From: Candidatus Nanohaloarchaea archaeon
GTDB lineage: Archaea; Nanohalarchaeota; Nanosalinia; Nanosalinales; Nanosalinaceae
Assembly: GCA_046497485.1 (NCBI GenBank)
Contig: JAWOFP010000040.1
Location: 1 to 38,462, forward strand
Reading direction: 5' to 3'
Length of the DNA: 38,462 bases
Each line of letters starts with the position of its first letter. The first letter of the stretch is position 1. Positions 1 to 38,462 of the stretch are shown piece after piece. The notes beneath the pieces are model-generated. The model was not told where the DNA came from. It did not search any database and was given only the letters and a program-made list of their open reading frames with translations. Made by a program: the position numbers and the translations under genes.

Positions 1-19
1 TGTAAATTAAAGTATATAC

Positions 20-250
20 ATGCCTGAGCTTGATGAGAATGAGGTAATAGAAAAGGCAGATTTTGCCGATAAAAGGGATCTGGCAAAGGAGTTCGATACC
101 TCTGTAGAAAAAGTAGAGGAACTGCTTTCAGATCAAGGCTTTTCGACTCTAAAGGATTTCTCAGATGAAAAAGAGGTACAGAAGACTCTAGATCTTAATT
201 ACGAGATTAAGGAACTGGAAAAACGCAAACTACAGGGCATATTTAGATAA
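20..250 (+). CDS. Small acidic hypothetical protein
   Basis: 76 aa ORF with halophile-type acidic composition; no family recognised. Confidence 0.5.
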   Translation: MPELDENEVIEKADFADKRDLAKEFDTSVEKVEELLSDQGFSTLKDFSDEKEVQKTLDLNYEIKELEKRKLQGIFR

Positions 251-398
251 AAATAGCAGTTTTCATTATAGGCAGAGTCAAAGAGCTCCTGAAGTCTACT
301 ATGAGTTCTTTGTTTTCCTCTCGGATCTTATCTGAGTTTTGAATGTTTGCGACTGCTGTTTCAAGCCGTTGTTTGTAATTGTGGTGGTCTTCTGTCAT
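243..398 (-). pseudogene. Possible N-terminal fragment of a tyrosine integrase
   Basis: Manual translation MTEDHHNYKQRLETAVANIQNSDKIREENKELIVDFRSSL...* (51 aa) recalls archaeal integrase N-termini (D-x-HNY..RL...I.EENKELI..F); ~90 nt downstream of tRNA-Leu; no catalytic domain. Confidence 0.4.
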
Positions 399-490
399 TT
401 TTTAGATGTCACAGTTTGATATACTTCAGAACTTCTGGCCGACCACTTTAAACACCGCGAATCGGTGCCGCACATGAGTAAACGTAGTTG

Positions 491-573
491 TGCGGGGGAC
501 AAGATTCGAACTTGCGAACGGCTACCCGACTGGCTCCTAAAGCCAGCGCCTTTGACCACTTGGCTACCCCCGC
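491..573 (-). tRNA. tRNA-Leu(TAG)
   Basis: Acceptor GCGGGGG/CCCCCGC-A type stem, anticodon arm CTGGC-TT-TAG-GA-GCCAG, long variable arm, GTTCGAATC T-loop. Confidence 0.96.
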
Positions 574-717
574 TTAGAGGCCTTACCAATCAAGATAATA
601 AGTTGGCAATATTATGTCAGCTATCGCCGCTGATATTGAAAATGGAGGCCTTTAGCTTTATTAATCAAATAGTCAGACGAGGTTACAGATAAAAGAATTT
701 TCAGCTCAACTAGGTTT

Positions 718-1212
718 ATGGAGTGGGAGGGCTTTGAAATAAGCAGAGAGCAGGATTCTTTCCAGGTAAAAGATGAAGGCTTTACTGTCGGCATCAATTT
801 TTCTGATACTTCAGATATCCAACTATTGAGTTCAGAAGAAACAGGCTCAGGAGAAGTTATTGTAGGGGTTGAAGGCCTTGAAGTGGACGGAGATTTCGAG
901 CCCTTGAATCCCAGTGAAATTGTCGATATTTTCGGTGTGATGATCAAAGGCTTTGAGGGAGAGGATATCTCATACTGGTTCAAGATGGGAACCACTAGTT
1001 TCTACTACTCTAGTAGGCCTGGAGATGACAAAGATATGAAATGGCTGGAGAGCAAGGTCGATGTGGCTTTCCTCAAAGTTGATGAAGACTCTATCCTTGA
1101 AGCAGTGAAGATCAAGCCTAGAATGATTGTTCCTTACGGCGGCTCCGATAGAGAAAGAGAAGAGTTCGCTGCAGAACTAAGGGATAGAAGCTTTGAAGTA
1201 AAGTTAATCTAG
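718..1212 (+). CDS. Degenerate metallo-beta-lactamase-fold-like protein
   Basis: C-terminus DVAFLKV...AVKIKPRMIVPYG...EEFAAEL resembles MBL-fold (UPF0173-like) C-termini; no HxHxDH motif. Confidence 0.5.
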   Translation: MEWEGFEISREQDSFQVKDEGFTVGINFSDTSDIQLLSSEETGSGEVIVGVEGLEVDGDFEPLNPSEIVDIFGVMIKGFEGEDISYWFKMGTTSFYYSSRPGDDKDMKWLESKVDVAFLKVDEDSILEAVKIKPRMIVPYGGSDREREEFAAELRDRSFEVKLI

Positions 1213-1217
1213 ACTTT

Positions 1218-2936
1218 TTATTTTACTGTAATTGACTTAGCTAAATTTCGAGGCTTGTCCGGATCGTTACCTTTTAATTTGGAGGTTTCATAGGCCAGTA
1301 ACTGGAACGGAATAATCTCCAGAATCTCTCTATTTTCGTCTTCCGGAACTTCTATGAAGTATTTGAAGTTATCTCTTCTTTCTAATCCTATTCCTATTAG
1401 GTCGGCTCCACGAGAACCTGCCTCAATCGCATTTGAAAGGGTAGCAGATTCATCGTCTGTCAGAAATGCAAATACTGGTACGCCTTCTTCAATCAATGAT
1501 AATGTGCCGTGTTTGAATTCTCCTCCTGGAAAGGCCTCTGAGTGAATATAGGATAGTTCTTTGAGTTTGAGTGAGGCCTCTTTTGCGAGTTCACAACCTC
1601 TGTTTCTACCTATGAAGTAGATATCGTCTTTTTCCGAGATGTATTGTGCTATCTGATTTATTTCTTCTCTGTTGTCTTCTAGCATTGGGTCGATCTTGTC
1701 TGATGTTTCAAGAAGCGAGTTTCTGGCTTCTTCTAGTCCTTTCTGCATTGTCAGCGATAATAGTTTGAGAACTGTTAGCTGGGCTGTGAAGGCCTTTGTA
1801 GATGCGACCCCTATCTCTGGGCCGGCGTTCACATACATGTTGTGGTGGCTGTTACGGGCGAGCGTTGAACCGACTACATTTACTGCTGAAAGTACAGGTG
1901 CATCGATCTTCTTTAATGCGGAAAGTAGGTCAGCAGTCTCCCCACTTTGACTAACTGCGATTACTAAGTCATCTTCTGAGACTTGATCCGCCATATACTC
2001 GAACTCATGGCTCTGCTCGGAGTAGGCCTCGATCCCTGCTTCTCTCAAGTATTTTGCCCCGAGATCTGCTGCAAAGCTTGCAGTTCCACAAGCAGTTAGG
2101 AATACTTTATCTGCTTCTTCGATCATTTCAACAGATTTTTCTACATCAGATTTATCCTGGAATACTGCTCTCTTAACTGTCTCGGACTGCTCAAGTATCT
2201 CCTTCTCCATGAAATGATTGTGTCCAGCTTTTGAGGCCTCTTCTGCATCCCACTCAATTTCCTGTATTTCAGGTTCGACCTCTTCACCCTCTCTGTACAG
2301 TTTTAATTCGTCTTCAATTATAGCAAACTCTCCATCCTCCAAAAATACTGCTTCTCTAGTGTGCTCTAAGAACGGATTCACATCTGATGCAACAAAAAAC
2401 TCTTCATCTCCTAGGCCTATAACTAGAGGCGATTCCTTTCTGTAGACTATCATTTCTCCTGATTCTAGGACTGCTGCAAATGCATAAGCACCCTCCAGTT
2501 TCTCAACTGATTTCTCTACCGCTCTCTTGAGGCCTTCTTCTCTTCTAATATGTTTTTTCAGTAAGTGTGGGATAACCTCAGTATCTGTATCGGACTTAAA
2601 CTTGTGTTCTCCGATTTCTTCTCTAAGTTCTTCGTGGTTTTCTATTATTCCGTTGTGTACTACTGCAATCTTTTCCTCTTCATCTGTGTGCGGGTGCGCA
2701 TTCTTGTCATTGACTCCTCCATGGGTCGCCCACCTTGTATGCCCAATACCAGTCTTTCCCTTGAATTCTGGTTCAAGTTCTTCTACTCGGCCTTCTTTTT
2801 TCTCGAGTTTGACTGAAGGATTTGATACTACAGCTATTCCAGATGAGTCATATCCTCTATACTCCAGCTTCTTTAGGCCTTTATGAATGAGCTCTGAGGC
2901 CTGTTCCTCTCCTTTGTAGCCGAATATTCCGCACAT
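1218..2936 (-). CDS. glmS: Glutamine--fructose-6-phosphate aminotransferase
   Basis: MCGIFG N-terminus, GHTRWATHG, SQSGETAD, C-terminal PRNLAKSITV. Confidence 0.98.
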   Translation of the reverse strand: MCGIFGYKGEEQASELIHKGLKKLEYRGYDSSGIAVVSNPSVKLEKKEGRVEELEPEFKGKTGIGHTRWATHGGVNDKNAHPHTDEEEKIAVVHNGIIENHEELREEIGEHKFKSDTDTEVIPHLLKKHIRREEGLKRAVEKSVEKLEGAYAFAAVLESGEMIVYRKESPLVIGLGDEEFFVASDVNPFLEHTREAVFLEDGEFAIIEDELKLYREGEEVEPEIQEIEWDAEEASKAGHNHFMEKEILEQSETVKRAVFQDKSDVEKSVEMIEEADKVFLTACGTASFAADLGAKYLREAGIEAYSEQSHEFEYMADQVSEDDLVIAVSQSGETADLLSALKKIDAPVLSAVNVVGSTLARNSHHNMYVNAGPEIGVASTKAFTAQLTVLKLLSLTMQKGLEEARNSLLETSDKIDPMLEDNREEINQIAQYISEKDDIYFIGRNRGCELAKEASLKLKELSYIHSEAFPGGEFKHGTLSLIEEGVPVFAFLTDDESATLSNAIEAGSRGADLIGIGLERRDNFKYFIEVPEDENREILEIIPFQLLAYETSKLKGNDPDKPRNLAKSITVK

Positions 2937-3073
2937 ATAACTTCTATTTTCCTGGGAGGCTTAAATATCCTTTTACAGAGCTCTATAACGGTTAAAACCA
3001 AGTTTTACCTAGGCGCATTTTGGCTAGTATAGACTGGAAAACATAAAAAACTTTTTTGACCAAACATTGGTTT

Positions 3074-3838
3074 ATGCAAGAGGAAAAACTTGACCAAAAA
3101 AAGATAGCAGCCCTAGACAACGAAACTAGACGAAAAATAATAGATCTCCTGAAGCAAGAGCCAGACTATCCAGCTTCCCTCGCGGAAAAAATAGGTATCA
3201 GCAAACAGAAAACACATTACCACCTGAAAAAACTGAGTGAATCAGACCTAATCGAAAGAGAAAACAATGGTAAAAAGCAGGCCTATCATGTCAAAGAGAA
3301 GAAATTCATCTACAACAGCTCACCAACTAACTCCAAGTTCCTAGAAGAGTTTCCTGATGAAGGCCTGATAGTCGTCGGCTCACCCGACCAGCACGGAGAA
3401 GACCAAGTTAGAGCGCGTGACGGGCATTTAGCAGGAGATATTGGAGTCAGACTAGGAGAACTAGGTAAAAACTATACAACTACCTTAGACACACAGGTAC
3501 ATCGAGACAATTTATTCGAAAGGCCTATAGTCATACTCGGAGGGATTCTAACCAACACAGTAGCGAAAAAGCTAAACAGCGAATTCCCTGCATATTTCTC
3601 AGGAGAATCATTCCCCTACCGAGAGATTACCACTCCAGAAAACACTTATACAGACCCCGATATCGGGATAATCTCAAAGAAAGATGAGAAAATAATGGTT
3701 GCAGGAATCAGAAACACAGGTACTGAAGCGGCTGTGAAAGCTTTCCAGGAGATCGATGAAGAGGAAGATTATATAGTCGTGAAAGGCCTAGACTTGAACG
3801 GGGACGGAGAAATAGATGACTACGAGGTACTCGAATAA
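3074..3838 (+). CDS. ArsR-like winged-HTH transcriptional regulator with C-terminal alpha/beta domain
   Basis: ALDNETRRKIIDLL...LAEKIGISKQKTHYHLKKLSESDLI; divergent from glmS; ATG 3074 preferred over TTG 3056. Confidence 0.8.
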   Translation: MQEEKLDQKKIAALDNETRRKIIDLLKQEPDYPASLAEKIGISKQKTHYHLKKLSESDLIERENNGKKQAYHVKEKKFIYNSSPTNSKFLEEFPDEGLIVVGSPDQHGEDQVRARDGHLAGDIGVRLGELGKNYTTTLDTQVHRDNLFERPIVILGGILTNTVAKKLNSEFPAYFSGESFPYREITTPENTYTDPDIGIISKKDEKIMVAGIRNTGTEAAVKAFQEIDEEEDYIVVKGLDLNGDGEIDDYEVLE

Positions 3839-4987
3839 ATGGACTGGAAGGTCTTCCAAACAGATGTATTAGACGCACTGAAACAGTACGAGGGCTACTT
3901 CGACTTTTTTGAGAAAACAGGTACTTTATCCGATAACTCCAGACCCGACTGCGTCGCCAGAGTCACTCGAGAAAGAAAAACCGTCTGGATATTCGACGCC
4001 AAGAATAAAGATCAGATAGATGAAGAAGACGAGAAACGGATGGAAAAATATATTTCCCAGATCAAATCCAATCCACTAGATGTAGGGCTTGATCACTCAG
4101 AGCTGGGCGAACATTCTATCGAACCAGTCTTCATCACCCGAGGAGAAGCTTCTACAAAATATAGTTCTGTGAGCTCTAAGAAACTCCATCAGTTCCTTAG
4201 GAAAGAGCTAATTTATACTGAGACAAACAGAGTAGTCCGAGATGTCGCACAGATGACAGAGAAAAAAGCCTTAACCCATAATCAAGCCCGAGTACTTTAC
4301 AGATCGCTTAAAGACTTCAAAGACAGAATGGATTACGGCAGGAAAATGCTGAAAGAAATAGAATCAAACTTCACAGGCCTCAAATTAAAGGAGCATCCTT
4401 TAGAAGGTAGAGAATCTCTACCAGTAGACTTCGTGCTCGAACATACAGACAGGCCTTCAATCTACATCGATGTGCCTTACAAGGATGATGCTGAGAAAGG
4501 CGTAAGCAATTTTCTGGAAGATGATGAAATCTATGTCAGCCTAGGCGGTACAGGAGAGTACAGCTGTCCTTTTGACGAGTTCGAGGAGTTATTAATGCAG
4601 AAGCTCGGGATTCTTTCATGGGAAAAAGTCGCGGACCTCTATACTCCAAAGATTCCGACAAATAGAACCTTCAAGTCTGACAGCGTGTTAATCACAGCAG
4701 AAAACATGGACTTCCAGGTCGAAATCAGGTCAAAAAACGATACAGAATTCAAGATACAGGCCTTGATGCCGGAAAAATCACTGAAAAAACTGAAAGATCA
4801 GTCTCTAAACGCCAGGAAAAACTTTGGGAAAGTAGAAAACGGCAGGTTCAAACACGAATTCCAGGTAACAGACGATTTAGAAATAGATTATTCAGTGACT
4901 GAGGATTTAGAATCTTACAGAGACACAGTTAATTCAATCTATCAGGCCTCGATTAACCCAGTACTCAGCAAGAAAGTTAGCCACTAG
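3839..4987 (+). CDS. PD-(D/E)xK restriction-endonuclease-like protein
   Basis: Mrr-like N-terminal helix MDWKVFQ, RPDCVARV...IFDAK motif; starts immediately after the regulator. Confidence 0.55.
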   Translation: MDWKVFQTDVLDALKQYEGYFDFFEKTGTLSDNSRPDCVARVTRERKTVWIFDAKNKDQIDEEDEKRMEKYISQIKSNPLDVGLDHSELGEHSIEPVFITRGEASTKYSSVSSKKLHQFLRKELIYTETNRVVRDVAQMTEKKALTHNQARVLYRSLKDFKDRMDYGRKMLKEIESNFTGLKLKEHPLEGRESLPVDFVLEHTDRPSIYIDVPYKDDAEKGVSNFLEDDEIYVSLGGTGEYSCPFDEFEELLMQKLGILSWEKVADLYTPKIPTNRTFKSDSVLITAENMDFQVEIRSKNDTEFKIQALMPEKSLKKLKDQSLNARKNFGKVENGRFKHEFQVTDDLEIDYSVTEDLESYRDTVNSIYQASINPVLSKKVSH

Positions 4988-5550
4988 ATTTTTCCTTCTC
5001 TTCTTGAAACGAATCTAACCTTTGAAAGCTCTTCCTTCTCGCCGTTATCAAATAGGTAAAGTTTCTGACCGGAGGCCTCTTGAATCGGTGCAATAACCTT
5101 TTCTGCCTCTGTCTTAATCTTAGCCTTTCTCACTTCATCATCGCTTGTAGCAAAAGAATAAATTATGGAATCAAAATCTTTTTCCGGGGCCTGAAATCCG
5201 TGGATAATCCTGACATCGGTCAGCCTTTCTCTAGAATTATTCACTAGCTCTTCAATTCTCTCCACTCCAACAACTTCATCCGCCAGTTCGTTAAGTATGG
5301 CTAACATGTATCCTGATCCGGAACCCATTTCCAGCACTTTTCCTTCAGGCTCTAATTTTTCTACCATCATCGCAACAATATGAGGCGCTGAAATAGTCGA
5401 ATCCTCCGCCAGCCTCTGAGGTCTATCAACGTAAGGATCCTCATCAATAAAATCAGCTCTATCCACATTTCTGAAGGCTTTTTCAACTCTCTCAGATTCT
5501 ATAAATCCTTTCTCTACTAGATAGTCCACGAGCTGATCGTTCGATTCCAC
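4984..5550 (-). CDS. pcm: Protein-L-isoaspartate O-methyltransferase
   Basis: AFRNVDRADF, TISAPHIVA, VLEMGSGSGY. Confidence 0.9.
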   Translation of the reverse strand: MESNDQLVDYLVEKGFIESERVEKAFRNVDRADFIDEDPYVDRPQRLAEDSTISAPHIVAMMVEKLEPEGKVLEMGSGSGYMLAILNELADEVVGVERIEELVNNSRERLTDVRIIHGFQAPEKDFDSIIYSFATSDDEVRKAKIKTEAEKVIAPIQEASGQKLYLFDNGEKEELSKVRFVSRREGKI

Positions 5551-5630
5551 AATTTTATCTTGAATCTGAGGCTTAAATTTTCATCAGTGTATCCGATTAA
5601 AAAGCGTGGAACTCCAAATTTCTCCTAGTC

Positions 5631-6767
5631 ATGAAGGAGAAAGTAACCGTCGATGGAAGAGATATTACCTTGGTGGGGACAGCACATATCTCATCGGAAA
5701 GTCGGGACGAAGTCAGGGAAGTAATTGAAGAAGAGAGGCCTGACGCAGTCTGTGTTGAACTCGATGAGAACCGGTTTGAGTCACTGAGAGAGGACTCTGG
5801 CTGGGAGGACCTCGATGTCTCTGAAGCAATTAGAGAAGGTCAGGGAAATTTGCTTTTACTGAATTTGTTGATGTCGATCTATCAGAGAAAATTAGGCCTA
5901 GAGGAGGATATGAAACCAGGCTCTGAGCTCCTGGAGGCGGTTAATGTTGCTGAAGAGCTTGGTATCGATTATCATTTGGTTGATCAGGATATCAACGTTA
6001 CACTGAAACGTGCACTTGAATCTCTCTCTATTTTTGACAAATTAAAGATAATAGCATCCTTCCTAGTTCCAGGCGGTGAGGAGATAGATGTGGAGGACTT
6101 GAAAGAGTCAGACATGCTGACCTCTATAATTAAGGAATTCGAAGAAGCATTCCCACAGCTGAAAGAAGTCTTCCTAGATGAAAGAAATGAGTTCATGGCT
6201 GACAAAATCATGGAGAAGGAGTTTGATTCCGCCGTAGTAGTAGTTGGAGCAGCTCATGTAGAAGGCCTGAAAGAAGACCTGAAGAATACTGGGAACAAGG
6301 TAGAAGAGCGCGAGGAAATTAATAGAATCCCATGGCTGAAAGTAGCAAACTATGGATTCGCGGCATTGATTGTATTAGGCCTAGGATTTTCATTTTACTC
6401 CAGTATAGACCAGGGAATCACGAATCTAGGTATATGGATAGGAGCAAACAGCATATTGGCAGCTTTAGGAGCTATAGCAGCTAAAAGCCATCCTTTTACA
6501 TGGTTAGCCTCGTTTGTTGCTGCGCCATATACTTCTGTTAATCCTGCAATTCCAGCAGGCCTTGTAGCTGCCTATACAGAATCAAAAGTAAATCCTCCGA
6601 CAGTCGGCGACCTGGAATCAGTTACAAAGATAGAAGACTACCGAGAGCTATGGGGAAACCAAATGGGCGTAATCCTGTTATCCTTCTTCCTAGTAAACTT
6701 AGGAAGCGGAGCAGCATCAATCTCATCAGGCCTCTACATTATCTTAAGCACATTCTTCGGAGCCTGA
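5631..6767 (+). CDS. TraB/GumN family protein with C-terminal TM helices
   Basis: LVGTAHIS, VCVELDENR, ERNEFMA, VVGAAHVEG. Confidence 0.92.
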   Translation: MKEKVTVDGRDITLVGTAHISSESRDEVREVIEEERPDAVCVELDENRFESLREDSGWEDLDVSEAIREGQGNLLLLNLLMSIYQRKLGLEEDMKPGSELLEAVNVAEELGIDYHLVDQDINVTLKRALESLSIFDKLKIIASFLVPGGEEIDVEDLKESDMLTSIIKEFEEAFPQLKEVFLDERNEFMADKIMEKEFDSAVVVVGAAHVEGLKEDLKNTGNKVEEREEINRIPWLKVANYGFAALIVLGLGFSFYSSIDQGITNLGIWIGANSILAALGAIAAKSHPFTWLASFVAAPYTSVNPAIPAGLVAAYTESKVNPPTVGDLESVTKIEDYRELWGNQMGVILLSFFLVNLGSGAASISSGLYIILSTFFGA

Positions 6768-6770
6768 ATA

Positions 6771-7442
6771 CTATTTCATCCATTTCTCTTCCCATCGCCT
6801 GATTCTTTGCTCCCAGTTATCAATCTCTAAATCATCAGATTCAATCTTTTCTTCCCGCTGTTCTCTCTTTTTCCCATATGATTTCTTGAGATTATACTCT
6901 CTATCTCTTAGACTGTAGCCTGTGATCGCTCCGACAAATAGACCTGCCAAGTGAGCTTCATTTGCCGTAGTATTTGTCCCGCCTAACCCTACTAAATCTA
7001 TGAAAATATATGAAATCAGTACCGCCCACATCGGCATAGGAACACCAAGACCAATCCCGGTCTGTTTAGGCCTGTAAATAGCTAGAGCTGCTAAAACACC
7101 CATAGCTCCCGCTGAAGCTCCTAGAATAAATGTATCAGGATAGAATACGAAGGAAGTTAGATTTGCTAGAACTGCTGATATAAAAAAGGTTGTCAAGAAA
7201 GTCTTGGAATCTGTATGTATGGTGAAAATAGTGCCAAAAAGGCCTAGAAAGAATATATTATTCAATAGGTGTTCAAGGCCTGAATGAGCAAAAAATGAGG
7301 TGAAAAACCTGTAATATTCTACTCCAGGCCTGTAAGCCAACTCCAGTCCAAAAAATACTTGAGCGCCGTAAATAAGGAAAAAGAAGGCGCACAGGTATAG
7401 AGCCGTATAATTCAGGGTTTTCTGCTCTTTCATATGAATCAA
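6771..7442 (-). CDS. Rhomboid intramembrane serine protease
   Basis: HLLNN, GASAG (catalytic Ser), AHLAG. Confidence 0.92.
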   Translation of the reverse strand: MIHMKEQKTLNYTALYLCAFFFLIYGAQVFFGLELAYRPGVEYYRFFTSFFAHSGLEHLLNNIFFLGLFGTIFTIHTDSKTFLTTFFISAVLANLTSFVFYPDTFILGASAGAMGVLAALAIYRPKQTGIGLGVPMPMWAVLISYIFIDLVGLGGTNTTANEAHLAGLFVGAITGYSLRDREYNLKKSYGKKREQREEKIESDDLEIDNWEQRIRRWEEKWMK

Positions 7443-7504
7443 ATACGAGGAAAATCCTATATTTCAACCGGAACTTACTAAAAAATTTCTAATTATATTT
7501 CAAT

Positions 7505-7704
7505 TACTATGTCCGGTGACTGTATTCCGCAGCACGAGTATATTTGAGGAATGTTTTCTGAGTCGCTGGAATACCCAAATTAACGTGATTTCTATGCAAC
7601 TAGATTCAACTACGGGTGGACGCGTTCCACTCACGGAAAACTGAGTCACAGAACTCAGTCAAACAACTTCAAAACCTTGAAACATTTTCACTCAGCGGTT
7701 CTCT
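7505..7704 (+). promoter_or_regulatory. Long structured 5' leader of proS
   Basis: Stems GTATTCC/GGAATAC, GGGTGGA/TCCACTC and ACTGAGT/ACTCAGT; repeated CTGAGT/ACTCAG allows alternative pairings; two short uORFs. Confidence 0.4.
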
Positions 7705-8901
7705 ATGAAACGGAGCGAGTTATTCATAACCAGCTCCAAGAAATCCGAGGCCTCAAGCTGTAGAAGCGAAAAGCTTGCGATAAAATCTGGGCTAATCCAT
7801 AGTTATGGTTCAGGTACTTTCGGCTACACTGCTTTCGGAAAGAAAGTACTGAACAACATCGAGTCTGTAGTGAGAGAAGAGATGGATGAAGTCGCGCAGG
7901 AGGTACGGATGAACCTGCTTCAGACCTCTGAACTCTGGAAGCAATCGGGTCGATGGAAGAACTTTGAAGGAGAAGAATTCTTCCACTTTAACAACCGTGA
8001 CAACAGAGATTTCTGCCTAGCAGCAACCCACGAGGAAGCAAGCGTAGGCCTAGTCGAGAAATACATCAGGAGCTACAACGACCTTGATCTTACAATCTAT
8101 CAGATAGGAAGGAAGTTCCGAGACGATCACGCACGGAAAGGCCTTCTCCGAGCCAAAGAGTTCACGATGAAGGACGCTTACAGCTTCCATCAGGATGAGA
8201 AAGGCTTAGATCAAAAATTCAATGAGGTGATAGAGACTTACAGGAAGATCTTTGACCGTTTAGGCCTTGAATATTCTATAGTCGGAGCTGATTCAGGATC
8301 AATGGGCGGGGATCGCTCAAGAGAGTTCATCGGAGAGTCAGATGAAGGCAGTGATACCTACTTGAAATGTAAGAACTGTAATTTCGGCAGTAAAGACCTA
8401 GACCTAGAGAAATGCATCGAATGTGAATCCAAGATGAAAGAGGTAGACGGTATCGAGATAGGTCACTGCTTCAAGCTCGGCACCCGATACAGTGACGCCA
8501 TGGATCTTACGTTTCAGACTGAGGAAAACCTAGAAAAATCGGTCTTGATGGGCTGCTACGGTATCGGAGTTTCAAGAGTGATCTCTGCCATCATCGAGCA
8601 GAACAACGATGATAAAGGAATCAACTGGAACAATCAAGTATCCGCGTTTGAAACAGCAGTAATCGTAGCAAGACATGAGGAAGAATGCCTAGAAGCAGCT
8701 GAAGAACTCTATCAAAATCTCAAGGAGGACGCTATCCTCTATGATGGAGAGTTATCGGTAGGAGAGGCCTTTGCCGAAGCTGACTTGATCGGGGTGAAGA
8801 GAAAAGTGATAATCGGTAACTCTTTCCTTGATGAAGGCCTAGTAGAGATAGAGAAGAGAAGTGGAGAAAAAGAGGTGAGAAAAGTTGATGAAGTAAGGTA
8901 A
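7705..8901 (+). CDS. proS: Prolyl-tRNA synthetase, bacterial type lacking the editing insertion
   Basis: ELWKQSGRW, LAATHEE, KFRD..RKGLLRAKEFTMKDAYSF, GIEIGHCFKLGTRYS, MGCYGIGVSR. Confidence 0.95.
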   Translation: MKRSELFITSSKKSEASSCRSEKLAIKSGLIHSYGSGTFGYTAFGKKVLNNIESVVREEMDEVAQEVRMNLLQTSELWKQSGRWKNFEGEEFFHFNNRDNRDFCLAATHEEASVGLVEKYIRSYNDLDLTIYQIGRKFRDDHARKGLLRAKEFTMKDAYSFHQDEKGLDQKFNEVIETYRKIFDRLGLEYSIVGADSGSMGGDRSREFIGESDEGSDTYLKCKNCNFGSKDLDLEKCIECESKMKEVDGIEIGHCFKLGTRYSDAMDLTFQTEENLEKSVLMGCYGIGVSRVISAIIEQNNDDKGINWNNQVSAFETAVIVARHEEECLEAAEELYQNLKEDAILYDGELSVGEAFAEADLIGVKRKVIIGNSFLDEGLVEIEKRSGEKEVRKVDEVR

Positions 8902-8986
8902 GCCTTCATCTCTCCCTTATTATTCCAGATTTCAACGCCGCTTTATGCGCGTTGTGACAATCGTAGTTCTATATTTCTCTTTCCAT

Positions 8987-10573
8987 TCATCCAGTTATTT
9001 CATCTATTATCTCTATGGCTTTTTCATCTCCAATCGATATTATCAGTCTGGAAAGTCTTGGACCTTGCTCTCTGTTAAGTAGGGCCTGGTAGCTTGTGTT
9101 GAAGAATGCTCCGGTTCCCAACTCGGAATCTTTCTTAGCTTCAAAGATCTTTGAATCAAAGTCATCCTGATCTTCGTATCCTTGCTCGATTCTTTCTTTG
9201 AGAAGTTTTAAGGCCTCTAACTGATCTTCATCAAAGTCTCCTTCTGCGTCATAGTTAATCTGGTAGACATAATCTTCTGGTGCGTATTCACGGGCCCAGT
9301 TCTTCGCTCTCTCCAGTCTGTCAAGTACTCGTTCTACATCTTTCTCTGAAATATTTTCCGAGACATGATCGGTTCTTTTGAGTGATTCGATAGCTTTTGG
9401 GTCCCAGTCCTCTTCTGGAATAGTTTGAGCCACAAACGAAAGATGTTTGAAAGGTACTCTAACCGGTTTTTCTTCCGGAACTTCTACCGTTGCCAATTCA
9501 TAGACTCTTCTCTGATGCTCTTCCTTCCTCTCATTATCCATTTCTCCAGGATTGAAGTAGGCCTCTTCTATCCTGTCAAACTTGTCATATCTCTGGAAAA
9601 TCTCCTCGGACTCAAATGGAATTTCAAAGGCCTTATTCGGCTTAGTTCCCGAGAATAGGAATCTGATCATTTCAGGTGAATAGACTTTTTTCAGTTCGGA
9701 GATTGTGAAGACATATTCTCCACTGCTTGATGAAATCTTTGAACCGTCCTTTGTAACAAATTCATACATTTGGTGTACAGGCGGCTTTTTACCGTAGATT
9801 TCCTCTGCCAATTCGTTTCCTGTATCTCTTGATCCTCCTGAAGCGGAATGCTCTTTTCCTGCTGGCTCGAAATGGACATCCTCATACTTCCATCTCATTG
9901 GCCAGTCAATTCTCCAAGGCTGCTTTACATTTCCTTCCTCCTTGAAATTCAGTTGATTTTCTTCTTCACACTCTTTACAGTAGTAAGTTAGTGTGTATTC
10001 TCCGTCCCAGTCCTTTACTTCTGTGAAGTCCTTATCGCATTCTGTACAGTAGACTCTGATAGGATAGTAAGGAGTTTCAAGAGGCTCTTTTCGGTATTTA
10101 TCTAGTATTTCTTTGACTTTATCTCGTTTCTCTAGGCCTTTCTTGATTAAGTCTGTATATTCTGCTTTCTCAAAGTTTTTAGTCTGTCTAATGAACTCGA
10201 TGTCCATGTGCATGTCTTCAAGCTCTTCTTCGAGCTGTGATTCAAAGTGATCTGCGTAAGAGTCATGGCATCCTTCTGGATCAGGTACATGAGTCAATGG
10301 AAGGCCTAAATACTGTTCAAAGTCGTCAGGCACATTTGAAGGCACTTTCCTGAATCGGTCGTAATCGTCCCAAGAGTAGATAAATTTGACTTTTTCGCCT
10401 TTCTCTTTCAGTGATTTGACGACGAAGTCTGTTGTTATTATTTCTCTGAAGTTCCCGGCATGAACTATGCCTGAAGGCGAGATACCTGAGGCGCATACAT
10501 ATTCATCTTTTTCCGGGAACTCTTCTACAGTTTCTTCTGCTAACTGATCCGACCAAAACAGGGATTTACTCAT
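8987..10573 (-). CDS. lysS: Class I lysyl-tRNA synthetase
   Basis: SGISPSGIVHAGNFRE, DWPMRW, FEPAGKEH, KISSSSG. Confidence 0.97.
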   Translation of the reverse strand: MSKSLFWSDQLAEETVEEFPEKDEYVCASGISPSGIVHAGNFREIITTDFVVKSLKEKGEKVKFIYSWDDYDRFRKVPSNVPDDFEQYLGLPLTHVPDPEGCHDSYADHFESQLEEELEDMHMDIEFIRQTKNFEKAEYTDLIKKGLEKRDKVKEILDKYRKEPLETPYYPIRVYCTECDKDFTEVKDWDGEYTLTYYCKECEEENQLNFKEEGNVKQPWRIDWPMRWKYEDVHFEPAGKEHSASGGSRDTGNELAEEIYGKKPPVHQMYEFVTKDGSKISSSSGEYVFTISELKKVYSPEMIRFLFSGTKPNKAFEIPFESEEIFQRYDKFDRIEEAYFNPGEMDNERKEEHQRRVYELATVEVPEEKPVRVPFKHLSFVAQTIPEEDWDPKAIESLKRTDHVSENISEKDVERVLDRLERAKNWAREYAPEDYVYQINYDAEGDFDEDQLEALKLLKERIEQGYEDQDDFDSKIFEAKKDSELGTGAFFNTSYQALLNREQGPRLSRLIISIGDEKAIEIIDEITG

Positions 10574-10734
10574 GGGAAAAATTCAGGCCTCTAGATTTTT
10601 AACGCTGTCAGATTTTAGTCTTAAGATTTAAATTCGAGTTAATGTCAAGTTAAGATATGGAGATAGAATTTGAGTCGGTTGGAGGATCAGATTCAGATTT
10701 TAATAGAAAAAATGACATCAGCTTATTCTCTTTC

Positions 10735-12597
10735 CTATAGGAAATAATCTGAAACTTCCTCCATCTCACCCGCTTGAACCTTCCACAGCTTAGCATAGAT
10801 ACCGTCCTCTTCCAAGAGTTCTTCATGATTGCCTCTCTCAACAATCTTTCCATCATCCAATACAATTATTTTATCTGCATCTTTGATCGTTGAGAGCCTG
10901 TGAGCGATGGCTAAAACAGTCCTGTCCTGAGTTAGCTCTTCGATACCTTTCTGAATTTTGATCTCTGTCTCCGTATCAACATCACTTGTAGCTTCATCCA
11001 AGATGAGTATCTCAGGATCCTGAAGAATAGCTCTCGCAATACCGATTCTCTGTCTCTGCCCACCTGAAAGCTTGACGCCATCTTCTCCGACTTCAGAATC
11101 GTAACCTTCCGGAAGATCACCAATAAATTCGTGGGCCTGAGCCTTCTTGGCGGCCTCAACTACATCTTCCTTCGTAGCGTCCTCAACAGCATAAGCAATA
11201 TTCTCTTGAATACTTTCTGGGAACAGAACATTATCCTGGCTGACATAGCCTATAGAACTTCTCAAGCTCTTCAAATTAACATCTTGGATGTTCTGGTTAT
11301 CGACCCTGATTTCGCCTTCATCAATATTGTAAAACCTGAGCAAGAGCTTGACAACCGTGGATTTGCCCGCACCTGTGGGCCCGGCCAATGCTAGAGTCTC
11401 TTTAGAACCAATAGTAAAGTTCAAGTCTTCAACAACCGGCTCTTCATCGTATCCGAAAGTTACAGAATTATACTCTACTACACCCTCTCTTATCTGAAGA
11501 TCGGGCTTATCTTCGTCTTCCTCTTCTCTCTGACTTTGATCCATTAACCCAAAAACTCTTTCAGCAGACGCATAAGCCTCCTGATACATGTTCACAAAGT
11601 CGCCGAAGTTCGCCATCGGCCAGATAAACTCCTGAGTCAATAACATAAAAGTCACAAATTCACCCACGCTCAAATCACCAGTAAAGAAGAAAGGTGCTGT
11701 ATCATTTATCACCCAGTAACCTCCAACAATAAAAGTTAAGATAAATCCTGTACCGGCAAGAATCCTCATACCTGGATAGAACTTTATACGAGTCTTTATC
11801 GCACTCCAGTTGGTATCAAAGTACTGTTGAGATATTTTTTCAACTTCATCTTTTTCAAACTCTTCCATGGTAGAGGCCTTGATAACCTTAATACCGTCAA
11901 GATTGTTTTCTAGTAAAGAGTTAAGCTTCCCGACTGAATCCCTGACCTCGGAATAAATTGGTTGAACAGTTCTAACAAACCAGTATGTGAAAACGGCAAT
12001 TAATGGAGCAGCTACCAGTGAAACAAACGCCATTTGCCAATTTATCGAAAACAAGATAATCGAGATACCTAACATTGTAAAAACAATACGGACGAAAACA
12101 GTGGCTCCGCCGCTAAGAAACTCTTCTAAGTTATTAACATCATTGTTTAGTACGCTCATAAGTTCTCCAGAAGAGTTATTGTGGAAAAAATCCATGTTCA
12201 GATGTTGCATCGCATCATAGGTATCGACTCTTACATCGTGCTGAACTCTTTGAGCGAAAGCATTCAAACCATAGCCTCTCACCCAATTAAGAACTCCTTC
12301 AGCGATATAAGAAGCAACTATCAACCCTATTATCAAGTGAAACTGGCCTAACTGCGCTTCAGGAATAAAGGCCTCTGAAATCAAAGGAAGTGAAAGAGAT
12401 TCAGATCCAAAGACGGTATCAATAGCCGTACCAAAAAGAGTAGGAGGAATTAAGCTAATCAAGAACCCGAACATACCCCCAAATATTCCAAATGCCAAAA
12501 GTTCTTTCCGAGGCTTACCGTATTCCTTCAATAATCTGAGAATTGGATAATTAATTTCTTCTAAATCTGTATCAAGATCAGGTTCCTGCCCCGACAT
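10735..12597 (-). CDS. ABC exporter, fused permease/ATP-binding (MsbA-like)
   Basis: TM domain, GPTGAGKS, LSGGQRQR, ILDEATS, AHRLST. Confidence 0.95.
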   Translation of the reverse strand: MSGQEPDLDTDLEEINYPILRLLKEYGKPRKELLAFGIFGGMFGFLISLIPPTLFGTAIDTVFGSESLSLPLISEAFIPEAQLGQFHLIIGLIVASYIAEGVLNWVRGYGLNAFAQRVQHDVRVDTYDAMQHLNMDFFHNNSSGELMSVLNNDVNNLEEFLSGGATVFVRIVFTMLGISIILFSINWQMAFVSLVAAPLIAVFTYWFVRTVQPIYSEVRDSVGKLNSLLENNLDGIKVIKASTMEEFEKDEVEKISQQYFDTNWSAIKTRIKFYPGMRILAGTGFILTFIVGGYWVINDTAPFFFTGDLSVGEFVTFMLLTQEFIWPMANFGDFVNMYQEAYASAERVFGLMDQSQREEEDEDKPDLQIREGVVEYNSVTFGYDEEPVVEDLNFTIGSKETLALAGPTGAGKSTVVKLLLRFYNIDEGEIRVDNQNIQDVNLKSLRSSIGYVSQDNVLFPESIQENIAYAVEDATKEDVVEAAKKAQAHEFIGDLPEGYDSEVGEDGVKLSGGQRQRIGIARAILQDPEILILDEATSDVDTETEIKIQKGIEELTQDRTVLAIAHRLSTIKDADKIIVLDDGKIVERGNHEELLEEDGIYAKLWKVQAGEMEEVSDYFL

Positions 12598-12694
12598 AAG
12601 CTAGAATAGGCAGAGGTTATTTGTAAAGATTTGGAAGAAATTTTGCAATCTTAAGTTCAAAGGTTTTTAACATATACCAGTCAATTTGATTAAC

Positions 12695-13864
12695 ATGATT
12701 GAAGGATTAAATCCGAGACTTATTTTCGCCATCGCATTCGTCACAGGCATTCTGGCTGTTCTATACATTGACAGAAACAAAATTGAGAGACACTCAATCC
12801 TCTTCATCAGAAGAACGCAGAGAGGAATTGATTTACTCGATAGTATAGCCAAAAAAGCACCACGTTTCTGGAATATCTACGGATGGATAGGCGTCTTTTT
12901 CGCCTTGATAAGCATTCCATTGATGGTTTTCCAGATGGGATGGATAGTAAACAACTTTATCCAGACTGGCAGTTCGGAAGGAGGGCCTAGCGCGATACTT
13001 CCAGGCCTGACATCAGATACAACAGTAGGAGGAAATCTAGAGGCAGGAGTGACATTTATCCCTGTAGAGTACTGGGTTATCTCAATCGCCATAATCATGA
13101 TTGTACACGAGGCCTCTCATGGAATAATTGCAAGAATGGAAGACTTCGAGATTAATTCTGTCGGATGGCTTGTCCTAGGAATAATTCCCGGAGCATTTGT
13201 TGAACCTAAAGGAATGAAGTTAGGGGAAGATGACGAAGACGAAGGTCTTGGTGCAGCAGAAATATGGGACCAAGGAACCTATAAACAAAGATTAAAGGTC
13301 TTGGCAGCTGGTAGTTGGGCGAATTACTTAACCGCTGCAGTCTTTGGAGCAGGTTACATTGCTTTGATCGCATTTATCTTACCTGCATTCTTCTCAGGAG
13401 CAGTCCAGTATGATGCTATTGATGGCTATCCTGCTGCAGAAGCCGGAATGAATTCAGGTACATTAACAACGATTAACGGACAGGAAGTTCAGTCAGCCGA
13501 TGAGATACAGTCTATATTGAACGGTACCTCTCCAGGCGACACTATTAATTTAGTGAGCTCAGAAGGAGAGTTCGAGTTTGAACTAGGTGAAAGAGAAGGC
13601 TTAGAAACAGGGTTTATCGGAATTACATTCTCTTACCCATACTACATAACCTGGTTCGTGAATCTTTTCGCTATGATAGCGTTCCTGAATGTAGCTATTG
13701 GAATGTTCAACATGCTTCCAGCAAAACCTCTTGACGGAGGCCACATCCTGGATACGCTGATAGAAGGATTTGGGAAAGAGGAACAGAGAAAGTACGTGAA
13801 CTACTTCTCAGTTCTGATGTGGATAATAGTACTAGGCTCATTGATTACAGCGTTGATACTATGA
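12695..13864 (+). CDS. Site-2 protease (M50) with PDZ domain
   Basis: HEASH, NMLPAKPLDGG, PDZ-like PAAEAGM segment. Confidence 0.92.
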   Translation: MIEGLNPRLIFAIAFVTGILAVLYIDRNKIERHSILFIRRTQRGIDLLDSIAKKAPRFWNIYGWIGVFFALISIPLMVFQMGWIVNNFIQTGSSEGGPSAILPGLTSDTTVGGNLEAGVTFIPVEYWVISIAIIMIVHEASHGIIARMEDFEINSVGWLVLGIIPGAFVEPKGMKLGEDDEDEGLGAAEIWDQGTYKQRLKVLAAGSWANYLTAAVFGAGYIALIAFILPAFFSGAVQYDAIDGYPAAEAGMNSGTLTTINGQEVQSADEIQSILNGTSPGDTINLVSSEGEFEFELGEREGLETGFIGITFSYPYYITWFVNLFAMIAFLNVAIGMFNMLPAKPLDGGHILDTLIEGFGKEEQRKYVNYFSVLMWIIVLGSLITALIL

Positions 13865-14166
13865 CACATACGATAGAAGTTGTGGATAGAGGAGAGAAAG
13901 TAGAAGCTAAAGACGGTCAAGACATTTTACAGGCCTTGCTTCAAGGGGGTGTCGAATGGATGCATGCTTGCGGAGGATTCTGCAACTGCACCACTTGTAG
14001 AGTAAAAGTAGAGGAAGGAATGGAGAATCTCTCTGAAATGCAGCAGGATGAGAAAAATACCTTACGGAGATACCAGGGAGATGAAGTACTGGATGGGCCT
14101 TTCAGGCTAAGCTGTCAGGCGGATGTACACGGTGATGTGAAGATTTCAGAACCAGAATGGTTTTAG
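13861..14166 (+). CDS. 2Fe-2S ferredoxin (adrenodoxin-like)
   Basis: ACGGFCNCTTC...RLSCQ; ATGA overlap with the upstream gene gives start 13861. Confidence 0.9.
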   Translation: MTHTIEVVDRGEKVEAKDGQDILQALLQGGVEWMHACGGFCNCTTCRVKVEEGMENLSEMQQDEKNTLRRYQGDEVLDGPFRLSCQADVHGDVKISEPEWF

Positions 14167-14170
14167 TTTT

Positions 14171-14287
14171 ATGAAAGAAGAACAGAGGCCTAAATGTTGG
14201 AACTGTGGTTCGCTTATGACAAAGTTCGTGGCATGTGAATTAAAATGCTTTAAGTGTGGTTTTATCCGCGATTGCTCCGACCCGTAA
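14171..14287 (+). CDS. Zinc-finger microprotein (38 aa)
   Basis: Manual translation MKEEQRPKCWNCGSLMTKFVACELKCFKCGFIRDCSDP; 4 nt after the ferredoxin stop. Confidence 0.75.
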   Translation: MKEEQRPKCWNCGSLMTKFVACELKCFKCGFIRDCSDP

Positions 14288-14360
14288 CGCGTTGGCTAGT
14301 GCATTTATTGCAGAGTCCGAACATCGTCTTATTACTGCATCCTTTTCTTACACATTCCAC
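14262..14360 (-). CDS. Possible Cys-rich microprotein (32 aa, GTG start)
   Basis: (M)ECVRKGCSNKTMFGLCNKCTSQRVTGRSNRG; Cx4C...CxxC; overlaps the 3' end of the previous gene. Confidence 0.3.
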   Translation of the reverse strand: MECVRKGCSNKTMFGLCNKCTSQRVTGRSNRG

Positions 14361-14547
14361 ATCTTTGAGTGCTCTGAACAGCTTTTTGAACCCTTAGAAC
14401 CGAAAACGGTTTAGGGAGTTAGTATATAAAGTTTGGGATGGCATTTCCTTAATCTGTAAGCGACATTCTCAGACTCTTGGGGTTTTGGAGTCTGCGAACT
14501 GTTAATCTAAAACCAATACAAATTCAATAAAGGTGACTTAAACAAAA

Positions 14548-14733
14548 ATGACTGACACTGTAAAATGCCCTTACTGCGGCGAAGTCTTCGAGGGGGAAGA
14601 CGAAGCTGAAGCAAGGACTCAAGAAGGAATCCACAGAGCTGAAAACCATGTAAATCAGCAGGATTCTACTTCCAAAGCGACGAAAGGAAGAAACATTATC
14701 GACGACTGGAAGACAGAAGGCCACAAGGCCTAA
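14548..14733 (+). CDS. C2H2-type zinc-finger microprotein
   Basis: CPYCG...HRAENH; upstream GGTGA and TATATAAA near 14423. Confidence 0.75.
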   Translation: MTDTVKCPYCGEVFEGEDEAEARTQEGIHRAENHVNQQDSTSKATKGRNIIDDWKTEGHKA

Positions 14734-14772
14734 AATCTTCTCTTCCTTTTAACGCACACTCTCTTTTTCTTT

Positions 14773-14946
14773 ATGAACTTAGATAAACTAAAGATAGGCC
14801 TTATTATTGGAATACCTGTTCTACTACCTCCAATACTCCAGTTCAGATACAATATATCAGCGCCCATAGTACTTGGAGCAATTATAGTAGCTTATCTCCC
14901 TCTATGGTACAGATTAAACTACCAAAACACCGATTCCGATGAATGA
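14773..14946 (+). CDS. Small membrane protein (57 aa, two hydrophobic segments)
   Basis: Manual translation MNLDKLKIGLIIGIPVLLPPILQFRYNISAPIVLGAIIVAYLPLWYRLNYQNTDSDE. Confidence 0.6.
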   Translation: MNLDKLKIGLIIGIPVLLPPILQFRYNISAPIVLGAIIVAYLPLWYRLNYQNTDSDE

Positions 14947-15011
14947 CTGTGTAGGCCTCTACAGAAATCTTTAATTACAAAAGAGCCCATTAATTTGATT
15001 GGTGAGAATGG

Positions 15012-15143
15012 ATGAAGCTCGGTAAATGTCTAATCTGTGGAGAAAGAGTCGATACAGAGGAAATCTACATTACAGCTACAGAGGGCTATGCTCATACTCA
15101 CTGTCTGAAGAATTCAAAACATTCATCAGGCATGTCCGCATGA
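15012..15143 (+). CDS. CxxC...HxxC zinc-finger microprotein (43 aa)
   Basis: MKLGKCLICGERVDTEEIYITATEGYAHTHCLKNSKHSSGMSA; SD-like GGTGA at 15001-15005. Confidence 0.65.
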   Translation: MKLGKCLICGERVDTEEIYITATEGYAHTHCLKNSKHSSGMSA

Positions 15144-15199
15144 ACATTCTAGTGTTCTGATATCTTCCTTATATTCTAGTTATTTCTATATTTAGAGAA

Positions 15200-15274
15200 T
15201 GCGGCTATCGGGATTTGAACCCGAGTCTACGCCTCGAGAGGGCGTGATGATTGGCCGGACTACACTATAGCCGC
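15200..15274 (-). tRNA. tRNA-Glu(CTC)
   Basis: Acceptor GCGGCTA/TAGCCGC-A, anticodon arm ACGCC-CT-CTC-GA-GGCGT, GTTCAAATC. Confidence 0.96.
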
Positions 15275-15329
15275 TTGTAGATACAAGATAAATTTCAAAG
15301 ATTTAAATGTGAGACCACTTTTTCCTTTC

Positions 15330-15686
15330 ATGGATCTGGAGAAACTAATTCCGGAAAACTACGGCGGACTTGAAAACTCAGACCTTCCACTATCAGAAGG
15401 AAGAATAGCAAGACTGTTCAGAGAAAACATGAGCGAGGAACAAACTCTTGACGGAGATGTACCTCATGTAGTAAACTGTGTGCTCTCAGAACTGCTTGAA
15501 GCAATTATTGATGAATCCATGAACGAGGCAGAACTTATGCATAAAGTAAAGGAAGCTCATGTCAGAAAGGCATTGAGAAGCGTAGAAGTCAAAGAGCAGT
15601 ACTCAGCGCGTTCAGAAGCATTCATCGAAGAGCTTAGAACCATTGCTGATGAGATGGAAGAGACTGCTGATAGACTCGATAATTAA
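15330..15686 (+). CDS. Histone-fold protein with C-terminal coiled coil
   Basis: LPLSEGRIARLFRE...VLSELLEAIIDESMNEAE..KVKEAHVRKAL matches the histone-fold helix pattern by eye; heptad-like helical tail. Confidence 0.6.
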   Translation: MDLEKLIPENYGGLENSDLPLSEGRIARLFRENMSEEQTLDGDVPHVVNCVLSELLEAIIDESMNEAELMHKVKEAHVRKALRSVEVKEQYSARSEAFIEELRTIADEMEETADRLDN

Positions 15687-15718
15687 ATATAAATCCTGAT
15701 TTTCCTCATTTCTTTTTT

Positions 15719-15949
15719 ATGAGAGATCTTGATTACTTTGACTGGAGCTCACTTATACTCGTAACTATCGGAGCCTTTAACTGGGGTTTAGTAGGCCTCG
15801 GACAGCTTTCAGGTACTGGCAGAGATACTTATAACTTAATCAATATAGCTTTAGGTTCTTTTCCAGAGCTTGAAGCGAGCCTATATGCTTTAATAGGACT
15901 AGCCGGACTATACCAAGTGTATTTCGAGTTTAAGCTTTACGAAGACTGA
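15719..15949 (+). CDS. DUF378 family membrane protein
   Basis: LILVTIGAFNWGLVGL...YALIGLAGLY. Confidence 0.9.
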   Translation: MRDLDYFDWSSLILVTIGAFNWGLVGLGQLSGTGRDTYNLINIALGSFPELEASLYALIGLAGLYQVYFEFKLYED

Positions 15950-16122
15950 TTTATCTCTTCTTCAACCTGGCTCATTTCATCTTCCATTTCTTCTAGAAAG
16001 TCCATCTCCTGCTCAAATCTCTGGAGCGACTGAGTGAACTTCATCTTTACATACAGCATTACAAGACCGGCGCCTAGAAACATTCCTGTCGTGAAAGCAA
16101 GGCCCAAGTATAGTAGATTCAT
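15937..16122 (-). CDS. Small single-TM protein with acidic tail
   Basis: N-terminal hydrophobic helix, acidic helical C-terminus. Confidence 0.6.
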   Translation of the reverse strand: MNLLYLGLAFTTGMFLGAGLVMLYVKMKFTQSLQRFEQEMDFLEEMEDEMSQVEEEINQSS

Positions 16123-16199
16123 GGAAGGTATTTACAGTTTTATGTTGATAAAACCTATTTGAGATGGAAAAACAGAGATTTCTCGCAAACTTTCTATGG

Positions 16200-16694
16200 T
16201 CAAAGGTTGCCGCTTTTCTTGTAGGCCTCGGCGCCTGGCAGGTCTCTGAGAACATCATCTTTGGAGTATTGGTCTTCACTGTTCTTATACTGTTGATACC
16301 TATATTTGTCCATTACCTTCACATCAGAGACTACGCTTGAGATCTTCTGAAAAGCAGCCTCAAAACTACTGAACTGGAAGAGATGCGAGTTACAGCCACA
16401 GTCACTCGAACCAAATTTATCTACTGGAGCATCCATCTTTTGACTTAGACTGCACTCAAGATCTTTATCAGGAAAAATCAGTGCTACTTCAAGAGTTCCT
16501 TTTTCAAGCAGGTAATCTATGTGCCAGTGAATCTTGTTGTCAGAGGAAAAATGTCTGAATACTCTCTTTAGGCCTCCTGGTCCAAAGGCTGAGCCATTGT
16601 AAACCACGTAATCTGATTCGAATTTTTTCAGGCCTAGTGCCCCTACTTCTGCCTCTTCAGGTGCTTTAATTATCAATGAGTAGCTGCCTTTCAT
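16200..16694 (-). CDS. DUF123 / GIY-YIG (Uri superfamily) nuclease-like protein
   Basis: MKGSYSLII, YNGSAFGPGGL, HWHIDYLL, FGSSDCGCNSHL; start at 16694 overlaps the upstream stop. Confidence 0.88.
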   Translation of the reverse strand: MKGSYSLIIKAPEEAEVGALGLKKFESDYVVYNGSAFGPGGLKRVFRHFSSDNKIHWHIDYLLEKGTLEVALIFPDKDLECSLSQKMDAPVDKFGSSDCGCNSHLFQFSSFEAAFQKISSVVSDVKVMDKYRYQQYKNSEDQYSKDDVLRDLPGAEAYKKSGNL

Positions 16695-17212
16695 AGTAAA
16701 AACAGTATAACTGAGATAGCCACTAATGCTATGTAGACAGGTTTTGAAGCATCTAAAATCTTTTTCCCATCGATGTTTCCGAACGGAATCAGGTTGAACA
16801 ATGCAAGCCATACATTAATCATACTACCATAACTGCCGATTTGGCCTGGCACCATCAGGAAGATAATGCCTAGAACTATATTTGTTATCGGTCCTGCAGA
16901 GGTTATCCAAAGCTGTTGTTCTCTGGTTCTCTGACCTGCTGTATAGACTGCTCCGGGTGCTGCAAAGATAAATCCTGCGAAGGATGCGAATAATGCGATT
17001 GCCAGCATCTGATAATCTGCTATAAACTCTGCGTTTAACCCGTACTGTTGGGCAACGACTTTGTGCGCTAGTTCGTGAAGTAAGAATCCTAATCCTGCTG
17101 TCAGTAAAGCTACAAGTATAGAATTGAAGTTAAGGCCTCCTAGCAGGTTAGCGAAGGCTACTCCGAGTATCAGCCATGCCAGTAAAAGGTCTCTTTTTTC
17201 TTCAAATTTCAT
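16691..17212 (-). CDS. M50-family zinc metalloprotease
   Basis: HELAH, AGPITN, NLIPFGNIDG. Confidence 0.9.
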   Translation of the reverse strand: MKFEEKRDLLLAWLILGVAFANLLGGLNFNSILVALLTAGLGFLLHELAHKVVAQQYGLNAEFIADYQMLAIALFASFAGFIFAAPGAVYTAGQRTREQQLWITSAGPITNIVLGIIFLMVPGQIGSYGSMINVWLALFNLIPFGNIDGKKILDASKPVYIALVAISVILFLL

Positions 17213-17218
17213 TTTTTA

Positions 17219-18196
17219 TCAGATTCCCAGCAAGGTTATTGCCACGGTAAAGTAGATGAGCAAAGCTGTTATATCCTTGATCGTTGTAACCATGGGATCG
17301 GAGACAGCGGCAGGATCTCTACCCAGTCTTTGAGCAGCCAATGGAATCAAATATCCGATGACTGAGGCCGTGAAACAGGTTAAAGTCATTGAAACAGCTA
17401 TAACTAATCCTACAGTAAGATTTCCCTGCCAGAGAAATGCTGCAAGCCCTGAAAGACTTCCTATAACCGCCCCAATAATCAGGCCTGTAAGTCCTTCTCG
17501 TGCGACAAAATTGAAGTAGTTCTGATCATGGATCTGGCCCAAAGTCATTCCCCTCACAAGTATTGTAGATGACTGAGTCCCCACATTTCCACCCATATTC
17601 ATGATTAACGGGATGAAGAACGCAAGAACAACTACCGATTGAAGCGTCTGCTCATAGCTTTCGATTACAGATCCTGCAACTAGGCCTCCGACTAGCGAGA
17701 ATAGCAGCCATGGGATCCTTGCATAGGCCTCTCGGAGTACTGATGCGTGAAGCATTTTTTCGCTTCTGTAGAACTGTTCATCGTCTACAACTCCTGCGCG
17801 TTTAAAAATATCATCTGTTTCCTCTGCTTCTAAAATTTCAAGTATGTCATCAAGCCTCAGGACTCCAACCATCCTCTCATTTTCAATTACAGGAAAGGCC
17901 TGGAAATCATATTTAGCGGCTTTTCTCGCCGCACTCTCTAGATCCATTTCAGGTCTGAAAGAGATAAAATCAGTCCTCATCGCCTCTTCCAGAGTTTCGG
18001 AGTTCATCAGGTCTTTTACAGAAGCGAGGCCTTTCAGCTTATCGTTTTCTTCTACAAAAATATAGTAAATAGAAGGCTTTTCATGGAATTCAGAGTTTTT
18101 GAACTGTTCCAGAGCTTCTTCCTTGGATGTATCTGACTCCACTATTAGAAAGTCGCTGCTTGAAAATTCTCCTGCTGTCAAGTCCTCTGGAGCCAT
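17219..18196 (-). CDS. mgtE: Magnesium transporter MgtE (CBS pair plus membrane domain)
   Basis: RIPWL, MGGNVGTQS, DPAAVSDPMVTTIKD. Confidence 0.93.
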   Translation of the reverse strand: MAPEDLTAGEFSSSDFLIVESDTSKEEALEQFKNSEFHEKPSIYYIFVEENDKLKGLASVKDLMNSETLEEAMRTDFISFRPEMDLESAARKAAKYDFQAFPVIENERMVGVLRLDDILEILEAEETDDIFKRAGVVDDEQFYRSEKMLHASVLREAYARIPWLLFSLVGGLVAGSVIESYEQTLQSVVVLAFFIPLIMNMGGNVGTQSSTILVRGMTLGQIHDQNYFNFVAREGLTGLIIGAVIGSLSGLAAFLWQGNLTVGLVIAVSMTLTCFTASVIGYLIPLAAQRLGRDPAAVSDPMVTTIKDITALLIYFTVAITLLGI

Positions 18197-18290
18197 AACT
18201 TAAAGTGGTTAAAGATTTATTTTAAGCCAAGCCTTTAAATCGTAATACATCGTAATACTTTATAAACCAGGGCTGATAAAATAGACAAAT

Positions 18291-18776
18291 ATGAATCCGA
18301 TAAACGACCCCTTGAATTTTGGAGACGACGACATTGAGAATCCGCCAGGTAAGACCACTGGAGATATTAAGTATCCTACGCCAGACCGTGAATATCCTGT
18401 TACCGATGGCGGAGTTCAATCAGATCCATCTCAGATTTCAGGTATCGAAGAAAGTCTAACTCCAGAAGAAGTGCCTATCGAAGACTTACTTGAAATGCTT
18501 CCTGAAGAACAGAGAAGACTCCAAGATAAGAAAGGTTATACTCCTAGAGGCCTGATGAAGGCCGCAGAAAACGCTTTAGAACACTCTTTTTATACAGCAG
18601 ATCAGACAGTTTCAGGCACAAATTACAGCATCAGACAGTTAGCACAAGACAGTTCTGCAGAAAGGGCTCATGACGCTTTAGAAAAATTGCGAAGAGAATA
18701 TTTCGATAGATTTGACTTGAGCATAGATAGAGAAGACACAGTAATAGAAATGCCATTCTACAGGCCTAAAGAATAA
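18291..18776 (+). CDS. Orphan acidic hypothetical protein
   Basis: 161 aa, Pro-rich N-terminus; TTTATAAA promoter near 18259. Confidence 0.7.
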   Translation: MNPINDPLNFGDDDIENPPGKTTGDIKYPTPDREYPVTDGGVQSDPSQISGIEESLTPEEVPIEDLLEMLPEEQRRLQDKKGYTPRGLMKAAENALEHSFYTADQTVSGTNYSIRQLAQDSSAERAHDALEKLRREYFDRFDLSIDREDTVIEMPFYRPKE

Positions 18777-18796
18777 TCAAAAATTCAACTAAGAAA

Positions 18797-18874
18797 AGGT
18801 TTGGACTCTGTGCCTTTTCACACCCCGAATCACGTTAAAGGCATTAAAGTCAACGCTCTCTATGTTTAACACTG
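18797..18874 (-). ncRNA. Structured repeat copy 1, candidate small RNA
   Basis: Near-identical to 19537-19617; TGCCTTT/AAAGGCA stem; TATA-like box ~23 nt upstream on the minus strand. Confidence 0.55.
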
Positions 18875-18988
18875 CTGGGAAAAAGATTTAAGTTATTATA
18901 TACTCGAGACAGATTGGAGTAATTATTCTAGTCTGAAGATAGATATAGAAATGAAGAAATTGATGGTAAAAAATTACAGAATTGTCAA

Positions 18989-19408
18989 CTACAGCGCCAT
19001 TTCGTCTACTGAGTGACCCCAGTAATATTCTAAATTTAGATCTTCTGCTTCATTCATGACCTTATCTTCTGCTTCCTCGAGAGCTCCTACAGCATCCTCA
19101 AGTGTATAGGATTCTCCTATCATCCAAGCAGGGTCATCAAATTGGTTTGAATGCCTTTTAAGATATCTCTTTGCCGATTGATATGCATTATCTGCAGCAT
19201 CTGGATCGCCTCTTGAGAGATGTAGAACTGTTTTTCCTAAATCAATTCCTAAATCGTACATCTCTTCCTCTGATTTAGTTTGAAAACCTAAGCTTCTCAT
19301 CACAGAATTTGCTCCGTATTGAGCATCTGTAGCTGATAGAGGTTCGTGCCGTTGTTCAGATTTTACAGTTTTGTAAACTTCTTCTTTGACAGATTCTGGT
19401 TTATTCAT
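18989..19408 (-). CDS. Orphan helical hypothetical protein
   Basis: Lies between the two repeats; start MNKPES at 19408 preferred. Confidence 0.65.
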   Translation of the reverse strand: MNKPESVKEEVYKTVKSEQRHEPLSATDAQYGANSVMRSLGFQTKSEEEMYDLGIDLGKTVLHLSRGDPDAADNAYQSAKRYLKRHSNQFDDPAWMIGESYTLEDAVGALEEAEDKVMNEAEDLNLEYYWGHSVDEMAL

Positions 19409-19536
19409 AATTTTACCCTTATATTTACTACTTAGTAACAACATTTTAAATATGTTTCCCTGAACCATATTTTAGCCAAGATAATCTATAGAGATTACAA
19501 TCCGAATTACTCAAAAAGCAATCTTGAATACAGTAT

Positions 19537-19617
19537 AGGTTTGGACTCTGTGCCTTTTCACTCCCCGAACACGGGTTAAAGGCATTACAGCCAACGCTCT
19601 CTATGTTTTTTACACTG
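19537..19617 (-). ncRNA. Structured repeat copy 2, candidate small RNA
   Basis: Shares AGGTTTGGACTCTGTGCCTTTTCAC, TTAAAGGCATTA and CAACGCTCTCTATGTTT with copy 1. Confidence 0.55.
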
Positions 19618-19678
19618 TTAAACAAAGTTTTAATTAGCTTAGTTTTATACCAAGCCCTACAAATATTCGGTCTCGAAC

Positions 19679-20659
19679 TTAGAGAGATTCTTCTTCAAGT
19701 CTTTCTATAATCCCTTCTCTCATTTCTGCGTGTGTTTCTTCATCGAACTGTGAACCCCAGTTGGCGAATCCAGCAGCAAGCCAGGCAGTCGTGGCAAACC
19801 TATAAACTTCTCGCCTCTCATCAAATCCTTCATCAATCGAGTTGTTCTGCCTATAGCCCTCGTAAAGATTCTCTCTCAAGGATTCTTTGGTTTCATCATC
19901 CTTAAAGTGCAAATCCCAATCTATCAGCAAGTATTCTGCCCTTGCCAAGTCGTATTCGTTATGCCCTATTCTTGGATGACTCCAATCTATGAAACCTGTA
20001 ACTTCATCTCCTTCAACAAGCAGATTGTCAAGTCGGTTATCCGAGTGGTTAAGGACAAGTTCTGGTTCTTCAGGTATTCGCTCTCGTATTTCTGCTTCTG
20101 GCGTTTCTATCTCCACAGGTTCTTCCCACTTATCCTCTACAATATCTGCCCAAGCATCAATTGTGCCCTGTAGCGACCATGTCCATTTCTCTGCGTCATC
20201 CGTGGTTTGAAGTTCGCCATCCTCTGCAGAAAGTAGTCCGTAGTTCTCAAAGGATGTTGGAATATTGTGTATCTTACCGAGAATTTCTCCGTATTTATAC
20301 ATCAGGTTGCCAAGTTGCTCGTTTGACAAGTCGTGCTTTATTTTATCTGGGTTCTCCCCTGTCAGTTTCTCCATCACGTAGAACGAGTTCTCATAATCTT
20401 CCTCAGAAAAGTCTTTGTAAATTATTTCAGGAGAAGGAACATAAGTATTATTTGCGACTAATTCGTAGATTTTGGGTTCGGCTCTAAACCAGCCTATCTC
20501 GTTTTCTTCATTAGTATGAACTTTGAGAATATATTGTTCGTCTTTGGATTCAAGCTTATAGATCGTGTTCAAGCCCTCATCTACAGGCGTCCAGTCATAA
20601 CTGTCGCCCATCTCACCTTCAACTTGTCCTTTTAGCTTTTCCAAACCTGATTCGCCCAT
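19679..20659 (-). CDS. Aminoglycoside phosphotransferase (APH)-family kinase
   Basis: YILKV, HSDNRLDNLL, FIDWS, YDLA. Confidence 0.9.
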   Translation of the reverse strand: MGESGLEKLKGQVEGEMGDSYDWTPVDEGLNTIYKLESKDEQYILKVHTNEENEIGWFRAEPKIYELVANNTYVPSPEIIYKDFSEEDYENSFYVMEKLTGENPDKIKHDLSNEQLGNLMYKYGEILGKIHNIPTSFENYGLLSAEDGELQTTDDAEKWTWSLQGTIDAWADIVEDKWEEPVEIETPEAEIRERIPEEPELVLNHSDNRLDNLLVEGDEVTGFIDWSHPRIGHNEYDLARAEYLLIDWDLHFKDDETKESLRENLYEGYRQNNSIDEGFDERREVYRFATTAWLAAGFANWGSQFDEETHAEMREGIIERLEEESL

Positions 20660-20757
20660 ATTTACTATTTCTTATTCGAGATTATAAAACTTTCGATATT
20701 TTTGTCACCGCATGGTAAATACGATATCAGAACAGTGATTCGAATACGGGGTAAGTT

Positions 20758-20831
20758 TGGACTCTTCGGGATTTGAACCCGAGGCCTCTTCCCTGCCAAG
20801 GAAGCGTTCTGCCAGACTGAACTAAGAGCCC
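20758..20831 (-). tRNA. tRNA-Ala(GGC)
   Basis: Acceptor GGGCTCT/AGAGTCC-A with G3:U70, anticodon arm CTTCC-TT-GGC-AG-GGAAG. Confidence 0.96.
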
Positions 20832-20907
20832 TGTAAAATGTGGTGAATCAGTGATTCTTTAAAAGGTATTACGAGATACATAAAGCTTTACTATCGAATG
20901 GTAGCAT

Positions 20908-21210
20908 ATGAAGGCCAAGGTTGTTACACCTGATTATATTTCAGGAAGAGTTGAAGGCGAGGTAATGATAGGTAATCAGGCCTATAATGTGAGAGGTACG
21001 GATTATGGCACTAGTTTTCATCTAAAAGTTGATGGGGAAGACTGCAGTTACAGCGACACCCATAATTATTCGGATATCAACAGCCTTGAAAATTCGAATA
21101 GTACTTTAAAAGAACTATTTGACCTGGCAAAAGATAATATTCAGGCCTGGAATAGAGATAATCAAATCCTGTATGTGGGAGAAAGAGAGTTAGATGACCT
21201 ATGTTATTAG
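20908..21210 (+). CDS. Hypothetical protein
   Basis: 100 aa ORF, no family recognised. Confidence 0.55.
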   Translation: MKAKVVTPDYISGRVEGEVMIGNQAYNVRGTDYGTSFHLKVDGEDCSYSDTHNYSDINSLENSNSTLKELFDLAKDNIQAWNRDNQILYVGERELDDLCY

Positions 21211-21764
21211 CCAATTATTTCCGCTTCTCCAATGAAGGCCTGTAAAATTCCTTCTTCTAGGCCGTACCACATTCCGAAGGCCAGTGACATCTCCATTATC
21301 AGAAATCCGACGAAAGAGTAACTCAAGAAAGTTTTTACATTTACATCTAGTAGCCCTGCAGGAATCGCTATCAGTCCGTTCCCTACTGGCAGAAACCTCA
21401 TCACTATTAGGCTTGTGGGAGCGTTTTTCTTAACTGTCCAGTTCATAAATTTCCAGAATCTGGAATCAAATCTATCGTCTGCGAAATATCTATGGCCTAA
21501 GAATTTTGAAAATAGGAACATTATGAAGTTCCCTGCGACCAGCATCATTGCAGAAATAGTTGCGATACCGAAAACTTCAAGGAAACTGTCAGCATATACC
21601 ATTACAAATGTAGGAGTAACAATTGCATCCGGCACCACAAGTAAAAGACCCATACCGCTGATAAACTGGGCTCCCGCGTACATCGACAGGCCATATTCGA
21701 TTAACAGCTCTTGGAAAATCATCTCTATATTTCCAAAATACTGAGCAATCAATCCTCTAATCAT
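21207..21764 (-). CDS. DedA/VTT-domain membrane protein
   Basis: MRFLPVGNGLIAIPAGL motif; multiple TM segments. Confidence 0.8.
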   Translation of the reverse strand: MIRGLIAQYFGNIEMIFQELLIEYGLSMYAGAQFISGMGLLLVVPDAIVTPTFVMVYADSFLEVFGIATISAMMLVAGNFIMFLFSKFLGHRYFADDRFDSRFWKFMNWTVKKNAPTSLIVMRFLPVGNGLIAIPAGLLDVNVKTFLSYSFVGFLIMEMSLAFGMWYGLEEGILQAFIGEAEIIG

Positions 21765-21799
21765 ACTAACTCAAAATTAAATTTTAGACTTAATATATT

Positions 21800-22423
21800 T
21801 CACTTAGAAGACAGTAGTTCAACTTCCTCCACTTCAACTTCTCCGTCATCCAGAGTCACGGAAAAGGCCTTTCCTGAGTCAAAGCTGGAGGCATTTAGTA
21901 CTTTTGTACCCATCAATTCATTTTCTCCAAAGTCTTCATGCACATGTCCATTAACCCATAGAGCAGGTTTATGCTTCATAATCATTCTACGGAACTGATC
22001 GAAACCGATTCTCTTACCTGAAGTAATTTTGTCTCCCAACTTTTTCGGAGGGTAATGTGAGCAGATAATCAATTTTTCAGGGTCTGTGTCTTCAATCATT
22101 TCAGCAACTTTCTCTTGCACATCATCAGGGAAGTCACCGCCAATCATAATTAACTTGTACTCGTCATCGATATCCGCCTCCAAAAAATGGAAAACAGGCA
22201 GGCCTTCCAGGTCTTCTTCAGTCATGTGAAGATCTCTGTTACCTGTTGTTCCGATAGCCGCGACATCTAGTCCTTCGAAAAGCCTTTCAGCGTAGTCTAG
22301 ATCCATGTAGTCTCCTGCGTTTATGTAAAGGTCGTAATTGTTCTCCTCAAGTTCTTCTCTACATGCCTCCAAAAGCTCCTCTCGAGCGTGGAAGTCTCCC
22401 GCTACCAGCATTTTTAGACTCAT
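21800..22423 (-). CDS. Calcineurin-like metallophosphoesterase
   Basis: GDFH, AGD, GNRD, SHYPP, GHVHE. Confidence 0.9.
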   Translation of the reverse strand: MSLKMLVAGDFHAREELLEACREELEENNYDLYINAGDYMDLDYAERLFEGLDVAAIGTTGNRDLHMTEEDLEGLPVFHFLEADIDDEYKLIMIGGDFPDDVQEKVAEMIEDTDPEKLIICSHYPPKKLGDKITSGKRIGFDQFRRMIMKHKPALWVNGHVHEDFGENELMGTKVLNASSFDSGKAFSVTLDDGEVEVEEVELLSSK

Positions 22424-22452
22424 TAATAAGAAAAGAATAGGAGTGAAAACTT

Positions 22453-22773
22453 TTAATCTACATGCTCCAGGGCCTCAAGACCATAAGCCATCGAAGCACC
22501 AGCCTTAACCTCCGAAGCTAAATGAACTGTATGAGCAATTTCTTCCTTGGATGCGCCATGCTTAGCTGCTTTCTGGCCGTGAGTATGCACACAGTAAGGA
22601 CACTGAGCCGCAGCACTCGCAGCAAGCATCAGAAGTTCACGAGTCTTATTGTCGAAAACTGATTCAGTCGCTAACTCTTTCTGCCATTCTTGATACTTCT
22701 CCCATATACTTCCTGAGGCCTCAACAAATTCCTGAGAATCTTCAATATGCTCTTCATCTATTGGATTGGACAT
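22453..22773 (-). CDS. CMD/AhpD-family protein
   Basis: KTRELLMLAAS, CPYCVHTH, GASKEEI. Confidence 0.9.
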   Translation of the reverse strand: MSNPIDEEHIEDSQEFVEASGSIWEKYQEWQKELATESVFDNKTRELLMLAASAAAQCPYCVHTHGQKAAKHGASKEEIAHTVHLASEVKAGASMAYGLEALEHVD

Positions 22774-22878
22774 CTTTGAATCACAGATAATTTTTCGAGA
22801 ATCTGGAATTTATAGTGTGTGGAAAAAGAAATAATTAATACAATACCAGCACTGAGGCCTCAAGACTTGAGATCTGAT

Positions 22879-23283
22879 TCAATAAGCTCTATCTACTATA
22901 TCTGTGTCAAATGATGATGCCCCTGTTGCAGCATAATCGCTGAAAGCATCTCCATTTTGAACATTAGTCACGACCTCTCCATTGTACATTAACGGTATTT
23001 CATTATCCATCCCGACAAATGTGCTAACAAACCAGTCGTGAATATCTTCGCCGAGACCATAATCGCTCATTTCTATAAATCCTGCCTGCTTAAATTCATC
23101 AAGTTCACTGACTCCATCATCAAAAGGAGTATCAATATTAATTTCGTAAGTCTCGATCTCATAGAAAAGACTTTCTTCATCTCTTTCATAGTCAACCTTG
23201 ACCCTAATATTAGGCACATTATCCGGAGCTTCATCCAATATTCGATCCACAACCGCCTCACAAGAATGCTCCTCTGAGTCCAT
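22879..23283 (-). CDS. Acidic hypothetical protein
   Basis: Highly acidic ORF, no family recognised. Confidence 0.6.
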   Translation of the reverse strand: MDSEEHSCEAVVDRILDEAPDNVPNIRVKVDYERDEESLFYEIETYEINIDTPFDDGVSELDEFKQAGFIEMSDYGLGEDIHDWFVSTFVGMDNEIPLMYNGEVVTNVQNGDAFSDYAATGASSFDTDIVDRAY

Positions 23284-23442
23284 AAAACACACTACAGTAA
23301 CAAAATTTAAATAAAGCTCTTATTCATGGTAAAAACCAAGGCCTCAACTTGAATTATACCGGACATCGCCCACCAGAAATTCTATTCTACAGAAGTCCTA
23401 GAAAATTAAGAACTTAACAATCAGGAAACAATTAAATTTTTT

Positions 23443-24189
23443 ATGAAAAACATTAATGGAAAGACGGCAATAATTACAGGAGCCTCCTCAGGAATCGGAG
23501 AGGCAACAGCCCACAAACTAGCGGAAAACCAGGCCTCAGTAGTTCTCGCATCCAGAAGCAAGGAAAAACTGGAAGGAATAGCAGATGAGATCGAGGAAAA
23601 ACATGGAGTCAAGACAAAGGTTATTCCGACGGATGTAACGGATGAAAAAGAAGTAGAGAATCTTTTCGAGAAAACTCAGAAAGAATTTGGAGAAATAGAT
23701 ATAGTCATCAGTAACGCAGGCCTCGCGATGAGCGGAGAAGTAGAAGAGATGCCGACAGAACACTACAGAAAGAATAATGGAGTTAATATTGATGGAATGT
23801 TCTTCACAGGTCGAGAAGCAATACCTTACCTGAAAGAAACAGAAGGAAATCTGATCTTCCTCGGCAGCATCGCAGGAAAATATCCTAGAGGAGGGAACCC
23901 AGTCTATGCGGCTTCGAAGGCCTGGACAATAAGCTTTACGAAAAACCTCTCAGCACAGATCGGAGATTCAGGAGTAGCAGTAACAGTTGTTAATCCTTCA
24001 GAAGTCCGGACCGACTTCAACTCAGAAGAAGGAACAGCCTTCAAAGAAGCCTTCGAGGAAGGATCAGTTACTGAGCCAGAAAGTATCGCTGAAGGAATTC
24101 TGTTTGCGGCAAAGCAGGAAAGCACCAACACCGTCGAAGAATTAGATCTATTTAGAAGAGATAAGTTAAGCGATATGGAATTAGGATAG
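23443..24189 (+). CDS. SDR-family oxidoreductase
   Basis: TGASSGIG, NAG, YAASK. Confidence 0.95.
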   Translation: MKNINGKTAIITGASSGIGEATAHKLAENQASVVLASRSKEKLEGIADEIEEKHGVKTKVIPTDVTDEKEVENLFEKTQKEFGEIDIVISNAGLAMSGEVEEMPTEHYRKNNGVNIDGMFFTGREAIPYLKETEGNLIFLGSIAGKYPRGGNPVYAASKAWTISFTKNLSAQIGDSGVAVTVVNPSEVRTDFNSEEGTAFKEAFEEGSVTEPESIAEGILFAAKQESTNTVEELDLFRRDKLSDMELG

Positions 24190-24272
24190 AATGGTCCGCC
24201 CGCAACATCCAACCCTAATCAGGTTGGACGACACTACTTCTTCGACTTATGTTTAGTTATGAAAAAGAAAAC

Positions 24273-25202
24273 TTATCTATCTAGGATTTCTATGTCTAGT
24301 TTACTGTTGTACTTGTATCTTCGTCCTCGCCATACAAAATCCTTTCTAAATAATCCATAGAGCGAAAGGAAGGGAAAAAGCAAGAGTGAGGCATATCCTA
24401 GCAAGAAACTTGGTCTTCTCCCGCCTAGAAAACCATATACTCCCAGAAAACCAGTTGTTGAAAGCAAGAAAGATTCAAAAGGATATACTAAGCATCCTAT
24501 TGAGATAAGAATAAATCCTATAGTTAGGAAAATTGTTTTGATTGGTTCATGATATCTTACATGTTTCATGAAACGGGTTATTCTCTCTAGAGAGTCTTTG
24601 AATGTTTGATCTATCTTCACTCTTCTTGTTCTTCTAACTGTCTCTCCATCAAGATGTTCTGAAAGAAGCACATCGTCAGCTATAGTAGATTTTAGTTCTT
24701 TCAGGAATTTTTCCTCGTTGAAAGTATCTCTATCGAACATGACTGCTCCTCCCCATGCTTGATCCTCAAACCATGTTACAAACATTACTAGGGCATAAAT
24801 TGGTTCGGTAACGACACCAAGCGGGTTCTGACCTATGAAGAAGGGAAGTTCTGAGACAGCACCGTATTTGTCACAATCTTCATGTAGTGCTTCAAGCCAA
24901 TTATCGGGATGATGGAAATCATCATCAGTCCATACAACTCTATTGTTCTCAGCTTCATTCATCCCTTCAAAAATAGCATTAGCTTTTCCAGAACAACCTT
25001 CAGGTTCTCCAGCTACAATCAACCTGATATTTTCATTGGAAGCGAATACATCTGATTTTGCAATTTCATCCCCTTCAGAATCACAAACTACTAGAAGTTC
25101 GTCCTGTTCTCTTATCTGACTAGAAAGTTCACTGACTACATCGCCTTTTGAGAGAGTCGGCAAGATTACGCTAGTAGCTGGATAAATATTTTCTGAAGAC
25201 AT
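24273..25202 (-). CDS. GT2/GT21-like membrane glycosyltransferase
   Basis: SVILPT, SGKANA, WTDDD, WGG, DD, RxxRF, C-terminal TM helices and WRGRRY. Confidence 0.85.
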   Translation of the reverse strand: MSSENIYPATSVILPTLSKGDVVSELSSQIREQDELLVVCDSEGDEIAKSDVFASNENIRLIVAGEPEGCSGKANAIFEGMNEAENNRVVWTDDDFHHPDNWLEALHEDCDKYGAVSELPFFIGQNPLGVVTEPIYALVMFVTWFEDQAWGGAVMFDRDTFNEEKFLKELKSTIADDVLLSEHLDGETVRRTRRVKIDQTFKDSLERITRFMKHVRYHEPIKTIFLTIGFILISIGCLVYPFESFLLSTTGFLGVYGFLGGRRPSFLLGYASLLLFPFLSLYGLFRKDFVWRGRRYKYNSKLDIEILDR

Positions 25203-25271
25203 AGTTTAATCTAAAACTTGTAGGAATTAAAAACAAACTCGGTTTTCCGACCACTACAACCCTATTTGACA

Positions 25272-25395
25272 TGGTCCACCCGGGATTCGAACCCGGGACC
25301 GCCGCCTCTCTCGAGGTCAACAGACAGGCCTTTCCGGCGAATACTGTCTATTGGTCCTTATAAGGACGGTGCTCTAACCCCTGAGCTAGTGGACC
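25272..25395 (-). tRNA. tRNA-Ile(TAT) with a 51-nt intron at 37/38 (25308-25358)
   Basis: Acceptor GGTCCAC/GTGGACC-A; CCGTC-CT-TAT-A^intron^A-GGCGG; intron stem CAATAGACAG/CTGTCTGTTG; TTCGAAT T-loop. Confidence 0.88.
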
Positions 25396-25479
25396 CTTTA
25401 ATGTTGTAGAGGAGGCCTATTCTAAAAAAGGCTTACACGATAGGACAAATTATTTAATAGTTACTGGCAAGTAGCAATT

Positions 25480-25632
25480 ATGAGTTTTTATTCTGATGAG
25501 GGGCAGTACGAAGACCTACCACTAGAGAAAGCTATAGAACGTGCGAGTATCGACGGATGGGTAGAAGAACTTCAATCAGATAGTCCTGAAATACCTGAGG
25601 ATTACAGTCAAACTACTGATCTTTCCCAGTAA
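25480..25632 (+). CDS. Acidic microprotein (50 aa)
   Basis: MSFYSDEGQYEDLPLEKAIERASIDGWVEELQSDSPEIPEDYSQTTDLSQ; TATTTAA about 25 nt upstream. Confidence 0.55.
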   Translation: MSFYSDEGQYEDLPLEKAIERASIDGWVEELQSDSPEIPEDYSQTTDLSQ

Positions 25633-25711
25633 GTATACTGAAGAACTTTAGGTCAGGTTAATAAATCTTCCAATACCTTTTTTTGTTGTAAAGTTCTAAA
25701 GGTGTCAATGA

Positions 25712-26422
25712 ATGCAGATGACTAATCCACAGCAGCAACAGTATGACCGCGGAAAAACAATCTTCTCCCCTGATGGAAGGCTTTTCCAGGTAGAGTACGC
25801 AAAAGAAGCAGTTAAAAAAGGAGCAACAGCACTGGGAATAACTTTCGACGGCGGAACAGTCCTAGCCGCTACCAGAAGCACTCCAGAGCTACAGGTAAGA
25901 AACCCTGAAAAAGTATTCAAAATCGACGATCACATCGGTGTCGCAACTTCAGGCCTTGTAGCTGACGGAAGAACACTTGTAGAAGAAGCAAGGAACGAAG
26001 CTCAGAAACACTTAATGACTTATGACGAAGACATCCCTCCAAGCGTACTAGCAAAGTTCATCGCAGATAGATGCCAGCAGTTCACACAGTACGGAGGAGT
26101 AAGGCCTTACGGACTCTCCACAATCTCAGGAGGAATCAAGGACGGAAACGCAACCGTTTTCCATACAGATCCTTCAGGAACACTCTCTGAATGGAACGCA
26201 GTAACAATTGGTAAAGGCCGTGAAGAAGCCGAAGAACATCTAAACGAAAACTGGGATGAAGATCTTTCAGAGAAAGAAGCAATCGACCTAGCAGTTTCAG
26301 CACTGAAAGAAGGAGAAGAAGACATTGAATTAAACAATGTAGAGCTTTCAGTAGTAGACGAAGAAAACGGCTTCCAGAGATTTAGTCCAGAAGACCTTGA
26401 AGACAAAGGCGTAGAACTTTAA
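25712..26422 (+). CDS. psmA: Proteasome alpha subunit
   Basis: YDRGKTIFSPDGRLFQVEYA, GGVRPYG, TDPSG. Confidence 0.98.
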   Translation: MQMTNPQQQQYDRGKTIFSPDGRLFQVEYAKEAVKKGATALGITFDGGTVLAATRSTPELQVRNPEKVFKIDDHIGVATSGLVADGRTLVEEARNEAQKHLMTYDEDIPPSVLAKFIADRCQQFTQYGGVRPYGLSTISGGIKDGNATVFHTDPSGTLSEWNAVTIGKGREEAEEHLNENWDEDLSEKEAIDLAVSALKEGEEDIELNNVELSVVDEENGFQRFSPEDLEDKGVEL

Positions 26423-26505
26423 ACTACATATCCACTTTTTCCACTTTACTTTTTCTCTCAAAGAATATCGATACAAGATAGAAATAGGCCTTAGAATCAA
26501 TTTAC

Positions 26506-27138
26506 TTGCGAAATATCGATAAAATAATAAAGTCGAAATATCTTTATTACTGCTTAGAGCATTATGAATTAGATGGATGTGGATATGCCTTGATCAAAAA
26601 ACGCAGAGCGATTTTCATAATAGCGTTTATTGTAATTTTATCAGGCGGCCTAATAGCTATAATTGCTTCAGGCATATACACCCCGTTCTATCAGGGAGAT
26701 CCTTTTTTCTCAAAGGAATGGCCTGAGTTGAATACCTCTTATGATTCTGAAAATGAAGAACTTACCTTGGCAGTAGAAGAAGGAGCATTCACTCAGTTAA
26801 GGAGCACCCACATAAGATTCTATCAATCTAATGGAGAAAGTAACACTAATTTTACACTTAAGACAGATGGTAGAGAAAAGAAAACAAACTATTGGGCCAA
26901 AGATGGCCTTCTTACATTCAATTCTGAAGGCCTTACACGGTTCCCTATATTGCCGGGAGATTCTGTTACTCTAGAGTTAGGCGAAAGCCGTGAAGATATA
27001 GCTGTAATGACCATACATGGCGGCGCAAGAACAACAAACTATATTTTGGTGTTTGAAAATGAAAGTGTCAAAGTCACCCATCTTGGAGAAAAGATGGACA
27101 GAATAGAAGAGAATCGGGAGAACAGGACGATTGAATAA
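26506..27138 (+). CDS. Membrane-anchored surface protein, possibly archaeal pilin-like
   Basis: KKRRA followed by a hydrophobic helix; beta-rich body with PGDSVTL; true start probably downstream (near 26590). Confidence 0.5.
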   Translation: MRNIDKIIKSKYLYYCLEHYELDGCGYALIKKRRAIFIIAFIVILSGGLIAIIASGIYTPFYQGDPFFSKEWPELNTSYDSENEELTLAVEEGAFTQLRSTHIRFYQSNGESNTNFTLKTDGREKKTNYWAKDGLLTFNSEGLTRFPILPGDSVTLELGESREDIAVMTIHGGARTTNYILVFENESVKVTHLGEKMDRIEENRENRTIE

Positions 27139-27213
27139 AAAATCCTATATCAGGAAAATGTCAAGGCCTGAATTCTTCAAAGACTGTTTAAATCTCAGGA
27201 GCAATTACATGTT

Positions 27214-27960
27214 ATGAGTCAGCAGGGAAATGTAAGCACTGGAGATAAAGGATCTGGAGAGAACCTTGGAAATCTCGACAGTTCAGAAGCTATTAGAATC
27301 AGATATGAAGGAGACAAAGTCTTCGAGATACTTGTCGAACCTGAACTTGCGAAAGAGGTAAAGTTCGAGGACAAAGACCACGAGATTCAAAGACTGCTGT
27401 TTGTACAGGAAGTATTCATTGACGCGAATGAGGGAGAGAAGGCCTCTCCAAGCGAGTTAGAGGACGAGTTTGGAACAAAGAAAATTATGGAAGCTGCCGA
27501 TGAAATATTCAGGAAAGGAAAGATGCAGCTAACCACAGATCAAAAAGCTGAGATGAGAGAAGATAAGAGACAGCAAGTGATTTCCATGATAGCTAGACGG
27601 GCACAGGACCCAAAGACAGGGAATCCTCATCCGCCTCAGCGAGTCGAGAACGCATTGGAGGAAGCAGGATTTGATTTTGATGCAATGGAAGACGTGGAAA
27701 GTCAGTTCAAGGATGCGGTTGAAGCGATCAGGCCTATCATACCGGTCTCACTAGACGAGAAAACTGTCGCAATCAAAGTTCCGAGCGATTCCGGTGGTAA
27801 GGCCTACAACATGATCCAACAGAAAGCCGAAGTAATTGAAGAGCAGTGGGGTAACGAATACTTTTACGCCAAAATTAGAGTCCCTGCAGGAATTCTGACA
27901 GAGTTAATGGAAGAGATCCAAGCCTTGACATCCGGCAAATCAAAGGTAGAAGATGTATGA
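27214..27960 (+). CDS. Ribosome maturation factor SBDS/Sdo1
   Basis: FEILVEP, GKMQLTTDQK, DPKTGNPHPPQRVENA. Confidence 0.96.
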   Translation: MSQQGNVSTGDKGSGENLGNLDSSEAIRIRYEGDKVFEILVEPELAKEVKFEDKDHEIQRLLFVQEVFIDANEGEKASPSELEDEFGTKKIMEAADEIFRKGKMQLTTDQKAEMREDKRQQVISMIARRAQDPKTGNPHPPQRVENALEEAGFDFDAMEDVESQFKDAVEAIRPIIPVSLDEKTVAIKVPSDSGGKAYNMIQQKAEVIEEQWGNEYFYAKIRVPAGILTELMEEIQALTSGKSKVEDV

Positions 27961-29015
27961 AAGAATTTGTTCTGCCTCCAGCACTAGAAAAAGGAGATAA
28001 GATTGCTGTTGTTGGGGTTGGAAATGGACCTACTAACGATTTATTTCCTGAAGTATACGACTTGGGATTAGAGCGGCTAGAAGAAGTTTTTGATCTAGAA
28101 CCTGTTGAATATCCGACAGCCACAATGAGTATGGAGGAGAGAACAGAGAATCCTGAAAAGAGAACAGAGGAATTGATGGAGGCCTTCAGAGATGACGAGA
28201 TAAAAGGAGTAATCGCTCCAATAGGAGGTTCAGGCGAACAGATCAGAATACTCAAGCATCTTGATCCAGAAGTTCTGAAAAATAATCCTACAAGATTTTA
28301 TGGTTACAGCGATAACACCAGTCTCTGCCTTTATCTATGGAAGCATGGAATAGTCAGTTTTCAGGGACCTATGATAATGACTGAAATGGCTATGCAAGGA
28401 GAAATGCATGATTACACTGTAGAACACATTGAGAAAGCATTCTTTGAAGACAAGATTGGAAAAATAGAGGCGTCGGAAGAGTTCACTGACGAAACTTTAG
28501 AATGGGATAATCCTGAAAACCTAGAGAAATATAGAGAGATGGAAGAAAATCCCGGGTTGGAATGGTACAATGCTAACGGAGAAATAATTGAAGGCCGTAT
28601 CTGGGGAGGCTGTCTTGAAGTTGTAGAGATTAACCTTCAAGCAGATAAACCGCTTCCAAATCCAGAAGAATTAGAAGGCAAAATACTGGCTTTAGAGACC
28701 TCTGAAGAAATGCCAGAGGAACATTTTGTTGATCGTTTTATGATGGCTTTGGGAGAAAGAGGCCTACTAGAAAAGTTCTCTGCTATAATAGTTGGAAGAG
28801 CAAAAGCCCGGCATCATGAAGATCCGACACCAGAGGAACGAGATAAGTTCAGGGAAACGCAAAAACAGATAATCAAAAATAAAGTGGATGAATATGCTTC
28901 GGATACTCCTATCATATTTAATCTGAACTTCGGACATGCAGATCCTATTATTCCTTTACCAGTAGGCGGGAAAATCAGGATAGATACAGAAAACGAGGAA
29001 ATTGAACTGAAGTGA
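27957..29015 (+). CDS. S66 family LD-carboxypeptidase / MccF-like peptidase
   Basis: GYSDNT (Ser), LETSEE (Glu), FGHADP (His). Confidence 0.93.
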   Translation: MKEFVLPPALEKGDKIAVVGVGNGPTNDLFPEVYDLGLERLEEVFDLEPVEYPTATMSMEERTENPEKRTEELMEAFRDDEIKGVIAPIGGSGEQIRILKHLDPEVLKNNPTRFYGYSDNTSLCLYLWKHGIVSFQGPMIMTEMAMQGEMHDYTVEHIEKAFFEDKIGKIEASEEFTDETLEWDNPENLEKYREMEENPGLEWYNANGEIIEGRIWGGCLEVVEINLQADKPLPNPEELEGKILALETSEEMPEEHFVDRFMMALGERGLLEKFSAIIVGRAKARHHEDPTPEERDKFRETQKQIIKNKVDEYASDTPIIFNLNFGHADPIIPLPVGGKIRIDTENEEIELK

Positions 29016-29019
29016 TATC

Positions 29020-29757
29020 ATGACTGACGAAACACTGACTGATGAAGAGTTCTGGACAGAGTTCAAAAACCTGCTATTTGCCGAAGAAAAACTTGAATCT
29101 TCTAGAGAAGAGATCGAGAAGATAATTGAGTTAGCCGATTTAGAAGAAGGTTCAAAAGTACTTGATATGCCGTGTGGAGTCGGAAGACACAGCATAGAGC
29201 TCCAGAAAAAAGGCTTTGAGGTAGTTGGAGTTGACAAAACTTCTGAATATATTAAAGACGCAAAGCAGAAAGATGAATCAGACGAGATAGAGTTCGTTCA
29301 GGAAGATATGAAGGATTTCAGGAGGGAACGCAGTTTTGATGTCGTCCTGAATTGGTGGAACTCTTTCGGCTACTTTGAAGATAAAGGAGATGACCGACAG
29401 ATGCTCGAGAATATTTATACTTCTCTCAAGCAAGATGGAGTTTTAGTGATGGATCTATGGAGTAAGGAGTTAGCCGCTATGAACGATTTCTCCCCACACT
29501 GGTCGGAACAAGATGGCATCTACAACTTGGAGGAAGGACGGCCTAAAGATAACTGGAAGAAAGTAGAACGAACTTGGATAAAAGTAGAAGATGGAGAAAC
29601 AGCAGAATATACTTGGGAACAACGGCTTTACGCTGCTTCTGAACTTGAACAAATGCTGAAACAAGTTAGGTTCTCTAAAGTAAACTTCTATGGTAATGTA
29701 GAAGGCGATGATTTTGACGATGAAGCAGACAGACTAATCGTGGTGGCAGAAAAATGA
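29020..29757 (+). CDS. Class I SAM-dependent methyltransferase
   Basis: VLDMPCGVGRHS, NSFGYF. Confidence 0.92.
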   Translation: MTDETLTDEEFWTEFKNLLFAEEKLESSREEIEKIIELADLEEGSKVLDMPCGVGRHSIELQKKGFEVVGVDKTSEYIKDAKQKDESDEIEFVQEDMKDFRRERSFDVVLNWWNSFGYFEDKGDDRQMLENIYTSLKQDGVLVMDLWSKELAAMNDFSPHWSEQDGIYNLEEGRPKDNWKKVERTWIKVEDGETAEYTWEQRLYAASELEQMLKQVRFSKVNFYGNVEGDDFDDEADRLIVVAEK

Positions 29758-30719
29758 GCAGTTTAAGAGAAATTGCTGATGATAGAGGCCTTCAGATAGG
29801 TACCTGTGTTGATTATAGTGTTTGGAAGGATGATGAGGGATATAGAGATCTTATTGCTAAAGAGTTTAATCTTATTACTCCTGAGAGTTGTCTGAGCTGG
29901 AAATATATTCATCCTGAAAAGGACCAATTTGATTTTGAAAAGCCAGATGCATTAATTGATTTCGCTGAGGATAATGATATGACTGTTACAGGTATTCCTC
30001 TGGTCTGGCATATGGAGAACCCTAAATGGCTTGAAAATGGCGACTTCAGTTCGGAAGAACTTGAAGAAATCCTAGAAAACCACATAAAAACCGTTGTAAG
30101 CAGATATTCTGGCAGAATTGATGCCTGGACTGTGATAAATGAAGGGATAAATGACGATGGAGAGCTCAGAGAAAATCTCTGGCTGGAAACCCTCGCTGAA
30201 GACTACATTGAGAAAGCCTTCAGATGGGCCTCCAAGTATTCCAATGCTAAACTGTTCTACAACGAATATGGACTTCCATACGATGATGTGAAAAGAGAAG
30301 GAGTCTATCAGCTCCTGTCAGACCTGTTAGATAAAGGAGTTCCGATAGATGGTATCGGGTTACAGATGCACTTTATAGGAATAAAGGCCCCACCTAGCCA
30401 AGTTGCAGAAACTATTGAAAGGTTCCAAGAACTTGGGTTAGAAGTAAGGCTGACAGAGATGGATGTAGCATATCAAAAGGGGGAAGCACCTGAAAATATG
30501 GATGAGAAACAAGCCAAATGTTACAGAGATATTTTCCAAACTTGTTTAGAAAATGGGATTACAAATCTATCGGTTTGGGGTGTAAGAGACGGCGAATCTT
30601 GGATAAATCATTTCCAGGACTATAATGAGAAATACACTGATAGGCCTTTGCTTTTTGATAAGAATGGAGATAAGAAAAAGTCGTATAGAGAAGTTAAAAA
30701 GGCAATTTCCGAGCATTAA
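29754..30719 (+). CDS. GH10 endo-1,4-beta-xylanase-family glycoside hydrolase
   Basis: EFNLITPE, LVWH, WTVINE (acid/base), LFYNEY, IDGIGLQMH, LTEMD (nucleophile), VWG; no signal peptide. Confidence 0.93.
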   Translation: MSSLREIADDRGLQIGTCVDYSVWKDDEGYRDLIAKEFNLITPESCLSWKYIHPEKDQFDFEKPDALIDFAEDNDMTVTGIPLVWHMENPKWLENGDFSSEELEEILENHIKTVVSRYSGRIDAWTVINEGINDDGELRENLWLETLAEDYIEKAFRWASKYSNAKLFYNEYGLPYDDVKREGVYQLLSDLLDKGVPIDGIGLQMHFIGIKAPPSQVAETIERFQELGLEVRLTEMDVAYQKGEAPENMDEKQAKCYRDIFQTCLENGITNLSVWGVRDGESWINHFQDYNEKYTDRPLLFDKNGDKKKSYREVKKAISEH

Positions 30720-30947
30720 TATGAGAGTGGGAACCTCTTTTCTGAATAAATTGGAAAACATCATGGCGGCCGCTCTGCTTAAACTAGAAAATATCTGGAT
30801 AATTAAATTACTATTCGAATTTCATTAGAATAGGTAGGCCTGAAGTTGGCTAGTATATAAAACATTTGCCTTTTGATTCTCTATTATAAAGAAAAGGTTC
30901 GTTTTTGTGAAGACCTAATTCGATTAAATAAAGAGGTAATAATTTTT

Positions 30948-31634
30948 ATGACACGTGTGAAACAATCTGACGAAATAGTTGCTCCTGGAGATATTCTAGC
31001 TGAAGATGAGAATCTACAGGTAGATTCCGGAGCATTTGAAGAAAATAATAAAATCAAATCAAAGTATCTTGGAACGGTAATGTACTCCAATAATTCAGTT
31101 ATGGTAAGGCCTATGCAGGGCCGCTACATTCCTGAAGAAGGAGATACTGTTATCGGCGAGATCTCTAGAGTAAGTTATTCTCGCTGGACAGTTGATCTAA
31201 AGTCTCCTTACGACGGTAACCTGAATATTGCAGATGCTACAGAGGAGTATGTAGACCTTGATGAAGATGACTTAACTGACTTCTATGATGTAGGAGATGC
31301 AGTTGTTGTCAAAGTCAAAGGAGTTACAGAGTCCATGGATGTCGATCTGACTATGAAGGATGATCGATGTAAGAAGCTTAAAGGAGGCCGTGTAGTTGAG
31401 ATCCCTCCAAGCAAGGTTCCAAGAGTTATCGGTAAGAAAGGCACGATGGTCAAGCAGATCAACGCAGCCACTAACTGTAACATAATTGTAGGCCAGAATG
31501 GATTAATCTGGATTGACGGCGACAACGCAAATCTAGCCGCGAAAGCTGTCAAGAAAGTAGAGAAACAAGCCCACGAAGATGGCTTGACTGATAAAATCGG
31601 AGAATGGCTTGAAGAACAGACAGGAGGTCAATAA
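30948..31634 (+). CDS. rrp4: Exosome RNA-binding subunit Rrp4
   Basis: YIPEEGDTVIG S1 domain, KVPRVIGKKG KH domain, VGQNGLIWI; SD GAGGT before ATG 30948. Confidence 0.96.
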   Translation: MTRVKQSDEIVAPGDILAEDENLQVDSGAFEENNKIKSKYLGTVMYSNNSVMVRPMQGRYIPEEGDTVIGEISRVSYSRWTVDLKSPYDGNLNIADATEEYVDLDEDDLTDFYDVGDAVVVKVKGVTESMDVDLTMKDDRCKKLKGGRVVEIPPSKVPRVIGKKGTMVKQINAATNCNIIVGQNGLIWIDGDNANLAAKAVKKVEKQAHEDGLTDKIGEWLEEQTGGQ

Positions 31635-31635
31635 A

Positions 31636-32358
31636 ATGGAAAATACAGAAGTTGAATGGGTAGACGAGAACGGAGAAAGAGTCGACGGAAGAACAGTCGA
31701 TGAACTCAGAGAAACCAGTATGGAGATCGGAGTACTGACTGAAGCAGACGGATCAGCAATGGTAGAAGTAGGAAACACCAGAATCGTCGCATCAGTATTC
31801 GGACCTCAAGACCTGCACCCAAAACACCTGCAGGAATCAGATCGTGCAGTAATCAAGATGCGTTACAACATGGCTCCTTTCTCAGTAGATGACAGAATGA
31901 GACCGGGACCAAACAGAAGAGCAAAAGAAATAGGCCTAGTAGCTAAGAGAGCTTTAGAACCGGCGATTGAGCTGGAGAAGTTCCCGACTGCAGGAATCGA
32001 TATTTCAATGGAAGTAATTGAGTCAGACGGAGGAACAAGAGCAGCAGGAATCACAGCCGCTTCACTAGCACTAGCAGACGCAGGAATGCCTATGAAAGGC
32101 CTAGTAAGTGCTTGTGCCGCAGGAGTAGTCGGCGACCATGTAGTACTTGATGTCAACGGAAAAGAAGACAAGGAAGGAAACGCAGATATTCCGATCGCAA
32201 CCATTAACGGCGGAGAAGAAATTACACTTCTCCAGATGGACGGAGATCTGACAATCGATCAAGTCGATGAATGTGTCGAACTTGCGAAGGAAGGATGCGC
32301 TGATCTTGATAGGATGCAGCGTGAAACCATCCAGGAAACATATGGAGGTGAAGAATAA
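31636..32358 (+). CDS. rrp41: Exosome exonuclease Rrp41
   Basis: RVDGR, ADGSA, YNMAPFS, SDGGTR. Confidence 0.97.
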   Translation: MENTEVEWVDENGERVDGRTVDELRETSMEIGVLTEADGSAMVEVGNTRIVASVFGPQDLHPKHLQESDRAVIKMRYNMAPFSVDDRMRPGPNRRAKEIGLVAKRALEPAIELEKFPTAGIDISMEVIESDGGTRAAGITAASLALADAGMPMKGLVSACAAGVVGDHVVLDVNGKEDKEGNADIPIATINGGEEITLLQMDGDLTIDQVDECVELAKEGCADLDRMQRETIQETYGGEE

Positions 32359-33137
32359 TGAAATTGAATACAGAGACAATCAAAGAAATGGCTTCAAACA
32401 ACGAAAGATTAGACGATAGAAATCTTGATGAGTACCGAGATGTTTCAGTCGAGACAGATTACATCCCGACTACAGCTCAAGGATCAGCAAGAGTAAGAAT
32501 CGGAGATACCGATGTAATAGTCGGAATCAGCTTCGATGTCGAATCTCCTTACGATGACAGGCCTAACGCAGGAACCATCGTGACAAACGCTGAGCTTGCT
32601 CCTATGGCAGACAGAGAATATGAGTCCGGTCCTCCGCAGGAGATAGGTGTAGAACTTGCAAGAGTTGTAGATCGTGGAATCAGAGAGTCAGAAGCAATCG
32701 ACCTTGAGTCCTTATGCATTGAGGAAGGCGAGAAAGTTTACGCTACTTTCATCGATGTTCACATTTTGAACAACGATGGAAACCTATTAGATGCTGCAGC
32801 TCTTGGAGCTATTGCAGCGCTGACTTCAGGTTATCTTCCAGAGTACGACGCTGAGGAAGATGAGCTGAATTACGATGAAGCTGCTGGAGATATTCCAATG
32901 ACCAAGATTCCTGTAACAGCTACAGGGAGAAAGATTGGTGACACGCTTCTATGGGATACCACAAGTGAAGAGGAAGAGGCATTAGGCGCCCGTCTGACCG
33001 TGACTCTGACTGAAGAAGGCCAGGTAGTTGCTATGCAGAAGGGAGGCCGCGAGCCTTTGACCCAAGAAGAGATCTACCATATCATGGAAGATGCTCAAAA
33101 TCAGACACAGCAGTTCCGAGAACTGTTGGAGGAATAA
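32358..33137 (+). CDS. rrp42: Exosome subunit Rrp42
   Basis: GSARVRIGDT, ELARVVDRGIRES, DGNLLDA. Confidence 0.97.
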   Translation: MKLNTETIKEMASNNERLDDRNLDEYRDVSVETDYIPTTAQGSARVRIGDTDVIVGISFDVESPYDDRPNAGTIVTNAELAPMADREYESGPPQEIGVELARVVDRGIRESEAIDLESLCIEEGEKVYATFIDVHILNNDGNLLDAAALGAIAALTSGYLPEYDAEEDELNYDEAAGDIPMTKIPVTATGRKIGDTLLWDTTSEEEEALGARLTVTLTEEGQVVAMQKGGREPLTQEEIYHIMEDAQNQTQQFRELLEE

Positions 33138-33181
33138 AAAAGTTTCCTCCCACTTTTTCTTTTAAGAGGTAATCAAAAATT

Positions 33182-33463
33182 ATGGGAAGTTCAAAGCGTT
33201 TCGGCTCCAGATACGGAAATAGAATTAGGAAAAACGTAGATGAAGCTGAAGACAGAACGGAAGAAGAATGTCCTGAATGCGAAGGAGATGTAGAGAGAAA
33301 TGCTGCAGGAATCTGGACATGTGAGGAATGCGGTAAGAAATTCGCAGGTGGAGCATACAAAGCAGATACAGGAGCAACACAACTAATGAACAAAGCGCTT
33401 CAAACAGAAGTTGAAGCAGAAGAACTCGAAGCTGCAAAAGAACAGCTAGGAGTTGATGAATAA
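33182..33463 (+). CDS. rpl37ae: 50S ribosomal protein eL43 (L37Ae)
   Basis: RFGSRYG, CPEC, GIWTCEECGKKFAGGAY. Confidence 0.95.
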   Translation: MGSSKRFGSRYGNRIRKNVDEAEDRTEEECPECEGDVERNAAGIWTCEECGKKFAGGAYKADTGATQLMNKALQTEVEAEELEAAKEQLGVDE

Positions 33464-33601
33464 ATGAGCTATGTATGCGTTAAATGTGAGGAAGAAGTAG
33501 AGCTTGATCCTGTAGAGGAGAAAGTAATCTGTCCTAAATGCAGTCACAGAGTCCTTATGAAGAAAAGACCTGAGACTCCAGACACAGTAAAAGCAGTTTA
33601 G
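33464..33601 (+). CDS. rpoP: RNA polymerase subunit P (Rpo12)
   Basis: Manual translation MSYVCVKCEEEVELDPVEEKVICPKCSHRVLMKKRPETPDTVKAV; canonical position after L37Ae. Confidence 0.92.
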   Translation: MSYVCVKCEEEVELDPVEEKVICPKCSHRVLMKKRPETPDTVKAV

Positions 33602-33610
33602 TGACTCAAG

Positions 33611-33820
33611 ATGAAGGCCTCACTCCAGTTTGACACAGATAATCCAAAAGAACTGGAAGATGCAGTAGGCTTGAGTCTAGAAAGCTCGGATAAAGTAAAG
33701 TATAAGTACAGTTCAGAACATAATTTTAGAGTTGAAATAGAAACAAATCGGCTAGGAAGTTTGAGAGGCGCCACCGATTCTGTATTCAGATTAGTCAGCC
33801 TCTCAGAGCGTTTAAGGTGA
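33611..33820 (+). CDS. pcc1: KEOPS subunit Pcc1
   Basis: Size, SLRGATDSVFRLV motif and synteny between rpoP and prefoldin beta. Confidence 0.75.
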   Translation: MKASLQFDTDNPKELEDAVGLSLESSDKVKYKYSSEHNFRVEIETNRLGSLRGATDSVFRLVSLSERLR

Positions 33821-33827
33821 TCAAATA

Positions 33828-34154
33828 ATGGAAGATGCACAACAAGCTATGATGGAAATGCAAGAGGTACAGCAAAATCTACAGCAGGTAGTTCAGCAAA
33901 GCCAAGAAACAGAGAATGAACTGAATGGAATTAGAAAGGCCTTAGAAGAATTAGAAGGAGAAAATGAGGGCCAGGTCTACCGCGCTGTCGGAGACTTAAT
34001 GGTTGCAAGAGACCGTGACTCTCTAGAAGAAGAGCTTTCCGAGAAGAAAGAAGACCTTCAGGTACGGCTGAAAAGCCTAGAGAAAAAAGAGGACAAGTTA
34101 AGAGAGAAGCTTCAGAAAACTCAGGAAAAGATCACCCAAGGAATGCAGGGATAA
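33828..34154 (+). CDS. pfdB: Prefoldin beta subunit
   Basis: Coiled coils flanking VYRAVGDLMV. Confidence 0.93.
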   Translation: MEDAQQAMMEMQEVQQNLQQVVQQSQETENELNGIRKALEELEGENEGQVYRAVGDLMVARDRDSLEEELSEKKEDLQVRLKSLEKKEDKLREKLQKTQEKITQGMQG

Positions 34155-34156
34155 CC

Positions 34157-34399
34157 ATGAGTGTGGAACAGGTCTCAGATATGATGACTGAGATAGCGGA
34201 GAAGGATTCGATTCCTTCCAATGTCTCCGAAATGTTAGAAGAAGCCTCAGATGAACTTCAGGATGAAGACAAAGATCTTTCTGTAAGAGTTAATGCAGCG
34301 TCATCCATCCTTGATCAAATCAGTAATGACCCTAATATCAGGCAGCATACCAGGACTGAGATCTGGAACTTAGCATCAAAAGTTGAAAGCTTAGACTAA
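34157..34399 (+). CDS. UPF0147 family protein
   Basis: IPSNV, ISNDPNIRQHTRTEIWN. Confidence 0.9.
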   Translation: MSVEQVSDMMTEIAEKDSIPSNVSEMLEEASDELQDEDKDLSVRVNAASSILDQISNDPNIRQHTRTEIWNLASKVESLD

Positions 34400-34448
34400 A
34401 AAGCTATAAAAAAACCTGATACGGACTATTACCTAGAGGTAATCAAAA

Positions 34449-34817
34449 GTGGCACTAGGCTTCCTGAACAAGAAAGAGAATAATTCTGAAGAAACTGTAA
34501 TTGAAGACGATTTCGTTGAGCTGGACGCAAAGACTACAAATGAGAACAAGAAAGTTGTAGTTAGAGCAGAAACACTCCGCGAATTTGACGATGTGGAGGA
34601 CGTCCAGAATAGATTAAGAGATAATCAAATTGTCTGGGTGAATATCAAGCCACTGAAGCAGAAGGACATGTCCAAGTTGAAGAGAGCAGTTAAGAGACTG
34701 AAGAAGACTGTCCGATCAGTAGATGGGGACATCGCTGGAGTGGATGAAGACTGGATTGTAATCACTCCAAGTTATGCTGAGATCGAGAGAACAGGAGACG
34801 AAATCAGCGACAAATAA
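34449..34817 (+). CDS. sepF: Cell division protein SepF
   Basis: IVWVNIKPL, VDGDIAGV, IVITP. Confidence 0.88.
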   Translation: MALGFLNKKENNSEETVIEDDFVELDAKTTNENKKVVVRAETLREFDDVEDVQNRLRDNQIVWVNIKPLKQKDMSKLKRAVKRLKKTVRSVDGDIAGVDEDWIVITPSYAEIERTGDEISDK

Positions 34818-34828
34818 CTCATTTCTTA

Positions 34829-35074
34829 CTATTTCTCATCGGGGAAGTGGAACTCGAAACCTACTGCTTCTGAGGCCTGTTCCATTTTCTCTTCAAGGTA
34901 CTCTATCCTAGACCTGACATCTCCTACACCTAGCTTCACAAACTTCTGAACACAATTTTTGCAGTAAACTTTTCCATCCCATCGAATAGCTTTCCCTGGA
35001 ACATCTTCAGGCTCCTCTCCTGAACCAAAGTCTATCACGGTTCCGCATTCTGAACATCTTAAACTGTATACCAT
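34829..35074 (-). CDS. Small zinc-binding protein with C-terminal helix
   Basis: CSECG...YCKNC. Confidence 0.7.
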   Translation of the reverse strand: MVYSLRCSECGTVIDFGSGEEPEDVPGKAIRWDGKVYCKNCVQKFVKLGVGDVRSRIEYLEEKMEQASEAVGFEFHFPDEK

Positions 35075-35089
35075 ACAGAGATATTTGAG

Positions 35090-36469
35090 TTACTCTGACT
35101 TTAACCTTTCGAAAGTATACGCAATGTTCAGTAGCTTTTCCTCACCAAAGTGAGGGCCTAAAAACTGGAGGCCTGTCGGCATACCTTCACTTTTTCCGTT
35201 TGGAATAGATACCTGTGGGACTCCTGCAAGGTTTGGTCCGACTGTCATTGAATCCATAGCATACATCTCTGCAGGAGTCAAACTTTCGGCCTCCTCGATT
35301 TTTGGAGCGATATTCGGCATCGAAGGAGTAACCAGTACATCGTACTCCTCAAAGGCCTCCTTGAATTCTTCAATTATCTTGGTCCTGACTTTAGCTGCCT
35401 TGATGTAGTACTGGTCTCTGTAACCTGCTTTTCTGATATAGGTTCCAAGAAGAATCCTCCTCTTTACTTCATCTCCAAAGGCCTCGCTTCTAACTTCTGA
35501 GAAGTATTCATTGAAGTCTTCAAACTCTTCTGGATCTTTCTCAAATCCATACCTCATTCCTGACATCTTTGCTAGATTGGTTGAGGCCTCAGCCATAGCT
35601 AGTATATAGTATGCTGGAAGTGTGACATCTGCGGAAAGAAGCGGTGCATCAAAGTACTCTACTTGACCTACTTCTTCAAGCATTTCCAATGAGTCCTCAA
35701 AGTTTTCCTTTACTCCTTCCTGGATTCCATTGATTTCTGCCATCTGTCGAGGAACTCCAATCTTCAAATTCTTTCTCTCATTCAGATCGGAGTACGCTGA
35801 TACAGGCCTTTCTGAAGTTGTTTGATCGTTTTCGTCTTCTCCAGCTATTATTTCTAGGCCTTTGGCTGCGCCGAATACTTTTTTTGATAGAACGCCGATC
35901 TTGTCCAGTGAGTTTGCGTAATCTACTAGACCATAACGAGATACTCGGCCATAAGTAGGGGTTACGCCGACAACTCCGTTGTATGCCGCAGGGTTTGTTA
36001 TTGATCCGCCTGTGGACTCTCCTATCGAGATCACAGGATAATCGAGTGCTGCCACAGCTGCTCCGGCTCCTCCTGAGGAACCTCCAACTACACGAGAATT
36101 ATCATGAGGGTTCTTAGGGGTTTCAAATGCACAGTTTGTGGAGAAAGTTCCAAAACCAAACTCATCCATGTTAGTCTTTCCAAAGAACTGTCCTCCAGAT
36201 TCTTTCAGTCTTTCAACTACTGTCGCATCAAATACAGGCCTGTAATCTTCTAGCATCTTGCTTCCTGCAGAAGTAACTGTTCCTTCTGTACAGATAGCAT
36301 CTTTAACTAGGAACGGGATACTTTCGAGCTCTCCTTCATTTTCTTCCCCTTCTTCAATTTCTCTCATGAAGTTGAGGCCTTGATTCTTCTCCTTCAACTC
36401 TTCCAAAAATTCTTTGTTTGAGTATTTTTCCCTGTTCTGCAGAAAGTCTTTAACTGTGCCTTCTTCCAT
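35090..36469 (-). CDS. gatA: Glu/Asp-tRNA amidotransferase subunit A
   Basis: GKTNMDEF, GGSSGG, PTYGRVSRYGL, EVKRRILLGTY. Confidence 0.95.
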   Translation of the reverse strand: MEEGTVKDFLQNREKYSNKEFLEELKEKNQGLNFMREIEEGEENEGELESIPFLVKDAICTEGTVTSAGSKMLEDYRPVFDATVVERLKESGGQFFGKTNMDEFGFGTFSTNCAFETPKNPHDNSRVVGGSSGGAGAAVAALDYPVISIGESTGGSITNPAAYNGVVGVTPTYGRVSRYGLVDYANSLDKIGVLSKKVFGAAKGLEIIAGEDENDQTTSERPVSAYSDLNERKNLKIGVPRQMAEINGIQEGVKENFEDSLEMLEEVGQVEYFDAPLLSADVTLPAYYILAMAEASTNLAKMSGMRYGFEKDPEEFEDFNEYFSEVRSEAFGDEVKRRILLGTYIRKAGYRDQYYIKAAKVRTKIIEEFKEAFEEYDVLVTPSMPNIAPKIEEAESLTPAEMYAMDSMTVGPNLAGVPQVSIPNGKSEGMPTGLQFLGPHFGEEKLLNIAYTFERLKSE

Positions 36470-36498
36470 AATTCTTCTCCTCTAATTTAATTATCGAT

Positions 36499-36765
36499 TT
36501 ATGCTGAAGGGCCTTTGAAGAAGCTGTCTTCAACATTTTCAGTGTTTTCAAATGGGTTATCAATAGACTCTTCAACTTCATCTTTCCGAGTCTCGGACTT
36601 TACTTCTACAGGATGGAACGATGGTTCAGTATCAGAAGTATCGATCTCATCCAGTGTTTCAAACATTTCAAGTATCTCATTAAAGTCCTTTTCTAGGCCT
36701 TCTACCTCATCTTCATCAAGTTTTATCCTTGAGTTTTCTGCGACCTTTCTGATTTCCTCTTTCAT
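36499..36765 (-). CDS. gatC: Glu/Asp-tRNA amidotransferase subunit C
   Basis: Typical GatC pattern; directly upstream of gatA. Confidence 0.9.
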   Translation of the reverse strand: MKEEIRKVAENSRIKLDEDEVEGLEKDFNEILEMFETLDEIDTSDTEPSFHPVEVKSETRKDEVEESIDNPFENTENVEDSFFKGPSA

Positions 36766-36854
36766 AGATAACTGTTGGAATAGAATGTTTTTTAGGTTTG
36801 AATGATGTTAGAAAATCAGGTCAGTGAACAGTTATGAACGGTTCAACAATAAGG

Positions 36855-36862
36855 TTTATAAA
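36855..36862 (+). promoter_or_regulatory. TATA box upstream of the hairpin array
   Basis: TTTATAAA. Confidence 0.55.
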
Positions 36863-36884
36863 GCGGCGTAGAAAATGTTAGTAT

Positions 36885-37060
36885 AGTAAGAACTACATTT
36901 GTTCGCTTGGGCGCGAACGATTCAGATCGAACTTGACTCGCGGGCACGAGATCAGGTTCATGCGACATATCGAATCGAACTTTGGGCAAAGTTCGAACAA
37001 GTATCATGTGTTGAAAGTCTTGGGCAAGACTTCAAGTTATTCTAAGGTAGAATTACCTAC
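36885..37060 (+). ncRNA. Multi-hairpin element with four GGGC-capped stems (candidate ncRNA or ftsZ leader)
   Basis: Hairpins at 36899-36920, 36929-36959, 36975-36996 and 37011-37035, plus a fifth at 37045-37058; G-U pairs on the + strand. Confidence 0.6.
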
Positions 37061-37065
37061 GCCGA

Positions 37066-37073
37066 TTTAAAAA
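37066..37073 (+). promoter_or_regulatory. TATA box proximal to ftsZ
   Basis: TTTAAAAA about 35 nt before the ATG. Confidence 0.5.
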
Positions 37074-37107
37074 GGTTAGGTATATCGATACACGGGAGAA
37101 AAGTATA

Positions 37108-38172
37108 ATGGAATCTATAATCGACAACGCTCAAAATACAGAAAAGACCGAAAATCTAGAAGATGTAAAAGATGCTAAAATTGTAGTTGTAGGCGTTGGA
37201 GGAGCTGGCAACAACCAGGTAACAAGAATACAGAATAAGGAAATTGAAGGCGCAGAAACAGTAGTAATCAATACAGATAAACAACACCTACAGATGAGCT
37301 CAGCTGACCGCAAAATACTGGTCGGAAGAGATCTTACAAAAGGCCTCGGAGCAGGAGGACAGCCAGAAAAAGGCGCAAGATCCGCAGAAGAAAACCGAGC
37401 CGAACTAAGAAACCTGTTCAAAGACGCAGACATGGTCTTCCTTACCGCAGGAATGGGAGGAGGAACGGGGACAGGAGCCTCACCAGTACTCGCAGAAATC
37501 GCAAAGAAAGAAGACTGCATAGTAATCGGAACAGTCACAATGCCTTTCGAAATTGAAGGCGCAAGAATGAGCAAAGCAGAAGAAGGCCTCTACAAACTAA
37601 GACAGCATGTAGACACAGCAATCGTAATTGAAAACGACAAACTACTTGATATCGCAGGAGACATGCCTCTTGACCAGGCCTTCGGAGTAGCAGATGAATT
37701 AATTACAACAATGATCAAGGGAATCACAGAGACAATCTCCCAGCCAAGCTTGGTTAACTTAGATTACGCAGATGTTCAGGCAATCATGAACGAAGGCGGA
37801 GTAGCAGTTGTAGGATACGGGGAGTCCGACACCAACAACAAAGGAAAGGAAGCGATCCACGAAGCACTCTCCAATCCACTACTTGATGTAGAGTTCGATG
37901 GAGCAAACGGCGCACTACTTCATGTAGCAGGAGGCACAGACCTCACATTGAACGAAATCAACGAAGTAGGACAACATGTAAAATCCAAGCTTGACAACAA
38001 CGCCCAGACAATCTGGGGTGCAAGAGTCAAAGACGAACTACAGGGAACACTCCAAGTAATCTCAATCATCACAGGAGTAGAAAGCCCTTACATCCTTGGA
38101 GATGTCGAGGAAGAACAGGAAACTGAAGTAACAGGAGATGTAAACGACTTAGGACTGGAAGTGATGAAGTAA
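37108..38172 (+). CDS. ftsZ: Cell division protein FtsZ
   Basis: VGVGGAGNN, GMGGGTGTGASP, NLDYADV. Confidence 0.98.
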   Translation: MESIIDNAQNTEKTENLEDVKDAKIVVVGVGGAGNNQVTRIQNKEIEGAETVVINTDKQHLQMSSADRKILVGRDLTKGLGAGGQPEKGARSAEENRAELRNLFKDADMVFLTAGMGGGTGTGASPVLAEIAKKEDCIVIGTVTMPFEIEGARMSKAEEGLYKLRQHVDTAIVIENDKLLDIAGDMPLDQAFGVADELITTMIKGITETISQPSLVNLDYADVQAIMNEGGVAVVGYGESDTNNKGKEAIHEALSNPLLDVEFDGANGALLHVAGGTDLTLNEINEVGQHVKSKLDNNAQTIWGARVKDELQGTLQVISIITGVESPYILGDVEEEQETEVTGDVNDLGLEVMK

Positions 38173-38176
38173 CAAA

Positions 38177-38462
38177 GTTAGAGGCCTAACGGCCTGTAAA
38201 ACTCATGCTAGCAGGAAGCCAGAGGAAGGCCTCAAAGAGCCGGGAAGTATATTCAAAACCCCCTCCCCCCCACTTTCCCGGGAGACTGGAGGCCTACCTC
38301 AAATTCCTGCAATAAAATCTATATTAAGGAAAGGCCCTTTCAACCGCCTGGTAAAAACCGCCGATCTACTATACCCTGCTGGCGGCTGGAATCTACGCCG
38401 GCATCGATCTCATGCCGCTGTCTGAACGTATCGACCTAATTGCAGGCAAGAGCATCAGGACC
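38177..38462. ncRNA. GC-rich structured non-coding region running off the window end
   Basis: Long interrupted hairpin 38211-38310 with a C-rich loop; further hairpins GAAAGG/CCTTTC and CGGCAT/ATGCCG; no ORF in the track. Confidence 0.4.

Follow-up and report, generated by a model that had tools for sequence, protein, structure and literature searches.

The window analyzed here, a 38,462-nucleotide stretch of Candidatus Nanohaloarchaea archaeon DNA, carries near its end two divergent genes, gatC on the − strand (36499–36765; Pfam GatC, 1e-14) and ftsZ on the + strand (37108–38172; 354 aa; Pfam Tubulin, 2.4e-46, and FtsZ_C, 2.3e-30), and the spacer between them holds the element described in this work, with gatC itself lying outside it. 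On the + strand, the spacer contains two TGAACAG/TGAACGG boxes (GTGAACAGTTATGAACGGTT, 36824–36843), a candidate transcription-factor site, upstream of a distal TATA box (TATA1, TTTATAAA, 36855–36862). The 20-mer with these boxes is unique in the genome at up to four mismatches, most loci show two to four boxes, and an 18-sequence alignment shows no change in the GAAC of the box. TATA1 is invariant in 18/18 aligned loci, with a TATA-like box at the same position in other families, and has, as read by eye, a purine-rich BRE-like flank on its + strand side only; we predict it to be the promoter of a structured RNA. A conserved GAAAATGTTAG block (36871–36887, + strand) comes after TATA1 at fixed spacing, followed by the predicted start: based on the 21–26 nt that separate the TATA 8-mer from the mature 5′ end at the four tRNA genes of the window, transcription is predicted to start at ~36883–36887, ~22 nt past TATA1.

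The initial annotation had described four GGGC-capped hairpins in this spacer, 33–42 nt apart, and the contig sequence bears this out at 36899–37035, exactly where they had been placed: GGGC begins at 36909, 36942, 36984 and 37022, giving gaps of 33, 42 and 38 nt. The first hairpin (H1, 36899–36920; this and the following features are all on the + strand) has an 8-bp stem and a UUGGGC loop (TTGGGC between the arms TTGTTCGC and GCGAACGA), and the second (H2, 36929–36959) presents CGGGCA between the arms GAACTTGACTCG and CGAGATCAGGTTC, with one bulged A and one G·U pair. H3 (36975–36996) has a stem of 8–9 bp and H4 (37011–37035) one bulged A, the loop of each reading UGGGCA (or GGGC); at the last site of the array, equivalent to H4, some genera form a hairpin, and others have one or two UUGGGC sites that are unpaired. 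This clustering is well beyond chance, as the 967,558-bp assembly holds seven perfect hairpins of at least 6 bp with a GGGC loop on its two strands, three of them here, and nowhere else in this genome do three or more TTGGGC motifs fall within 300 nt. The + strand of the array folds at −70.5 kcal mol–1 (z = −3.5), with 0/200 shuffles as stable. The − strand folds well too (z = −6.1), and thus the strand cannot be told from the folding of a single sequence.

Between the array and ftsZ lies a 3′ module. Its first part is a small hairpin, P_a (UUCUA-AGG-UAGAA, 37040–37052), the fifth of the region and one that the initial annotation had overlooked, which might just as well be a palindromic transcription-factor site in the DNA. 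A candidate hairpin, P_b (CUACGCC ... GGUAUAU, 37057–37085), follows; in this window only five of its seven pairs form, and the A-rich box TTTAAAAA (37066–37073), earlier read as a second TATA, lies in its 15-nt loop. This box is an invariant TTAAAAA in the family alignment, 38–63 nt ahead of the ATG in most loci, and the block 37037–37091 shows >90% identity across genera. An SD-like GGGAG (37094–37098) stands 10–14 nt ahead of the start codon; the 16S 3′ end is GGATCACCTCC, the SD motifs of the genome peak at −15 to −11, and relatives carry the equivalent SD AGGCTGAT or GAGGAGAT. We saw no SD-sequestering helix, and no small ribbon-helix-helix ORF lies between promoter and ftsZ in the window. 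We also note a 27-nt inverted repeat (I1, 36850–36876 and 37052–37078), likewise overlooked earlier, that links both TATA regions. Its conservation ends at the genus, and it was rejected as a closing stem of the RNA because changes in its 5′ arm are uncompensated outside the genus and this arm sits upstream of the predicted start.

Comparison of ftsZ upstream regions across Nanohaloarchaeota, proposed as a check in the initial annotation, shows that the array and its loops are conserved order-wide. In each of the 43 distinct family-level leaders, the array precedes one and the same ftsZ paralog. It also does so in 13 loci inspected visually, which represent other lineages, or BLAST-negative ones, of the order Nanohaloarchaea, and it is carried by 39/39 nanohaloarchaeal ftsZ loci from a named genome collection. 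The layout runs from the TGAACAG boxes through the invariant TATA, three to seven YUGGGM sites and the 3′ module with its A-rich box to the SD and ftsZ. At the DNA level, the element is matched in 27 of the 36 other genomes of the family, and all 18 fetched loci continue into ftsZ. Families f2, f3 and f4 of the order have the TATA and UUGGGC/CGGGCA hairpins ahead of the ftsZ ortholog, and family f5 has UUGGCG hairpins in this position. These genomes have two FtsZ paralogs, the second encoded elsewhere (~50% identity), and the array is absent at the loci of this second paralog. With regard to sampling, L054 was dropped (distal TATA not matched by the pattern used), as were L012 and L019 (no short-core match); L045 was dropped from the A-rich-box stem test (no A run of at least 4), and L006 and L053 were left out of alignment A4.

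The element is also single-copy. Covariance model R1 matches 36928–36959 (H2) in the window, and the H2 model gives a single match per genome in 41/49 family genomes plus the window's own; these matches adjoin ftsZ in all 31 checkable cases among 44 positive genomes. Scanning the genome for hairpins with similar loops, as the initial annotation had also proposed, returned 28 loose matches, three of them here, and no second cluster; a regulon of similar hairpins was rejected, as the remaining matches lie mostly in coding sequence. Neither the 3′ module nor the TTGGGC cluster recurs in the window's genome (97% complete), so the element is not a dispersed DNA repeat or MITE.

The apex of the hairpins had initially been written as Y-GGGC-R. 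A shared, repeated loop is indeed present, but its wording needs to be changed to YUGGGM, because some lineages read GUGGGA or UUGGCG. Each array has three to seven YUGGGM sites, mostly as 6-nt hairpin loops. In the 43 distinct leaders we counted 209 GGG[CA] sites, 140 of which are TTGGGC, and 139/209 lie in hairpins of at least 6 bp, compared to 212/6338 elsewhere in the genome. The loops are TTGGGC (75), GGGC (31), CGGGCA (17), GTGGGA (14) and further types; most leaders have at least four GGG tracts and four of the 43 carry just three GGG sites, with family f5 having GG only. The motif orientation is strictly one-stranded, with GCCC absent from all 18 + 39 family leaders examined. Where the loop changes, it changes throughout an array: all loops are KUGGGA in L033, L036, L039, L040, L049, L053 and L090, L032 has likewise switched (as GGGA loops), and all three loops of L080 are UUGGCG. 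Such lineage-wide, concerted switches suggest a common partner.

The stems, in turn, are free to change as long as pairing is kept. In H1, compensatory changes occur at 9/9 stem positions (40 distinct sequences), with 147 compensatory cells compared to 52 ± 6.6 in shuffles (0/500), and H3 likewise has compensatory changes at 9/9 positions, with 120 cells compared to 43 ± 5.1 (0/500), the windows of both having been picked as the best hairpin. These two hairpins were counted in fixed windows by script, and the MAFFT alignment A4 of H1 was not used, as registers were shifted between rows. For H2, 10 of 12 pairs have both sides changed, giving 80 compensatory cells compared to 42.8 ± 5.5 (0/500), and its covariation of 0.340 falls to ≤0.149 when slid; CUCG/CGAG in the upper stem hardly varies, the lower stem covaries and the loop is CGGGCA. 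Strongly covarying stems below fixed loops point to selection acting on an RNA. In the 3′ module, 95% of P_a cells are paired in 42 distinct sequences, with zero double changes. The support for P_b is moderate, with both sides changed in 5/7 pairs and 19 cells compared to 8.4 ± 3.8 (1/500), for instance TATACC:GGTATA in L047 against TATGCC:GGCATA in L048; order-wide, P_b stems of at least 6 bp are found in 21/42 and 5/13 loci compared to 22% of shuffles, a crude test that is not clearly above chance.

The + strand assignment of the initial annotation is supported by fold stability (the + strand fold is the more stable in 40/43 leaders), by the BRE-like flank on the + side of TATA1 and by linkage to ftsZ; the G-U pairs it had invoked are in themselves weak evidence. 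G·U outnumber A·C wobbles 14 to 2 in P_a, and the other counts are 38 to 30 in H2, 31 to 25 in P_b and 12 to 7 among interior mismatches. The array is linked to ftsZ rather than to gatC: the latter adjoins in most loci and is missing or displaced in eight genomes read as array-bearing (including L054), and the array remains beside ftsZ in L033/L088, L058, L080, L081, L097, L099 and L101, which lack gatC at this place or have it 887 nt off. T runs of at least 5 are depleted (1 compared to 11.3 expected in the 43 leaders), which gives no strand information because A runs are depleted too. Contigs over the locus from three runs, one labeled metatranscriptomic and probably DNA, represent mixed relatives and are uninformative as to RNA ends and strand.

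No known RNA family accounts for these features, in agreement with what had been supposed initially. At gathering score, Rfam 15 finds four tRNAs and nothing else in the window; the best match within 36600–37300 has E = 1.1 and falls inside the ftsZ coding sequence, the T-box, mini-ykkC, CsrB and RsmZ families have no match in the window, and full-text searches of the literature gave no published description of the element. The GAAAGTC..GGGC of H4 recalls what we take to be a conserved stretch of RNase P RNA, and RF00373 has no match in the window's genome, yet relatives carry RNase P RNA at other loci. RF00373 matches lie far from ftsZ in 26/37 family genomes (e.g., 267,694 compared to 811,2xx in G021), and we reject this identity because these loci differ from the ftsZ locus. 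SRP RNA was also rejected, with the RF01857 match being on another contig (C59:2023–2304, 105 bits). Three candidate partners of the loops were rejected as well: rRNA, as partner or mimic (in the window's genome, the 3′ portion of the 16S that is assembled contains neither UUGGGC nor GCCCAA, and the 23S is unassembled), another RNA bearing complementary sites in a cluster (none in this genome), and a neighboring 81-aa zinc-ribbon protein, which is conserved but is not near ftsZ in 5/5 complete genomes checked.

Taking these observations together, the structured RNA probably controls FtsZ production. The initial annotation had offered either a protein-sponge RNA or a division-control leader, and we retain the long ftsZ leader, as a free, CsrB-like sponge fits less well: no T-run terminator is seen, a conserved SD follows, there are three to seven sites, and the element is present as a single copy per genome. 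Specifically, we propose a ~220-nt ftsZ 5′ leader offering multiple sites to a putative sequence-specific factor, a reading to which we give an even chance. We infer that the gatC–ftsZ spacer encodes a structured RNA on the ftsZ strand that would start near 36885, pass through the four hairpins, with stems free to change and apical loops held at YUGGGM, cross P_a, the A-rich box and the SD, and continue into ftsZ. The three to seven like loops would form a multivalent platform for a single trans-acting factor, most likely a putative RNA-binding protein, the occupancy of which would set the translation and/or stability of the ftsZ message. More tentatively, and with distinctly less confidence, the leader may be a lineage-wide riboregulatory element, the YUGGGM loops of which cooperatively recruit a putative new archaeal RNA-binding protein with a specificity that has co-evolved with the GGGC, GGGA and GGCG loops.

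The main alternative, possible but doubtful, is that the spacer holds two units: a separate array ncRNA transcribed from the distal TATA, serving as a free multivalent decoy or acting by transcriptional interference, and a short-leader ftsZ mRNA transcribed from the A-rich box, with P_a as a transcription-factor operator. TTAAAAA is invariant and, at 38–63 nt from the ATG, plausibly placed for a short-leader promoter, the box resembles local tRNA promoters on the DNA, the 45–50 nt around it are the best-conserved DNA of the spacer, the palindromic TTCTA-N3-TAGAA of P_a has zero compensatory changes, and P_b has moderate support only. However, no oligo-T terminator is seen between the array and ftsZ in the 43 leaders, and thus read-through into ftsZ is expected in any case. 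In genus g27, the box is a poor TATA (CACAAAAAG); in L090, only 17 nt separate its end from the conserved start codon, too few for a promoter of that start; and in this window, a start 22 nt past the box would cut the SD. In addition, the compensatory changes between L047 and L048 tie together the arms that flank it.

It is improbable that the loops instead kiss the anticodon loop of tRNA-Gly, pairing UUGGG with NCC-A37-A38, such that the element would be a T-box-like tRNA or amino-acid sensor for division. In both main loop variants, UUGGG(C/A) and UUGGCG, the UU does stand directly before a triplet coding for glycine (GGG or GGC), and the tRNA-Gly(UCC) anticodon loop, CUUCCAA, is complementary to UUGGG with one G·U (tRNA-Gly(GCC) is also in the genome), but 5-nt complementarity to one of ~45 anticodon loops is weak evidence. 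G005, which has GUGGGA/UUGGGA loops, and the window's genome share a tRNA-Gly(UCC) at 99% identity, so that the tRNA does not covary with positions 1 and 6 of the loop. Furthermore, CGGGCA loops lack the UU, no part of the element reads the tRNA 3′ end, and Rfam gives no T-box match.

Similarly improbable is an element without a macromolecular partner, i.e., a tandem sensor of a small ligand or ion, a K+-dependent G-quadruplex, or a structural stability or pausing element. Fixed loops on free stems in tandem are the design of the guanidine-II riboswitch, brine organisms such as these are expected to hold high internal K+, and most leaders have enough GGG tracts (at least four) for a quadruplex. 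The leaders with only three GGG sites and the GG-only loops of f5 speak against the latter, as do the conserved flanking U and C/A, which a quadruplex does not need; moreover, GGGA loops cannot self-pair, and some sites are unpaired single strands.

We consider it very unlikely that the RNA comes from the − strand, as a long gatCA 5′ leader with GCCCAA loops running backwards from the A-rich box (TTTTTAAA). This strand does fold well (z = −6.1), gatC is the divergent neighbor in most loci, and TTTTTAAA resembles the local tRNA-Ala promoter; set against this are the eight genomes in which the array is kept with ftsZ while gatC is absent or displaced, the more stable + fold in 40/43 leaders, the 14 G·U against 2 A·C in P_a, and the TATA-like box that gatC has, as read by eye, ~25 nt before its own start. 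Nor would this reading explain TATA1 with the BRE on its + side. Least likely of all is that the element acts at the DNA level, as iterons, cruciform sites, a replication origin or a series of transcription-factor sites, for although the one-stranded motif orientation is iteron-like and the TGAACAG boxes and P_a resemble protein sites on DNA, the inverted repeats change freely with complementarity kept and G·U tolerated, as in RNA, no orc1/cdc6 was found among the scanned neighbors, and position and orientation are fixed relative to TATA and ftsZ.

On the sequence evidence, then, the array represents a new structured-RNA family, and its predicted target, an archaeal division gene, is a rare one. 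We know of very few cis-regulatory RNAs in archaea, and of none for cell division. If the more tentative reading, a riboregulatory leader that recruits a co-evolved RNA-binding protein, is true, archaeal cell division would have, to our knowledge, its first post-transcriptional switch, and archaea their first multivalent RNA–protein system of the CsrA type; more speculatively, the leader could tie the division of an obligate episymbiont to the supply state delivered by its host. The element is small, sharply defined, rich in covariation and order-wide in DPANN archaea with ~1-Mb genomes, in which each conserved noncoding stretch is likely to matter. It offers a direct handle on the control of FtsZ synthesis in an obligate symbiont, and its loop motif, together with the GGGA and GGCG forms that occur naturally, can serve as bait for a new archaeal RNA-binding factor; at minimum, it is a new RNA family and a candidate Rfam entry.

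Among the known systems closest in design is that of CsrA/RsmA, which comprises the sponge RNAs CsrB and RsmZ as well as multi-site, CsrA-bound mRNA leaders such as those of pgaA and glgC. As in that system, a short G-rich motif is repeated, mostly in apical loops on stems that differ, with multivalent presentation, and, as in the CsrA-bound leaders, the sites precede the SD. In contrast, the motif is YUGGGM rather than GGA/ANGGA, no GGA (ANGGA) loop array of the CsrB/RsmZ type is present in the leaders, the host is archaeal, and a search for CsrA (PF02599) gave 0 matches in the window's genome (97% complete), with the control search being positive in 3/14 reference genomes. Being in cis, in single copy, with three to seven sites and no visible terminator, the element is nearer to a CsrA-target leader than to a CsrB sponge. 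The guanidine-II riboswitch (mini-ykkC) also places small hairpins in tandem ahead of the gene it regulates, their stems covarying, their loops strictly conserved and the linkers between them variable. In that family, however, two hairpins kiss through their ACGR tetraloops, whereas the present array has three to seven hairpins and 6-nt UUGGGC loops, which in the GGGA lineages lack self-complementarity. Bacterial T-box leaders likewise present a codon-like triplet in an mRNA-leader loop (here UU plus a glycine codon), but use a single specifier instead of repeated loops, and we recognized neither Stem I architecture nor a UGGN antiterminator in the present element.

As regards the target, bacterial ftsZ is controlled post-transcriptionally, at or before translation initiation, by DicF and StfZ, which are reported to be a trans-acting sRNA and an antisense RNA, respectively, compared to the sense-strand structured hairpin array described here. 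In Halobacteria, transcriptional control of ftsZ2 is exerted by CdrS, a DNA-binding protein, unlike the structured sense-strand RNA predicted in Nanohaloarchaea. In terms of generic class, the element would be a cis-regulatory structured mRNA leader, having a conserved sense-strand structure between a predicted promoter and the ftsZ start.

The 342-nt spacer between gatC (36499–36765, − strand, with gatA behind it) and ftsZ (37108–38172, + strand), both identified from Pfam, houses a hairpin array, and all four of the GGGC-capped hairpins claimed in the initial annotation are present as it wrote them: H1 (36899–36920), H2 (36929–36959), H3 (36975–36996), and H4 (37011–37035), with GGGC starting at positions 36909, 36942, 36984, and 37022, respectively. 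Also seen in the window, both on the + strand, are a distal TATA box, TTTATAAA (36855–36862), and an A-rich box initially read as a second TATA, TTTAAAAA (37066–37073), and repeat detection also picks up a small hairpin (37036–37056). The clustering is not a matter of chance, as three of the seven perfect hairpins of at least 6 bp with a GGGC loop in the 967,558-bp assembly fall in the array, which is also the sole place in that assembly with at least three TTGGGC motifs within 300 nt. Both strands of the spacer fold more stably than their own shuffles. We note, separately, that repeat detection reports a 27-nt inverted repeat (36850–36876/37052–37078, 78% complementary) that joins the two TATA regions, with CTACGCCG-N-TTTAWAAA in either orientation; the window's genus has this repeat, and other genera do not keep it. 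A SepF homolog (34449–34817, + strand; Pfam PF04472, 1.1e-13) is found 2.3 kb ahead of ftsZ, with a zinc-ribbon ORF and gatA-gatC between them, such that two division genes are loosely clustered.

A search against Rfam gave no match for the array, which bears out the initial statement that it belongs to no recognized family. It is not SRP RNA, which sits on a different contig of the same assembly, nor RNase P RNA, since 26 of 37 genomes of the family hold that RNA at loci far from ftsZ; nor is it a dispersed DNA repeat, because it occurs as a single copy. Neither RNase P RNA (RF00373) nor 23S rRNA (RF02540) was found in the window's assembly (97% complete), in which 16S rRNA is partial and at a contig end (C54); both absences are probably assembly gaps rather than losses, and relatives do have RNase P RNA.

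The spacer DNA is recognizable in 27 of 36 other genomes of the family, best conserved at 37037–37091 (>90% identity across genera), and all stretches homologous to it continue into ftsZ. We gathered 18 + 39 ftsZ-upstream regions, 56 of which were cut at the distal TATA on one side and at the start codon on the other (locus L054, where TTGGGC sites were seen but no distal TATA, was left out), giving 43 distinct leaders of 224–292 nt. From 5′ to 3′, the common architecture comprises two to four TGAACAG boxes, the invariant TTTATAAA, a conserved GAAAATGTTAG, three to seven GGG[CA] sites, GTTCTAAGGTAGAAT, TACCTAYRCCGNY-TTAAAAAGG-TTAGGYRTAG, a Shine–Dalgarno (SD)-like AGGCTGAT or GGGAG, and the ATG. 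TTGGGC accounts for 140 of the 209 GGG[CA] sites in the distinct leaders, and hairpin loops hold 167 of the 209 when stems of at least 4 bp are counted and 139 with stems of at least 6 bp, compared to merely 212 of 6338 (stems of at least 6 bp) in the rest of the window's assembly. GCCC occurs in none of the 57 family leaders. In some genera, the last hairpin near the 3′ end is replaced by one or two unpaired UUGGGC sites.

The TGAACAG boxes (GTGAACAGTnnTGAACNG), found in most genera of the order as direct or inverted copies 15–60 nt upstream of the distal TATA (36824–36843 in the window, and the equivalent position in L003–L060, L098, L100, and L106), are probably a transcription-factor site common to the divergent gatC and ftsZ promoters. 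At L031/L087 (genome G020) and L045, a 40–50-nt insertion that separates the A-rich box from the ftsZ ATG holds AUGAUGA ... CUGAU just ahead of the start codon, which we take to resemble C and D boxes or a K-turn, and which could be a lineage-specific L7Ae-type site.

In H2, the top of the stem (CUCG/CGAG) is nearly invariant and the lower stem has been repeatedly rewritten, with both sides changing in 10 of 12 pairs, 80 compensatory cells compared to 42.8 ± 5.5 in shuffles (0/500), and a covariation score of 0.340 versus at most 0.149 with the partner columns slid. Because MAFFT mixed registers, H1 and H3 were counted by script in fixed 24-nt windows, preselected as the best hairpin of the interval, and here compensatory changes occur at nine of nine stem positions in both hairpins (147 cells versus 52 ± 6.6 in shuffles for H1 and 120 versus 43 ± 5.1 for H3, 0/500 in each case). 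The stems are thus free to vary and the loops are not, a hallmark of a structured nucleic-acid strand that a sequence-specific agent reads. The loops themselves change in concert: all are GUGGGA or UUGGGA at the Nanosalina-like loci L033, L036, L039, L040, L049, and L053; they are CUUGGGA at L090, again GGGA forms (GUGGGA, UUGGGAAG, and UGGGAA) at L032 (M3_22), and UUGGCG in all three hairpins, with GGGC absent, at L080 of family f5. Recent duplication does not account for this, because the stems of one genome differ from one another; a common partner that has shifted its preference, or that accepts either C or A after the GGG, would explain these changes.

Outside the BLAST-matched family loci, presence of the array was judged by eye. 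It lies ahead of the ftsZ ortholog at five loci of family f3 (L077, L078, L079, L097, and L098), four of f4 (L081, L099, L100, and L106), and one of f2 (L101), with f5 (L080) carrying a variant array, and also before ftsZ in three genera of the window's family that BLAST missed (L087/L031, L088, L089, and L090). A covariance model built on H2 alone and run on 70 genomes of the order matched in 44 (41/49 in the window's family, f1, 2/8 in f4, and 0/12 in f3, f2, and f5 together), with practically one match per genome, beside ftsZ in all 31 positive genomes with comparable coordinates. A second FtsZ paralog, ~50% identical, is encoded in every genome of the order, and its upstream region shows a plain TATA and a start preceded by an SD; the array is present at none of nine such loci (L082–L086 and L092–L095). 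Four outgroup genomes are without the array, the exception being G060 (L105), a DPANN-sized genome with the hairpins CUCUU-GGGG-AAGAG and UUCUU-GGGG-AAGAA, 60 nt apart and ~320–390 nt upstream of its own ftsZ, one of which the H2 model scores weakly (17.5 bits); this pair may be distantly analogous to the array or may have arisen by chance.

Motif asymmetry by itself gives no RNA strand. We place the RNA on the + strand because the fold of that strand is stabler in 40 of 43 leaders (mean difference 6.4 kcal mol–1), because P_a, the small hairpin just 3′ of H4 (37040–37052), shows 14 G·U versus 2 A·C wobbles, because a purine-rich, BRE-like sequence flanks the distal TATA on the + side alone, because gatC has its own TATA-like box ~25 nt ahead of its start, and because the array remains before ftsZ where gatC is missing from the upstream 1.2–1.5 kb or lies 887 nt off (L033/L088, L054, L058, L080, L081, L097, L099, and L101). 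G·U versus A·C counts also lean slightly to the + strand in H2 (38 vs 30) and in P_b, a candidate hairpin whose loop holds the A-rich box (37057–37085; 31 vs 25), as do interior mismatches (12 vs 7). At four tRNA genes of the window, the mature 5′ end lies 21–26 nt from the TATA 8-mer, and by analogy this spacing puts the predicted RNA start near 36883–36887, ~15 nt before H1, with a leader of ~222 nt. Runs of at least five T are an archaeal termination signal, and since these are nearly absent from the leaders (one in 43, versus 11.3 expected), transcription from the distal TATA would be expected to run on into ftsZ. A runs are depleted too, so the T-run depletion is partly structural.

The A-rich box may be the loop of P_b, whose arms (CUAYRCC/GGYRUAG) covary, with both sides changing in 5 of 7 pairs, 19 compensatory cells versus 8.4 ± 3.8 in shuffles (1/500), clean double changes between close relatives (L047 vs L048; UG:CA in L015, L058, and L042), and a weaker alternative pairing. 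Moreover, genus g27 has CACAAAAAG for the box, which makes a poor TATA; at L090, only 17 nt separate the end of the box from the conserved start codon, too short a distance for a promoter role; and in the window a start 22 nt past the box would land within the SD. The box may, on the other hand, be a promoter, given that TTAAAAA is invariant in the family, 38–63 nt ahead of the ATG, that P_a, a palindrome free of compensatory change, could act as an operator, and that a crude order-wide test for a stem around the box is not clearly above shuffles. Two promoters, a distal regulated one giving a long leader and a proximal one giving a short leader, would reconcile these points. On the − strand, the box (in the window and at all homologous loci) is a run of at least five T directly before ftsZ, which could stop antisense transcription leaving ftsZ.

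It is improbable that the loops are pairing sites for tRNA-Gly: they retain UU plus a glycine codon, complementary to the anticodon loop of tRNA-Gly(UCC), but a genome with GUGGGA/UUGGGA loops has this tRNA at 99% identity, so that loop and tRNA do not covary. Among the other glycine tRNAs, tRNA-Gly(GCC) of the window's assembly (C17:14967–15069) has a 30-nt intron after position 38; tRNA-Gly(CCC) was not detected there or in three other family genomes and is present in an f3 genome. A second locus with clustered complementary GCCCAA was not found in the window's assembly, and the assembled part of its 16S rRNA has neither UUGGGC nor GCCCAA and carries a normal anti-SD. The neighboring zinc-ribbon gene is rejected as partner, as it shows no synteny with ftsZ in other genera.

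Under the reading of the array as part of a long ftsZ leader, the identical loops would bring in a sequence-specific factor, either as several molecules or as a single oligomer, and its occupancy would alter ribosome access or mRNA life via the SD-proximal module. The model is at its weakest in this coupling step, because no SD-sequestering helix was seen. The array would then be an archaeal case of a structured mRNA leader with multivalent sites, placed on a division gene, and we found no description of it in the portion of the literature reached by full-text search. It differs from the CsrA system in its motif and its archaeal host, and no CsrA was found in the window's assembly, so the element does not belong to that system; its likeness to CsrA-bound leaders lies in the several sites proposed within one mRNA leader.
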